In this document: in pieces, positions 1 to 15,795 of the stretch | How positions within the stretch are numbered: position 1 is the stretch's first letter | Layout: each line of letters begins with the position of its first letter | UHGV virus genome: UHGV-0205859 | Length of the DNA: 15,795 bases | Direction: 5' to 3' (one strand) | From: a virus | Translations under genes and position numbers: made by a program | The notes under the pieces: model-generated | What the model was told of the DNA's origin: nothing | Databases searched by the model: none | The model's input: the letters and a program-made list of their open reading frames with translations, nothing else

Positions 1-410
1 ACCGTGATGGTACGGGTATCTGGACCATCTGCCGTGGTGCCACAATGGTGGACGGTAAGCCTGTCGTTCCTGGCATGAAGCTGACGAAGGAAAAATGCGA
101 CCGAGTGAACGCCATCGAACGGGATAAGGCGCTGACGTGGGTGGAGAAAAACATCAAAGTGCCACTGACCGAACCGCAGAAAGCGGGCATTGCGTCATTC
201 TGTCCGTACAACATCGGGCCTTCGAAATGCTTCACCTCAACGTTTTACCGGAAACTGAACGCCGGAGACCGGAAAGGTGCATGTGCTGAAATCCGCCGGT
301 GGATATATGACGGTGGCAAAGACTGCTGTATCCGCTCAAATAATTGCTACGGTCAGGTATCCCGGCGTGACCAGGAAAGTGCGCTGGCGTGCTGGGGAAT
401 CGACAGATAA
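1..410 (+). CDS. R: Phage endolysin (lysozyme, glycoside hydrolase family 24), 5'-truncated by the window edge
   Basis: Frame 3 is open from nt 3 (RDGTGIWTICRGATMVDGKPV...) and ends at TGA 408-410. The C-terminal region (FYRKLNAGDRKGACAEIRRWIYDGGK) resembles lambdoid prophage lysozymes of the RrrD/phage 21 R type as recalled. It sits immediately upstream of Rz/Rz1. Confidence 0.85.
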   Translation, partial: RDGTGIWTICRGATMVDGKPVVPGMKLTKEKCDRVNAIERDKALTWVEKNIKVPLTEPQKAGIASFCPYNIGPSKCFTSTFYRKLNAGDRKGACAEIRRWIYDGGKDCCIRSNNCYGQVSRRDQESALACWGIDR

Positions 411-629
411 GCAGAATATTTTGCTGAAAAATGACGCCTGCTCACGCGGGCGGATAACACGAAATCCTGCGAACTGGCAAAGCGTAAGTGAATAAAAGTA
501 AAAAAACCGATTGTTAGCGCAAACGGGGTTTTGTGTTTCTGACCTTGAATAAGGCAAGGGAGAAATTATGGGTAGGGAGGTTCTTTCCCTGTGAGGAAGT
601 ATAAAAGACTCTTTCTGAGGTTGTCCATT

Positions 630-749
630 ATGAAAGGCATTGAGGTGGAGACGCCAGCAAGTCTGGATTTAACAAGAGCGGCAGCAATTGCCATTCGTAT
701 TGTGGCAATTGCTGTTCTTGTCTGGGCAATCCCGTTGGTGGTGATATGA
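630..749 (+). CDS. Hypothetical 39-aa small membrane peptide ([39 protein letters not shown]), not in the ORF track because it is under 60 aa
   Basis: ATG at 630 is preceded by GAGG at 617-620. Its stop TGA (747-749) overlaps the Rz start (ATGA at 746-749), suggesting translational coupling. Acidic N-terminus followed by a roughly 20-residue hydrophobic stretch. An alternative in-frame GTG start at 591 lies downstream of GGGAGG. Confidence 0.3.
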
Positions 750-1213
750 ATCGTGTGCTGTATGGCGTGCTTATTGTCCTGCTGCTTGGTTGTGGAGCGA
801 TGTGGCTGGCAACAAACCATTACCGTGATAACGCCATTACCTACAAAGCGCAGCGCGATAACAAAGCCAGTGAACTGGAGAAAGCGAATGCAACCATTAC
901 TGACATGCAGCAGCGCCAGCGTGATGTTGCTGCACTCGATGCAAAATATACAAAGGAGTTAGCCGATGCAAAAGCTGAAAATGAAAATCTGCGCGCTGAT
1001 GTTGCCGCTGGCCGCCGCAGCCTGCGGGTCAACGCCACCTGTGTGCCCGCCACAGATAAAACCACCGGCACCACCCGCATGGGTAATGCAACCCGTCCCC
1101 GACTGGCAGACGCCGCTCAACGGAATTATTTCACCCTCAGAGAGCGACTGATGACGATGCAGAAACAACTGGAAGGGGCACAGCTCTACATCAGTGAGCA
1201 ATGCCTCAGATAA
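746..1213 (+). CDS. Rz: Rz i-spanin (inner-membrane spanin subunit)
   Basis: 155 aa with an N-terminal transmembrane segment and a coiled-coil periplasmic domain. The [19 protein letters not shown] and [20 protein letters not shown] motifs match lambda Rz as recalled. Confidence 0.9.
966..1151 (+). CDS. Rz1: Rz1 o-spanin (outer-membrane lipoprotein), nested in the +1 frame inside Rz
   Basis: 61-aa ORF wholly inside Rz in another frame. It has a signal peptide with a lipobox-like LAAAACGS and a proline-rich mature region ([27 protein letters not shown]) closely matching lambda Rz1 as recalled. Confidence 0.85.
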
Positions 1214-2229
1214 AAACCGGTAAGGGATAATCCGCTTAAGATTTACCGGTGGCGAAGAGAGCCAAGGCATCAAATTACGCGATTACCTGTAGCAGTACAA
1301 TATATGGTTTACGTTTTCTTATTAATTCCAGATGTATGCCTGTGCGCCGTATCGTCGCCGTATTCCTGCATTAACAGAGACCGCAGCCCTTGCGGGATAC
1401 TCCTCTGCGCGAGTGTGCGGGTATAATCAAAAACGATGCACACCGGGTTTTGCTGCGAGAACTGAACGGGGCGCGTATTGTATCCTCATAATTGCCCGCC
1501 CAGTGCGATGGTGGAAGAAACCGGAATGATGAATTGTGAATGCAAAATATGGTTCTGCATTGAATAATACAGGCATTGTTTCCTGTTTACATCCAGAACA
1601 TATTTAAATATGCCTGCCTGGGACAGAGTAAAGTGGCTACGGAAAAAAGGTATGCTTCCGGATAAATGTTTTTTGATAACCAGTTTTGTCCAGATATTGT
1701 TTGATCTGTGGTTTATATAAACAGGTCTTTTTTTGGTCTGTACCGTGATCATACTATGGTTATGTGTGGTAAAGCGTATATTCCCTGTAGACAGGAAATA
1801 AAAACAATGCGAGATATCATTTTTTTTTAAGATAGTCAGTGACGGAAATAATATCGCTATTGTGTGATGAAATAAGCAAGGATATAACAGAGCTAAGCCG
1901 GTTGTTCTCTGTGGGGACACAATCTGGTGGCGATAAATCAGAATGCGTGATGTAAAGATTAAGCATGTAAAACCATGGTGTTTAACTGAAGGTTACTGTG
2001 CGGCGGGAAAATAATGAAGTGAAAAGCTAATGTCTATTTGTTATTTTCGCATGATAAAGCAGAGGTATTATTTTTTTGCTAATTTATTCTTTTGATATGT
2101 CTTATCTGTATTTGTGGTTGGTTGTAAACCTCTATTGCAACTGACATCGTCAGCAATGTTGCATACTCATTCAGGTGCAACATGGCGTGGAAGAAAGAAT
2201 ACAGGTATGAGGATATTTGAGTGGATGAT

Positions 2230-2256
2230 AAAAAAAAGCCGCAGGTGGTATGCGGC
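2230..2256 (-). terminator. Candidate rho-independent terminator on the minus strand
   Basis: Plus strand reads A8 (2230-2237) then GCCGCA (2238-2243), a 7-nt loop, and TGCGGC (2251-2256). On the minus strand this is a perfect 6-bp GC-rich stem followed by eight T residues. Confidence 0.5.
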
Positions 2257-2375
2257 ATGAAATGGCACGAATCAGTGGATATATCTTTTTTCGTTTGTAT
2301 TTTTATCTTATTTCCAGAGGTGTAATCAATTCGAAAAATACGTGAGAACAGAGCGTATATTTTCGACCTTTTTAT

Positions 2376-2432
2376 GGGTCCTCCTGGTGGGGTCGGCCTG
2401 TCCACGGGGCGGGTCGGCGCGGAAAAAGGCGC
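2376..2432. other. Candidate cos region (cosN-like GC-rich block) for cohesive-end packaging
   Basis: A sharply GC-rich island inside AT-rich DNA, about 190 bp upstream of the terminase small-subunit start, matching lambda's cosN-to-Nu1 spacing. ACGGGGCGGGTCGGCGCGG (2404-2422) resembles the lambda cos sequence ACGGGGCGGCGACCTCGCGGG as recalled. A second GGGGCGGC occurs at 2542-2549. Confidence 0.4.
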
Positions 2433-2608
2433 ATTTTTGTGATTTTATCGCCATCATCATCATGTCTGTAACTTATTGTTTTAAATTGTTTTGATGCAAA
2501 AAAGATGATGAATGTGGTTGATTTTTGTTCGACATCTTTGTGGGGCGGCATTTCTTTACAAAAAAACAGAGTCACTTCTGTTTTGCGGGTTACGTGGAGG
2601 ACGTGTAA

Positions 2609-3085
2609 ATGGACGGCGAGCTGAAAAATATGAAGTTAAATATTAATCAACTGGCATCCCTTTCAGGCCTGCACCGGCAGACTGTTACCGCAAGAATGGC
2701 AGATGTTCCTCTTGCACCAGGCAGCAATGAGAAGAAAAAACTTTATTTCCTGACGGATTTGATTACCTCGCTGCTGGAAAAGCCACCATCCACCGAAGAT
2801 GAGGAGATGAATCCACACGATCGCAAGGCATGGTATCAGTCCGAGCGCGAGCGCCTTAAATTTCAGCATGAAACTGTTCAGCTTGTGCCCGTCAGTGATG
2901 TCAGGCGGTCGTTTTCCGTCGTGGTGAAAGCCATTGTGCAGATACTGGAAACCTGGCCTGACAGGCTGGAAAGGGACAGGGGGTGGACTGCATCACAACT
3001 GAACGAAGTGCAGATCGTTGTTGATGAGATCCGTGACACGCTGGAAAAGGCAGTGATTGCCTGCTGTGATGAGGCTGATATGTGA
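2609..3085 (+). CDS. Terminase small subunit (DNA-recognition subunit, Nu1-like role)
   Basis: 158 aa, GGAGG at 2596-2600. N-terminal helix-turn-helix-like segment (LNINQLASLSGLHRQTVTARMA). Its stop overlaps the large-subunit GTG start (GTGA). Position directly upstream of a GpA-type large terminase. Confidence 0.75.
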   Translation: MDGELKNMKLNINQLASLSGLHRQTVTARMADVPLAPGSNEKKKLYFLTDLITSLLEKPPSTEDEEMNPHDRKAWYQSERERLKFQHETVQLVPVSDVRRSFSVVVKAIVQILETWPDRLERDRGWTASQLNEVQIVVDEIRDTLEKAVIACCDEADM

Positions 3086-5205
3086 ATCCGGTTAACGAGT
3101 GCCATAGCCGCGCATCCGATATCTGGCGCGAAGTGGCCTCGCTGTTTCGCCCACCCAGCCGGTTACCTGTGGTGGAAGCCATCAGGCGTTATATGCGGGT
3201 ACCACGGGGAGCCAATACATCCGGTCCGTGGGAGTCATCGCTGACGCCCTATATGATAGACCCCATTAATACATTATCAGCCCGTGAATATGACGCGGTG
3301 GTGTTTGTCGGACCTGCGCGAACGGGCAAAACCGAGGGGCTGATTGACGGCTGGATTGTGTACGGCATCATCTGTGATCCGGCTGACATGCTGGTGGTGC
3401 AGATGACTGAGACGAAGGCGCGTGAGCATTCCAGAACGCGTCTTTCCAGGACGTTTCGCCACAGTCCGGAGGTCAGTAAGCGCCTCAGTCCTTCCCGTAA
3501 CGACAACAACGTCCACGACAAAATGTTTCTTGACGGCTCATTCCTGAAAATTGGCTGGCCGTCGATCACCGTATTTTCCTCCTCGGATTACCGTCGTGTG
3601 GCGCTGACGGATTATGACCGTTTCCCTGAAAACGTGGACGGGGAAGGGGATGCCTTCACCCTGGCCTCAAAGCGTACCACCACCTTTATGTCCTCCGGGA
3701 TGACCCTGGTTGAGAGTTCACCGGGGCGGGATATTACTGACACCAAATGGCGTTGTGGTGGCGCACATGAGGCACCGCCAACAACGGGGATCATGTCACT
3801 GTATAACCGGGGAGACCGCCGCCGGTGGTACTGGCCGTGTCCGCACTGCGGGGAATATTTTCAGCCGGTGATGGATAACATGACCGGTTACCGGAATAAC
3901 CCCGATTTTGTGGCTGCCGGTCAGGCTGCCCGTCTGATGTGTCCACACTGTCGCGGGCTGATTGCCCCGGAGCAGAAACGCGAACTGAATAACATGGGGA
4001 TCTGGCTGCGGGAAGGTGAGCGGGCGGCGGCGGATGGCAGTATCACTGGAACGCCACGAAATTCCAGGATAGCGAGCTTCTGGCTGGAGGGGCCAGCTGC
4101 CGCGTTTCAGACCTGGGAACAACTGATTTTTAAGCTGCTGTCGGCAGAAGAAGAATATGAGCGAACCGGCAGTGAAGAGACCCTGAAAGCGGTGGTGAAC
4201 ACCGATATCGGACGGCCTTATCTGCCCCGTTCAGCCACGGAACAGCGCAAAAGTGAGCTGCTTGAACAGCGTGCGGAGCCGGTTCCACTGCGATGTGTGC
4301 CGGATGGCGTGCGCTTCATTGAGGCAACGGTTGACGTACAGGGCGGTAAAAACAGCCGTTTTGTGGTGCAGATCACCGGATACGGAGAGCAGGGAGAACG
4401 CTGGATTGTTGATCGCTACAACATCCGGCATTCACTGCGCAGCAGCCCCAACGGTGAAAGCCTGCCGGTTGATCCGGCTGCGTATCCGGAAGACTGGACG
4501 TTGTTGCTGACGGATGTCTTCCATAAAACCTGGCCGCTGGCTTCCGATCCGGATGTTCGTATGCGTCTTATGGCGATGGCCGTGGATACGGGCGGTGAAG
4601 CAGGGGTGACGGATAATGCCTATCGTTTCTGGCGGCAGTGCCGCCGTGACGGACTGGGTAACCGGGTGTTTCTGTTCAAGGGCGATGGCCTGCGTCGCGA
4701 CAGACTGATTAACCGTACCTTCCCGGATAACACCGGCAGAAGTGCCCGCCGTGCCAGGGCCAGTGGTGATGTTGCCCTGTGGCTGGTGCAGACCGATGCG
4801 TTTAAGGATCGGGTGAATAATGCGCTGTGGCGTGACACGCCGGGACCGAATTATATCCACTTTCCTGACTGGCTGGGGCGGTGGTTTTTCGATGAGCTGA
4901 CCTATGAGGAGCGCGGCAGTGACGGAAAATGGCGAAAGCCGGGCAGGGGCGCTAACGAAGCATTTGACCTGCTGGTCTACGCGGATGCGCTTGCCGTTCT
5001 GCATGGCTACGAAAAGATCCGCTGGCCGTCAGCACCTGACTGGGCACAACGGGAAACGTGGCTTGTCGGTCCGGAGGGGCGTTCAGATGCGACAACGCCC
5101 ACGGCGTCGTCAGGAAGGAAAGAAAAATGCCGTCACCGGCAGGAAAAACTGCGCACAGAGCGGGCAGAGGATAATCCGTGGGTAACATCAGGAGGCTGGT
5201 TGTGA
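3082..5205 (+). CDS. A: Terminase large subunit, lambda GpA family
   Basis: 707 aa with GTG start overlapping the small-subunit stop. Walker A motif GPARTGKT (aa 77-84). Size and position are typical of GpA-type terminases of cos phages. Confidence 0.9.
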   Translation: MNPVNECHSRASDIWREVASLFRPPSRLPVVEAIRRYMRVPRGANTSGPWESSLTPYMIDPINTLSAREYDAVVFVGPARTGKTEGLIDGWIVYGIICDPADMLVVQMTETKAREHSRTRLSRTFRHSPEVSKRLSPSRNDNNVHDKMFLDGSFLKIGWPSITVFSSSDYRRVALTDYDRFPENVDGEGDAFTLASKRTTTFMSSGMTLVESSPGRDITDTKWRCGGAHEAPPTTGIMSLYNRGDRRRWYWPCPHCGEYFQPVMDNMTGYRNNPDFVAAGQAARLMCPHCRGLIAPEQKRELNNMGIWLREGERAAADGSITGTPRNSRIASFWLEGPAAAFQTWEQLIFKLLSAEEEYERTGSEETLKAVVNTDIGRPYLPRSATEQRKSELLEQRAEPVPLRCVPDGVRFIEATVDVQGGKNSRFVVQITGYGEQGERWIVDRYNIRHSLRSSPNGESLPVDPAAYPEDWTLLLTDVFHKTWPLASDPDVRMRLMAMAVDTGGEAGVTDNAYRFWRQCRRDGLGNRVFLFKGDGLRRDRLINRTFPDNTGRSARRARASGDVALWLVQTDAFKDRVNNALWRDTPGPNYIHFPDWLGRWFFDELTYEERGSDGKWRKPGRGANEAFDLLVYADALAVLHGYEKIRWPSAPDWAQRETWLVGPEGRSDATTPTASSGRKEKCRHRQEKLRTERAEDNPWVTSGGWL

Positions 5206-5414
5206 GTATTGATGATGTCAGGAACATGATACAGCGGTATCGCGATGCGGAAATGGCGGTACTGGAGGGAAAATCTGTCACGTTTAACGGGCAGCAACTG
5301 ACGCTGGAAAGTCTGTCACAGATCCGCGCCGGTCGTCAGGAGTGGGAGCGAAGACTTACGGCGATGGTGAACCGCAGACGCGGGGAGCCCGGGTTTAAAC
5401 TGGCGAGGTTCTGA
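5202..5414 (+). CDS. W: Head-tail joining protein gpW
   Basis: 70 aa from GTG 5202, with AGGAGG at 5190-5195 and overlap with the terminase stop (GTGA). The C-terminal RRRGEPGF resembles lambda W RRRGPAGF as recalled. The ORF-track start at 5178 is an upstream in-frame GTG without a Shine-Dalgarno sequence. Confidence 0.8.
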   Translation: MSIDDVRNMIQRYRDAEMAVLEGKSVTFNGQQLTLESLSQIRAGRQEWERRLTAMVNRRRGEPGFKLARF

Positions 5415-6919
5415 TGGCGATTAGCGATGATGTGATTGGTTTTTTCTCGCCCGGCTGGAAAGCAGCGCGATTACGCTCAAGGGCGTTAATTATGGCCTAT
5501 GAGGCCGTGAAACCCACCAGGACGCATAAAGCACGCCGGGAAAACCGTTCTGCCGATCAGCTCAGTAAATACGGTGCGGTTTCCCTTCGGGAGCAGGCCC
5601 GCTTTCTGGATATCAATCATGACCTGGTGATAGGCGTGTTTGACAAGCTGGAGGAGCGGGTGATTGGTGCGAAGGGGATCACCGTTGAGCCTAATCCGGT
5701 GATGAAAAACGGGGAGATTGCGGCGGAGCTGGCAGCGGATATCCGGCGGTTGTGGGCAGAATGGTCTGTCAGTCCGGATGTGACCGGACAGTACACCCGT
5801 CCCATGCTCGAACGCCTGTTACTGCGTACCTGGCTGCGTGACGGGGAGGTGTTTGCGCAGATGGTCAGTGGTGCGGCAAACGGTCTTAAGCGGTCTGCCG
5901 GTGTGCCTTTCTGGCTTGAGGCGATGGAGCCGGATTTTGTGCCCATGCGCAGTGATGAGTCTGCCGGACTGAATCAAGGCGTTTTTCTGGATGAGTGGGG
6001 GAGGCCGAAAAAATATCTGGTTTACAAAAATTATCCGGTTTCCGGGATACAGAGTGATACCAAAGAGATCGCCGCAGACAAAATGGTGCATCTGAAATTC
6101 ACCCGCCGCCTGCACCAGACGCGTGGTGCGTCCATGTTGTCCGGTGTGATGGTGCGTATCAGTGCGCTTAAGGAATATGAAGATGCCGAACTGACAGCGG
6201 CGCGTATTGCTGCGGCGCTGGGGCTGTATATCCGTAAGGGGGATGGACAGGATTACGACGATCAGGGAGCAGACAAAAAAGAAGAGCGGGAAGTGCATAT
6301 CACCCCGGGCATTATCTATGACGATTTGCGTAAGGGTGAGGATATCGGCATGGTCAAATCCGACCGTCCTAATCCAAATCTTGAAAATTTTCGTAATGGT
6401 CAGTTGCGTGCGGTGGCTGCAGGCAGTCGTCTGAGCTTTTCCAGTACCGCACGCAACTACAATGGCACCTACAGTTCACAGCGGCAGGAGCTGGTCGAGT
6501 CCACCGACGGTTACCTTATCCTGCAGGACTGCTTTATTGGCGCGGTAACCCGCCCGGTGTACCGTGCATGGCTGAATATGGTGGTTGCTGCCGGTCTGCT
6601 GAAAATCCCGTCTTGCCTGGATATGAAGACGTTATATAACGCGACATATTCAGGTCCGGTGATGCCGTGGATAGATCCGGTTAAGGAGGCTGAAGCCTGG
6701 CGGATACAGATCCGGGGTGGTGCCGCAACGGAATCCGACTGGGTACGTGCCGGCGGACGTCATCCGGATGAGGTTAAACGTCGCCGCAAGGCTGAAATTG
6801 ATGAAAACTGCAGACTGGGGCTGGTCTTTGATACTGACCCCGTCAACGACAAAGGAGGCAACAGTGCCGGAACTGAACGACAGCGTCAACAGGCCACCGA
6901 CAGCCAGCATGAAGAATAA
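5414..6919 (+). CDS. B: Portal protein (lambda gpB family)
   Basis: 501 aa; ATG overlaps the W stop (TGATG). Size and position between W and the capsid gene fit a portal; weak motif resemblance to lambda B. Confidence 0.85.
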   Translation: MAISDDVIGFFSPGWKAARLRSRALIMAYEAVKPTRTHKARRENRSADQLSKYGAVSLREQARFLDINHDLVIGVFDKLEERVIGAKGITVEPNPVMKNGEIAAELAADIRRLWAEWSVSPDVTGQYTRPMLERLLLRTWLRDGEVFAQMVSGAANGLKRSAGVPFWLEAMEPDFVPMRSDESAGLNQGVFLDEWGRPKKYLVYKNYPVSGIQSDTKEIAADKMVHLKFTRRLHQTRGASMLSGVMVRISALKEYEDAELTAARIAAALGLYIRKGDGQDYDDQGADKKEEREVHITPGIIYDDLRKGEDIGMVKSDRPNPNLENFRNGQLRAVAAGSRLSFSSTARNYNGTYSSQRQELVESTDGYLILQDCFIGAVTRPVYRAWLNMVVAAGLLKIPSCLDMKTLYNATYSGPVMPWIDPVKEAEAWRIQIRGGAATESDWVRAGGRHPDEVKRRRKAEIDENCRLGLVFDTDPVNDKGGNSAGTERQRQQATDSQHEE

Positions 6920-8888
6920 ATCCTGGTTCAGGATGCAGGCTGGGGAGCCGGGTGACGCGGATATTTATATTTATGACGAGATTGGTTTCTGGGGAGTTAC
7001 CGCGAAGCAGTTTGTCTGCGATCTGAATGCTCTGGGTGATATCACCCACATTAATCTCCATATCAACTCACCGGGTGGCGATGTCTTTGAAGGCATCGCC
7101 ATTTTTAATGCCCTGAAAAATCAGGGGGCGACCATTACCGTGTATGTGGATGGCGTTGCCGCATCGATGGCATCCGTGATTGCGATGGCCGGTGATACGG
7201 TCATTATGCCGGAAAATGCTTTCATGATGATCCATAAGCCATGGGGTTTCAGTGGGGGGGATGCTGAGGATATGCGCAGTTATGCCGATCTGCTGGATAA
7301 AGTCGAATCGGTACTGTTGCCAGCCTATGCGCAAAAAACAGGAAAAACCACCGATGAAATTGCCGCCATGCTGGCGGATGAGACCTGGATGTCAGGTGCC
7401 GAGTGTCTGGCACACGGATTTGCTGACCAGGTGACGCCAGCCGTTAAGGCAATGGCATGTATTCAGTCAAAACGTACAGAGGAATTTAAAAAGATGCCGG
7501 AATCCATCCGAAACATGATTACTCCGCCACGCAACAGTGCCCCGCGTGATACCACAGTGACAATCCCTGCACCGGCGGTAACAGAACCATCACCGGTACC
7601 GGCAGTGTCTGATGAGGAGACCATTCGCGCTGGTGTCCTGGCTGAGCAGAAAGCCCGCATGTCAGGCATTAACGATCTGTTTGCCATGTTTGGCGGTCGC
7701 TATCAGACGCTTCAGGCACAGTGCGTGGCCGATCCTGACTGTTCGCTGGAAATGGCCCGTGAACGTCTGCTGAATGAAATGGGTAAGGAATCCTCGCCGA
7801 CCAACAAAAACACACCGGCCCATATTTATGCCGGAAACGGTAATTTTGTTGGAGACGGGATCCGCAAGGCGCTGATGGCCCGCGCCGGATTTGAGACTAC
7901 GGAGAAGGATAATGCCTATAACGGTATGACCCTGCGTGAATGCGCCCGTATGTCACTGACAGAGCGGGGGATCGGGGTGGCCAGTTATAACCCCATGCAG
8001 ATGGTGGGGCTGGCGCTGACGCACAGTACCTCAGATTTTGGCAATATTCTGCTGGATGTGTCGAATAAGGGGTTAATCCAGGGCTGGGAGGAATCAGAAG
8101 AAACCTTCCAGAAATGGACCCGCAAAGGTCGCCTGTCTGACTTCAAAACGGCATACCGTGTGGGGATGGGGGGATTTGGCTCTCTGCGTCAGGTGCGGGA
8201 AGGGGCAGAGTACAAGTACATCACCACCTCAGATCGTAAGGAGACCATTGCACTGGCGACCTACGGGGAAATTTTCTCCATCACCCGTCAGGCCATTATC
8301 AATGATGACCTGAATATGCTGGTTGATGTCCCGATGAAGATGGGGCGTGCCGCGAAAGCGACGATTGGTGATTTGGTCTACAAGGTGTTAACGGATAACC
8401 CGAAACTGTCAGACGGTAAGGCGTTGTTCCATGCCGATCACAAGAATATTGCCACGGGCGGGATTTCCGTTTCGGGGCTGGATGCGGCACGTCAGATGAT
8501 GCGCCTGCAGAAAGAGGGCGATCGTGCGCTGAATATCCGTCCGGCCTTTATGCTGGTACCGGTGGCGCTGGAGACGGTGGCAAACCAGACCATCAAGTCG
8601 GCCAGTGTGAAAGGGGCGGATGCAAACGCCGGTGTCATTAACCCGATCCAGAACTTTGCCGAAGTGATTGCGGAAGCTCGTCTTGATGCGGCAGATCCGA
8701 AAACCTGGTACCTGGCTGCGGCACAGGGGACCGACACCATTGAAGTGGCCTGGCTTGATGGTGTGGACACTCCCTACATTGACCAGCAGGAAGGCTTCAC
8801 CACTGACGGTATCGCCACAAAAATCCGTATCGATGCCGGTGTGGCACCGCTTGACTGGCGCGGACTGGTGCGTTCAGCCGCTGCCTGA
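6909..8888 (+). CDS. Fused prohead protease (ClpP/S49-like), scaffold-like linker and major capsid protein
   Basis: N-terminal region carries ClpP-like protease motifs (DIYIYDEIGFWGV, INSPGGDVFEGIAIFNAL, ASMASVIAMAGD), then a Pro/Ala/Glu-rich linker, then a roughly 330-aa C-terminal capsid-like domain. Start ATG 6909 is chosen just upstream of the protease motifs; ATG 6933 and the ORF-track start 6717 are alternatives. Confidence 0.8.
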   Translation: MKNKSWFRMQAGEPGDADIYIYDEIGFWGVTAKQFVCDLNALGDITHINLHINSPGGDVFEGIAIFNALKNQGATITVYVDGVAASMASVIAMAGDTVIMPENAFMMIHKPWGFSGGDAEDMRSYADLLDKVESVLLPAYAQKTGKTTDEIAAMLADETWMSGAECLAHGFADQVTPAVKAMACIQSKRTEEFKKMPESIRNMITPPRNSAPRDTTVTIPAPAVTEPSPVPAVSDEETIRAGVLAEQKARMSGINDLFAMFGGRYQTLQAQCVADPDCSLEMARERLLNEMGKESSPTNKNTPAHIYAGNGNFVGDGIRKALMARAGFETTEKDNAYNGMTLRECARMSLTERGIGVASYNPMQMVGLALTHSTSDFGNILLDVSNKGLIQGWEESEETFQKWTRKGRLSDFKTAYRVGMGGFGSLRQVREGAEYKYITTSDRKETIALATYGEIFSITRQAIINDDLNMLVDVPMKMGRAAKATIGDLVYKVLTDNPKLSDGKALFHADHKNIATGGISVSGLDAARQMMRLQKEGDRALNIRPAFMLVPVALETVANQTIKSASVKGADANAGVINPIQNFAEVIAEARLDAADPKTWYLAAAQGTDTIEVAWLDGVDTPYIDQQEGFTTDGIATKIRIDAGVAPLDWRGLVRSAAA

Positions 8889-8910
8889 TAAGCACTGCGT
8901 CTCTATCACT

Positions 8911-8929
8911 GCCCGAAAGGGCTTTTTTT
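8911..8929 (+). terminator. Candidate intrinsic terminator (attenuator) downstream of the capsid gene
   Basis: GCCC-GAAA-GGGC hairpin with a GNRA loop (8911-8922) followed by T7 (8923-8929), 23 nt after the capsid stop. Confidence 0.45.
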
Positions 8930-8974
8930 ATGCCTGAAAACAGCCCCGTCGGGGCTGTCCGGAGATACAGCATT

Positions 8975-9301
8975 ATGGCTAAAAATTTTGTACAGGACGG
9001 CACCACCATTGAACTGGTGAATGCCGGGGATCAAAGCATTCTTAGCGGTGCCGCAGTGGTGGTCGGCAGCATGGTGGCGGTGGCCATTACCGATATTCCT
9101 GCCGGGGAGACCGGTGACGGGTTCGCCGAAGGCGTGTTCCTGCTGCCAAAACAGTCTGCCGATGATATTCAGGCCGGTATGGTTGTTTATCTGAAGGACG
9201 GGATTGTGCAGCCTGCCGCAGACGGCGCAGTGGCGGCGGGGATGGCATGGGAGCATGCGCCGTCAGGCAGCACCACGGTGGCGGTCAAAATCAATGCCTG
9301 A
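8975..9301 (+). CDS. Putative head decoration protein (DUF2190-like small capsid-associated protein)
   Basis: 108 aa from ATG 8975, with GGAG at 8961-8964. Gly/Ala/Val-rich small protein directly downstream of the capsid gene. The ORF-track start at 8930 lacks an RBS and overlaps the terminator T-run. Confidence 0.5.
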   Translation: MAKNFVQDGTTIELVNAGDQSILSGAAVVVGSMVAVAITDIPAGETGDGFAEGVFLLPKQSADDIQAGMVVYLKDGIVQPAADGAVAAGMAWEHAPSGSTTVAVKINA

Positions 9302-9575
9302 GCTGTTTGCGCGAATGTGCCACCGGATGGACATGGCGACAGTGCGCATGATGGGGAAAATGGCGGAGATTAACGGTGTCAGTTATGACGTGATACCGGA
9401 GTATGAGTCCGCTGATATGGGCGCGCTTTCCGGCAGTCAGTTGTCTCTGGTGGTGTTTTCAGACCAGTACCGGCCTGCCCGTGATGATGAGGTTGTGTTT
9501 GACGGGCGTTCACTGGTAGTGACCCGTTATGACACATACAACGGTAAACCCCGTATTTTTGTCGAACAGGAATAA
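9294..9575 (+). CDS. FII: Head-tail joining / tail attachment protein, gpFII-like
   Basis: 93 aa from ATG 9294, overlapping the upstream stop. The pattern ELFARM...RMMG...SLVVFSDQY...DDEVVFDG parallels lambda FII as recalled. The ORF-track start at 9204 lies inside the upstream gene. Confidence 0.65.
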   Translation: MPELFARMCHRMDMATVRMMGKMAEINGVSYDVIPEYESADMGALSGSQLSLVVFSDQYRPARDDEVVFDGRSLVVTRYDTYNGKPRIFVEQE

Positions 9576-9577
9576 GT

Positions 9578-10204
9578 ATGGCGATAAAAGGTCTGGCGCA
9601 GGCCATGAAAAATCTGGATGCGATTGACCACCGTGCCGTTCCCCTGGCTGCCGCCACGACGCTTAACCGTGTGGCGGAGTCCATCATCGCGAAAACGGCC
9701 TCTTCGGTTGCCAGGGAGCTGGTGGTCCCACGCCGTCTTATCCGTGAGCGTATCCGCCTGCAACAGGCCAGCGCGGACAGGGTTTATGCGAAGGTCATCA
9801 TCAACACCGGTAATCTGCCCGCCATAAAACTGGGGACGGCCAGCGCGCGGCTTTCCCGCAGAAAGCGGCGAAAGAAAGGCGAGCGATCGGTCACGAAAGG
9901 CGGTGGCAGCGTGCTGATTGTCGGGAAACGGCGGATCCCGAATGCCTTTATTACCCGGCTGGAAAATGGCCGGTGGCATGTGATGCAGCGTATGCCGTGG
10001 GCGTCGTCGTCAACCGGTGTTGACCGTAAGGGCAGGCCAGCGCGTTATCGTCTGCCGGTTGAAGTGGTGAAAATACCGACGGCCAGACCGCTGGCGGAAA
10101 CCTTTGAGCGGGAACGTGACCGGATGTACCGGGAAAAATTACCGGAACAGATGATGAAAGCCATGACATATCAGTTACGTCTTGTTCTGAAACGAAAACT
10201 GTAA
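9578..10204 (+). CDS. Z: Tail completion protein gpZ
   Basis: 208 aa; the N-terminus MAIKGL and motifs RRKRRKKGERS, KGGGSVL and NGRWHVMQR closely match lambda Z as recalled. Confidence 0.85.
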   Translation: MAIKGLAQAMKNLDAIDHRAVPLAAATTLNRVAESIIAKTASSVARELVVPRRLIRERIRLQQASADRVYAKVIINTGNLPAIKLGTASARLSRRKRRKKGERSVTKGGGSVLIVGKRRIPNAFITRLENGRWHVMQRMPWASSSTGVDRKGRPARYRLPVEVVKIPTARPLAETFERERDRMYREKLPEQMMKAMTYQLRLVLKRKL

Positions 10205-10213
10205 GGAGGTGGA

Positions 10214-10612
10214 ATGAAACATCGGGAAATACGGGCGGCAGTTCTGTCTGCCCTGAAGGCAAATATTACTGAGCAGGTGACCTGGTTTGACGGGCGACCT
10301 GCTTTTATTGACGAGCTGGAGCTTCCGGCAGTGGCGGTCTACCTGACTGATGCGTCGGCAGCTGACGAGTTCGTTGATGAGGAAACCTGGGAGGCGGTAC
10401 TGCATATCGAGGTGTTTCTCAGGGCGAAAGAAACGGATTCGGCACTGGATATGTGGATGGAAGAAAAAATTTTTCCGGTGCTGGAGGGCGTGCCCGGTCT
10501 CAGTGCACTACTGCTGAAAATGAACCTTCAGGGGTACGACTACCGCCGCGATGATGAGTTCATGATGTGGGGATCGGCAGATCTCCGGTGGAATATTACC
10601 TACGAAATGTGA
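10214..10612 (+). CDS. U: Tail terminator protein gpU
   Basis: 132 aa with AGGAGG RBS. MKH.E.RAAVL...FDGRPA...PAVAVYLT...LHIEVFL...GYDYRRDD...ADL...ITYEM matches lambda U as recalled. Confidence 0.9.
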
Positions 10613-10619
10613 GGACGCT

Positions 10620-11378
10620 ATGCCAACACCTAATCCCCTTGAGCCGGTAAAAGGCTCAGGCACCACACTCTGGCTTTATTCCGGGAATGGTGATGCCTAT
10701 GCGAATCCGTTGTCTGATGATGACTGGACGCGACTGGCGAAAATCAAGGATCTGACACCGGGAGAAATGACGGCAGAGTCCTACGACGATAACTACCTTG
10801 ACGACGATGATGCTGACTGGATATCCACCGGACAGGGACAGAAATCAGCCGGTGATACCAGTTTTACCCTGGCCTGGAAACCCGGCGAAGCCGGTCAGCA
10901 GGCGTTGTTGCGGTGGTTTGATGAGGGCGATTCCAGAGCCTATAAAATCCGTTTTCCCAATGGCACGGTTGATGTCTTCCGTGGCTGGGTCAGCAGTATC
11001 GGTAAAGCCGTCACCGCAAAAGAAGTGATCACCCGCACGGTGAAAGTCACCAATATCGGACGCCCGTCGCTGGCGGAGGACAGCGGGACCATCACGCCGG
11101 TGACGGGCATCACCGTCACACCGGCAATCGCTTCGGTCGGCGTGGGCCAGAATATATCACTGACGGTGGCCGTTCAGCCGGATAACGCGTCTGATAAAAC
11201 CTTCCGGGTGTCATCTGACCACAACAGTGTGGCGACAGTGACCATGAAGGACAGCATCATAACGGTGAAAGGGGTGGCAAAAGGCACTGCACTTATTCCT
11301 GTCATGAGCAATGGCGGCGATTTTGCTGCAGTAGCCACAGTAACGGTCACCGACCCTGCAGCACAACCCACCACGTAA
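10620..11378 (+). CDS. V: Major tail tube protein gpV with C-terminal Ig-like (Big_2-type) domain
   Basis: 252 aa. [68 protein letters not shown] are near-identical to lambda V as recalled. The C-terminal ~90 aa is a Thr/Val-rich beta-type domain. Confidence 0.9.
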
Positions 11379-11396
11379 TTATCCCGGAGTGAATTT

Positions 11397-11795
11397 ATGT
11401 TTCTGAAAACTGAACCGTTTGAATATAACGGGCAGACTGTCACGCTCAGCGAACTGTCCGCCCTGCAGCGCCTCGAGTACCTGGCCTGGGTGAAGGAGAA
11501 GGAAGAGCAGCGGGGGGAGGGGGGCAGCGAGCAGCAGGCGCTTGATGATCTCATCCGGGAAGGCGCGCTGCTGGTTGCGATGTCGCTCTGGCATAACCAT
11601 GAACTGAAAGGCACATTGCCCTCCCTGCGTCAGGAGACAGACAGGATCATGCAGGAGGTGCTGACCACCTGGCCTGTGGAGGCCATTGCCGCAGGCAGAA
11701 ATGTGGTGGCCAGACTGAGCGGTATGTCTGCACCTGTGGATGAACCGTCAGGGAAAGAACCGGTAACGGCAAAAAAGCGTACGAAGGAGAGCTGA
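11397..11795 (+). CDS. G: Tail assembly chaperone gpG
   Basis: 132 aa. MFLKTEPFEYNGQTVTLSELSALQRLEYLA and VAMSLWHNH and QEVLTTWP match lambda G as recalled. Confidence 0.9.
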   Translation: MFLKTEPFEYNGQTVTLSELSALQRLEYLAWVKEKEEQRGEGGSEQQALDDLIREGALLVAMSLWHNHELKGTLPSLRQETDRIMQEVLTTWPVEAIAAGRNVVARLSGMSAPVDEPSGKEPVTAKKRTKES

Positions 11796-12211
11796 TTTTT
11801 GTACTGAAACTGGCGCGCGAGATGAGCCGACCTGACTGGCGCGCCATGCTTGCCGGAATGTCATCAACCGAATATACCGACTGGCGTCATTTTTACCGCA
11901 CGCATTTTTTTCAGGATGTGCAGCTGGACATGCATTTTGCCGGGATGACGTATGCCGTCCTCAGCCTGTTTTTTGCCGATCCGGAGATGCATCCGTCTGA
12001 CTTCAGTCTGCTGCGTGAGCCGGAAAAAGGGGAAAAAGAGGATGATGATGCGCTGATGCAAAAGGCAACAGGGCTTGCCGGCGGTGTCCGTTATGGTCCT
12101 GATGGTGTGGTTGTGGCGTCTGACAGTCTGACGCCCTCCGGGCATGAAGATGACGTCATACTGATGACGGTATCAGAAGGTATCGCAGGAGGTGTCCGCT
12201 ATGTCGGGTAA
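11397..12211 (+). CDS. GT: Tail assembly chaperone G-T fusion, produced by programmed -1 ribosomal frameshift near 11771-11777
   Basis: The -1 frame is open from 11744 and continues through the G stop. It encodes ...ELIFVLKLAREMSRPDWRAMLAGMSSTEY..., matching lambda gpT as recalled. A slippery heptamer A_AAA_AAG is in correct register in the G frame. Confidence 0.8.
11771..11777 (+). promoter_or_regulatory. Slippery heptamer A_AAA_AAG for the G to G-T -1 frameshift
   Basis: In G's frame the codons are gcA AAA AAG (A at 11771, AAA 11772-74, AAG 11775-77). The heptamer lies inside the 11744-11795 window where both frames are open. Confidence 0.7.
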
Positions 12212-14807
12212 TTTTGCAGATCTGACAGCAATTCTTACCCTGGATTCCACCCGTTTTTCTGAAGAAATGGGGCGGGTGAAAAAATCGCTGGGCGAAACCA
12301 GTTCACTGGCAGACACGATGTCAGGAAAGGTCAGCCAGTCCTTAAAAAAACCGGCAGAGGTGATTGAACAGAGTCTGAGCCGTCAGGCTGTTGCCGCGCA
12401 GAAGGCGGGGATATCCATCGGGCAGTATAAAGCTGCCATGCGGACACTGCCCGCCCAGTTCACGGATATTGCCACTCAGCTTGCCGGTGGTCAGAGTCCG
12501 TGGTTGATCCTGCTGCAGCAGGGCGGGCAGATTAAGGACTCCTTTGGTGGTCTTGTCCCGATGTTCAGGAGCCTTGCTGGTGCGATCACACTACCTGCTG
12601 TCGGGATCACATCACTGGTCGCAGCGACCGGTGCGCTGGCGTATGCCTGGTACCAGGGGGATTCAGTCCTGTCTGAATTCAATAAAACCCTGGTTCTTTC
12701 CGGTAATCAGTCCGGACTGACCGCCGATCGCATGCTGACTCTCTCCAGAGCCGGACAGGCAGCAGGGCTGACGTTTAACCAGACCAGCGAGTCTCTGACG
12801 GCGCTGGTAAATGCCGGTGTGCGTGGGGGAGAACAGTTTGACGCCATCAGCCAGAGTGTGGCGCGTTTTTCGTCTGCATCCGGCGTGGAGGTGGACAAAG
12901 TCGCTGAGGCCTTCGGGAAGCTGACCACTGACCCGACCTCGGGGCTGACGGCGATGGCGCACCAGTTCCATAACGTGACGGCGGAGCAGATTGCGTATGT
13001 GGCTCAGTTGCAGCGTTCCGGCGATGAGGCCGGAGCGTTACAGGCCGCGCACGAAGCCGCCACCAGAGGATTCGATGAGCAGACCCGCCGCCTGAAAGCG
13101 AATATGGGCACGCTGGAGACCTGGGCGGATAAGGTCGGCAGTGCGTTCAAATCCATGTGGGATGCAGTGCTGGATATCGGGCGTCCTGAGTCATCTGCAG
13201 AAATGCTGGATAAGGCACAGCAGGCATTCGATGAGGCGGATAAAAAATGGCAATGGTATCAGAGTCGCAGCCACCGTCGCGGAAAAACATCCTCCTTCCG
13301 TGCCAATCTTCAGGGCGCATGGGATGACCGCGAAAACGCCCGCCTCGGTCTTTCAGCGGCGACACTGCAGGCAGACCTGGAAAAAGCCAGCGAAATGGCG
13401 GCACGGGATCGGGCCGTATCGGAGGCGTCACGGCTGAAATATACCGAAGAGGCGCAGAAGGCTTACGAACGCCTGCAGTCTCCACTGGAGAAATATACCG
13501 CCCGTCAGGAGGAACTGAATAAGGCACTGAAAGACGGGAAAATCCTGCAGGCGGATTACAACACGCTGATGGCGGCGGCGAAAAAGGACTATGAGTCAAC
13601 GCTGAAAAAGCCGAAACAGTCTGGCGTGAAAGTGTCTGCAGGCGAGCGTCAGGAGGACAACTCCCGTACAGAACTGCTGACGCTGCAGACTGAACTCAGG
13701 ACACTCCAGGCGCACGCTGGTGCGAATGAGAAAATCAGTCAGCAGCGCCGGGATTTGTGGAAGGCAGAAAGTCAGTACGCGGTACTGGCGGAGGCGGCAC
13801 AACGTCGCCAGCTGTCCGTACAGGAGAAATCCCTGCTGGCGCATAAAGACGAAACGCTGGAATACAAACGCCAGCTGGCTGATCTGGGCGACAAGGTTGA
13901 ATACCAGAAACGCCTGAATGAGCTGGCGGATCAGGCGGAGAAATTTGCACAGCAGCAGAGTGCAAAACAGGCTGCCATCAGTGCAAAAGCCCGTGGGCTG
14001 ACAGACCGGCAGGCGCAGCGGGAGTCGGAAGAACAACGGTTGCGCGAGGTGTATGGCGACAATCCGCAGGCGCTGGCGAAGGCAACCGGTGCGCTGAAAC
14101 AGACATGGGCTGCTGAAGACCAGCTGAGTGGCAGCTGGACAGCCGGACTTAAATCGGGCTGGAGCCAGTGGGCTGAAAGTGCGATGGACAGTTTTTCGCA
14201 GGTGAAAAGTGTTGCCACGCAGACCTTCGACGGGATTGCGCAGAATATGGCGGCGATGCTGACCGGCAGTGAGCAGAACTGGCGCAGCTTTACCCGTTCC
14301 GTGCTGTCCATGATGACGGAAATTCTGCTTAAGCAGGCCATGGTGGGGATTGTCGGGAGTATCGGCAGTGCCATTGGCGGAGCCATTGGTGGTGCATCTG
14401 CTTCCACAGGAACCGCCATTCAGGCTGCGGCGGCGAACTTCCATTTTGCAACCGGAGGATTTACGGGAACCGGAGGCAAATATGAGCCGGCGGGGATTGT
14501 TCACCGTGGTGAGTTTGTGTTCACGAAGGAGGCAACCAGCCGGATTGGTGTGGGGAATCTGTACCGTCTGATGCGGGGATATGCGGATGGGGGCTATGTG
14601 GGTGGTGCCGGAAGTCAGGCTCAGATGCGGCGGGCAGACGTCATTAATTTTAATCAGAATAACAATGTGGTGATTCAGAATGACGGTATCAACGGACAGG
14701 CCGGTCCGCAGATGATGAGGGCGGTATATGACATGGCCCGTAAGGGTGCCCGTGATGAACTCCAGGCACAGATGCGTGACGGCGGACTGTTCTCCGGAGG
14801 TGGCTGA
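12201..14807 (+). CDS. H: Tail tape measure protein gpH
   Basis: About 868 aa from ATG 12201, with AGGAGG at 12186-12191. Long stretches match lambda H as recalled (for example QYKAAMR.LPAQFTD.ATQLAGGQSPWLILLQQGG and the C-terminal RDGGLFSGGG). The ORF-track start is an upstream GTG at 12192. Confidence 0.9.
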   Translation: MSGNFADLTAILTLDSTRFSEEMGRVKKSLGETSSLADTMSGKVSQSLKKPAEVIEQSLSRQAVAAQKAGISIGQYKAAMRTLPAQFTDIATQLAGGQSPWLILLQQGGQIKDSFGGLVPMFRSLAGAITLPAVGITSLVAATGALAYAWYQGDSVLSEFNKTLVLSGNQSGLTADRMLTLSRAGQAAGLTFNQTSESLTALVNAGVRGGEQFDAISQSVARFSSASGVEVDKVAEAFGKLTTDPTSGLTAMAHQFHNVTAEQIAYVAQLQRSGDEAGALQAAHEAATRGFDEQTRRLKANMGTLETWADKVGSAFKSMWDAVLDIGRPESSAEMLDKAQQAFDEADKKWQWYQSRSHRRGKTSSFRANLQGAWDDRENARLGLSAATLQADLEKASEMAARDRAVSEASRLKYTEEAQKAYERLQSPLEKYTARQEELNKALKDGKILQADYNTLMAAAKKDYESTLKKPKQSGVKVSAGERQEDNSRTELLTLQTELRTLQAHAGANEKISQQRRDLWKAESQYAVLAEAAQRRQLSVQEKSLLAHKDETLEYKRQLADLGDKVEYQKRLNELADQAEKFAQQQSAKQAAISAKARGLTDRQAQRESEEQRLREVYGDNPQALAKATGALKQTWAAEDQLSGSWTAGLKSGWSQWAESAMDSFSQVKSVATQTFDGIAQNMAAMLTGSEQNWRSFTRSVLSMMTEILLKQAMVGIVGSIGSAIGGAIGGASASTGTAIQAAAANFHFATGGFTGTGGKYEPAGIVHRGEFVFTKEATSRIGVGNLYRLMRGYADGGYVGGAGSQAQMRRADVINFNQNNNVVIQNDGINGQAGPQMMRAVYDMARKGARDELQAQMRDGGLFSGGG

Positions 14808-15136
14808 TGAAAACATTTCGCTGGAAAGTGAAGGCGGATATGGACGTCAGCTCACAGCCATCAGTGCGCGAAGTGCGCTTTGGTGACGGGTATTCCCAGC
14901 GTTCGCCTGCGGGGCTGAATGCGGACCTGAAAACGTACAGTGTGACGCTGTCCGTGACGCGGGAGGAGGCATATTATCTGGAGGCTTTTCTGGCAGAGCA
15001 CGGGGGCTGGAAAGCCTTTCTGTGGACGCCGCCTTATGCCTGGCGGCAGATAAAGGTGACCTGCGCAAAATGGTCATCGCGGGTGGGGATGCTGCGGGTG
15101 ACGTTCAGTGCCGAGTTTAAGCAGGTGGTGAAATGA
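14807..15136 (+). CDS. M: Minor tail protein gpM
   Basis: 109 aa; start overlaps the H stop (TGATG). MKTFRWKVK...VRFGDGYSQR.PAGLNA.LKTYSVTLSV...WRQIKVTCAKWSSRV matches lambda M as recalled. Confidence 0.9.
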   Translation: MKTFRWKVKADMDVSSQPSVREVRFGDGYSQRSPAGLNADLKTYSVTLSVTREEAYYLEAFLAEHGGWKAFLWTPPYAWRQIKVTCAKWSSRVGMLRVTFSAEFKQVVK

Positions 15137-15146
15137 GGAGCGCGTG

Positions 15147-15795
15147 ATGCAGGATATTCATGAAGAGAGTCTGAATGAATCGGTAAAATCAGAGCAGTCG
15201 GCGCTGGTGGTTCTGTGGGAAATCGACCTGACAGAGATCGGTGGTGAACGTTATTTTTTCTGTAATGAGCAGAACGAAAAAGGTGAGCCGGTCACCTGGC
15301 AGGGGCGTCAGTATCAGGCATACCCCATTCAGGGAACGGGATTTGAACTGAACGGCAAGGGCAGCAGCGCAAGACCGACACTGCAGGTTTCTAACCTGTA
15401 CGGCATGGTCACCGGGATGGCGGAAGATCTGCAGAGTCTGGTCGGCGGAACGGTGGTTCGGCGTAAGGTTTACGCCCGTTTTCTGGATGCGGTGAACTTC
15501 GTCAACGGAAACAGCGACGCCGATCCGGAGCAGGAGGTGATCAGTCGCTGGCGCATCGAGCAGTGCAGCGAACTGAGCGCGGTCAGTGCCTCCTTTGTAC
15601 TGTCCACGCCGACGGAAACGGATGGCGCTGTTTTTCCGGGACGTATCATGCTGGCCAACACCTGCACCTGGACCTATCGCGGTGATGAGTGCGGTTATCA
15701 CGGTCCGGCAGTCGCGGATGAATATGACCAGCCGACGTCCGATATCACGAAGGATAAATGCAGCAAATGCCTGAGTGGCTGTAAGTTTCGCAATA
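15147..15795 (+). CDS. L: Minor tail protein gpL, 3'-truncated by the window edge
   Basis: ATG 15147 with GAGGAG at 15135-15140. The frame is open to the end of the window and encodes MQDIHEESLNESVKSEQSALVVLWEIDLTEIGGERYFFCNEQNEKGEPVTWQGRQYQ..., matching lambda L as recalled. It is absent from the ORF track because no stop falls in the window. Confidence 0.9.
   Translation, partial: MQDIHEESLNESVKSEQSALVVLWEIDLTEIGGERYFFCNEQNEKGEPVTWQGRQYQAYPIQGTGFELNGKGSSARPTLQVSNLYGMVTGMAEDLQSLVGGTVVRRKVYARFLDAVNFVNGNSDADPEQEVISRWRIEQCSELSAVSASFVLSTPTETDGAVFPGRIMLANTCTWTYRGDECGYHGPAVADEYDQPTSDITKDKCSKCLSGCKFRN

Follow-up and report, generated by a model that had tools for sequence, protein, structure and literature searches.

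The short reading frame that separates the endolysin gene from the Rz gene in the viral genome UHGV-0205859 is, to judge by how it has diverged among phages, a real gene under strong purifying selection. As alignments of dissimilar loci delimit it, the mobile unit to which this gene belongs is made up of an A-tract, a terminator hairpin, a leader of ~95 nt, and the ORF itself, and it is portable between genomic contexts. The unit probably specifies two products from in-frame starts—a basic long form of 50 aa and an acidic-tailed short form of 37 aa—and the encoded protein is, by its composition and a structural model, a predicted single-pass protein embedded in the membrane. We give an even chance to the reading that it acts as a late-expressed, inner-membrane lysis accessory factor. 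As far as we could find, this family of small membrane proteins of phage lysis cassettes has not previously been characterized. The copy in the window (i.e., the whole stretch of 15,795 nt that was analyzed) is, compared with its relatives, a rare, atypical, frameshifted allele.

How is the lysis region of this genome laid out? Endolysin and Rz are separated by a gap of 335 nt (411-745), and the following features were assigned, in window coordinates:

1-410, plus strand: 3′ part of the endolysin gene, a T4/P21-type lysozyme (Pfam PF00959 Phage_lysozyme, 9e-23).
411-497, no strand: 3′ flank of the endolysin gene, an endolysin segment that lies outside the small-gene module and is common to Stx phages and PhiR5_1.
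499-540, no strand (bidirectional-looking): terminator-like A-tract/GC hairpin/T-tract, the left end of the module, degraded in the window.
568-594, plus strand: upstream ORF (uORF) of 8 codons, MGREVLSL*, with a strong Shine–Dalgarno (SD) sequence, AAGGGAG, at 556-562; its TGA overlaps the GTG at 591.
591-749, plus strand: long frame from the GTG, 52 aa here (canonically 50 aa), with an SD, GGAGG, at 576-580, 10 nt upstream.
617-620, plus strand: GAGG, the SD of the ATG start, 9 nt 5′ of the ATG and also the site of an invariant AGG Arg codon of the long frame.
630-749, plus strand: the small ORF, 39 codons plus stop, a frameshifted allele of a 37-aa family protein.
731-733, plus strand: CCC run with one extra C relative to the canonical ATCCGT, from alignment with FORC_069 and phage GER2.
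746-1213, plus strand: Rz i-spanin gene (PF03245, 1.7e-46).
966-1151, plus strand: Rz1 o-spanin gene, inside Rz (PF06085, 1.8e-19).

What the initial annotation had read directly from the letters is all present in the sequence: the 335-nt gap, the 39-codon ORF at 630-749, its GAGG, the ATGA overlap with Rz, and the C-terminal hydrophobic segment. The overlap is formed by the TGA of the ORF (747-749) and the ATG of Rz (746-748), and the hydrophobic stretch comprises residues 17-39 (i.e., the C-terminal two thirds). Its description of the spacer as AT-rich had the direction right, GC content being lower than in the flanking genes (0.45 versus 0.54), but the spacer is only moderately so. The upstream terminator, the in-frame GTG591, the 8-codon uORF, and the frameshifted state of this copy were absent from that first reading. 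Length says little about the ORF: the first 2.5 kb hold 50 ORFs of at least 20 aa, among which one of 39 codons is unremarkable by chance, and its significance therefore comes wholly from comparative data. Full-length 177-aa homologues of the endolysin are found in L001 and L181, the latter with a SAR-like segment at its N terminus. Similarity over the left part of the spacer is shared more widely; ~300 phage records align with the window over 380-565 only (up to query position 185-186), and the similarity of PhiR5_1 to the window stops near 497.

Does the small ORF evolve as a protein-coding sequence? We compared 42 haplotypes of the module taken from IMG/VR, GenBank phages, and genome assemblies. 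Third codon positions vary in 30 of the 37 codons, whereas first positions vary in 12 and second positions in 8 (20/74 for the two combined; Fisher p = 7e-8). Nei–Gojobori dN/dS ranges from 0.03 to 0.10 among E. coli lineages, at a dS of 0.5-2.2 (1.1-2.2 except for one pair); approximately 60-70% of the synonymous sites differ among the main E. coli lineages, and the protein differs at 3-6 conservative positions. The two other frames give dN/dS above 1 and contain stop codons. Because the signal is both strong and specific to one frame, the possibility raised in the initial annotation that this is a fortuitous ORF in inserted DNA is rejected, a conclusion also favored by the unchanged position of the gene in distant homologues; the check for conservation with synonymous-biased substitution, proposed at the same time, came out positive. 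Intact forms dominate in public data—cluster P0009 has at least 999 contigs and P0014 has 505—and each frameshifted form is represented by 1-8 contigs.

To what family does the protein belong, and how widely is it distributed? The canonical protein has 37 aa when counted from the ATG and 50 aa from the in-frame GTG and corresponds to PHROG 4493 and to the PGAP hypothetical protein WP_000675931.1. The window peptide matches PHROG 4493 at E = 2.4e-13 in its 39-aa form and at 2e-21 in the 52-aa form that includes the extension; PHROG 1115 and 3246 are weaker matches, and all three families lack functional annotation. Searches of Pfam, NCBIfam, and PADLOC with the small peptide gave no match. The same gene is annotated in different records as a protein of 37, 50, or 57 aa and is often called hypothetical or left unannotated. 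A spacer with the ORF (at least 80% query coverage) occurs in 669/5426 complete E. coli genomes at 90-94% identity, and O104:H4 outbreak strains and phage GER2 also carry it. The K-12 prophages DLP12 and Qin are without the element and have the classical overlapping arrangement of endolysin and Rz; the existence of such lambda-like cassettes indicates that the small gene is dispensable for Rz function. The spacer had been called noncanonical, which is only partly right, because such spacers are frequent in Stx-type lambdoid prophages.

The taxa in which we found the small gene are E. coli/Shigella, Pantoea, and metagenome-assembled contigs. The distant homologues, which come from Pantoea and metagenome-assembled contigs, are 31-51% identical to one another (MKGIDVEAPASERLINVASFAILLVTVAVLIWVVKWW, MTGLEINVPAEDRLINATVFAVRLIAIAAFIWAIKWW, and a Pantoea stewartii protein) and sit at an unchanged genomic position. 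They keep the net-acidic N-tail with an E-x-P motif, the Ala-rich transmembrane (TM) helix, and the C-terminal [RK]WW. Among GTDB species-representative genomes, the exact pattern of the conserved leader had 0 matches, and a tblastn-based scan likewise yielded none that was confirmed. Searching phages with the peptide by tblastn returned 2 records only, perhaps because the hydrophobic part is masked as low complexity.

What travels together with the gene? From one context to another, similarity sets in abruptly at the A-tract and is lost within the first few codons of the next gene. Three unrelated endolysin types precede the module, which we found in five contexts: 1) a T4/P21-type lysozyme with a class II holin (the window and L001); 2) an M15 peptidase with Phage_holin_8 and holin_3_7 (L087-90); 3) a GH108 muramidase, again with Phage_holin_8 and holin_3_7 (L091-94); 4) a 94-aa hypothetical gene (L004, phiSTEC1575-Stx2k, and ~75 IMG/VR loci); and 5) tail-fiber and lipase genes, where the module lies at the end of a prophage and away from any lysis genes (L095). 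Since A- and T-tracts flank both sides of the terminator hairpin, it looks bidirectional; the hairpin of L178 has a U-tract in the antisense direction only. Pairing in the hairpin is kept across copies, partly by compensatory changes, and the window copy has lost two G-C pairs: the z score of the minus-strand fold is -1.5 in the window versus -3.2 to -4.9 in other copies. A sense-strand hairpin at -36 to -14 was also considered as a defining element and was set aside; its pairing is preserved with G-U pairs in E. coli lineages but is not conserved in L177 or Pantoea.

How does the window copy depart from the rest of the family? The extra C at 731-733 changes the C terminus from IRWW* to IPLVVI* (i.e., RWW to PLVVI) and creates the ATGA overlap. 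As a result, the C-terminal [RK]WW and the stop 1 nt before the next start, both present in all other lineages, are absent from this allele. The peptide also has Ile at Phe20 (AIAIR versus AFAI[RK] in the family), a position at which Phe is nearly invariant (at least 90%). Relative to the PHROG 4493 family, then, the window allele differs in having no C-terminal RWW and in having Ile for Phe20. The exact window peptide is found on only 8 contigs in public data, one of which is MAG TPA Caudoviricetes, and a few other rare alleles share the ...PLVVI ending through apparently independent frameshifts. The ATGA overlap and the length of 39 aa, if taken for the general arrangement, mislead: both are peculiar to the window allele, and the common form has 37 aa and a stop 1 nt before the Rz ATG. 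With RWW lost, F20I, and a weakened terminator, the allele may be a hypomorph or a decaying copy. The anatomy of the module is nevertheless recognizable in the window—an A-tract with a hairpin, a two-start leader, and a location 5′ of an Rz-type gene—although the hairpin is weakened.

Where does translation of the small gene start? In every lineage examined—the window, L001, L087, L091, L095, L004, L178, L177, and the Pantoea loci L179 and L180—a second possible start codon, GTG (TTG in L095), stands in frame 11-13 codons 5′ of the ATG, preceded at 6-10 nt by an SD-like motif of its own. The ATG is invariant and is preceded in all lineages by GAGG at a distance of 9 nt (6 nt in Pantoea). The Arg codon that forms this GAGG is the rare AGG without exception; elsewhere in the gene, codon choice for Arg varies freely. 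The extension between the two starts has the consensus V[GRKN][KQ]Y[KI][RK][FIL][FL]LRL[ST][IV] and a charge of +4 or +5 across lineages; that of the window, VRKYKRLFLRLSI, has a net charge of +5. Within it, distant lineages are distinguished by indels of 3 nt that keep the frame, by synonymous changes, and by conservative replacements, which is the pattern expected of a coding sequence, and a stop codon lies directly 5′ of the GTG in L177 and Pantoea. Its near-invariance had pointed to a noncoding leader, a reading overturned by these in-frame indels and synonymous changes and by the conserved GTG and SD in distant lineages. Third positions are variable at 4/13 codons of the extension versus 30/37 codons of the main ORF (p = 0.002), and such low synonymous variation is what overlapping constraints (i.e., coding plus the ribosome-binding site of an internal start) would produce. 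The same start-site comparison would also allow for a single real product, made from either the GTG or the ATG. AlphaFold models the long form as a helix at residues 3-18, a break at ETPA, and a second helix at 23-49, with a pLDDT of 91 in the TM part.

The 8-codon uORF lengthens this series of starts in the window type; because its TGA overlaps GTG591, a chain of coupled frames would run from it down to Rz. As a conserved element of the module, it was rejected: type A lineages have it, but the L066 type retains only a truncated form and L091 has none, and its peptide is not conserved elsewhere.

We then asked how tightly the small gene is tied to the gene that follows it. Four kinds of locus have an Rz-type i-spanin gene beginning 1 nt past the stop of the small ORF, namely the window type, the M15 and GH108 types, and that of the distant homologue L178, which is in a phage with a baseplate-type tail module. 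The canonical stop-start is TGG TGG TGA N ATG, with conservation of the junction TGGTGGTGA-N-ATG. Part of the reason why RWW recurs at the C terminus might be the translation-initiation region of Rz (GGTGGTGA) and not a requirement of the protein. The Pantoea locus L179 has, as its coupled gene, one for a 128-aa protein with an N-terminal TM segment that is weakly Rz-like. Between lineages in which Rz is 47% identical, the small peptide is identical at 31/37 positions and is thus better conserved than Rz. Most IMG/VR loci (~75/80) and phiSTEC1575-Stx2k have a gene for a 60-aa lipoprotein (phrog_7528) downstream; no spanin is annotated in the complete phage phiSTEC1575-Stx2k or in these IMG/VR loci, and the constraint on the peptide persists in the loci with the lipoprotein gene. 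L095 has no coupled gene after the small ORF, which is still conserved there. Because the peptide is constrained in contexts that have no Rz, its function cannot depend strictly on Rz.

Is this the only small gene found between R and Rz? A total of 41 phage records, mostly of Stx-converting phages and including H-19B, CP-1639, and TL-2011c, carry a nonhomologous small ORF at the same place (phrog_6632; VFDFSKLIREIRV|MAEKLSTWKFILIWLVFVIMASGYFIGQIRWW*), which is mostly unannotated. It, too, has a GTG preceded by an SD, then 13 codons of extension up to an internal ATG that has a separate SD, and one TM helix, and it ends in IRWW-TGA-N-ATG(Rz). The Stx phages with this ORF share only the left part of the window spacer. 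PhiR5_1 and its relatives have an antirepressor-like gene and three further small TM ORFs in the interval, one of them a PHROG 1115 member; in PhiR5_1, PHROG 1115 members are located between the antirepressor-like gene and Rz. A chimeric ...AFAIR...RWW ORF of 28-33 aa abuts Rz in the same phages. As these comparisons of gene content indicate, the R-Rz interval in Stx and related phages is a niche for small membrane-protein genes, and a spacer is common there.

What might such a protein do? The suggestion that it is a lysis accessory peptide fits its position, its stop-start coupling, and its dual-start anatomy; on the other side, the protein has no match to a holin, antiholin, or spanin family and persists where no Rz is recognizable. 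In the mechanism we favor, Q-antiterminated late transcripts would read through the terminator into the small ORF, and ribosomes ending the small ORF would reinitiate on Rz. A promoter search recognized no sense-strand sigma-70 site between the terminator and the ORF, so expression should need Q-antiterminated late transcription. Under the positive-inside rule, the short form would probably be oriented N-out/C-in, its acidic N-tail periplasmic and its [RK]WW end facing the cytoplasm, and the N terminus of the long form would be kept inside by the 13-residue, +4/+5 extension. Were the two forms to work as dual-start holin/antiholin pairs do, an inner-membrane activity could become dependent on membrane energization. 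A shift in that activity upon de-energization at holin triggering would then give the protein an accessory role at the stage of envelope disruption. A bolder version, which we regard as improbable, would make the family a new class of Gram-negative phage lysis protein, with isoforms that sense de-energization and gate or assist outer-membrane disruption—together with Rz/Rz1 where these are present and, with the 60-aa lipoprotein (phrog_7528), as a minimal spanin substitute in spanin-less Stx2k-type phages.

The best-surviving alternative, somewhat unlikely in our judgment, is that the gene is moron-type cargo. Its function would be unrelated to lysis (e.g., excluding superinfecting phages or modulating a membrane protein of the host), it would sit at a tolerated junction, and coupling would have been selected only to keep Rz expressed. 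Much about the module's mobility is in keeping with this: it is bounded by a terminator and moves among unrelated contexts, it persists without Rz in type B loci and phiSTEC1575-Stx2k, its L095 copy lies at a prophage end beside a distant paralogue, and intact copies are present in very many prophages. The corresponding interval of PhiR5_1 points the same way, being occupied instead by other small TM ORFs in tandem and by an antirepressor-like gene. However, the classical promoter-gene-terminator anatomy of a moron is not what is seen; there is no sense promoter, the terminator lies upstream and not downstream, and the ORF runs straight into Rz. Furthermore, the place just 5′ of an Rz-type gene is kept at 31% identity and in a different type of phage (L178 and L179).

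Could the module be a type I toxin-antitoxin-like system? A membrane toxin would then be paired with a ~90-nt cis-antisense sRNA that represses translation of the leader, uORF, and peptide in lysogens, an arrangement we consider highly unlikely. Its promoter would be a minus-strand, promoter-like TGGACA-18-TATACT at 627-598 of the window, which scores 10/12 and whose two hexamers show no change in any E. coli haplotype or in L178 (the -10 of L177 is TATAAT); however, such matches occur at chance level, with 4 found versus 4.7 expected in 2.5 kb, and the -35 element is lost in Pantoea. The predicted antisense RNA, ending at the bidirectional terminator, would cover the SDs of the uORF and of the GTG start, and the A-tract is always upstream of the hairpin, with the U-tract of L178 in the antisense direction only. 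Yet the same terminator precedes an unrelated Stx-phage allele that is without this leader. That the leader is more conserved than the synonymous sites of the ORF would suit an antisense target, but this conservation is at least partly explained by the coding of the N-terminal extension and by the second SD. A toxin promoter was not found, and the TM helix is C-terminal, unlike that of most type I toxins. Rfam searches of the whole window at the gathering threshold, and of 380-800 at permissive E-values, gave nothing credible, Sok included. The known prophage sRNAs AgvB/AsxR and PasA-D were considered as candidates for this locus and discarded, since they map to the pR'/stx moron site or 5′ of the holin.

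The remaining alternative, a fortuitous ORF or coupling spacer whose frame only delivers ribosomes to Rz and whose peptide sequence is irrelevant, is scarcely credible: chance yields many ORFs of similar length, no feature is more constant than the stop-start coupling to Rz, and a changed C terminus is tolerated in the window allele, but dN/dS values of 0.03-0.10 with saturated synonymous sites and conservative replacements, ExP, AFAIR, and [RK]WW motifs that are conserved at 31-51% identity, and an L095 ORF that is conserved without a coupled gene after it all speak for a selected peptide.

A large fraction of the cassettes of Stx and related lambdoid phages carry an extra, strongly constrained small membrane-protein gene between R and Rz. 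In the open-access full-text literature, we found no described small gene at this place, and a review of Stx phages gives the lysis cassette as S, R, and Rz (PMC8065619). Because lysis timing and completeness control the release of Shiga toxin, a new component of the cassette would be directly testable in inducible STEC lysogens, among them those of O104:H4 prophages, phage GER2, and H-19B. More generally, the case illustrates how annotation overlooks small ORFs in the late operons of phages or gives them a wrong start.

How does the small protein compare with known systems? Like hok/mok/sok, the module would encode a small hydrophobic peptide with an upstream uORF that has a strong SD and, possibly, an antisense promoter and terminator; unlike hok/mok/sok, it has no toxin promoter and no Sok or other Rfam match, its uORF is not conserved, and its TM segment is C-terminal. 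With Rz/Rz1 the small gene shares adjacency and translational coupling to Rz, a predicted envelope location, and predicted late co-expression. The topology of the protein is reversed relative to that of Rz, however, with a C-terminal TM segment and a possible periplasmic N-tail of only ~16-19 residues. At 37-52 aa, without a coiled coil or a lipobox, it differs from spanins in that it could not span the periplasm.

P2 LysA and the Mu gp25 "releasin" are nonessential accessory membrane proteins encoded beside endolysin and spanin genes. LysA has four TM segments, and releasin acts on SAR endolysins. The small gene resembles them as an accessory-type membrane-protein gene in the endolysin/spanin part of the cassette, but there is no sequence similarity, and it also accompanies M15 and GH108 endolysins.

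Another parallel is offered by the dual-start holin/antiholin pairs S107/S105 of lambda and S21-71/S21-68 of phage 21, in which the longer product has extra positive charge at the N terminus. The small protein matches none of the holin families in Pfam, NCBIfam, or PHROGs, and cassettes that carry it already possess holins of their own. It has one C-terminal TM helix, whereas holins have two or three; its extension is of 13 residues and +4/+5, whereas those of the holin pairs are of 2-3 residues and +1; and its gene comes after the endolysin gene and beside the spanin gene, whereas the holin gene comes before the endolysin gene. The two would have in common that a small membrane protein of the lysis cassette is made from two in-frame starts, each with its own ribosome-binding signal, and that the longer product is more positive at its N terminus and should oppose translocation of that end.

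What accompanies the small membrane-protein gene on either side? Upstream of it, and downstream of Rz, the window carries the following features:

411-497: 87-nt segment 3' of the endolysin stop, ~88-90% conserved
568-594: 8-codon uORF (MGREVLSL, then stop), with a strong Shine-Dalgarno sequence (AAGGGAG) ahead of it
1214-2600: low-GC stretch (0.40) with minus-strand genes, 3' of Rz
1486-1920, minus strand: ORF for a YbcV/YdfO-like DUF1398 protein (8e-21)
From 2609: genes for the small (DUF1441) and large (GpA) terminase subunits

The 87-nt segment is matched in ~300 Stx and lambdoid phage records, and the endolysin gene and this segment move together. The uORF, whose TGA overlaps the GTG at 591, is kept in window-type lineages only. 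Within the low-GC stretch, a second minus-strand ORF (2079-2405) had no Pfam match. We also observed that Actinobacillus phage vB_Apl-pPE4 (H94, PP818812) carries, at 37890-38070, a sequence with 85% identity to the E. coli Stx-phage allele of the R-Rz spacer; Actinobacillus is not an expected host for such a sequence.

Other loci carry the following features, in or near the place of the small gene:

L004:1655-1837 (phiSTEC1575-Stx2k): 60-aa lipoprotein gene, phrog_7528, lipobox LLVGC
L005:1114-1560 (phage PhiR5_1), likewise L006: tandem array of four small TM ORFs, flanked by an antirepressor-like gene and by Rz
L095:3187-3366: 59-aa distant paralogue (…VKIETPATKDTGRAVNLVLLALAATIVMYG…), 72 nt 3' of the small gene
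L097:3001-3186: variant small ORF (P0057, 43 contigs)
L181:2390-2527 (Stx2a phage Stx2_95): 45-aa ORF, phrog_6632, between R and Rz, mostly unannotated

The phrog_7528 lipoprotein gene lies immediately 3' of the small gene, replacing Rz, in phiSTEC1575-Stx2k and in ~75 IMG/VR loci; no spanin is annotated in the complete phage phiSTEC1575-Stx2k. In PhiR5_1, the tandem ORFs (31, 43, and 38 aa, plus an unannotated one of 28-33 aa) are separated by only 1-4 nt from stop to next start or overlap (GTGA), and the 38-aa ORF is a strong member of PHROG 1115 and a relative of the window peptide. The small gene and its 59-aa paralogue in L095 are found at a prophage end, adjoining host sugar-transporter genes. 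The L097 variant, a probable small-ORF pseudogene, appears to have lost its Shine-Dalgarno sequence and ATG via a deletion between two GTATA repeats.

The phrog_6632 ORF occupies the R-Rz interval in 41 phage records, the majority of them Stx phages, with an identical arrangement in H-19B (AF034975), CP-1639, and TL-2011c. It has no detectable homology to the window gene. It has a GTG start and an internal ATG, each with a Shine-Dalgarno sequence, an extension of 13 codons, and a single TM helix, and it terminates in IRWW-TGA-N-ATG(Rz). This anatomy matches that of the window gene.

Follow-up and report, generated by a model that had tools for sequence, protein, structure and literature searches.

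An AT-rich interval between Rz and cos in virus genome UHGV-0205859 probably holds a moron cassette with a frameshifted DUF1398 gene

Organization of the region between Rz and the terminase genes

We analyzed a 15,795-nt stretch of the virus genome UHGV-0205859 (hereafter the window), which starts inside a lysozyme gene. As presented in Table 1, the interval under study is bordered on the left by the Rz spanin gene and on the right by a GC-rich, cos-like segment located 5' of the small terminase gene, in agreement with an earlier note on this DNA, which had placed the interval between the lysis cassette and cos. This cos-like segment aligned with the lambda right end, ...ACGGGTCCTTTCCGG...GGTTACG, and with GGGCGGCGACCT in strain 317. 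The right-flank block, from 2369 onward, is common to Stx2 phages, VT1-Sakai, Fels-1 and mEp460. The three open reading frames (ORFs) reported by the earlier note for the interval, 1332-1529 on the plus strand and 1486-1920 and 2079-2405 on the minus strand, were all recovered. With regard to the flanking genes, a small "hypothetical protein" similar to the product of ORF 591-749 is annotated at the same place in the E. coli strains M8, A39 and ECOR29, and among the complete E. coli genomes of the collection searched, none exceeded 96.4% identity to the head genes of the window.

Table 1. Features of the region from the lysis genes to the terminase genes (window coordinates).
Feature	Position	Strand	Evidence or remark
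52-aa ORF	591-749	+	Between the lysozyme gene and Rz; match to PHROG 4493 (function unknown), E=2e-21
Rz spanin	746-1213	+	Pfam Phage_lysis, E=1.7e-46; left flank
Rz1	966-1151		Embedded in Rz; from the ORF list
Post-Rz spacer	1214-1338		Typical of the phage lineage; not part of the insert
Conserved non-coding element	1339-1527		About 190 bp; right end supplies the last 14 DUF1398 codons
DUF1398-family gene, frameshifted	1486-1966	-	Pfam PF07166; 159 codons once one A is removed
C-terminal ORF, 144 aa, GTG start	1486-1920	-	In the DUF1398 frame at 1819-1486
N-terminal fragment ORF, 49 aa, MLNLYITHSD...DYLKKK-stop	1817-1966	-	First 48 residues match orthologues
Frameshift homopolymer: coding-strand A9 (T9 on plus)	1820-1828	-	Alignment with orthologues
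AT-rich putative moron cassette	1526-2368		Extra DNA relative to an "empty-site" prophage (L131)
Sigma-70 promoter-like site, TAGACA-17 nt-TATTTT	2008-2036	-	Consensus scan, 9/12
Predicted intrinsic terminator, GCCGCA-TACCACC-TGCGGC then T8	2230-2256	-	Hairpin 2256-2238, T8 2237-2230
cosQ-like GGGTCC	2376	+	Right flank; aligned with the lambda right end
cosN-like 12-mer GGGCGGGTCGGC	2407-2418	+	Right flank; aligned with lambda cosN
DUF1441/PHROG-141 small terminase	2609-3085		Pfam/PHROG match
Large terminase	3082-5205		3' of the small terminase

An AT-rich insertion between the post-Rz sequence and cos

The GC content was 0.494 at 1214-1527, 0.361 at 1528-2368 and 0.542 over the whole window, and the lowest-GC 841-nt segment of all 15.8 kb starts at 1531. 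The AT-richness attributed to the interval by the earlier note thus holds for 1528-2368 and does not extend to 1214-1527. To define the boundaries, the window was compared with an "empty-site" prophage of E. coli S19-651 (L131), which has the same DUF1441 terminase and is devoid of the DUF1398 gene described below. Positions 1101-1525 of the window aligned with 2402-2817 of this locus at 82% identity, and positions 2369-2700 with 2845-3172 at 89% identity; between the two aligned blocks lie 27 bp in the prophage versus 843 bp in the window. The collinearity of the two sequences around such a difference in length indicates that 1526-2368 is an inserted moron cassette. The inserted segment matches the AT-rich trough, is absent between the same flanks in the S19-651 prophage, and differs in GC content from the surrounding phage genes. 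Like lambda bor in the moron concept (Juhala/Hendrix), it is extra, compositionally distinct DNA placed between landmarks of the late operon, with a promoter-like site of its own; it differs in having no strong terminator downstream of the gene, the one strong terminator being upstream. On these comparisons, the AT-rich segment is probably an accessory-gene moron cassette located between conserved post-Rz sequence and cos.

A megablast search of complete E. coli genomes returned the block 1343-2375 (1.03 kb) in three strains from mice, M8, M3 and M1, with 96-98% identity, and in 16 further genomes with 82-83% identity. The M3 and M1 prophages also share the terminase type of the window.

The cassette carries a gene of the DUF1398 family

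The earlier note had seen no convincing ORF in the interval, and the 144-aa ORF on the minus strand contradicts this view. In 1000 mononucleotide shuffles of the interval, the longest ORF measured 69 ± 18 aa and 0.3% of the shuffles reached 144, and the ORF product matched Pfam DUF1398 (PF07166) with E=8e-21 and 74.7 bits, for a cutoff of 22. The GTG start and the first ~33 codons of this ORF are an out-of-frame read-through, and the ORF covers a gene of 159 codons except for its N-terminal quarter. After removal of one A, the repaired 159-aa protein scored 74.5 bits against Pfam DUF1398, again above the cutoff, and was 96% identical to the cluster P0001, "DUF1398 family protein [Escherichia coli]". 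The description of all three ORFs as chance frames was consequently wrong for 1486-1920; it stood for 1332-1529 and 2079-2405, which are not conserved as coding sequences. Inspection by eye revealed no Shine-Dalgarno-like motif before the ATG at 1966 or the GTG at 1920, as the earlier note had already remarked.

In RefSeq, a CDS for a "DUF1398 family protein" is annotated under the block match in every matching E. coli genome, and a single intact CDS of 159-177 aa occupies the same place in 18 of the 19 E. coli genomes with the cassette. The reading frame is intact in the E. coli prophages of M8, M3, 317 and A39. In the six pairwise comparisons of these four intact genes, we obtained a dN/dS of 0.15-0.17 (Nei-Gojobori), with dS up to 0.55, and the changes in the N-terminal ~23 residues specific to the subfamily were mostly synonymous. 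The DUF1398 gene therefore codes for a protein under purifying selection in the relatives. The earlier note had looked to database searches for an intact conserved gene in the interval; a conserved gene was indeed found, which is not intact in this copy.

At the structural level, the M8 orthologue matched the sequence of PDB 2HH8 (the NMR structure of YdfO) with E=1.5e-7, and a family profile search of the PDB returned 2HH8 as the sole match (E=1e-65). Two AlphaFold2 runs yielded unusable models (pLDDT 35 and 49). The subfamily of the window comprises 11 clusters at 90% identity and 1 at 50%, whose named members are all from E. coli; its next relatives are at most 32% identical, and a search with YdfO gave 1560 clusters. 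We also observed that the conserved post-Rz element provides the last 14 codons of the gene (...IIPVSSTIAP..., 1486-1527, minus strand). The DUF1398 proteins range from 159 to 177 aa because strains differ in where the stop falls, and the C-terminal tail is therefore recruited flanking sequence.

The remaining candidates of the cassette were rejected. ORF 2079-2405 (-) had no family match, crosses cosQ, and has its frame broken by indels in M8; the terminator at 2256-2230 lies inside it, which argues against this ORF being real. ORF 2114-2260 (+), at the position of ybcW/lambdap79, showed no similarity, and its start is not conserved in strain 317. Relics of bor, ybcW/lambdap79, ylcI/ynfO, gnsB or ynfN were not detected, all tblastn matches having E>0.04; the best Bor match (E=0.058) covers 40 aa inside the DUF1398 frame and is noise. 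Searches with the PADLOC defence models gave no match, those with NCBIfam no meaningful match, and no tRNA or tmRNA was found.

The DUF1398 gene of the window is interrupted by a +1 frameshift

Alignment with the orthologues placed the frameshift in a run of nine A. The cassettes of M8, M3 and M1, in which the DUF1398 family proteins WP_073535245.1 and WP_073520605.1 are annotated and whose DNA is 96-98% identical to that of the window, carry A8 and an intact 159-aa ORF, and the runs of 317, ECOR29 and A39 are shorter or interrupted (AAAAAAACAT in 317, AAAAGAAAT in A39). On the coding strand, the window reads ...GAC TAT CTT AAA AAA AAA TGA, with a stop after 49 codons, which explains why the gene shows as the two ORFs 1817-1966 and 1486-1920 (-). 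The first helix of the DUF1398 domain lies on the N-terminal fragment and the remainder of the domain in another frame, and no uninterrupted frame spans the whole domain in this copy. Relative to M8, 6 differences in the window copy are non-synonymous and 3 are synonymous. One of the former is P155L, at a proline that is invariant in a 25-sequence family alignment and whose underlying base is identical, by column counts, in all the 88 other copies of the post-Rz element. These differences, P155L included, suggest a relaxed constraint in the window copy, the counts being small. From the alignment, the expansion from A8 to A9 would stop translation after 49 codons, and this copy has most likely become a pseudogene recently. 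The "decayed moron" proposed in the earlier note was thus essentially right: the cassette is absent from a collinear prophage and its gene is broken by a +1 frameshift.

Alternatively, the gene could be intact in the real phage and encode a functional DUF1398 moron, the ninth A being a homopolymer error of sequencing or assembly. We searched a pattern allowing T8 or T9 in IMG/VR, in the GTDB species genomes and in a metagenome collection. IMG/VR gave two contigs, with T8 only, the GTDB species genomes gave no match to the pattern, and the metagenome collection gave one T9 contig (ENA ERZ1034901 NODE_1330, 17,313 bp, coverage 18.46). This contig is 100% identical, in reverse complement, to positions 1707-13520 of the window and is its own source, and therefore brings no independent confirmation of A9. 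The error reading is in line with this single occurrence of A9, with the A8 of the closest relatives of the window gene, and with a remaining frame that is open and 96% identical to P0001. However, the name of the source contig indicates a short-read SPAdes assembly with ~18x coverage, and consensus errors in 9-mer homopolymers are uncommon in such assemblies at this depth. The copy of the window has, besides the ninth A, the unique change of the invariant Pro155 and the 6:3 ratio of non-synonymous to synonymous differences with M8. Moreover, the complete genome of ECOR29 (L128, 2586-3120) carries, in another A8 tract of the gene, a +1 that arose independently, and RefSeq annotates the gene there as two CDSs; such mutations therefore really occur in the DUF1398 gene. 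We thus consider an artefact unlikely, and the extra A probably biological. A-tract frameshifts recur in this AT-rich gene, in the window and independently in ECOR29, and automatic annotation will therefore split the gene or drop it.

The A9 run could also be a working switch, in which RNA-polymerase slippage or slipped-strand A8/A9 phase variation would still yield some full-length DUF1398 protein and allow a conditional expression. Runs of at least nine A reportedly cause transcriptional slippage in E. coli. The loss of one A from the mRNA would restore ...LKKND... exactly, and the mutability of these tracts is indicated by +1 events that arose independently in two distinct A8 tracts among ~20 genomes. 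By contrast, the orthologues mostly interrupt the A run, as in 317 and A39, and the tract is therefore not conserved as a switch; the loss of the invariant proline, suggesting relaxed constraint, also speaks against it. Overall, a switch appears highly improbable, and a recent pseudogene remains our preferred reading of this copy.

Signals inside the cassette

The sigma-70 promoter-like site of the minus strand lies ~40 nt upstream of the DUF1398 ATG and was the only one found there on this strand. Both hexamers fall in nearly invariant islands across six diverged cassettes, the upstream region being otherwise 70-80% identical. The consensus and its conservation suggest that this predicted promoter (2036-2008) may be used for the DUF1398 gene. 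Downstream of the DUF1398 stop, the only terminator candidate was a weak, unconvincing 5-bp hairpin (1395-1381).

The strong terminator at 2256-2230 is within the cassette, upstream of the DUF1398 promoter-like site, and no transcription unit that it might end is apparent. M8, M3, 317 and ECOR29 keep it, 317 and ECOR29 with a stem lengthened by an indel, whereas A39 lacks it; the folding z-score of the terminator region was -1.24. About 65 nt upstream of the terminator end, a weak conserved TTGATT-16-GATAAA/TATAAA was noticed by eye, which would give an RNA of ~65 nt (~2293-2230). This site is devoid of the T at position 6 of the -10 hexamer and was not flagged by the consensus scan.

A widespread non-coding element follows Rz

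The part of the interval that precedes the cassette consists of two segments. The spacer at 1214-1338 follows Rz in E. coli S19-651 (L131) and recurs in 16 complete genomes of E. coli at 76% identity, whereas 89 IMG/VR copies lack it; its fold was unremarkable (z=+0.22). The element at 1339-1527 was detected in 2635 of the 5426 complete E. coli genomes, with as many as 9 places in one genome. It was also detected in 298 phage records, among which those of Stx phages number in the hundreds, and was not annotated in the records inspected. It is located directly after Rz in many lambdoid prophages, is 85-97% conserved (also at 3001-3185 of L003), and has sharp boundaries across the 89 IMG/VR copies. 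Part of the element (1309-1453) recurs in lambda, at 46833-46977, and in DLP12; it separates bor from the DUF1398 gene there.

The element carries frame-breaking indels of 4, 5 and 17 nt, different frames are open in different variants, and codon periodicity was absent (variable columns by phase 13/16/10). ORF 1332-1529 (+), whose ATG lies in the lineage-specific spacer, is therefore not a gene. It matches PHROG 6954, labelled "Rz-like spanin", and this match probably reflects ORFs called at the element in some phage records.

The earlier note had also proposed a regulatory or RNA-coding region. In its present form, this reading would make the interval mainly non-coding, with the post-Rz element or a small RNA ending at the 2256-2230 terminator as its content. 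In favor of this reading, the non-coding element has sharp limits, a conservation of 85-97% and a very wide distribution, and a strong terminator with no gene to terminate is kept in diverged cassettes, with the weak promoter-like motif upstream of it. On the other hand, the Rfam 15 scan of 400-3200 on both strands gave no match at E<=1, and hence no known structured RNA. The folding z-scores (MFE) of the element, +1.33, +1.08, -0.26 and +0.15, were not unusual, and its alifold consensus structure contained no compensatory pairs, the pair statistics being equal to those of shuffles. The small-RNA promoter-like site has the imperfect -10 hexamer described above, and our literature search for small RNAs downstream of Rz found nothing. 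Even if such RNA elements are real, the interval would still consist chiefly of the DUF1398 gene. A mainly non-coding interval is thus distinctly unlikely, and the moron cassette remains the preferred explanation.

There is, nevertheless, a small chance that the post-Rz element itself is more than a homogenised linker and serves lambdoid phages as a functional site at the RNA or DNA level; it may for example be a processing or stability element of the late transcript, or a recombination hot spot. A slippage switch at A9 in the DUF1398 gene may be less likely than a functional post-Rz element, and this element is the only thread here that might repay experiment.

Counterparts in lambda and E. 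coli K-12 and a proposed role

The interval between Rz and cos in lambda had been described as carrying bor. This gene is indeed present (46459-46752, complement), between Rz and the segment similar to 1309-1453, and is missing from the window; the description overlooked lambdap78 (NP_597781, 47042-47575, complement), a DUF1398 gene of the same slot. Like the gene of the window, lambdap78 lies on the strand opposite to the late operon, matches Pfam DUF1398 (E=2e-46), and has the segment homologous to 1309-1453 on its 3' side. The two proteins are 26% identical over 101 residues, and the lambda gene is intact, unlike that of the window. In addition, lambda has lambdap79 upstream of lambdap78, which is lacking in the window. 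In E. coli K-12, ybcV (DLP12) and ydfO (Qin) are likewise DUF1398 genes on the strand opposite to the late genes, between an Rz homologue and nohD/nohA, and their products are 22-25% identical to that of the window gene. In contrast to YbcV and YdfO, the subfamily of the window possesses an extra N-terminus of ~23 residues and a tail from the post-Rz element, and it was seen only in a few E. coli, as a single cluster at 50% identity, in contrast to the 1560 clusters of the YdfO search. Since slot, strand and family are shared, the gene of the window is thus a divergent counterpart of lambdap78, ybcV and ydfO.

Several reports deal with the expression of the K-12 members. The gene ybcV is strongly derepressed when T4 MotB disturbs H-NS silencing (PMC7827196), the ydfO promoter is induced by an ionic liquid and overexpression of YdfO reportedly increases resistance to oxidative stress (both PMC4077768), and ydfO responds to DicC (PMC11430063). 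Beyond such expression changes and one overexpression phenotype, our literature search found nothing on the function of DUF1398. The family is labelled "head protein" in PHROG 413 and "envelope protein" in some other sources, and we found no paper testing either label.

Overall, the AT-rich interval is likely a DUF1398 moron cassette whose gene is frameshifted in this copy. An accessory cassette would have been inserted between the post-Rz sequence and cos, oriented against the late operon, and would encode a small, divergent protein of the lambdap78, YbcV and YdfO family. In the intact relatives, transcription would start in the lysogen from the cassette's own sigma-70-type promoter (~2036-2008, minus strand), and H-NS would probably keep expression low, as in other AT-rich prophage morons. 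Promoter activity and H-NS control are suggested by the consensus, its conservation and the K-12 literature, which concerns distant paralogues (22-26% identity). By analogy with these paralogues, the DUF1398 protein may act on host physiology under stress and not on phage assembly. We thus favor a lysogen-expressed, H-NS-silenced accessory protein that would modulate the stress physiology of the host, and that would be inactivated here.

The finding is explained by known biology: family and slot are both known, and RefSeq already annotates the gene in near-identical prophages. Apart from annotation, its implications are few: the gap between Rz and cos is where morons usually sit, with a DUF1398 gene here as in lambda, DLP12 and Qin, and AT-rich ORFs of this slot that lie on the opposite strand and are devoid of a Shine-Dalgarno motif should not be dismissed by eye. 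As a minor observation, the genomes with this DUF1398 subfamily come mostly from rodent or other wild mammal hosts (mouse, Zyzomys, kangaroo rat, marmot, dog).

Follow-up and report, generated by a model that had tools for sequence, protein, structure and literature searches.

A cassette of about 120 bases, lying close to cos in the window (the whole analysed stretch of 15,795 nucleotides), is best explained as a prophage moron for a small RNA (sRNA) of the Hfq type with a length of about 65 nt. In its build this RNA would resemble AgvB and AsxR without being homologous to them, and the chances of this reading are judged to be about even. The cassette combines an intrinsic terminator with a promoter-like region and an invariant unpaired stretch (Table 1). 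It occurs in four sequence types (A–D) of about 73% identity which are conserved selectively in these parts, it has its own boundaries, and it is present in some prophages and absent at the same site from close relatives.

Table 1. Positions of the cassette, its parts and its neighbours in the window
Feature	Position	Strand	Remarks
Whole conserved cassette (promoter-like region, short predicted transcript, terminator)	2230–2352	minus	limits by homology; ~120 bases
T8 tract (U-tail of predicted RNA)	2230–2237	minus	abuts stem
Terminator hairpin	2238–2256	minus	GCCGCA (2256–2251), loop TACCACC (2250–2244), TGCGGC (2243–2238)
Invariant 13-mer ATTCGTGCCATTT	2260–2272	minus	3 nt before hairpin; predicted single-stranded
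Variable A-rich 5′ part of predicted RNA	2273–2295	minus	15% of columns invariant; indels
−10-like A/T stretch GATAAAAAT	2299–2307	minus	candidate hexamers at spacers 16, 18 and 19
−35-like TTGATT	2324–2329	minus	6/6 positions invariant in all types
Conserved block CACGTATTTTTCGAA upstream of −35	2330–2344	minus	9/16 columns invariant, against 13% further out
Micro-ORF MARISGYIFFRLYFYLISRGVINSKNT	2262–2345	plus	overlaps cassette; status uncertain
cosQ-like GGGTCCT (2376–2382) to cosN cohesive end GGGCGGGTCGGC (2407–2418)	2376–2418	plus	by homology
DUF1398 accessory gene	1486–1920	minus	downstream of cassette on same strand

Terminator hairpin and T-run

The earlier note had read positions 2230–2256 of the minus strand as a perfect 6-bp GC stem with eight T residues, and the sequence reads as claimed, the six perfect pairs comprising five G-C and one A-U and the hairpin having an energy of −8.9 kcal/mol. 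This site was the single terminator-like call of a consensus scan within 1500–3200. Under a strict definition (perfect 6-bp stem with at least five G/C, loop of 3–8, at least seven T in eight) it was the sole match on both strands of the 15.8-kb window, and such a site turned up in two of 300 dinucleotide-shuffled versions of the window and in none of 2000 shuffled versions of positions 1950–2600. The predicted terminator is real, canonical and well beyond chance. On the plus strand, A8 comes before the hairpin and ATGAAATGG after it, so that the terminator would act in one direction only.

Conservation of the hairpin and T-run had been proposed in the earlier note as a check. Among 13 distinct sequences all 19 hairpin nucleotides were invariant, the loop included, as was TTGATT across the four diverged types; the sole structural change seen was one additional A in type B, which forms a seventh stem pair. 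Because the stem is invariant, no covariation was detected in it among the four sequence types. The G+C-rich hairpin with U-tract that defines an intrinsic terminator is conserved in types A–C, with runs of T6–T8, and the run is degenerate (CTTTTTG) in type D, a plasmid remnant. It should also be noted that an invariant loop is odd for an ordinary terminator, and a function of the plus strand could account for it.

Promoter-like region

TTGATT was confirmed as the complement of 2324–2329, and the A/T-rich −10-like hexamers described 16–19 nt beyond it are present at a fixed spacing. The distance from the −35-like hexamer to the next block is always 16 nt, with five of the 16 spacer positions invariant, and the −10 candidate (G/T)ATAA(A/G) has four invariant positions out of six. 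Retention of hexamers and spacer length with a drifting spacer sequence is the conservation pattern of a sigma-70 promoter. To the sigma-70 consensus, TTGATT and GATAAA each match at 4/6 positions. The candidate −10 hexamers are GATAAA (2307–2302, spacer 16), TAAAAA (spacer 18) and AAAAAT (spacer 19); those at spacers 16–18 end without T, whereas AAAAAT ends in T but lies at spacer 19, and the last-position T is missing from (G/T)ATAA(A/G) in all four types. This T is reportedly found in about 96% of sigma-70 promoters in the Hawley-McClure compilations. The site thus departs from the canonical form (16–18 nt spacing and a −10 whose second letter is A and whose sixth is T), and no promoter was called by the consensus scan at TTGATT and the A/T stretch. 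The interpretation in the earlier note is supported in part: all of its predictions open to a comparative check turned out in its favour, but the −10 is non-canonical. In type B, the only promoter called by the scan was TTAACA-18-TACAAT, with the invariant TTGATTAC forming part of its −10. Because of the non-canonical −10 and this better-scoring upstream promoter in one type, the 5′ end of the predicted RNA is uncertain, and in type B the transcript would be about 100 nt long.

The conserved block directly upstream of the −35 could serve as an UP element or bind an activator, or it could be a divergent plus-strand −10 (AAAAAT, 2334–2339). On the plus strand to the right of TTGATT, all types have the form xAAxAT with its key A and T invariant; it sits 17 nt after TTTCCA/TTTACT, and in its O158 version a plus-strand promoter was called. 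When inspected by eye, the conserved blocks did not fit sigma-54, sigma-E, CII-type, IHF or CRP sites; TGGCAC lacks a −12 TTGC partner and WATCAAnnnnTTR is not matched.

Predicted RNA

Transcription from this region is predicted to run from about 2295 to 2230–2232 on the minus strand, giving 64–66 nt, which falls within the roughly 60–70 nt estimated earlier. The fraction of A in the 5′ part is 0.36–0.57 in all types. The 13-mer, with 12 of its 13 columns invariant and no polymorphism within types, is unpaired in the consensus fold, where the terminator hairpin is the only consistently folding element; the fold z-score was only −2.0. The Hfq-binding module is made up of a U-rich stretch, a terminator hairpin and a tail of at least about seven U (as cited in PMC4104026). 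The predicted RNA ends in CCAUUU(C/U)-hairpin-U7/U8 and so has the parts of such a 3′ module, along with a conserved unpaired stretch of the kind that serves as a seed. The 13-mer is a candidate for both the seed and the U-rich element of the Hfq module.

The absence of a plausible minus-strand ORF, also claimed earlier, was borne out: none was found within the predicted transcript, the 108-, 45- and 67-aa minus-strand ORFs over the region had no Pfam match, and the other cassette types have stops in all three minus-strand frames. No Rfam family matched the whole window at gathering thresholds, and a search of 1400–2700 with E-values up to 10 returned only chance-level, terminator-driven matches (e.g. 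Arrc14, CyaR). When the unpaired 39 nt were scanned for duplexes with either strand of the window, no trans target exceeded chance: outside the cis locus, the best site had −25.1 kcal/mol versus −26.7 ± 2.3 kcal/mol for shuffled queries. Pairing between the 13-mer and the block upstream of the −35 (CACG/CGTG in most types, CACA/TGTG in type C), which would require a longer RNA, was considered and dropped because there is no conserved promoter further upstream and type D breaks the pairing.

Conservation across and within types

Invariant columns numbered 6/6 in the −35, 5/16 in the spacer, 4/6 in the −10, 12/13 in the 13-mer and 19/19 in the hairpin, compared with 15% in the 5′ part and 0–13% in the flanks. 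Within types, none of the 15 polymorphisms fell in the −35, −10, 13-mer or hairpin (44 nt together) and all 15 fell in the 48 interspersed nucleotides (P about 6e-5), although statistical power is low because there are only four sequence types. The conservation is shaped like that of a promoter and the 3′ domain of an RNA.

Boundaries and distribution of the cassette

In three different genomic contexts the left edge of homology coincides with the end of the T-run. The right edge, from the comparison of type A with type B, corresponds to window position 2352, about 57 nt upstream of the predicted start, a distance equal to the reach of a promoter. The cassette was found with or without the DUF1398 gene, and the promoter-like part was attached to it in every context.

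The cassette was detected in 23 of 5,426 complete E. coli genomes, with about half of the carrier genomes coming from rodents; E. coli M1, M3 and M8 are carriers of type A, and 8178 and A8 of type B. A metagenome scan added three contigs, and BLAST against plasmids gave one remnant (type D). None of 50,697 phage records, lambda included, yielded it, and there were no matches in two pattern scans of a 185,579-species genome set or in a BLAST search of phages for further variants. Four viral-contig scans together with the metagenome, genome-set, phage and plasmid searches yielded nothing beyond the four sequence types. With a covariance model, each locus bearing the cassette gave a single copy, while lambda, VT1-Sakai and the closest cassette-less relative gave none, and EHEC Sakai and EDL933-type genomes were likewise without the cassette. 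The statement of the earlier note that such an RNA is not part of the canonical lambda map agrees with the lack of a lambda homologue by BLAST, right-end alignment and the covariance model.

Most of the 417 genomes that have the cos/terminase segment in common do not carry the cassette. As it is missing from most prophages with the same cos/terminase module, it is accessory and not a conserved phage part. In VT1-Sakai and the closest cassette-less relative, Rz is followed after about 200 bp by cosQ; relative to VT1-Sakai and 2017.17.03CC, the O158-type prophages have a 165-bp insertion which bears the cassette. Where present, it lies alongside DUF1441-type, lambda-type or a third kind of terminase module and is invariably the last unit before cos. 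Its orientation is the same at all cassette loci, opposing late transcription as had been described for the window. Judged from these alignments, the cassette is a separate insertion that has boundaries of its own; it carries putative transcription signals and is absent at the same site in close relatives, as is characteristic of a moron.

The cos site was assigned by alignment with the right end of lambda and with an M8 prophage carrying a lambda-type cos, and the positions of cosQ and the cohesive end obtained from lambda homology place the cassette near cos, as claimed. A role in DNA packaging was rejected, given that the type B cassette lies about 250 bp from cosQ and the O158-type has 49 bp interposed. 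The DUF1398 gene is found about 265–310 bp downstream of the cassette in the window and in type B loci, within a 950-bp block that was co-inherited at 81% identity. It has its own promoter-like site (TAGACA-17-TATTTT, 2036–2008), which is conserved in type B loci. The O158-type, 2012C-type and A34 prophages carry the cassette without this gene.

Alternative explanations

The cassette could instead be an orphan terminator or insulator, in which the hairpin and T8 halt stray leftward transcription into DUF1398 or antisense into the lysis genes, and the upstream blocks are bound by a regulator or nucleoid protein or form a divergent promoter facing right, with no functional discrete RNA being made. 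Such an explanation, which we regard as unlikely, would suit the −10 missed by the consensus scan, the plus-strand xAAxAT block and the lack of covariation in the stem. However, the consensus scan found no minus-strand promoter-like sites within 2256–3200 that would need insulation, the invariant unpaired 13-mer and invariant loop would be without a role in a plain insulator, and the promoter-like part travels with the cassette everywhere, DUF1398-less contexts included. The latter prophages also bear on the proposal that the cassette is a leader or attenuator of DUF1398, where a transcript from TTGATT would stop at the hairpin and regulated read-through would express the gene: read-through in them would run antisense into Rz. 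Moreover, no alternative antiterminator pairing is predicted and the promoter-like site of DUF1398 itself lies downstream of the terminator, so that even with the gene on the same strand at a short distance and co-inherited with the cassette, attenuation is considered very improbable.

A cis-antisense pair resembling a type I toxin-antitoxin or SymE/SymR system was also considered, in which the minus-strand RNA would block translation of the micro-ORF on the late transcript, by loop-loop pairing with its initiation region, and have its promoter inside that ORF. The micro-ORF encodes MARI followed by an aromatic/hydrophobic tail and stops at 18, 21, 27 or 30 codons depending on the type. Its start codon lies inside the invariant 13-mer and a Shine-Dalgarno (SD)-like GGTGG lies in the hairpin loop (2244–2248), which would account for the invariance of the 13-mer (start and first codons) and of the loop (SD). 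Of the plus-strand frames, only the MARI frame stays free of stops over 18 codons or more in every one of the four types; shuffling of the variable part put the chance of its being open in all types at about 0.014, a value weakened by the post hoc choice of the 18-codon threshold and by lineages that are not independent. Types A and D share a terminal LYFYLIS and stop even though the Ser codon is TCC in one and AGC in the other, and the layout resembles that of SymE/SymR. Against this, the ORF differs in length by 1–2 nt between types, so that conserved nucleotide blocks fall in different frames and the stop position varies, and the changes in type A are mostly non-synonymous. A T-rich strand gives hydrophobic residues in any frame, the distance from SD to AUG is 13 nt, and no plus-strand promoter is conserved inside the cassette or to its left, where homology ends at the A-run beside the hairpin. 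A pair of this sort is accordingly thought quite improbable. The same holds for a two-strand device in which RNA made in the lysogen would silence the late-transcript micro-ORF, its ribosome binding site (RBS) displayed in the loop, by perfectly complementary loop-loop contact; use by both strands would then explain why the loop and 13-mer are invariant. If it existed, this would be an undescribed type I toxin-antitoxin-like or lysis-timing module at the far right end of lambdoid genomes.

Proposed mode of action and significance

For the preferred explanation, an sRNA moron, it is suspected that a weak sigma-70-type promoter (TTGATT, 16–19 nt, A/T-rich −10) fires with a start near 2295, and that transcription leads away from cos, opposing the late operon, and stops at the GCCGCA/TGCGGC hairpin and U8. 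The product of about 65 nt would accumulate as an RNA with a variable A-rich 5′ part, the unpaired 13-mer AUUCGUGCCAUUU, a hairpin whose loop contains the invariant CCACC, and a long U tail. This 3′ architecture would be that of Hfq-binding sRNAs, and the RNA may bind Hfq and use the 13-mer, the variable 5′ part or both to act in trans on host or prophage targets, in the manner of the prophage anti-sRNAs AgvB and AsxR. Action in trans appears most likely because the late operon is silent in a lysogen. The word antisense used in the earlier note is apt in that the RNA would oppose the late transcript; the spacer opposite it has no annotated gene, however, and a trans-acting role is at least as likely as a cis-antisense one.

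If the RNA is made, the few known prophage regulatory RNAs would be joined by a new family unrelated to them, and accessory genes consisting of RNA alone would be seen to reside at the cos-proximal end of lambdoid genomes as well as downstream of pR′. Having a common 3′ domain and a differing 5′ part, the four natural variants would provide a ready series for the question of target selection. With about half of the carriers from rodents, the RNA could therefore have a bearing on how mouse commensal E. coli model strains colonise the gut. If the RNA is not made, the cassette would still be a clean case of selective conservation in need of another explanation.

Comparison with known systems

In type I toxin-antitoxin systems and SymE/SymR, an antisense RNA of 60–80 nt, with its promoter inside a small ORF, covers the RBS and start codon. 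The ORF in the cassette, though open in all types, differs in showing no frame-preserving conservation and no conserved promoter of its own. The small RNAs of lambda include oop, the paQ antisense RNA, 6S, PreS/LPR1 and LPR2 (bioRxiv 10.1101/2024.10.31.621285; PMC12197685). Like the predicted RNA, these are short with their own promoter and terminator, and some bind Hfq; their locations differ: oop is found close to cII, PreS lies in the interval from ea10 to ral, and LPR2 and 6S come from where the late operon begins.

Morons were defined by Juhala et al. (2000), and lambda-like examples are bor, lom and the DUF1398 gene lambdap78/ybcV. The cassette resembles these protein-coding morons as an extra unit with promoter and terminator signals of its own, placed between late genes, absent from close relatives, with transcription that opposes or is independent of the late operon and with presumed expression in the prophage state. 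It differs in its payload of about 65 nt without a credible ORF on the transcribed strand. The Pas sRNAs (PasA–D) of EPEC/EHEC prophages (Zhu, Shabalina and Storz, 2026; bioRxiv 10.64898/2026.05.13.724894) are likewise encoded by intergenic lambdoid-prophage genes that are unevenly distributed across strains and occur as sequence variants, and they are Hfq-associated. However, PasB is located within the structural operon, PasA, PasC and PasD are neighbours of the Q, holin and lysozyme genes, and the Pas sRNAs have hundreds to thousands of matches compared with the 23 genomes carrying the cassette.

In architecture the predicted RNA matches AgvB and AsxR (EcOnc01-03; RF02702, RF02703), anti-sRNAs of EHEC lambdoid prophages. 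These are 51–60 nt long, with about 42 nt of conserved 3′ region and a variable 5′ end, and have been confirmed through Hfq cross-linking, Northern blot and 5′ RACE (Tree et al., 2014; PMC4104026). Shared with these are the very short RNA (predicted here at about 65 nt), an insertion-tolerant site in the late region, orientation against late transcription, a conserved 3′ region with a Rho-independent terminator next to a variable 5′ part, and family members that are related but not identical between prophages. The AgvB/AsxR genes lie downstream of pR′ between Q and the lysis genes, each one of a convergent sRNA pair, whereas the cassette is single and adjoins cos; the RNAs there are validated and the one here is predicted from sequence. 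The covariance models RF02702 and RF02703 gave no match up to an E-value of 10, and there is no sequence similarity. If made, the RNA of the cassette would be a further prophage sRNA of an already known sort, belonging to a family unrelated to the known ones.

Terminator and prophage context

The perfect 6-bp GC stem with eight T residues that the earlier note had placed on the minus strand is present as described, reading GCCGCA (stem), TACCACC (loop), TGCGGC (stem) and then TTTTTTTT, with a fold energy of −8.9 kcal/mol for the hairpin alone. It was the sole terminator-like site within 1500–3200 in a consensus scan for promoter-like and terminator-like sites, and under a strict definition (perfect 6-bp stem with at least five G/C, loop of 3–8, at least seven T in the next eight bases) the single site in the entire window on both strands. 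Dinucleotide-preserving shuffling of the window produced such a site in only two of 300 trials, and 2000 shuffles of the AT-rich region 1950–2600 produced none, placing it far beyond chance. As A8 precedes and ATGAAATGG follows the hairpin on the plus strand, leftward transcription alone can be terminated.

The window was identified by Pfam as a lambdoid prophage late region, and it shows ~92% identity over 98% of its length to a prophage of mouse E. coli M1 and M3. The cos site was placed by alignment with the M8 prophage, which switches to a lambda-type cos exactly here, and with the lambda right end. With these positions, the terminator and promoter-like feature comes last on the phage genome's right arm, and its putative promoter is directed away from cos. 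The ClpP-protease/capsid fusion listed below is also annotated by RefSeq in related prophages, so this is a known arrangement.

Features of the window and of comparison loci (L-numbers)
Feature	Position	Strand	Remarks
Lysozyme fragment	45–410		Pfam
Rz	746–1213		Pfam
DUF1398 gene	1486–1920	minus	Pfam
TAGACA-17-TATTTT, promoter-like	2036–2008	minus	before DUF1398 gene; also in type B prophages (L005 2789–2817)
Inverted-repeat cluster	2141–2186		TTGCAAC / GTTGCA / TGCAAC; CTGAC-ATC-GTCAG
Terminator hairpin and T-run	2256–2230	minus
Predicted RNA	2295–2230	minus	66 nt
Invariant 13-mer	2260–2272	minus	ATTCGTGCCATTT
Micro-ORF	2262–2345	plus	ATG within 13-mer
TTGATT, −35-like	2324–2329	minus	complement
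cosQ	2376–2382		GGGTCCT; two alignments
8-nt exact direct repeat	2390–2397, 2411–2418		GGGTCGGC; either side of predicted cosN nick site
Cohesive end	2407–2418		GGGCGGGTCGGC; two alignments
DUF1441 small-terminase-like gene	2609–3085		Pfam
gpA-type large terminase	3082–5205		Pfam
Lambda-family portal	5414–6919		Pfam
ClpP-protease/capsid fusion	6717–8888		single 723-aa ORF, ClpP-like prohead protease and major capsid protein domain; Pfam
13-nt direct repeat, O158-type	L002 2963–2975, 3145–3157		GGTGGAAGAAACC / GTTGGAAGAATCT
GATAA(T/C)CATTATC	L016 2553–2570 (lambda 48452–48469); L017 2487–2503; L019 1929–1945; L002 3170–3186
TTGATA-17-CATTAT, O158	L002 3157–3185	plus	promoter called by scan over Fur-box-like site

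Two other observations concern the flanks. The motif GATAA(T/C)CATTATC lies immediately left of cosQ in lambda, VT1-Sakai, 2017.17.03CC and O158-type prophages, and its lambda version, GATGATAATCATTATC, matches the Fur-box consensus, GATAATGATAATCATTATC, at 13/13 positions in the right part and ~16/19 overall; the window is without the 49-bp piece bearing it, expected between 2375 and 2376. The inverted-repeat cluster occupies an unannotated stretch, with the terminator on one side and the DUF1398 promoter-like site on the other; it could serve as an operator or form an RNA structure, and type B loci differ in its left half.

A discrete and rare cassette

The feature belongs to a conserved cassette of four sequence types: type A (the window, M1/M3, M8, O158:H23 and 2012C-4221), type B (A8, STEC299, ECOR29, 8178 and others, ~73% identity to A), type C (A34) and type D (a remnant amid IS elements on plasmid pCRST010). 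It comes after a DUF1398 gene in type B as in the window, and stands straight after Rz/Rz1 without that gene in O158, 2012C and A34; the terminase modules downstream are DUF1441-type, lambda-type or of a third kind. In all intact prophage contexts it is the final unit before cos, with constant orientation. To the left, the contexts cease to be homologous where the T-run ends; to the right, homology of A with B stops at 2352, ~57 nt before the predicted start. A covariance model of the RNA part found exactly one copy per locus carrying the cassette and none in lambda, VT1-Sakai or 2017.17.03CC.

In VT1-Sakai and in 2017.17.03CC, the closest relative without the cassette (93% identity to the window), Rz is followed by ~200 bp and then cosQ. 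At this spot O158-type prophages carry a 165-bp insertion with the cassette. An imperfect 13-nt direct repeat, G(G/T)TGGAAGAA(A/T)C, stands on either side of the insertion and is present once in VT1-Sakai and 2017.17.03CC, which suggests insertion by microhomology or illegitimate recombination. With its own conserved promoter-like site, the DUF1398 gene appears to be an independent accessory unit in its own right, arranged in tandem with the RNA cassette.

Of 5,426 complete E. coli genomes, only 23 matched the 158 bases surrounding the feature, and none of 50,697 phage records did, lambda among them. As the adjoining cos/terminase segment is common to 417 genomes, the feature is a rare accessory element. 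Two pattern scans of one genome per species for 185,579 species gave no match, and scans of viral and metagenome contigs added just a few near-identical copies, one metagenome contig being 100% identical to the window over this segment. The one match among PLSDB plasmids was the degenerate remnant on pCRST010 (L008 2671–3110), a large plasmid, with the loop grown to 9 nt and the T-run broken; it adjoins a truncated DUF1378 phage gene amid IS66, IS3 and IS21 fragments and appears to be a transferred prophage fragment. About half of the 23 genomes are from rodent isolates (mouse M1, M3, M8, A8, 3-72, 8178, DEF2, DEF10 and FEA3, one marmot and one kangaroo-rat), which could point to a prophage lineage circulating among E. 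coli of the rodent gut, or to sampling bias.

Conservation and structure

Among 13 distinct cassette sequences, the −35-like TTGATT (6/6 positions), the 13-mer (12/13) and the hairpin with its loop (19/19) were invariant or nearly so, the hairpin thereby passing the conservation check proposed earlier. The −10-like (G/T)ATAA(A/G) had 4/6 invariant positions, the 16-nt spacer 5/16 at constant length, the A-rich 5′ part of the predicted RNA, which has indels, 15%, and the flanks 0–13%. Polymorphisms within types A and B, which are independent of the between-type comparison, repeated its pattern: none of 15 fell in the −35, −10, 13-mer or hairpin (44 nt) and all 15 in the 48 interspersed nt (binomial P ~6e-5, with region limits partly chosen after the data were seen). 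Conserved hexamers at fixed distance around a drifting spacer look like a promoter, and a conserved unpaired block beside a conserved terminator looks like an sRNA 3′ domain.

The predicted RNA folds at −12.5 kcal/mol (z-score −2.0), the terminator hairpin being the sole consensus structure across types; with every one of its six pairs invariant, covariation speaks neither for nor against it. In type B one extra A makes the first loop base a seventh pair. The unpaired 13-mer ends in AUUU(C/U) 3 nt before the hairpin, and with the U7–U8 after the stem this matches the Hfq-binding module as quoted in the reference list of Tree et al. (2014; PMC4104026).

Promoter-like region

The TTGATT noted previously was confirmed at its position, with spacers of 16 nt to GATAAA, 18 nt to TAAAAA and 19 nt to AAAAAT. 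A canonical −10 is absent, and the scan called no promoter from these hexamers, because those at 16–18 nt end in A instead of T. In the classical promoter compilations ~96% of sigma-70 promoters have the last T of the −10. The conserved −10-like hexamer is without it in all four types, and AAAAAT, ending in T, stands at 19 nt in types A and D. The scan called another minus-strand promoter in type B, TTAACA-18-TACAAT, which draws on the invariant TTGATTAC for part of its −10. An RNA starting from it would be ~100 nt long; this promoter lacks conservation in the remaining types. Taken as plus-strand sequence, the conserved block to the right of TTGATT has the form xAAxAT, in which the key A and T are invariant, and stands 17 nt downstream of TTTCCA/TTTACT; the O158 version was called as a promoter, so a divergent rightward promoter here is possible. 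The 5′ end of any minus-strand RNA is thus uncertain, as is, to a degree, the strand served by the upstream block.

Possible function

It is proposed, from comparative sequence evidence, that the cassette is a candidate prophage-borne sRNA accessory gene, a well-known kind at an unreported position. The small-RNA interpretation came through all available comparative tests, with the absent canonical −10 counting against it. From the observed features and their conservation we infer as the most likely mechanism, with confidence evenly balanced, that a weak promoter, constitutive or factor-dependent, would be active in the lysogen; that the RNA would end at the U8 terminator; that its 3′ module would be bound by Hfq; and that the 13-mer and/or the type-specific 5′ part would base-pair with host or prophage RNAs. 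A plain insulator, with the conserved sites acting at the DNA level, is unlikely by comparison.

As the earlier note held, no credible ORF was found on the transcribed strand: long minus-strand ORFs over the region had no Pfam match, and in other cassette types all three minus-strand frames contain stops. A cis-antisense pairing of the minus-strand RNA with the plus-strand micro-ORF, the only model also accounting for the invariant loop, is doubtful. Its frame, alone among those of the plus strand, stays open for 18 codons or more in every type (range 18–30), a chance of ~0.014 on shuffling the variable part, for a threshold picked after the data were seen and related lineages; the hairpin loop, 13 nt before the ORF, holds an SD-like GGTGG. 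However, length differences of 1–2 nt between types put the conserved blocks in different frames, the stop codon shifts, type A changes are mainly non-synonymous, the strand is 41–46% T and so gives hydrophobic residues whatever the frame, and no conserved plus-strand promoter lies left of the cassette. Least probable, and very much so, is a leader or attenuator for DUF1398, which is contradicted by cassettes without that gene and by the gene's own promoter-like site.

Comparison with known RNAs

No Rfam match to the region was found, nor any description in the literature of an sRNA gene adjoining cos. That such an RNA is not on the canonical lambda map is borne out by the phage records and the covariance model; an Hfq RIL-seq study of lambda reported phage sRNAs from two places only, the early left operon and the beginning of the late operon (bioRxiv 10.1101/2024.10.31.621285), in agreement with lambda being without the cassette. 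The Pas sRNAs differ in position, being encoded beside the Q, holin and lysozyme genes or within the structural operon, and are far commoner (bioRxiv 10.64898/2026.05.13.724894). The anti-sRNAs AgvB and AsxR of EHEC prophages, 51–60 nt long, combine a variable 5′ end with ~42 nt of conserved 3′ sequence. They share the architecture of the cassette and likewise occupy an insertion site, oriented convergently to late transcription, but they are located downstream of pR′ and show no homology to it (Tree et al., 2014; PMC4104026).

Follow-up and report, generated by a model that had tools for sequence, protein, structure and literature searches.

The non-coding DNA at positions 2376–2539 of the window, by which we mean the entire 15,795-nucleotide stretch analysed here, is very probably (probability about 0.9, judged from sequence comparison) the cos site of a lambda-like prophage with head genes of the Gifsy/Fels-1/VT1-Sakai type. 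A complete lambda-type cos, consisting of cosQ, cosN, an I2-like spacer and cosB, can be recognized in this segment by its resemblance to known sites. It is an ordinary feature of a type already known, and Gifsy-1, Fels-1 and mEp213 were previously put in the lambda-like class. Locating it defines where the prophage genome begins and ends and in which direction it is packaged, and provides a testable map of cos subsites for terminases with a DUF1441 small subunit (TerS), whose DNA sites are hardly described. Since the phage group includes VT1-Sakai (Stx1) and long-tailed Stx2 phages, its cos helps to predict which DNA is moved between strains by phages and by elements that copy cos.

The window represents the late region of a lambdoid prophage, in which a non-coding stretch separates a DUF1398 gene from the TerS gene. 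The closest phage records, those of VT1-Sakai and several long-tailed Stx2 phages, are about 90% identical, with homology from about position 2369. The surrounding features are as follows.

45–410: lysozyme
746–1213: Rz
1486–1920, minus strand: DUF1398 gene
2540–2608, plus strand: leader of the TerS gene, outside the conserved cos block; holds GGGGCGGC (2542–2549), a conserved block at 2550–2582 and the ribosome-binding site GGAGG at 2596–2600
2609–3085, plus strand: TerS, 158 aa (Pfam DUF1441, E = 1e-48), with an N-terminal helix-turn-helix at about residues 12–31
3082–5205, plus strand: large terminase subunit (TerL) of the gpA type (Pfam GpA_ATPase 5.6e-81, GpA_nuclease 1.5e-83)
5414–6919: lambda-type portal
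6717–8888: fused ClpP-protease/capsid gene

Profile comparisons identify TerS as a remote homologue of lambda Nu1. The PHROG matches are reciprocal, the window TerS matching phrog_57, the Nu1 family, over its full length (1.5e-10) and Nu1 matching phrog_141, the TerS family (5.6e-8). In an hhalign comparison the two proteins are collinear (E = 6e-4), with LNINQLASLSGLHRQTVTARM over the helix-turn-helix and GSNEKKKLY over the wing. Pairwise BLASTP of TerS against lambda Nu1 gave no significant similarity, sequence and profile searches against solved structures returned only weak helix-turn-helix matches, and a single-sequence AlphaFold model of TerS was too poor for use (pLDDT 49). TerL is 24% identical to lambda gpA and 66% identical to the TerL of Fels-1.

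Terminase cuts replicated DNA into genome lengths at cos, and in lambda cosQ is the packaging-termination signal. A layout of cosQ, cosN, I2 and R3-I1-R2-R1 has been described for lambda, 21, phi80 and Gifsy-1 (PMC4669245, PMC9026076, PMC4856287). The corresponding subsites of the window are listed below, with bp numbers counted from the predicted left genome end and invariant columns referring to the related cos regions considered further on.

2376–2382, plus strand: cosQ heptamer GGGTCCT, identical to lambda bp 48473–48479 and invariant in 14 related cos regions
2383–2402, plus strand: spacer between cosQ and cosN, 14 of 20 columns invariant; 22–24 nt across relatives with GGGTCCT
2403–2422, no strand assigned: putative cosN, CACG^GGGCGGGTCGG^CGCGG, with the left half CACGGGGCGG and CGCGG invariant and 2413–2415 variable
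2423–2451 (bp 17–45), plus strand: I2-like A/T-rich spacer with A5, T5 and T4 tracts, 27 of 29 columns invariant
2452–2463 (bp 46–57), plus strand: R3 candidate, (CAT)4, 12 of 12 columns invariant
2469–2481 (bp 63–75), minus strand: I1 candidate, a putative IHF site; the bottom strand reads AAACAATAAGTTA, one mismatch from WATCAANNNNTTR
2501–2512 (bp 95–106), minus strand: R2 candidate, inverted; the bottom strand reads TTCATCATCTTT, in which TTCRWCATC matches
2528–2539 (bp 122–133), plus strand: R1 candidate TTCGACATCTTT, preceded by a conserved T-tract at 2522–2527; 18 of 18 columns invariant over 2522–2539

The first-pass annotation had proposed that ACGGGGCGGGTCGGCGCGG at 2404–2422 resembles the lambda cosN region, that an A/T-rich, cosB-like region follows it, and that the block lies about 190 bp upstream of the small-terminase start, as in lambda. 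ACGGGGCGGGTCGGCGCGG is indeed present there, and the likeness, tested against the lambda record itself by the kind of alignment then suggested, is real. The lambda record ends in ...GGGTCCTttccggtgatccgacaggttacg and starts with GGGCGGCGACCTCGCGGG, and the window reads GGGTCCTcctggtggggtcggcctgtccacg GGGCGGGTCGG CGCGG. Window and lambda agree exactly in the cosQ heptamer, in CG^GGGCGG (the left half of cosN) and in the CGCGG that flanks the overhang on the right; ACGGGGCGG with the flanking CGCGG is common to window and lambda, and CACG^GGGCGG and CGCGG are at the same time invariant in the relatives of the window. From cosQ to CGCGG, 33 of 49 aligned columns match. The heptamer GGGTCCT had been missed, even though it begins at the very coordinate at which the proposed region started; the pattern GGGTCCT-N18-30-CGGGGC occurs once in the window, compared with 0.01 occurrences expected by chance. 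The distance from cosQ to the predicted nick is 24 nt in the window, 23 nt in lambda and 22 nt in cdtI, and that from the predicted top-strand nick to the TerS ATG (2609) is 202 nt, versus 190 nt in lambda. GC content is 36–43% across 2400–2600, compared with 50–60% in the downstream coding DNA, which bears out the A/T-rich region.

The order and orientation of all subsites are also those of lambda, the I1 cores are similar (top strand TAACTTATTGTTT in the window, TAACTTAATGTTT in lambda I1), and in both phages the TerS gene follows cos after about 200 bp and TerL is of the gpA type. The differences are nevertheless substantial. The R sites are unrelated (TTC-R-W-CATC in the window, CGTTTCCTTTCT in lambda); Nu1 is only remotely homologous to the DUF1441 TerS; the right half of the overhang differs, with 11 nt between the flanks instead of 12; and the window cosB is more compact, with R1 at bp 122–133 rather than bp 155–166.

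The position of the DNA ends is indicated by relatives. Read starts and PhageTerm analysis of induced Fels-1 have experimentally placed its cohesive end at the 12 nt 5'-GGGCGGCAGCGG-3' (Zünd et al., PMC8008629, Supplementary Table 4). In the Fels-1 sequence this GGGCGGCAGCGG exactly fills the interval from CACG to CGCGG, and it aligns with 2407–2417 of the window; homology to it puts the predicted top-strand nick between 2406 and 2407. The records of phages cdtI and Tritos start with GGGCGGGAGCGTCGCGGAAAAAGG, the homologue of the window from 2407 onward, and that of Hafnia phage yong2 ends with GGGGCAGCGACA (the 12 nt) and starts with CGCGGG. These mapped and deposited ends uphold the core of the earlier reading, a lambda-like cos made up of a cosN-like block and a cosB-like region. 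A scan of IMG/VR viral contigs for the invariant I2 segment yielded 79 cos copies, all of them internal, and no contig in this set ended at cos. The exact cosN variant of the window was not found in scans of species-representative genomes, and a full-text literature search for the overhang sequences returned unrelated papers only.

Conservation was assessed in 14 distinct IMG/VR cos regions that are 84–90% identical to the window. The subsites had been named before these regions were aligned, although their boundaries were partly trimmed after viewing the alignment. Positions within named subsites are invariant in 72 of 78 cases, compared with 91 of 155 other non-coding positions (Fisher P = 3e-8). 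Invariant segments comprise cosQ, CACGGGGCGG, CGCGG, (CAT)4, AAAAGATGATG and TTTTTGTTCGACATCTT, while the spacers vary.

This pattern bears on the possibility that the site derives from cos but is now an unused relic in a defective prophage, which we consider unlikely. Many lambdoid prophages of this type are defective. No complete E. coli genome is identical to the window, the best matches (97.8%) being those of M1 and M3, strains from mouse; sequence to the left of cosQ has diverged; and position 2451, adjoining R3, is a private C in the window, where all 13 closest relatives and E. coli M3 have T. Against a relic, all subsites match the invariant consensus of the relatives, the genes for TerS, TerL, portal and capsid have uninterrupted, full-length reading frames, and E. 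coli M3 has the same variant. We infer that the prophage still packages its DNA from the window cos.

Turning to the candidate protein-binding sites of cosB, the spacer that follows cosN has the position of I2, an A/T-rich segment at bp 18–50 in lambda, 21, N15 and Gifsy-1 (PMC4856287). The (CAT)4 run beyond it, which had been put forward as a possible binding element, is the only exact copy in the window, is invariant in the 14 regions and lies at the position of lambda R3 (bp 50–65); (CAT)4-type R3 motifs start at bp 45–47 in Fels-1, yong2, Chris1, mEp043 and Kp4865-4. It is predicted to be the main TerS site, positioning TerL on cosN. The small-terminase sites R3, R2 and R1 are likely of the type TTC-R-W-CATC. 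An unbiased scan for self-similar 11-mers, which recovers the known R2/R1 and R3/R2 pairs of lambda, returned for the window AAGATGATGAA/TTCGACATCTT (bp 96 and 122) and ATCATCATCAT/AAGATGATGAA (bp 47 and 96) among several tied 9/11 matches. Because 9/11 is the chance level in a 200-bp A/T-rich stretch, the weight rests on the comparison with relatives. In the R2 region AAAAGATGATG (2500–2510) is the segment that is invariant in the 14 regions, and six classes of relatives with differing sequences have an inverted R2/R1 pair near bp 95 and bp 122. The two members of the pair match at 11/11 positions in Gifsy-2 (TTCGACACTGAA) and PSTCR8lys (CTGTCACCTCA) and at 10/11 in Fels-1, and a pair is also present at the same positions in PhiR40_1 and Kp4865-4. 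R2 and R1 keep their position while their sequence co-varies across classes.

The IHF match of the window taken by itself is unremarkable (shuffle P about 0.12). Among 75 distinct related cos regions, however, 67 have a bottom-strand match with at most one mismatch starting at bp 61–64, 30 of them perfect, and 71 have a bottom-strand match if two mismatches are allowed. TerS and IHF are predicted to bind at R3/R2/R1 and at I1, respectively.

The T-rich motifs to which the first-pass annotation had drawn attention (near 2445, 2477, 2487 and 2519) exist, as four plus-strand copies within 86 bp: TGATTTT at 2440–2446 and 2519–2525, and TTGTTTT at 2476–2482 and 2486–2492. Over both strands of the whole 15.8-kb window there are 21 TGATTTT/TTGTTTT copies, versus 8.35 expected from shuffles. 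As terminase sites they do not hold up, for they lie in I2, I1 and spacers: the copy at 2440 is inside the I2-like spacer, that at 2486 is in a spacer varying freely among relatives, and that at 2519 overlaps the conserved T-tract before R1. The copy at 2476 is inside the I1 candidate.

A non-coding, A/T-rich region with T-runs might also be a transcriptional signal of the late operon (promoter, terminator or RNA element) rather than a packaging site. We regard this as very improbable, given that no promoter-like or terminator-like site and no Rfam match was found in 2376–2608. The GC block and T-run were considered as a hairpin or terminator and rejected: Fels-1, Pmp14 and lambda have T tracts where the window has A5, which leaves no conserved hairpin.

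The second GC block, GGGGCGGC at 2542–2549, had been offered as an alternative nick site, and it does resemble the GGGCGG core. It is nonetheless most unlikely, to the point of being negligible, that the real nick lies there. GGGGCGGC is common only to the window and the near-identical E. coli M3 prophage (GGGGGCGGT), other relatives having TGTGGCGGC, TATGGCGGC or TGTGGCGCT; there is no cosQ 20–30 nt upstream; the block is outside cos and outside the segment copied by the TerS-less elements described below; and the first GC block is where the ends of Fels-1, cdtI, Tritos and yong2 align. Headful (pac) packaging, with the region a mere leader of the TerS gene, is just as implausible: pac packaging goes with a P22-, Sf6- or T4-type large terminase and a pac site usually within the terS gene, whereas the window TerL matches gpA families only (Pfam), the family that makes lambda-like 5' cohesive ends, Fels-1 with its related TerL gives a discrete 12-nt end, and the cosQ, cosN and cosB layout is complete.

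With a lambda-type cos as the preferred reading, a 12-nt 5' cohesive end would be expected. In the window, 11 nt and not 12 separate the conserved nick flanks. The segment from CACG^ to ^CGCGG is 10 or 11 nt long in 78 of the 79 copies of the Sakai-type clade and 7 nt in one, and never 12, whereas it is 12 nt in Fels-1, cdtI, mEp460, mEp043 and yong2. In the Sakai clade, 2 extra nt in the I2 spacer keep the distance from the top-strand nick to R3 at 44–45 nt. The 11 nt between the flanks leave three placements for the bottom-strand nick, predicted after 2417, 2418 or 2419, with a 5' overhang of 11–13 nt beginning GGGCGGGTCGG. By homology of CGCGG the overhang would be 11 nt long; a constant stagger of 12 nt would make it 12, but without the conserved CG flank; and 13 nt follows from the distance to R3 together with the CG flank. 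Each length fits its own placement rule equally well. Twofold symmetry of cosN, tried as a means of choosing among 11, 12 and 13 nt, is too weak in the relatives to discriminate. A 9-nt end has been measured in a lambda-like cyanophage whose TerS is related (PMC9303873), so cohesive-end lengths other than 12 do occur. Terminases of the Sakai-type clade may produce cohesive ends of a length other than 12 nt.

By analogy with lambda, TerS dimers would bind R3 (2452–2463), inverted R2 (2501–2512) and R1 (2528–2539) through their N-terminal winged helix-turn-helix, and IHF would bend the DNA at I1 (2469–2481), bringing R3 and R2 together. This would anchor the gpA-type TerL on cosN, where TerL would nick the DNA at 2406/2407 on the top strand and 11–13 nt farther right on the bottom strand. 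The left genome end would then start 5'-GGGCGGGTCGG, and packaging would proceed rightward into the prohead until it stopped at the next cos in the concatemer, with cosQ (2376–2382) needed for the final cut.

We compared the window cos with those of related phages. Fels-1 has the same R motif (CATCATCATCAT, inverted AGATGATGAT and CATCATCTTC) at equal distances, the same I1, and a DUF1441 TerS about 56% identical (tblastn) to that of the window. The cos DNA of the two is 72% identical (128 of 178 columns). Fels-1 differs in having GGTACTCCT at the cosQ position instead of GGGTCCT, 12 nt between the flanks instead of 11, and an I2 that is 2 nt shorter. VT1-Sakai (Sp15), the long-tailed Stx2 phages LC5678xx and related IMG/VR prophages are closer still, with cos DNA 84–90% identical, all subsites identical and a 10–11 nt overhang segment of the same type; they depart from the window in the middle of the overhang (GCGG or CGG versus TCGG) and in the flank left of cosQ. 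The VT1-Sakai and LC5678xx records carry no cos annotation. Gifsy-1, mEp213 and LLS, studied in the Feiss and Smith laboratories, share DUF1441-type terminases, were already classed as lambda-like, and have 12-nt ends varying in bp 7–12 and a cosB of the form R3-I1-R2-R1; their overhang sequences differ from that of the window (e.g., GGGCGGCGCGCT). Phages of the mEp043/yong2 group differ in their shorter cosB, in which R1 overlaps the TerS start codon.

A TerS homologue follows 45 of the 79 cos copies; the others belong to two kinds of element. The homologous stretch that either kind shares with the phage cos begins exactly at cosQ and stops immediately after R1, which delimits the functional site as 2376–2539. 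Satellites (P4, and E. coli PICIs such as EcCICFT073) are known carriers of cos sites, and the block found in elements lacking a DUF1441 TerS is identical in layout to that of the window, where cos is part of a full phage packaging module. In the published account of PICI cos1, cosB is described as unlike that of the helper and as needing Rpp.

We tentatively suggest, at somewhat less than even odds, that a block of ~164 bp is the common cos of Sakai/Fels-1-type lambdoid phages and of at least two kinds of integrative elements without such a TerS. If so, phages like that of the window would be an unrecognised helper class for these elements, and the puzzling second PICI cos would be the genuine cos of another phage lineage. 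The elements that carry this cos are a more interesting lead than the window cos itself.

Genes of the first kind (e.g., L107) specify an integrase, a D5-type primase and SSB, together with capsid and decoration proteins of the lambda E and D types, respectively, and a member of the Nu1 family in which the Pfam match begins at residue 33. L107 has copies with 100% identity in E. coli Nissle 1917 and ATCC 25922, and at least 80% of the 2.66-kb query was matched in 590 of 5426 complete genomes. Its two cos sites are about 2.4 kb apart, one being the complete Sakai-type block and the other, located beside an Rpp-like gene, having lambda's exact GGGCGGCGACCT with a different cosB. EcCICFT073 has been described as carrying genes for capsid and decoration proteins, a pair of cos sites and Rpp, and the first kind fits that published description.

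Besides an integrase, a Bro-N protein, a D5-type primase and SSB, the second kind (e.g., L125) has a ClpP-capsid fusion of its own, with 51% identity to that of the window. It has a Sakai-type cos and a 1720a-type cos, which differ in R-site type. It interrupts the TerL gene of a prophage where the ATPase domain gives way to the nuclease domain; the left junction gives a stop codon and the right junction gives a start codon.

Two kinds of integrative element related to the window through their cos sites were found. The first, represented by L107 (IMGVR_UViG_2931335292_000001) and also present in loci L104, L118, L120, L128 and L160, lacks a DUF1441 TerS and bears two cos sites separated by about 2.4 kb. 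The cos copies of L107 are as follows.

~5639–5712 and ~3180–3272 (minus strand): L107 cos copies

One of the two is a complete Sakai-type block (the cos class of VT1-Sakai and its relatives), as in the window; in the other, GGGCGGCGACCT matches lambda exactly and cosB is different. Elements of this type encode an integrase, a D5-type primase, an SSB, a lambda E-type capsid protein, a D-type decoration protein and a Nu1-family protein, the last of which is possibly Rpp-like. E. coli Nissle 1917 and ATCC 25922 carry the L107 element at 100% identity, and 590 of 5426 complete genomes matched at least 80% of the 2.66-kb query. Compared by description, L107-type elements fit the published account of EcCICFT073-type PICIs, in which the role of the second cos site is left unexplained.

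The second kind lies within a Sakai-like prophage, whose TerL gene it interrupts. In L125 (IMGVR_UViG_2548876696_000006), an element of about 10.4 kb occupies positions 1603–12010; elements of the same kind are present in L108, L179 and L181. In contrast to the intact TerL gene of the window, that of L125 is split where the ATPase domain meets the nuclease domain, at a point equivalent to window ~4081–4095. At the left junction a stop codon arises (FWM-stop), and the right junction gives the nuclease half of TerL an ATG (M-EGPAAAF). Besides two cos blocks whose R-site types differ, the element has genes for an integrase, a Bro-N protein, a D5-type primase, an SSB and a ClpP-capsid fusion of its own. 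Its capsid fusion is 51% identical to the product of window 6717–8888, a single gene that fuses ClpP-protease, scaffold and capsid functions, as already described for Gifsy-2.

The segment of cosN between the conserved nick flanks, CACG on the left and CGCGG on the right, varies in length among closely related cos copies (window 2407–2422 and loci L021–L047 and L104–L181). Within the Sakai-type clade, segments of 10 nt (GGGCGGGCGG, GGGCGGGAGG and GGGCGGACGG) and 11 nt (GGGCGGGTCGG and GGGCGGGCGGG) are found, together with one copy of 7 nt; none of 12 nt is present in the window, L021–L047 or L104–L181. The record of phage mEp460_4F5 (L001, LR595868.1; positions 1–25) begins with CCACG, followed by only 9 nt (GGGCGGGAG) before CGCGG, whereas mEp460 has 12 nt (GGGCGGGAGCGG) there. 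The short segment reflects either a 3-nt cohesive-end deletion or an artefact of assembling the genome end.

Natural variation of cosQ is not apparent according to published work. At the cosQ position, 19–21 nt before the nick, GGTACTCC(T/C) replaces GGGTCCT in several relatives, namely Fels-1 (L010), Gifsy-2 (L015), Chris1 (L017), Pmp14 (L019), PSTCR8lys (L020) and loci L048–L064. Fels-1 has this variant, yet packages to a discrete end.

Directly left of cosQ, window 2369–2375 is a mosaic junction, at which homology to Sakai-type phages and most E. coli prophages starts. The left flank is ACCTTTTTAT, the same as in E. coli M3, instead of the usual ATCATTTTGC, which is also lambda-like. Further left, the window carries the following features.

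1486–1920, minus strand: DUF1398 gene
2036–2008: promoter-like site
2238–2256, minus strand: hairpin with a T8 run, resembling a terminator and lying upstream of the DUF1398 gene

This arrangement resembles that of an insulated accessory gene, placed after the lysis genes and before cos.

On the cosB side, the base adjoining R3 (window 2451) is C, while E. coli M3 and every one of the 13 closest cos regions have T there. A conserved block, TTTCTTTACAAAAAAACAGAGTCACTTCTGTT (window 2550–2582), follows R1 and precedes the ribosome-binding site of TerS; 26 of its 33 columns are invariant, and it includes a short imperfect palindrome (ACAGA...TCTGT). The block is absent from the 1720a-type relatives, and the capsid-bearing element retains only TTCTTTACAAAAAA of it. 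In relatives with a short cosB (129–130 nt between the end and the ATG), comprising yong2 (L004/L008), mEp043 (L016), Chris1 (L017) and Kp4865-4 (L018), R1, which reads TTCACCATC or TTCATCATC, runs straight into the TerS start codon, and TerS bound at R1 could affect its own translation.

Follow-up and report, generated by a model that had tools for sequence, protein, structure and literature searches.

A lambdoid prophage gene for a ClpP-like prohead protease, scaffold and major capsid fusion protein, and a candidate nested start within it

The head module found in the 15,795-nucleotide stretch of virus genome UHGV-0205859 (here the window) consists, in this order, of a portal gene, a long fusion gene, a DUF2190 cement gene, and head-tail and tail genes (table 1). 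The frame of the fusion gene is open from position 6675 on the + strand, with the earliest start codon after the in-frame stop at 6717, and the ORF that extends from there to the stop codon at 8886-8888 specifies a ClpP-like head-maturation protease at the N-terminus and a Mu-gpT-like capsid domain at the C-terminus, joined by a Pro-rich linker and a helical middle region. The original prediction, made from the DNA alone, had recognized a single ORF of approximately 660 residues (659 when counted from the ATG at 6909) in place of separate C/Nu3/E-type head genes, and no further ORF for a protease, a scaffold or a capsid protein was found from the portal gene to the tail genes. The module thus has a single capsid gene, the fusion gene, which is flanked by the portal and decoration genes. 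In what follows, residues of domain matches are counted from ATG 6909 and feature coordinates refer to the start at GTG 6864. Initial searches of proteins and of IMG/VR yielded close relatives only (at least 76% identity), and diverse homologues were obtained by searching again with Pseudomonas and Vibrio homologues as queries; the start-codon and Shine-Dalgarno (SD) statistics are based on 21 dereplicated, diverged homologues and the wobble scan on 635 columns.

Table 1. Features of the head module around the fusion gene (residues numbered from GTG 6864).
Feature	Position	Strand	Remarks
Lambda-family portal gene	5414..6919	+	Pfam Phage_portal_2 E=2.9e-82; 3' end overlaps the fusion-gene start
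Shine-Dalgarno AAGGAGG	6852..6858	+	5 nt upstream of GTG 6864
Protease-scaffold-capsid fusion gene	6864..8888	+	start GTG; 674 aa, 73.0 kDa; NF045540 1001.8 bits
ClpP-related head-maturation protease domain	6957..7433	+	residues 32-190; NF045542 223.4 bits (cutoff 120)
Predicted catalytic Ser101, motif AASMAS	7164..7166	+	aligned block opposite ClpP GMAASMA (active-site Ser); invariant in homologues
Predicted catalytic His124, motif MIHKP	7233..7235	+	pairs with ClpP IHQP His; invariant
Glu173, place of the third ClpP triad residue (Asp)	7380..7382	+	E pairs with ClpP D in pairwise alignments
Internal SD-like GAGGA, hypothetical internal ribosome-binding site	7479..7483	+	10 nt upstream of ATG 7494
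Internal in-frame ATG (Met211), candidate nested start	7494..7496	+	protease/linker junction; 464-aa (50.3 kDa) scaffold-capsid product
Variable low-complexity linker, Pro/Thr/Ala/Val-rich	7515..7619	+	residues 218-252
Helical middle region, putative Nu3-like scaffolding segment	7620..7811	+	residues 253-316
Conserved segment AGNGN...MTLRE.AR...	7812..7988	+	between helical region and capsid model; conservation
Major capsid protein domain, Mu-gpT-like	7989..8876	+	residues 376-671; Pfam Phage_capsid_4 E=4e-57
Terminator-like hairpin GCCC-GAAA-GGGC + T7	8911..8929	+	just 3' of the fusion-gene stop codon
Head decoration (cement) protein gene, DUF2190	8975..9301	+	Pfam Phage_cement_2 E=6.3e-20; RefSeq start equivalent to 8975

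The DUF2190 decoration gene is functionally linked to this capsid type. In the interval that separates it from the fusion gene, a hairpin followed by a T-run is found at the same position in 16 of the 20 representatives with downstream sequence, with stems that differ in sequence. Its folding energy alone is not unusual (z=-0.47), and the weight of the feature as a terminator-like element rests on positional conservation rather than on energy; the terminator scan did not report it because the stem comprises only four pairs. A similar arrangement is seen in HK97, the record of which marks a putative terminator directly after the capsid gene.

GTG 6864 is the most likely point of translation initiation and is preceded by a strong ribosome-binding site within the 3' end of the portal gene. 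The mean anti-SD duplex energy at this column (-9.2 kcal/mol, z=-4.05) is the strongest in the ORF, and 19 of the 21 diverged homologues have a start codon aligned with it, while in the other two an ATG follows as the next codon. The Gifsy-2 record begins its gene at the equivalent codon (MPEV from ATG in Gifsy-2, VPEL from GTG in the window), and many public gene calls for the family give 671-675 residues. Public records differ in the start codon, however, with products from 648 to 722 residues, and RefSeq starts the 97.5% identical E. coli copy (the best match among complete E. coli genomes) at the ATG equivalent to 6909 (659 residues). The start originally left uncertain between 6909, 6933 and 6717 is best placed at a codon missing from that list: no SD sequence is present at 6909 or 6933, and 6717, also lacking one, is merely the first start codon of the open frame, deep within the portal gene. 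The overlap with the portal gene, on the other hand, had been correctly noticed, and amounts to 56 nt from GTG 6864 and 11 nt from ATG 6909.

The N-terminal part is predicted to be a ClpP-fold serine protease, as the original reading had it. Besides the NF045542 match above cutoff, Pfam CLP_protease covers residues 38-176 (E=4.1e-36), PDB chains of ClpP match the domain down to E=6e-18, and Ser101 and His124 preserve the catalytic Ser and His of ClpP. Glu173, found at the position of the triad Asp, is invariant among the homologues, whereas the adjacent Asp172 is not.

The following linker had been described as low-complexity and Pro/Ala/Glu-rich. Low complexity and the Pro and Ala content are confirmed (8 Pro and 4 Ala of 35 residues), but Glu occurs only three times, and the segment is rich in Thr (5) and Val (4) instead; alignments show that it is weakly conserved and of variable length between homologues. 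The middle region contains three helices (pLDDT 58-83), the only confident part of an AlphaFold2 model of the protein. PHROG 53 (the lambda gpC family) matches residues 39-321, and hhalign comparison of a scaffold-capsid profile with lambda Nu3 gave a weak match to Nu3 residues 117-159 (E=0.098), so that, on weak similarity to lambda C/Nu3, the scaffold role of this region is putative. Cleavage at maturation probably takes place within the conserved segment that separates the helices from the capsid domain, or at its borders.

At the junction between protease and linker, ATG 7494 is kept in all 21 homologues, where it is followed by an invariant Pro, and its mean SD duplex energy of -6.7 kcal/mol falls in the lowest 1.2% of columns. 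The spacing of the SD-like sequence is at the long end of the usual range. Glu-Glu codons alone create SD-like strings. Codon 206 is xAG in 21 of 21 homologues (GAG, CAG or AAG, for E, Q or K), always followed by GAx; it is one of only four among the 635 columns with an invariant third base, the only one of these four at which the amino acid varies, and the top-ranked of 19 matched E/K/Q columns.

An equivalent site is present in a sister family, NF045541 (scaf_prot_MCP2), as exemplified by Vibrio phage 1.050.O, in which the capsid gene likewise lies between portal and DUF2190 genes. The linker, scaffold and capsid parts of that protein are homologous to those of the window protein (28% identity from residue 231), whereas the N-terminal protease of the family, of approx. 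195 residues, shows no sequence relationship to the ClpP-like one. All 16 of 16 NF045541-type members carry an ATG at the corresponding place, preceded at a distance of 6-9 nt by an SD-like GAGG or GGGGA, with different local peptides (MKF, MPK, MPS, MNK, MTE). The window protein itself falls outside NF045541, scoring 418.9 bits against a cutoff of 525 and matching over residues 199-658 only, without the protease part. The candidate internal start appears to be common to NF045540, the family of the window protein, and NF045541, despite their unrelated proteases. The conserved ATG and AGGA with its invariant wobble base, at a site shared with the sister family, suggest a nested scaffold-capsid product like that of lambda C/Nu3, where translation of the Nu3 scaffold begins in frame inside C. 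It is tentatively proposed, as a possibility that falls somewhat short of an even chance, that the gene is a nested two-product one, which would yield the 674-residue chain and, from ATG 7494, a protease-less chain of 464 residues.

An even chance is assigned to the alternative that a single product is made, that ATG 7494 and the AGGA reflect a constraint at the protein level, and that every capsid subunit keeps its own protease until maturation, with the E-E/D-F-x-x-M-P junction motif perhaps being a cleavage or docking site. The invariance of E207, F208, M211 and P212 in a four-sequence alignment, and of F208, M211 and P212 among the 21 sequences (position 207 being Glu or Asp), agrees with such a constraint, but the G at the wobble position of codon 206 is retained while the residue changes and nearby synonymous sites vary freely, and both its rarity among third positions and its rank among matched columns speak against it. 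Likewise, while the long SD spacing and the comparable SD-like energy of Met137 (-6.3 kcal/mol), reached inside the protease domain from coding constraints alone, speak for a single product, the ATG and its upstream motif persist throughout NF045541 in a different peptide context. In the citing literature, the Gifsy-2 gene is presented as a single composite gene. A literature search by family name returned nothing relevant, and no mention of an internal start for genes of this kind was found in the searchable literature, to which the primary Gifsy-2 paper does not belong, so that such a start may already have been considered.

The capsid-like character ascribed to the C-terminal domain was borne out by its assignment to the Mu-gpT-like group of phage major capsid proteins: Phage_capsid_4 spans residues 361-656, Pfam Mu-like_gpT also matches (E=6.4e-10), and a profile of the 21 homologues finds, among solved capsid chains, 8rkc/8rkx ('Mu GpT domain', E=1e-9) and 9jod (2e-6). 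The HMM search on the two halves suggested at the outset accordingly placed protease families at the N-terminus and Phage_capsid_4 at the C-terminus. No similarity was detected by hhalign between the scaffold-capsid profile and the single HK97 gp5 and lambda gpE sequences. The AlphaFold2 model, calculated from 25 aligned sequences of close relatives (75-97% identity), was unusable (mean pLDDT 35.9), and for this reason the HK97 fold predicted for the domain is derived from sequence profiles only. That the gene specifies just protease and scaffold, with the capsid protein encoded elsewhere, would fit the older record names common among phage and protein matches ('protease/scaffold protein', 'Clp protease ClpP', 'head-tail preconnector Nu3'), but it is highly improbable given the profile and solved-chain matches over the C-terminal 300 residues, a head module without any other capsid-like ORF, and current RefSeq and NCBIfam names that include the major capsid protein fusion.

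As a whole, the fusion protein matches NF045540 from end to end and well above the curated cutoff of 475 bits (residues 17-657 on positions 2-651 of the 652-position model), as expected of a member, and PHROG 133 along its full length; RefSeq lists the homologues under the name 'ClpP-like prohead protease/major capsid protein fusion protein'. Related sequences occur in 2070 of 5426 complete E. coli genomes (approx. 38%) and full-length relatives in 82 phage records. Very probably, then, this is the sole head-shell gene of a lambdoid prophage, belonging to the ClpP-like prohead protease/scaffold/major capsid fusion family, of which the Gifsy-2 tripartite gene is the type example. The frame is intact when compared with the family models and with Gifsy-2, and therefore the ORF is not a fusion created by sequencing error; although many phages have a separate ClpP-like protease gene (approx. 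200-250 residues) and lambda and HK97 have separate genes, the idea that a sequencing error, frameshift or decaying pseudogene joined a protease-scaffold gene to a capsid gene retains virtually no probability, and is already refuted by a fused frame that is unbroken in approximately 2000 complete E. coli genomes and the 82 phage records, is shared by isolated infectious phages such as cdtI, mEp460 and Gifsy-2 and by homologues down to 51% identity, is matched end to end by the curated full-length HMM, and gives a protein found identically in an independent NCBI assembly.

A tripartite capsid gene in Gifsy-2, cited as a parallel in the original prediction, was reportedly described by Effantin et al. 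in 2010 (Virology 402:355). The parallel was sound: the Gifsy-2 product (STM1034.3n, NC_010393) has the same three-part architecture and is 62% identical to the window protein over its full length. The two loci also share, in matching order around the fusion gene, the small and large terminase genes, a small ORF, the portal gene, the DUF2190 gene, a 'Gifsy-2' family protein and lambda-like tail genes. They differ by 38% in sequence, in the sequence and length of the linker, and by a 7-residue insertion before AGNGN in Gifsy-2; nothing suggests a functional difference between the two genes. According to later papers, which cite Effantin et al. on this capsid gene, the Gifsy-2 protease and coat genes are fused (PMC12315714), the capsid has T=7 symmetry (PMC8814770) and a trimeric protein sits at each capsid 3-fold axis (PMC8538268). 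Protease, scaffold and capsid protein are also combined in one gene in gp5 of Pseudomonas phage MD8 (PMC8508860). From the remaining NF045540/PHROG 133 members (E. coli prophages, Stx-converting phages, cdtI, mEp460), as from MD8 gp5, the window gene shows no difference of substance, its DNA being 92-97% identical to the E. coli and Stx phage copies and 78% to those of cdtI and mEp460.

With lambda C/Nu3/D/E the locus shares its place in the lambdoid late operon, a protease-scaffold fusion and a decoration protein next to it. However, the lambda protease is annotated as S49 and that of the window is ClpP-like (S14), the capsid protein E is encoded by a separate gene and has no detectable sequence similarity to the window protein, and lambda D belongs to a decoration family other than DUF2190; the lambda-type division into protease-scaffold and capsid genes is replaced here by one unbroken frame (6864-8888). 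The likeness to HK97 lies in the delta domain of gp5, a scaffold function on the capsid N-terminus that is removed by a co-assembled protease, but gp4, the HK97 protease, is the product of a separate gene and of a different family, and gp5 has no detectable similarity to the window protein. The HK97 shell is stabilized by covalent cross-links, without a decoration protein.

By homology with Gifsy-2, lambda and HK97, the 73-kDa protease-scaffold-capsid chain started at GTG 6864 would form, through its capsid domains and starting on the portal, a T=7 procapsid whose interior holds the N-terminal parts. There the protease would then remove the protease, linker and scaffold parts to leave a mature capsid protein of approximately 300-360 residues, a size estimated from homologues, and the autoproteolytic release foreseen in the original prediction is a reasonable inference. 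The shell would expand at DNA packaging and be stabilized by trimers of the adjacent DUF2190 decoration protein. Cleavage and its site, T number and decoration are thus transferred to the window gene from its homologues; self-processing and a decorated T=7 capsid are known for Gifsy-2 alone, by way of the citing papers. In the nested two-product scheme, a second ribosome start at ATG 7494 would add the protease-less 50-kDa scaffold-capsid chain and, if this product is made, only a fraction of the subunits would therefore carry the protease, as with nested lambda C/Nu3. The ratio of protease to shell would then be set in the way seen for lambda C/Nu3 and Mu I/Z.

The fusion gene is intact and unremarkable, one more copy of a familiar prophage gene of a kind already described. 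Its recognition in the original prediction was correct but, as given, of little importance, the family being described, curated and very widespread among the prophages of enterobacteria, Stx-converting phages among them. For annotation, the comparative evidence favours the codon equivalent to GTG 6864 as the start, and public names such as 'Clp protease ClpP' and 'head-tail preconnector Nu3' are misleading for this gene. If the nested start is real, it would explain how several hundred protease domains per procapsid are avoided, and would extend the lambda C/Nu3 principle to the fusion-gene class.

The gene that ends at position 8888, in a frame open from 6675, joins a ClpP-like prohead protease to a major capsid protein, as the original prediction had read it, and along its full length it matches the NCBIfam family NF045540, 'ClpP-like prohead protease/major capsid protein fusion protein' (1001.8 bits; cutoff 475), and PHROG 133. 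Counting from ATG 6909 (659 residues), the Pfam CLP_protease model covers residues 38-176 (E=4e-36) and Phage_capsid_4 residues 361-656 (E=4e-57), with a weaker match to Mu-like_gpT, and NF045542, a model of the domain 'head maturation protease, ClpP-related', matches with 223 bits. Many solved ClpP chains align with the N-terminal part (best E=6e-18), with the Ser of AASMAS and the His of IHKP in register and a Glu where the ClpP triad has Asp. The predicted catalytic residues (Ser101, His124 and Glu173, counting from GTG 6864) are kept in all homologues examined. A profile of the C-terminal two-thirds of 21 homologues detected the solved capsid chains 8rkc/8rkx, 'Bacteriophage Mu GpT domain-containing protein' (E=1e-9), and 9jod, another major capsid protein (E=2e-6). 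By hhalign, no similarity was detected between the scaffold-capsid profile and the single sequences of HK97 gp5 and lambda gpE.

The late region of a lambdoid prophage makes up the window, with its genes in the order listed in the table, and a gene and domain survey found no head-shell gene other than the fusion gene between the portal and the tail genes. The low-GC stretch that separates the lysis genes from the terminase resembles an inserted 'moron' cassette. The genes for the tail assembly chaperones, G and T, adjoin as they do in lambda, where the G-T product is made by a -1 frameshift.

Features of the window, in gene order, and parts of the fusion protein (residues counted from GTG 6864)
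Feature	Position	Strand	Remarks
Lysozyme gene end			first in window order
Rz			after lysozyme end
Low-GC stretch	about 1486-2500		between lysis genes and terminase; GC 0.38 vs about 0.55 elsewhere
DUF1398 gene	1486-1920	minus	inside low-GC stretch
ORF without Pfam match	2079-2405	minus	inside low-GC stretch
Small terminase (DUF1441)			after low-GC stretch
Large terminase gpA			after small terminase
Small ORF			between gpA and portal genes
Portal gene, lambda-family	5414-6919		directly before fusion gene
Fusion gene	6864-8888		from preferred start; between portal and DUF2190 genes
DUF2190 'cement' (decoration) gene	ATG 8975		after fusion gene
'Gifsy-2' family gene			after DUF2190 gene
Tail genes Z, U, V, G, T, H, M			lambda-like; after 'Gifsy-2' family gene
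Tail assembly chaperone gene G	11397-11795		
Tail assembly chaperone gene T	11822-12211		adjoins G
Protease domain	residues about 32-190		
Conserved junction	KAMACIQSKRTEEFKKMPESI		after protease domain
Variable linker	residues 218-252		rich in Pro, Thr, Ala, Val
Helical region	residues 253-316		only part modelled with confidence in the structure prediction
Variable stretch	residues 308-318		
Conserved segment	starts AHIYAGNGN		after variable stretch
Region under capsid models	from about residue 376		

The start codon had been placed at 6909, 6933 or 6717, none of which has a ribosome-binding site. Dereplication of the fusion genes gathered from IMG/VR and from phage records left 21 sequences of less than 95% mutual identity, which are 51-100% identical to that of the window. 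AAGGAGG is found 5 nt upstream of GTG 6864, and 19 of the 21 homologues have a start codon in this column, the remaining two having an ATG one codon downstream. Nowhere else in the gene is the mean anti-Shine-Dalgarno pairing energy as strong as at this column (-9.2 kcal/mol, z=-4.05, 21 homologues), the Gifsy-2 record places the start at the equivalent codon, and many automatic gene calls of homologues are of 671-675 residues. Taken together, these data indicate GTG 6864 as the most likely start, which would give a protein of 674 residues (73.0 kDa) and an overlap of 56 nt with the portal gene, so that the overlap originally noted is retained with a different start. Public start calls for the family are inconsistent, with products of 648, 656-659, 671-675, 686-690, 707 and 722 residues.

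The match to PHROG 53 (the lambda gpC family) runs through the helical region that follows the linker, and in hhalign this region aligns weakly with lambda Nu3 (E=0.098); both support, short of proof, a scaffold-like role. The extent of the capsid models, together with the 302-305 residues of the solved Mu-GpT-type capsid chains matched by the profile, points to a mature capsid protein of roughly 300-360 residues.

Met211 (ATG 7494) marks the boundary between the protease and all downstream parts. All 21 homologues have an ATG here, with an invariant Pro as the next residue. Five codons before the ATG, the triplet is always xAG (GAG, CAG or AAG, for E, Q or K) and is followed by GAx, so that an invariant AGGA lies 10-11 nt upstream of the ATG. 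Only 4 of the 635 alignment columns in which the third base is free to vary have an invariant one: three are Leu or Met (CTG, TTG, ATG), and the fourth, the xAG column, is the sole one in which the amino acid changes; it is also the only one, among 19 columns of E, K or Q alone, with G in 21/21. The sister family NF045541 (scaf_prot_MCP2; e.g. the capsid gene of Vibrio phage 1.050.O) has an unrelated N-terminal protease, but its linker, scaffold and capsid parts are homologous. All 16 members of it that were compared have an ATG at the equivalent junction, where the local peptide differs, preceded at 6-9 nt by GAGG, GAGGT or GGGGA (-5.5 to -8.0 kcal/mol, 16/16).

An invariant ATG with a Shine-Dalgarno-like motif in both families is as expected if an internal start makes a protease-less chain. 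Initiation at ATG 7494, which is regarded as possible rather than probable, would yield a scaffold-capsid chain of 464 residues (50.3 kDa), for which the production of lambda Nu3 from within C provides a model. The spacing between the motif and ATG 7494 is long, Shine-Dalgarno-like strings arise from Glu codons, and a similar pairing energy, without the wobble conservation, is found at Met137 in the protease domain. The presence of the junction ATG and motif in both families suggests either a shared nested product or the remnant, still in working order, of an ancestral boundary between genes.

Downstream of the fusion gene, a hairpin resembling a terminator (8911-8929; GCCC-GAAA-GGGC, then T7) is found about 22 nt past the stop codon. 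Of the 20 diverged homologues having downstream sequence, 16 carry a hairpin with a T-run at the matching position, with differing stems (GCCC/GGGC or CCCCGC/GCGGGG), and such conservation of position suggests selection on the hairpin, which may raise capsid expression relative to the downstream genes. A putative terminator is likewise marked directly after the capsid gene in the HK97 record. A second GC-rich hairpin, CAGCCCC-GTC-GGGGCTG (8941-8957), lacks a T-run and lies after the first one and before the DUF2190 gene's ribosome-binding site; similar hairpins occur at the equivalent place in several enterobacterial homologues.

The kinship with Gifsy-2 that had been proposed is borne out by 62% identity over the whole length with its product (gene at 22471-24561 of NC_010393) and by the same gene order around the capsid gene. 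A T=7 capsid is described for Gifsy-2 in PMC8814770, one of the papers that refer to Effantin et al. for this phage. Related DNA occurs in 2070 of the 5426 complete E. coli genomes, where RefSeq annotates it under the NF045540 name, and in Stx-converting phages, cdtI, mEp460 and others; full-length relatives occur in 82 phage records and an identical protein in an NCBI assembly. Both the observation and the interpretation of the original prediction are thus correct, and the gene is a known and common one; the additions of the present analysis are limited to the correction of the start codon and the nested-start hypothesis. Misleading names are frequent in the family ('Clp protease ClpP', 'ATP-dependent Clp endopeptidase proteolytic subunit', 'head-tail preconnector protein Nu3'). 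An IS629/IS1203 insertion interrupts the homologous fusion gene of VT1-Sakai and of many O157:H7 strains, and those prophage copies are therefore without an intact capsid gene.

By homology, head assembly would begin with the capsid domains co-assembling on the portal, with their N-terminal parts inside. The enclosed protease would then be activated and the protease, linker and scaffold parts removed, after which the shell would expand as DNA is packaged, and DUF2190 trimers would bind.

Follow-up and report, generated by a model that had tools for sequence, protein, structure and literature searches.

The late operon around the capsid-decoration junction

The window, the whole stretch of 15,795 nt of viral genome UHGV-0205859 that was analysed, belongs to the late region of a lambdoid prophage. 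Its main features are listed in Table 1. The closest annotated relative, the E. coli prophage L211, shows 98.4% identity over a query of 451 bases (8700-9150) and has the same gene order; the start of the capsid fusion gene was transferred from its PGAP annotation. The start codon of the cement gene, coding for the head decoration protein, is fixed by the conserved N-terminus MAKNFVQDG, and lambda-like tail genes follow on its 3' side. The succession of capsid and decoration genes, proposed by an earlier reading of the sequence only, was confirmed by Pfam. At the capsid-decoration junction, the identity of the window with Stx phages, VT1-Sakai among them, is about 88%, and the element described below is found in Shiga-toxin prophages (VT1-Sakai, Stx2 phages). 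In Sp15/VT1-Sakai (AP000400.1, minus strand), hairpin 1 is located at about 23216-23205 and the T run at about 23204-23198.

Table 1. Features of the window. Positions are counted from the first nucleotide of the window.
Feature	Position	Strand	Description
Lysozyme gene	45-410		
Rz	746-1213		
Small terminase	2609-3085		DUF1441
Large terminase	3082-5205		
Portal	5414-6919		
ClpP-like prohead protease/scaffold/major capsid fusion gene	6909-8888	+	Pfam PF00574 and PF25209; stop codon TGA at 8886-8888
Variable 3'UTR spacer	8889-8910	+	22 nt from stop codon to hairpin 1; length conserved among relatives (20-29 nt), sequence not
Anti-SD-like stretch	8895-8904	+	Lineage-specific; CUG.GUCUCU can pair with GGAGAU.CAG (8961-8970) in the whole-gap minimum free energy fold
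Hairpin 1	8911-8922	+	Four G-C pairs and a tetraloop: GCCC 8911-8914, GAAA 8915-8918, GGGC 8919-8922
T7 (U7) tract	8923-8929	+	Directly abutting hairpin 1
A/U-rich linker	8930-8939	+	ATGCCTGAAA; family consensus AT-R-Y-C-T-R-AAA
Hairpin 2	8940-8958	+	ACAGCCCC-GTC-GGGGCTGT; perfect 8-bp stem
Shine-Dalgarno (SD) of the cement gene	8961-8964	+	GGAG; 2 nt past hairpin 2, 10 nt before the ATG
Cement/head decoration gene	8975-9301	+	DUF2190 (PF09956); ATG at 8975

The spacing of the late genes was read by mapping the L211 annotation onto the window. The 86-nt gap between the capsid and decoration genes (8889-8974) is the only sizeable one in the late operon, all other junctions being either overlapping or not larger than 20 nt. 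In L211 a Q-type antitermination gene is located about 13 kb upstream of the capsid gene, and for this reason transcription of the operon by Q-modified polymerase is almost certain. A promoter scan revealed no promoter-like site within the gap, nor upstream, at the end of the capsid gene. Three further candidate features of the linker were discarded. An internal promoter is not indicated, as no sigma-70-like site was found by the scan and the TATGCC/TATACC sequences lack the final T. A resemblance to an IHF site was dismissed since, by eye, the motif WATCAA-N4-TTR is absent. The in-frame ATG at 8930 would open a longer decoration ORF (8930-9301), but it probably does not serve as a start: most relatives have ATA in its place, it has no SD, and the MAKNF N-terminus is the conserved one.

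Elsewhere in the window, an AT-rich block (1489-2300) separates the Rz and small terminase genes. It contains a DUF1398 gene on the minus strand (1489-1920) and a strong terminator-like hairpin, also on the minus strand (2256-2238), followed by T8. As the interval between lysis and terminase genes is only about 450 bp in L211, the block looks like a moron-type insertion.

Folding and conservation of the gap

Two hairpins occupy the central part of the gap. The positions assigned by the sequence-only reading to hairpin 1 with its T tract (8911-8929), and to the GGAG just 3' of hairpin 2, proved to be correct. The inverted repeat described there as a 7-bp stem (CAGCCCC-gtc-GGGGCTG, 8941-8957) is present, but the stem is extended to 8 bp by an additional pair, A8940-T8958. 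The same reading had indicated a comparison of folding energies with shuffled controls as a check, and both hairpins, as well as the whole gap, fold better than the controls. The energy calculated for hairpin 1 is -7.9 kcal/mol (z -2.8), a value reached by 2 of 200 shuffles, while none of 200 shuffles was as good as hairpin 2 (-15.9 kcal/mol, z -3.8) or the whole gap (-31.8 kcal/mol, z -3.4). In the fold composed of the two hairpins, the U7 tract and the A/U-rich AUGCCUGAAA are left unpaired, and hairpin 2 is interposed between this tract and the SD.

The frequency expected by chance was evaluated for both types of structure. GC-rich 4-bp hairpins followed by at least six T residues are expected 0.083 times per shuffled window, both strands considered, and two were found; the other one, TCGC-CCA-GCGA followed by a T run (12279-12295, minus strand), lies inside the tape-measure gene and is probably due to chance. 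Perfect 8-bp hairpins are expected 1.18 times per window, and again two were found, the other being AAAACAGA-gtcact-TCTGTTTT at 2563-2584, located 25 nt upstream of the small terminase gene, where a cos site is expected. Since a perfect 8-bp hairpin is thus expected about once per window, hairpin 2 is unremarkable when one sequence is considered alone. Within 15.8 kb only the combination of hairpin and T run is unusual, so that the decisive evidence is comparative. Hairpin 1 is not listed by a consensus terminator scan of the window, because the scan requires a minimum of 5 pairs and hairpin 1 has 4. No Rfam family matched the window at gathering scores, and none matched the region 8800-9050 up to E = 10.

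Relatives were gathered from public genomes and viral contigs by searching with the cement protein, also in the form of a profile built on a 5-sequence alignment, from viral contigs by a DNA pattern search, and finally by a covariance model, R1, constructed from the collected sequences. All together, 53 distinct versions of a bipartite element, composed of the two hairpins, were obtained from E. coli, Providencia, Proteus, Sodalis and uncultured phages. Exactly one is present at each locus, always at the junction between the capsid fusion gene and the DUF2190 gene. In the window, R1 produces a single strong match (8903-8973, 75.7 bits). Many of the 53 versions were retrieved by a pattern requiring GGGC+T7+AT.YCTRAAA, and invariance at those positions was therefore judged only on loci identified by protein; at these loci the T run ranges from T5 to T8 and is almost always T7.

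Conservation was measured as mean pairwise identity among 7 lineages found by protein alone, and thus unbiased by the DNA pattern. Values of 0.73 for the end of the capsid gene, 0.46 for the 3'UTR spacer, 0.88 for hairpin 1 with the T run and the next 10 nt, 0.56 for the hairpin 2 region, 0.68 for the segment from SD to ATG and 0.65 for the start of the cement gene were obtained. Hairpin 1, with the T run and the following 10 nt, is therefore the best conserved DNA of the neighbourhood, the flanking coding sequences reaching only 0.65-0.73. The GGAG is nearly invariant in the alignment of the relatives. As judged from these sequences, the first half of the element is conserved as sequence and the second half as structure.

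Four arrangements are observed at the cement-gene junction. Distant relatives show either a tiny gap with no hairpin, or one GC hairpin without a T run, or a classical hairpin with a T run, followed by about 12-18 A-rich nt and the SD, without hairpin 2. The fourth arrangement, the bipartite element, is found in Enterobacterales phages only. In some distant relatives, unrelated hairpins with T runs occupy the same position of the junction. Six viral contigs (L222-L226 and L231) carry a different, longer terminator hairpin and lack hairpin 2, yet the hairpin is followed by T-run-ATG(C/T)CTA or TTTATCCCTAAAA; the ATRYCT motif after the T run may accordingly predate the bipartite element.

Unrelated terminators matching GGGC-T7-ATNYCTRAAA also occur elsewhere in phages (integrase, tail fibre and tape-measure contexts); they seem to fit the pattern by chance and were not considered members. 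Two viral contigs, L164 (1589-1684) and L099, show a comparable layout upstream of an integrase-like or tail-fibre-like gene: a terminator hairpin of 8 bp with T7 is followed by ATACCTAAAAA, by a larger structured segment and by CCTGGAGAAAA-ATG. They score 36-38 bits with R1, by convergence or by chance.

Structure of hairpin 2 and of the decoration-gene leader

Inconsistent registers of hairpin 2 were produced by MAFFT and by the model-based alignment, and its stems were consequently analyzed also by an alignment-free procedure. The variants comprise 26 distinct stems of 5 to 8 pairs and 40 loops, including seven UUCG and several GNRA loops. The two arms of the same variant pair with a mean energy of -12.35 kcal/mol, compared with -6.91 kcal/mol when arms are swapped between variants. 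In the model-based alignment, which retains register errors lowering the paired fraction, 33 double-change cells were counted, against 13.8 ± 2.7 in shuffled alignments, none of 500 being as high. Double changes affect five of the eight pairs, and the true register is the best of the 7 compared. Hairpin 2 shows, in other words, the compensatory changes by which a conserved structured RNA is recognized.

The behaviour of hairpin 1 is different. Its GCCC/GGGC stem is found in all 53 versions, with one G-U pair (Sodalis), around 14 different loops, and this invariance provides covariation evidence neither for nor against pairing. Invariance would be expected if the pairing were needed, since a stem of four pairs, all G-C, could not pass through intermediates with single mismatches.

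Read in the plus sense, the 26 hairpin 2 stems contain nine G·U pairs at internal positions and not a single A·C there; on the minus strand the nine would be mismatched as A·C, and the folds of several variants become 3-6 kcal/mol less stable. The restriction of G·U pairs to the plus sense identifies plus-strand RNA as the selected molecule, rather than DNA or an antisense transcript.

In the minimum free energy (MFE) fold of the whole gap, hairpins 1 and 2 pair with each other, giving one long imperfect hairpin. This arrangement was rejected as the functional fold, as its covariation is lower than that of shuffles: in the 53-sequence alignment 11 compensatory changes were found versus 18.7 in shuffles, with 500 of 500 shuffles as high. 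Its outer helix falls in the unconserved 3'UTR, and the fold is regarded as a by-product of two GC-rich palindromes built of the same letters. An RNase III processing site was also discarded, since about 20 bp or more of double-stranded RNA are needed, whereas the stems have 4 and 8 bp, and the extended alternative fold is not conserved.

In transcripts reading through the gap, hairpin 2 would form a stable local hairpin ending 1-3 nt before the SD. By locking up the GC-rich leader, it would prevent the competing pairing of hairpin 1 with hairpin 2, and the U7/A-rich linker and the SD would stay single-stranded at its sides. Hairpin 2 might therefore act as the structural boundary of the translation initiation region of the decoration gene, and not as an occluder. 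Neither hairpin 2 nor the conserved linker is annotated in any of the records examined, including those of mEp043 and mEp460.

Termination, antitermination and alternative readings

Hairpin 1 shares with canonical E. coli intrinsic terminators a GC-rich hairpin on the transcribed strand, followed by a tract of seven U past the stop codon. The U tract, within the range of about 7-9 nt located 0-2 nt from the stem, directly abuts it, and the hairpin starts 22 nt past the capsid stop codon; in the gap, a GC hairpin abutting U7 is present on the coding strand only. The stem of 4 pairs is minimal, at or below the usual lower limit, and this is a point against a terminator; moreover, genes of the operon located downstream of it must be expressed, at variance with canonical terminators. 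The conserved block extends from the 5' edge of hairpin 1 to a point some 10 nt beyond the U tract and is preceded by an unconserved 3'UTR of constant length. Both boundaries agree with the properties of intrinsic terminators, whose extent includes the downstream duplex, and whose hairpin is kept clear of the terminating ribosome by a constant, unconserved spacer. A terminator-like reading fits all the computable features of hairpin 1; it offers no specific reason why the linker (ATRYCTRAAA) is so strictly conserved.

Hairpin 1 is a previously predicted feature. A homologous GCCC-N4-GGGC hairpin with T7, at the same junction between the ClpP/capsid fusion and DUF2190 genes and in the same orientation, is present in the lambdoid phages mEp043 c-1, mEp213, mEp460 and Ayreon. 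The GenBank entries of mEp043 c-1 and mEp460 label it a rho-independent terminator; for mEp213 and Ayreon the label is known from the match table only. These records annotate hairpin 1 alone, apparently as a prediction and not from experiment, although mEp460 carries hairpin 2 as well. The mEp460 record (L213) also reports a second rho-independent terminator directly after the major tail gene (5917-5940, GCCCCGG-UUAU-UCGGGGC followed by U6 and then by an SD), unlike the window, where the corresponding junction is an 18-nt gap (11379-11396) with no hairpin. The literature yielded nothing specific on experimentally tested terminators after the capsid genes of lambdoid or Stx phages.

A similar layout is found in lambda (NC_001416), also inside a Q-antiterminated late operon. 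The gap between D and E (6080-6134) contains a short GC hairpin (-14.5 kcal/mol, z -2.7) with U7 and then another U7 beside the start codon of E, and a 7-bp hairpin with a UUCG loop is located right after E (7161-7201), 11 nt before the SD of FI. The resemblance is one of analogy only: the sequences are not homologous, the genes stand in the opposite order, with D before E, and the hairpins lie in two separate gaps. To our knowledge, no function has been assigned to the D-E and E-FI hairpins.

The boxB of the lambda nut site (GCCCUGAAAAAGGGC) has, like hairpin 1, a GCCC/GGGC stem and a purine-rich loop of the GNRA type. It differs in the stem, of 5 bp instead of 4, and in its location in an early rather than a late operon; the 14 loops of hairpin 1 include many which are not GNRA. 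No boxA-like sequence was seen upstream of hairpin 1 by eye, in a comparison with the consensus. A lambda-type nut site was ruled out on the basis of the variable loop, the unconserved upstream 3'UTR and the late operon.

From the structures observed, their strand, conservation and position, we infer termination at hairpin 1 and an effect on translation or stability. The best reading, tentatively preferred at slightly less than an even chance, is a leaky intrinsic terminator within a Q-antiterminated operon, combined with a hairpin in the leader of the decoration gene. The terminator, of a minimal Rho-independent type, would comprise hairpin 1, its U7 tract and some 10 nt of DNA further downstream, and is expected to be leaky because it has only four G-C pairs. 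It would stop or attenuate RNA polymerase that is not, or not fully, modified by Q, thus providing a 3' end for the head-gene message, and it might act, perhaps mildly, on Q-modified polymerase too. Q-modified polymerase would otherwise read through into the decoration and tail genes. In Q-loaded polymerase the RNA exit channel is narrowed and the formation of a terminator hairpin is precluded (PMC9388147; bioRxiv 10.1101/651190). Given the Q-type antiterminator upstream, termination may be weak during lytic growth, when the signal of hairpin 1 may do little.

The element had been proposed by the sequence-only reading to be a partial terminator or stability element, setting the ratio of capsid to downstream expression. 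The terminator or stability part is reasonable, given the terminator-like features and the conservation of hairpin 1, and was partly anticipated by the annotation in relatives; a role in setting the ratio is less obvious. By analogy with lambda gpD, the decoration protein encoded next would presumably be needed in amounts like those of the capsid protein, and this argues against a simple attenuator; the same may be said of the analogous hairpin-U7 of lambda, which precedes E.

The first alternative, itself unlikely, is a processing and stability module. The read-through RNA would be cut, for example by RNase E, in the A/U-rich linker; hairpin 1 would guard the 3' end of the capsid message, and hairpin 2 would become the 5' stem-loop of the decoration and tail message, so that the two lifetimes could differ. 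Two stable hairpins do flank a conserved, A/U-rich, single-stranded linker of constant length (10-12 nt), and the UUCG and GNRA loops of hairpin 2, with its GC-rich stems of 6-8 bp, indicate selection for stability. Such a module would be compatible with Q antitermination, and the distant relatives that often keep a GC hairpin with no T run fit protection better than termination. However, an abutting U7 is not necessary for 3' protection, yet it is strictly kept. A 4-bp hairpin would also be a weak barrier to exonucleases, and cleavage in the linker would leave several unpaired nt 5' of hairpin 2, thus weakening 5' protection.

Somewhat less probable still is a translation enhancer, where U7 and the A/U-rich linker would serve as a platform for ribosomal protein S1 or for ribosome standby at the decoration gene. 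The look of a terminator would be incidental, and hairpin 2 would shorten the distance between platform and SD. The leader of rnd likewise has a terminator-like hairpin and a U run upstream of the SD; there, Zhang and Deutscher reportedly found in 1992 that translation depends on a hairpin with U8 after it. A/U-rich tracts upstream of SD sequences boost initiation cooperatively with the SD (PMC2176067), and the element likewise has such a tract, predicted to be single-stranded, before a strong SD. The element differs from both systems in that a stable hairpin 2 separates the U run from the SD. Where relatives lack hairpin 2, about 12-18 nt lie between T run and SD, and the through-space distance would be similar here with hairpin 2 folded. 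The arrangement of lambda, where the hairpin-U7 precedes E and another U7 comes after it, beside the AUG, points in the same direction, and the decoration protein plausibly requires high translation, uncoupled after a gap of 86 nt. Against an enhancer, a GC hairpin exactly abutting the U tract is not required by it, yet the junction is invariant. Furthermore, when hairpin 2 was altered in silico, the predicted accessibility of the SD changed slightly and inconsistently across variants, its mean being 0.49 with the hairpin intact, 0.55 when disrupted and 0.43 when deleted.

A hairpin with a U tail is also the canonical 3' module of Hfq-binding RNAs. Hairpin 1 with U7 could in principle play this role in a small RNA derived from the 3'UTR, arising at the end of the capsid gene by cleavage or by transcription; this appears quite improbable. 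EHEC prophages do encode multicopy Hfq-binding sRNAs in their late regions, as in the case of HnrS, of 66 nt, which ends with an intrinsic terminator and pairs with the AGAAG ribosome-binding site of hha (PMC13502914). However, the 3'UTR, which would carry the seed, is the least conserved segment (0.46), and a promoter-like site is absent upstream, at the end of the capsid gene. Identity with HnrS itself was judged unlikely: a CUUCU seed, as its pairing would need, is absent from 8860-8929, and reports of HnrS concern Sp9, Sp10 and Sp12, not the capsid-decoration module.

The sequence-only reading had further suggested that the structured region may occlude and tune the start of translation of the next gene. 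Riboregulation of this kind, in which structure hides the ribosome-binding site of the decoration gene, is very unlikely. Complementary sequences are available: GUCUCU (8899-8904) can pair with GGAGAU (8961-8966) in the window and in the identical relative L011, and in many variants the linker contains CCU(G), complementary to (C)AGG at the SD. Nevertheless, the GGAG is located 0-4 nt outside the stem of hairpin 2 in all the variants that could be parsed, and neither the SD nor the start codon lies inside a conserved helix, as they would in an SD-sequestering operator or a riboswitch-like element. The anti-SD stretch belongs to the unconserved 3'UTR and is absent from most relatives (in L001 the SD is unpaired with a probability of 0.74), and the long-range fold covaries less than shuffles do. 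By partition function, the predicted SD accessibility ranges from 0.02 to 0.98 across 67 variants, with a mean of 0.49 for full and 0.58 for 5'-truncated sequences. The window is an outlier, the probability of an unpaired SD being 0.02 in the full transcript versus 0.67 in an RNA starting after the T run, owing to its private anti-SD stretch. The complementarity of 8895-8904 with 8961-8970 is shared by the window and L011 and is absent from other lineages. As the SD is always outside hairpin 2 and its accessibility varies between lineages, a conserved occlusion is not supported by these predictions.

Finally, a DNA-level element, or a minus-strand terminator blocking antisense transcription into the capsid gene, where hairpin 2 is followed by UUUUCAGG and folds about as well (-16.2 kcal/mol), is largely refuted by the strand asymmetry described above, and the T run of such a terminator is only 3 long in most relatives (GAAAT or GAAAC).

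The gap thus harbours an intercistronic RNA element in two parts, which is real and conserved and belongs to a familiar kind, the ordinary punctuation of a phage operon. What is new is only hairpin 2, conserved and covarying, and the tight coupling of the two parts. There is a small chance that the hairpin-U7-linker and the covarying hairpin form a dedicated intercistronic RNA module of the ClpP-capsid-fusion phages of Enterobacterales, acting post-transcriptionally despite Q. It could be a processing site, separating a long-lived capsid message from a separately controlled decoration and tail message, or the source of an Hfq-bound RNA from the capsid 3'UTR. If either were true, the module would represent a definable RNA family that is new, and not a generic terminator.

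In practical terms the value is modest: the annotation of prophage late regions can be improved, and hairpin 2 is a candidate new RNA motif, for which the covariance model R1 is available. Owing to the presence of the element in Shiga-toxin prophages, public Term-seq, Hfq and RNase E datasets for EHEC bear on its function. A paradox is raised as to why intrinsic terminator signals are kept in operons that are read by terminator-resistant, Q-modified polymerase. If the preferred reading, of a leaky terminator followed by a leader hairpin, is right, the element would be a widely conserved example of how temperate phages punctuate one long late operon, with a weak terminator signal after the most heavily expressed gene and a structured leader before the next.
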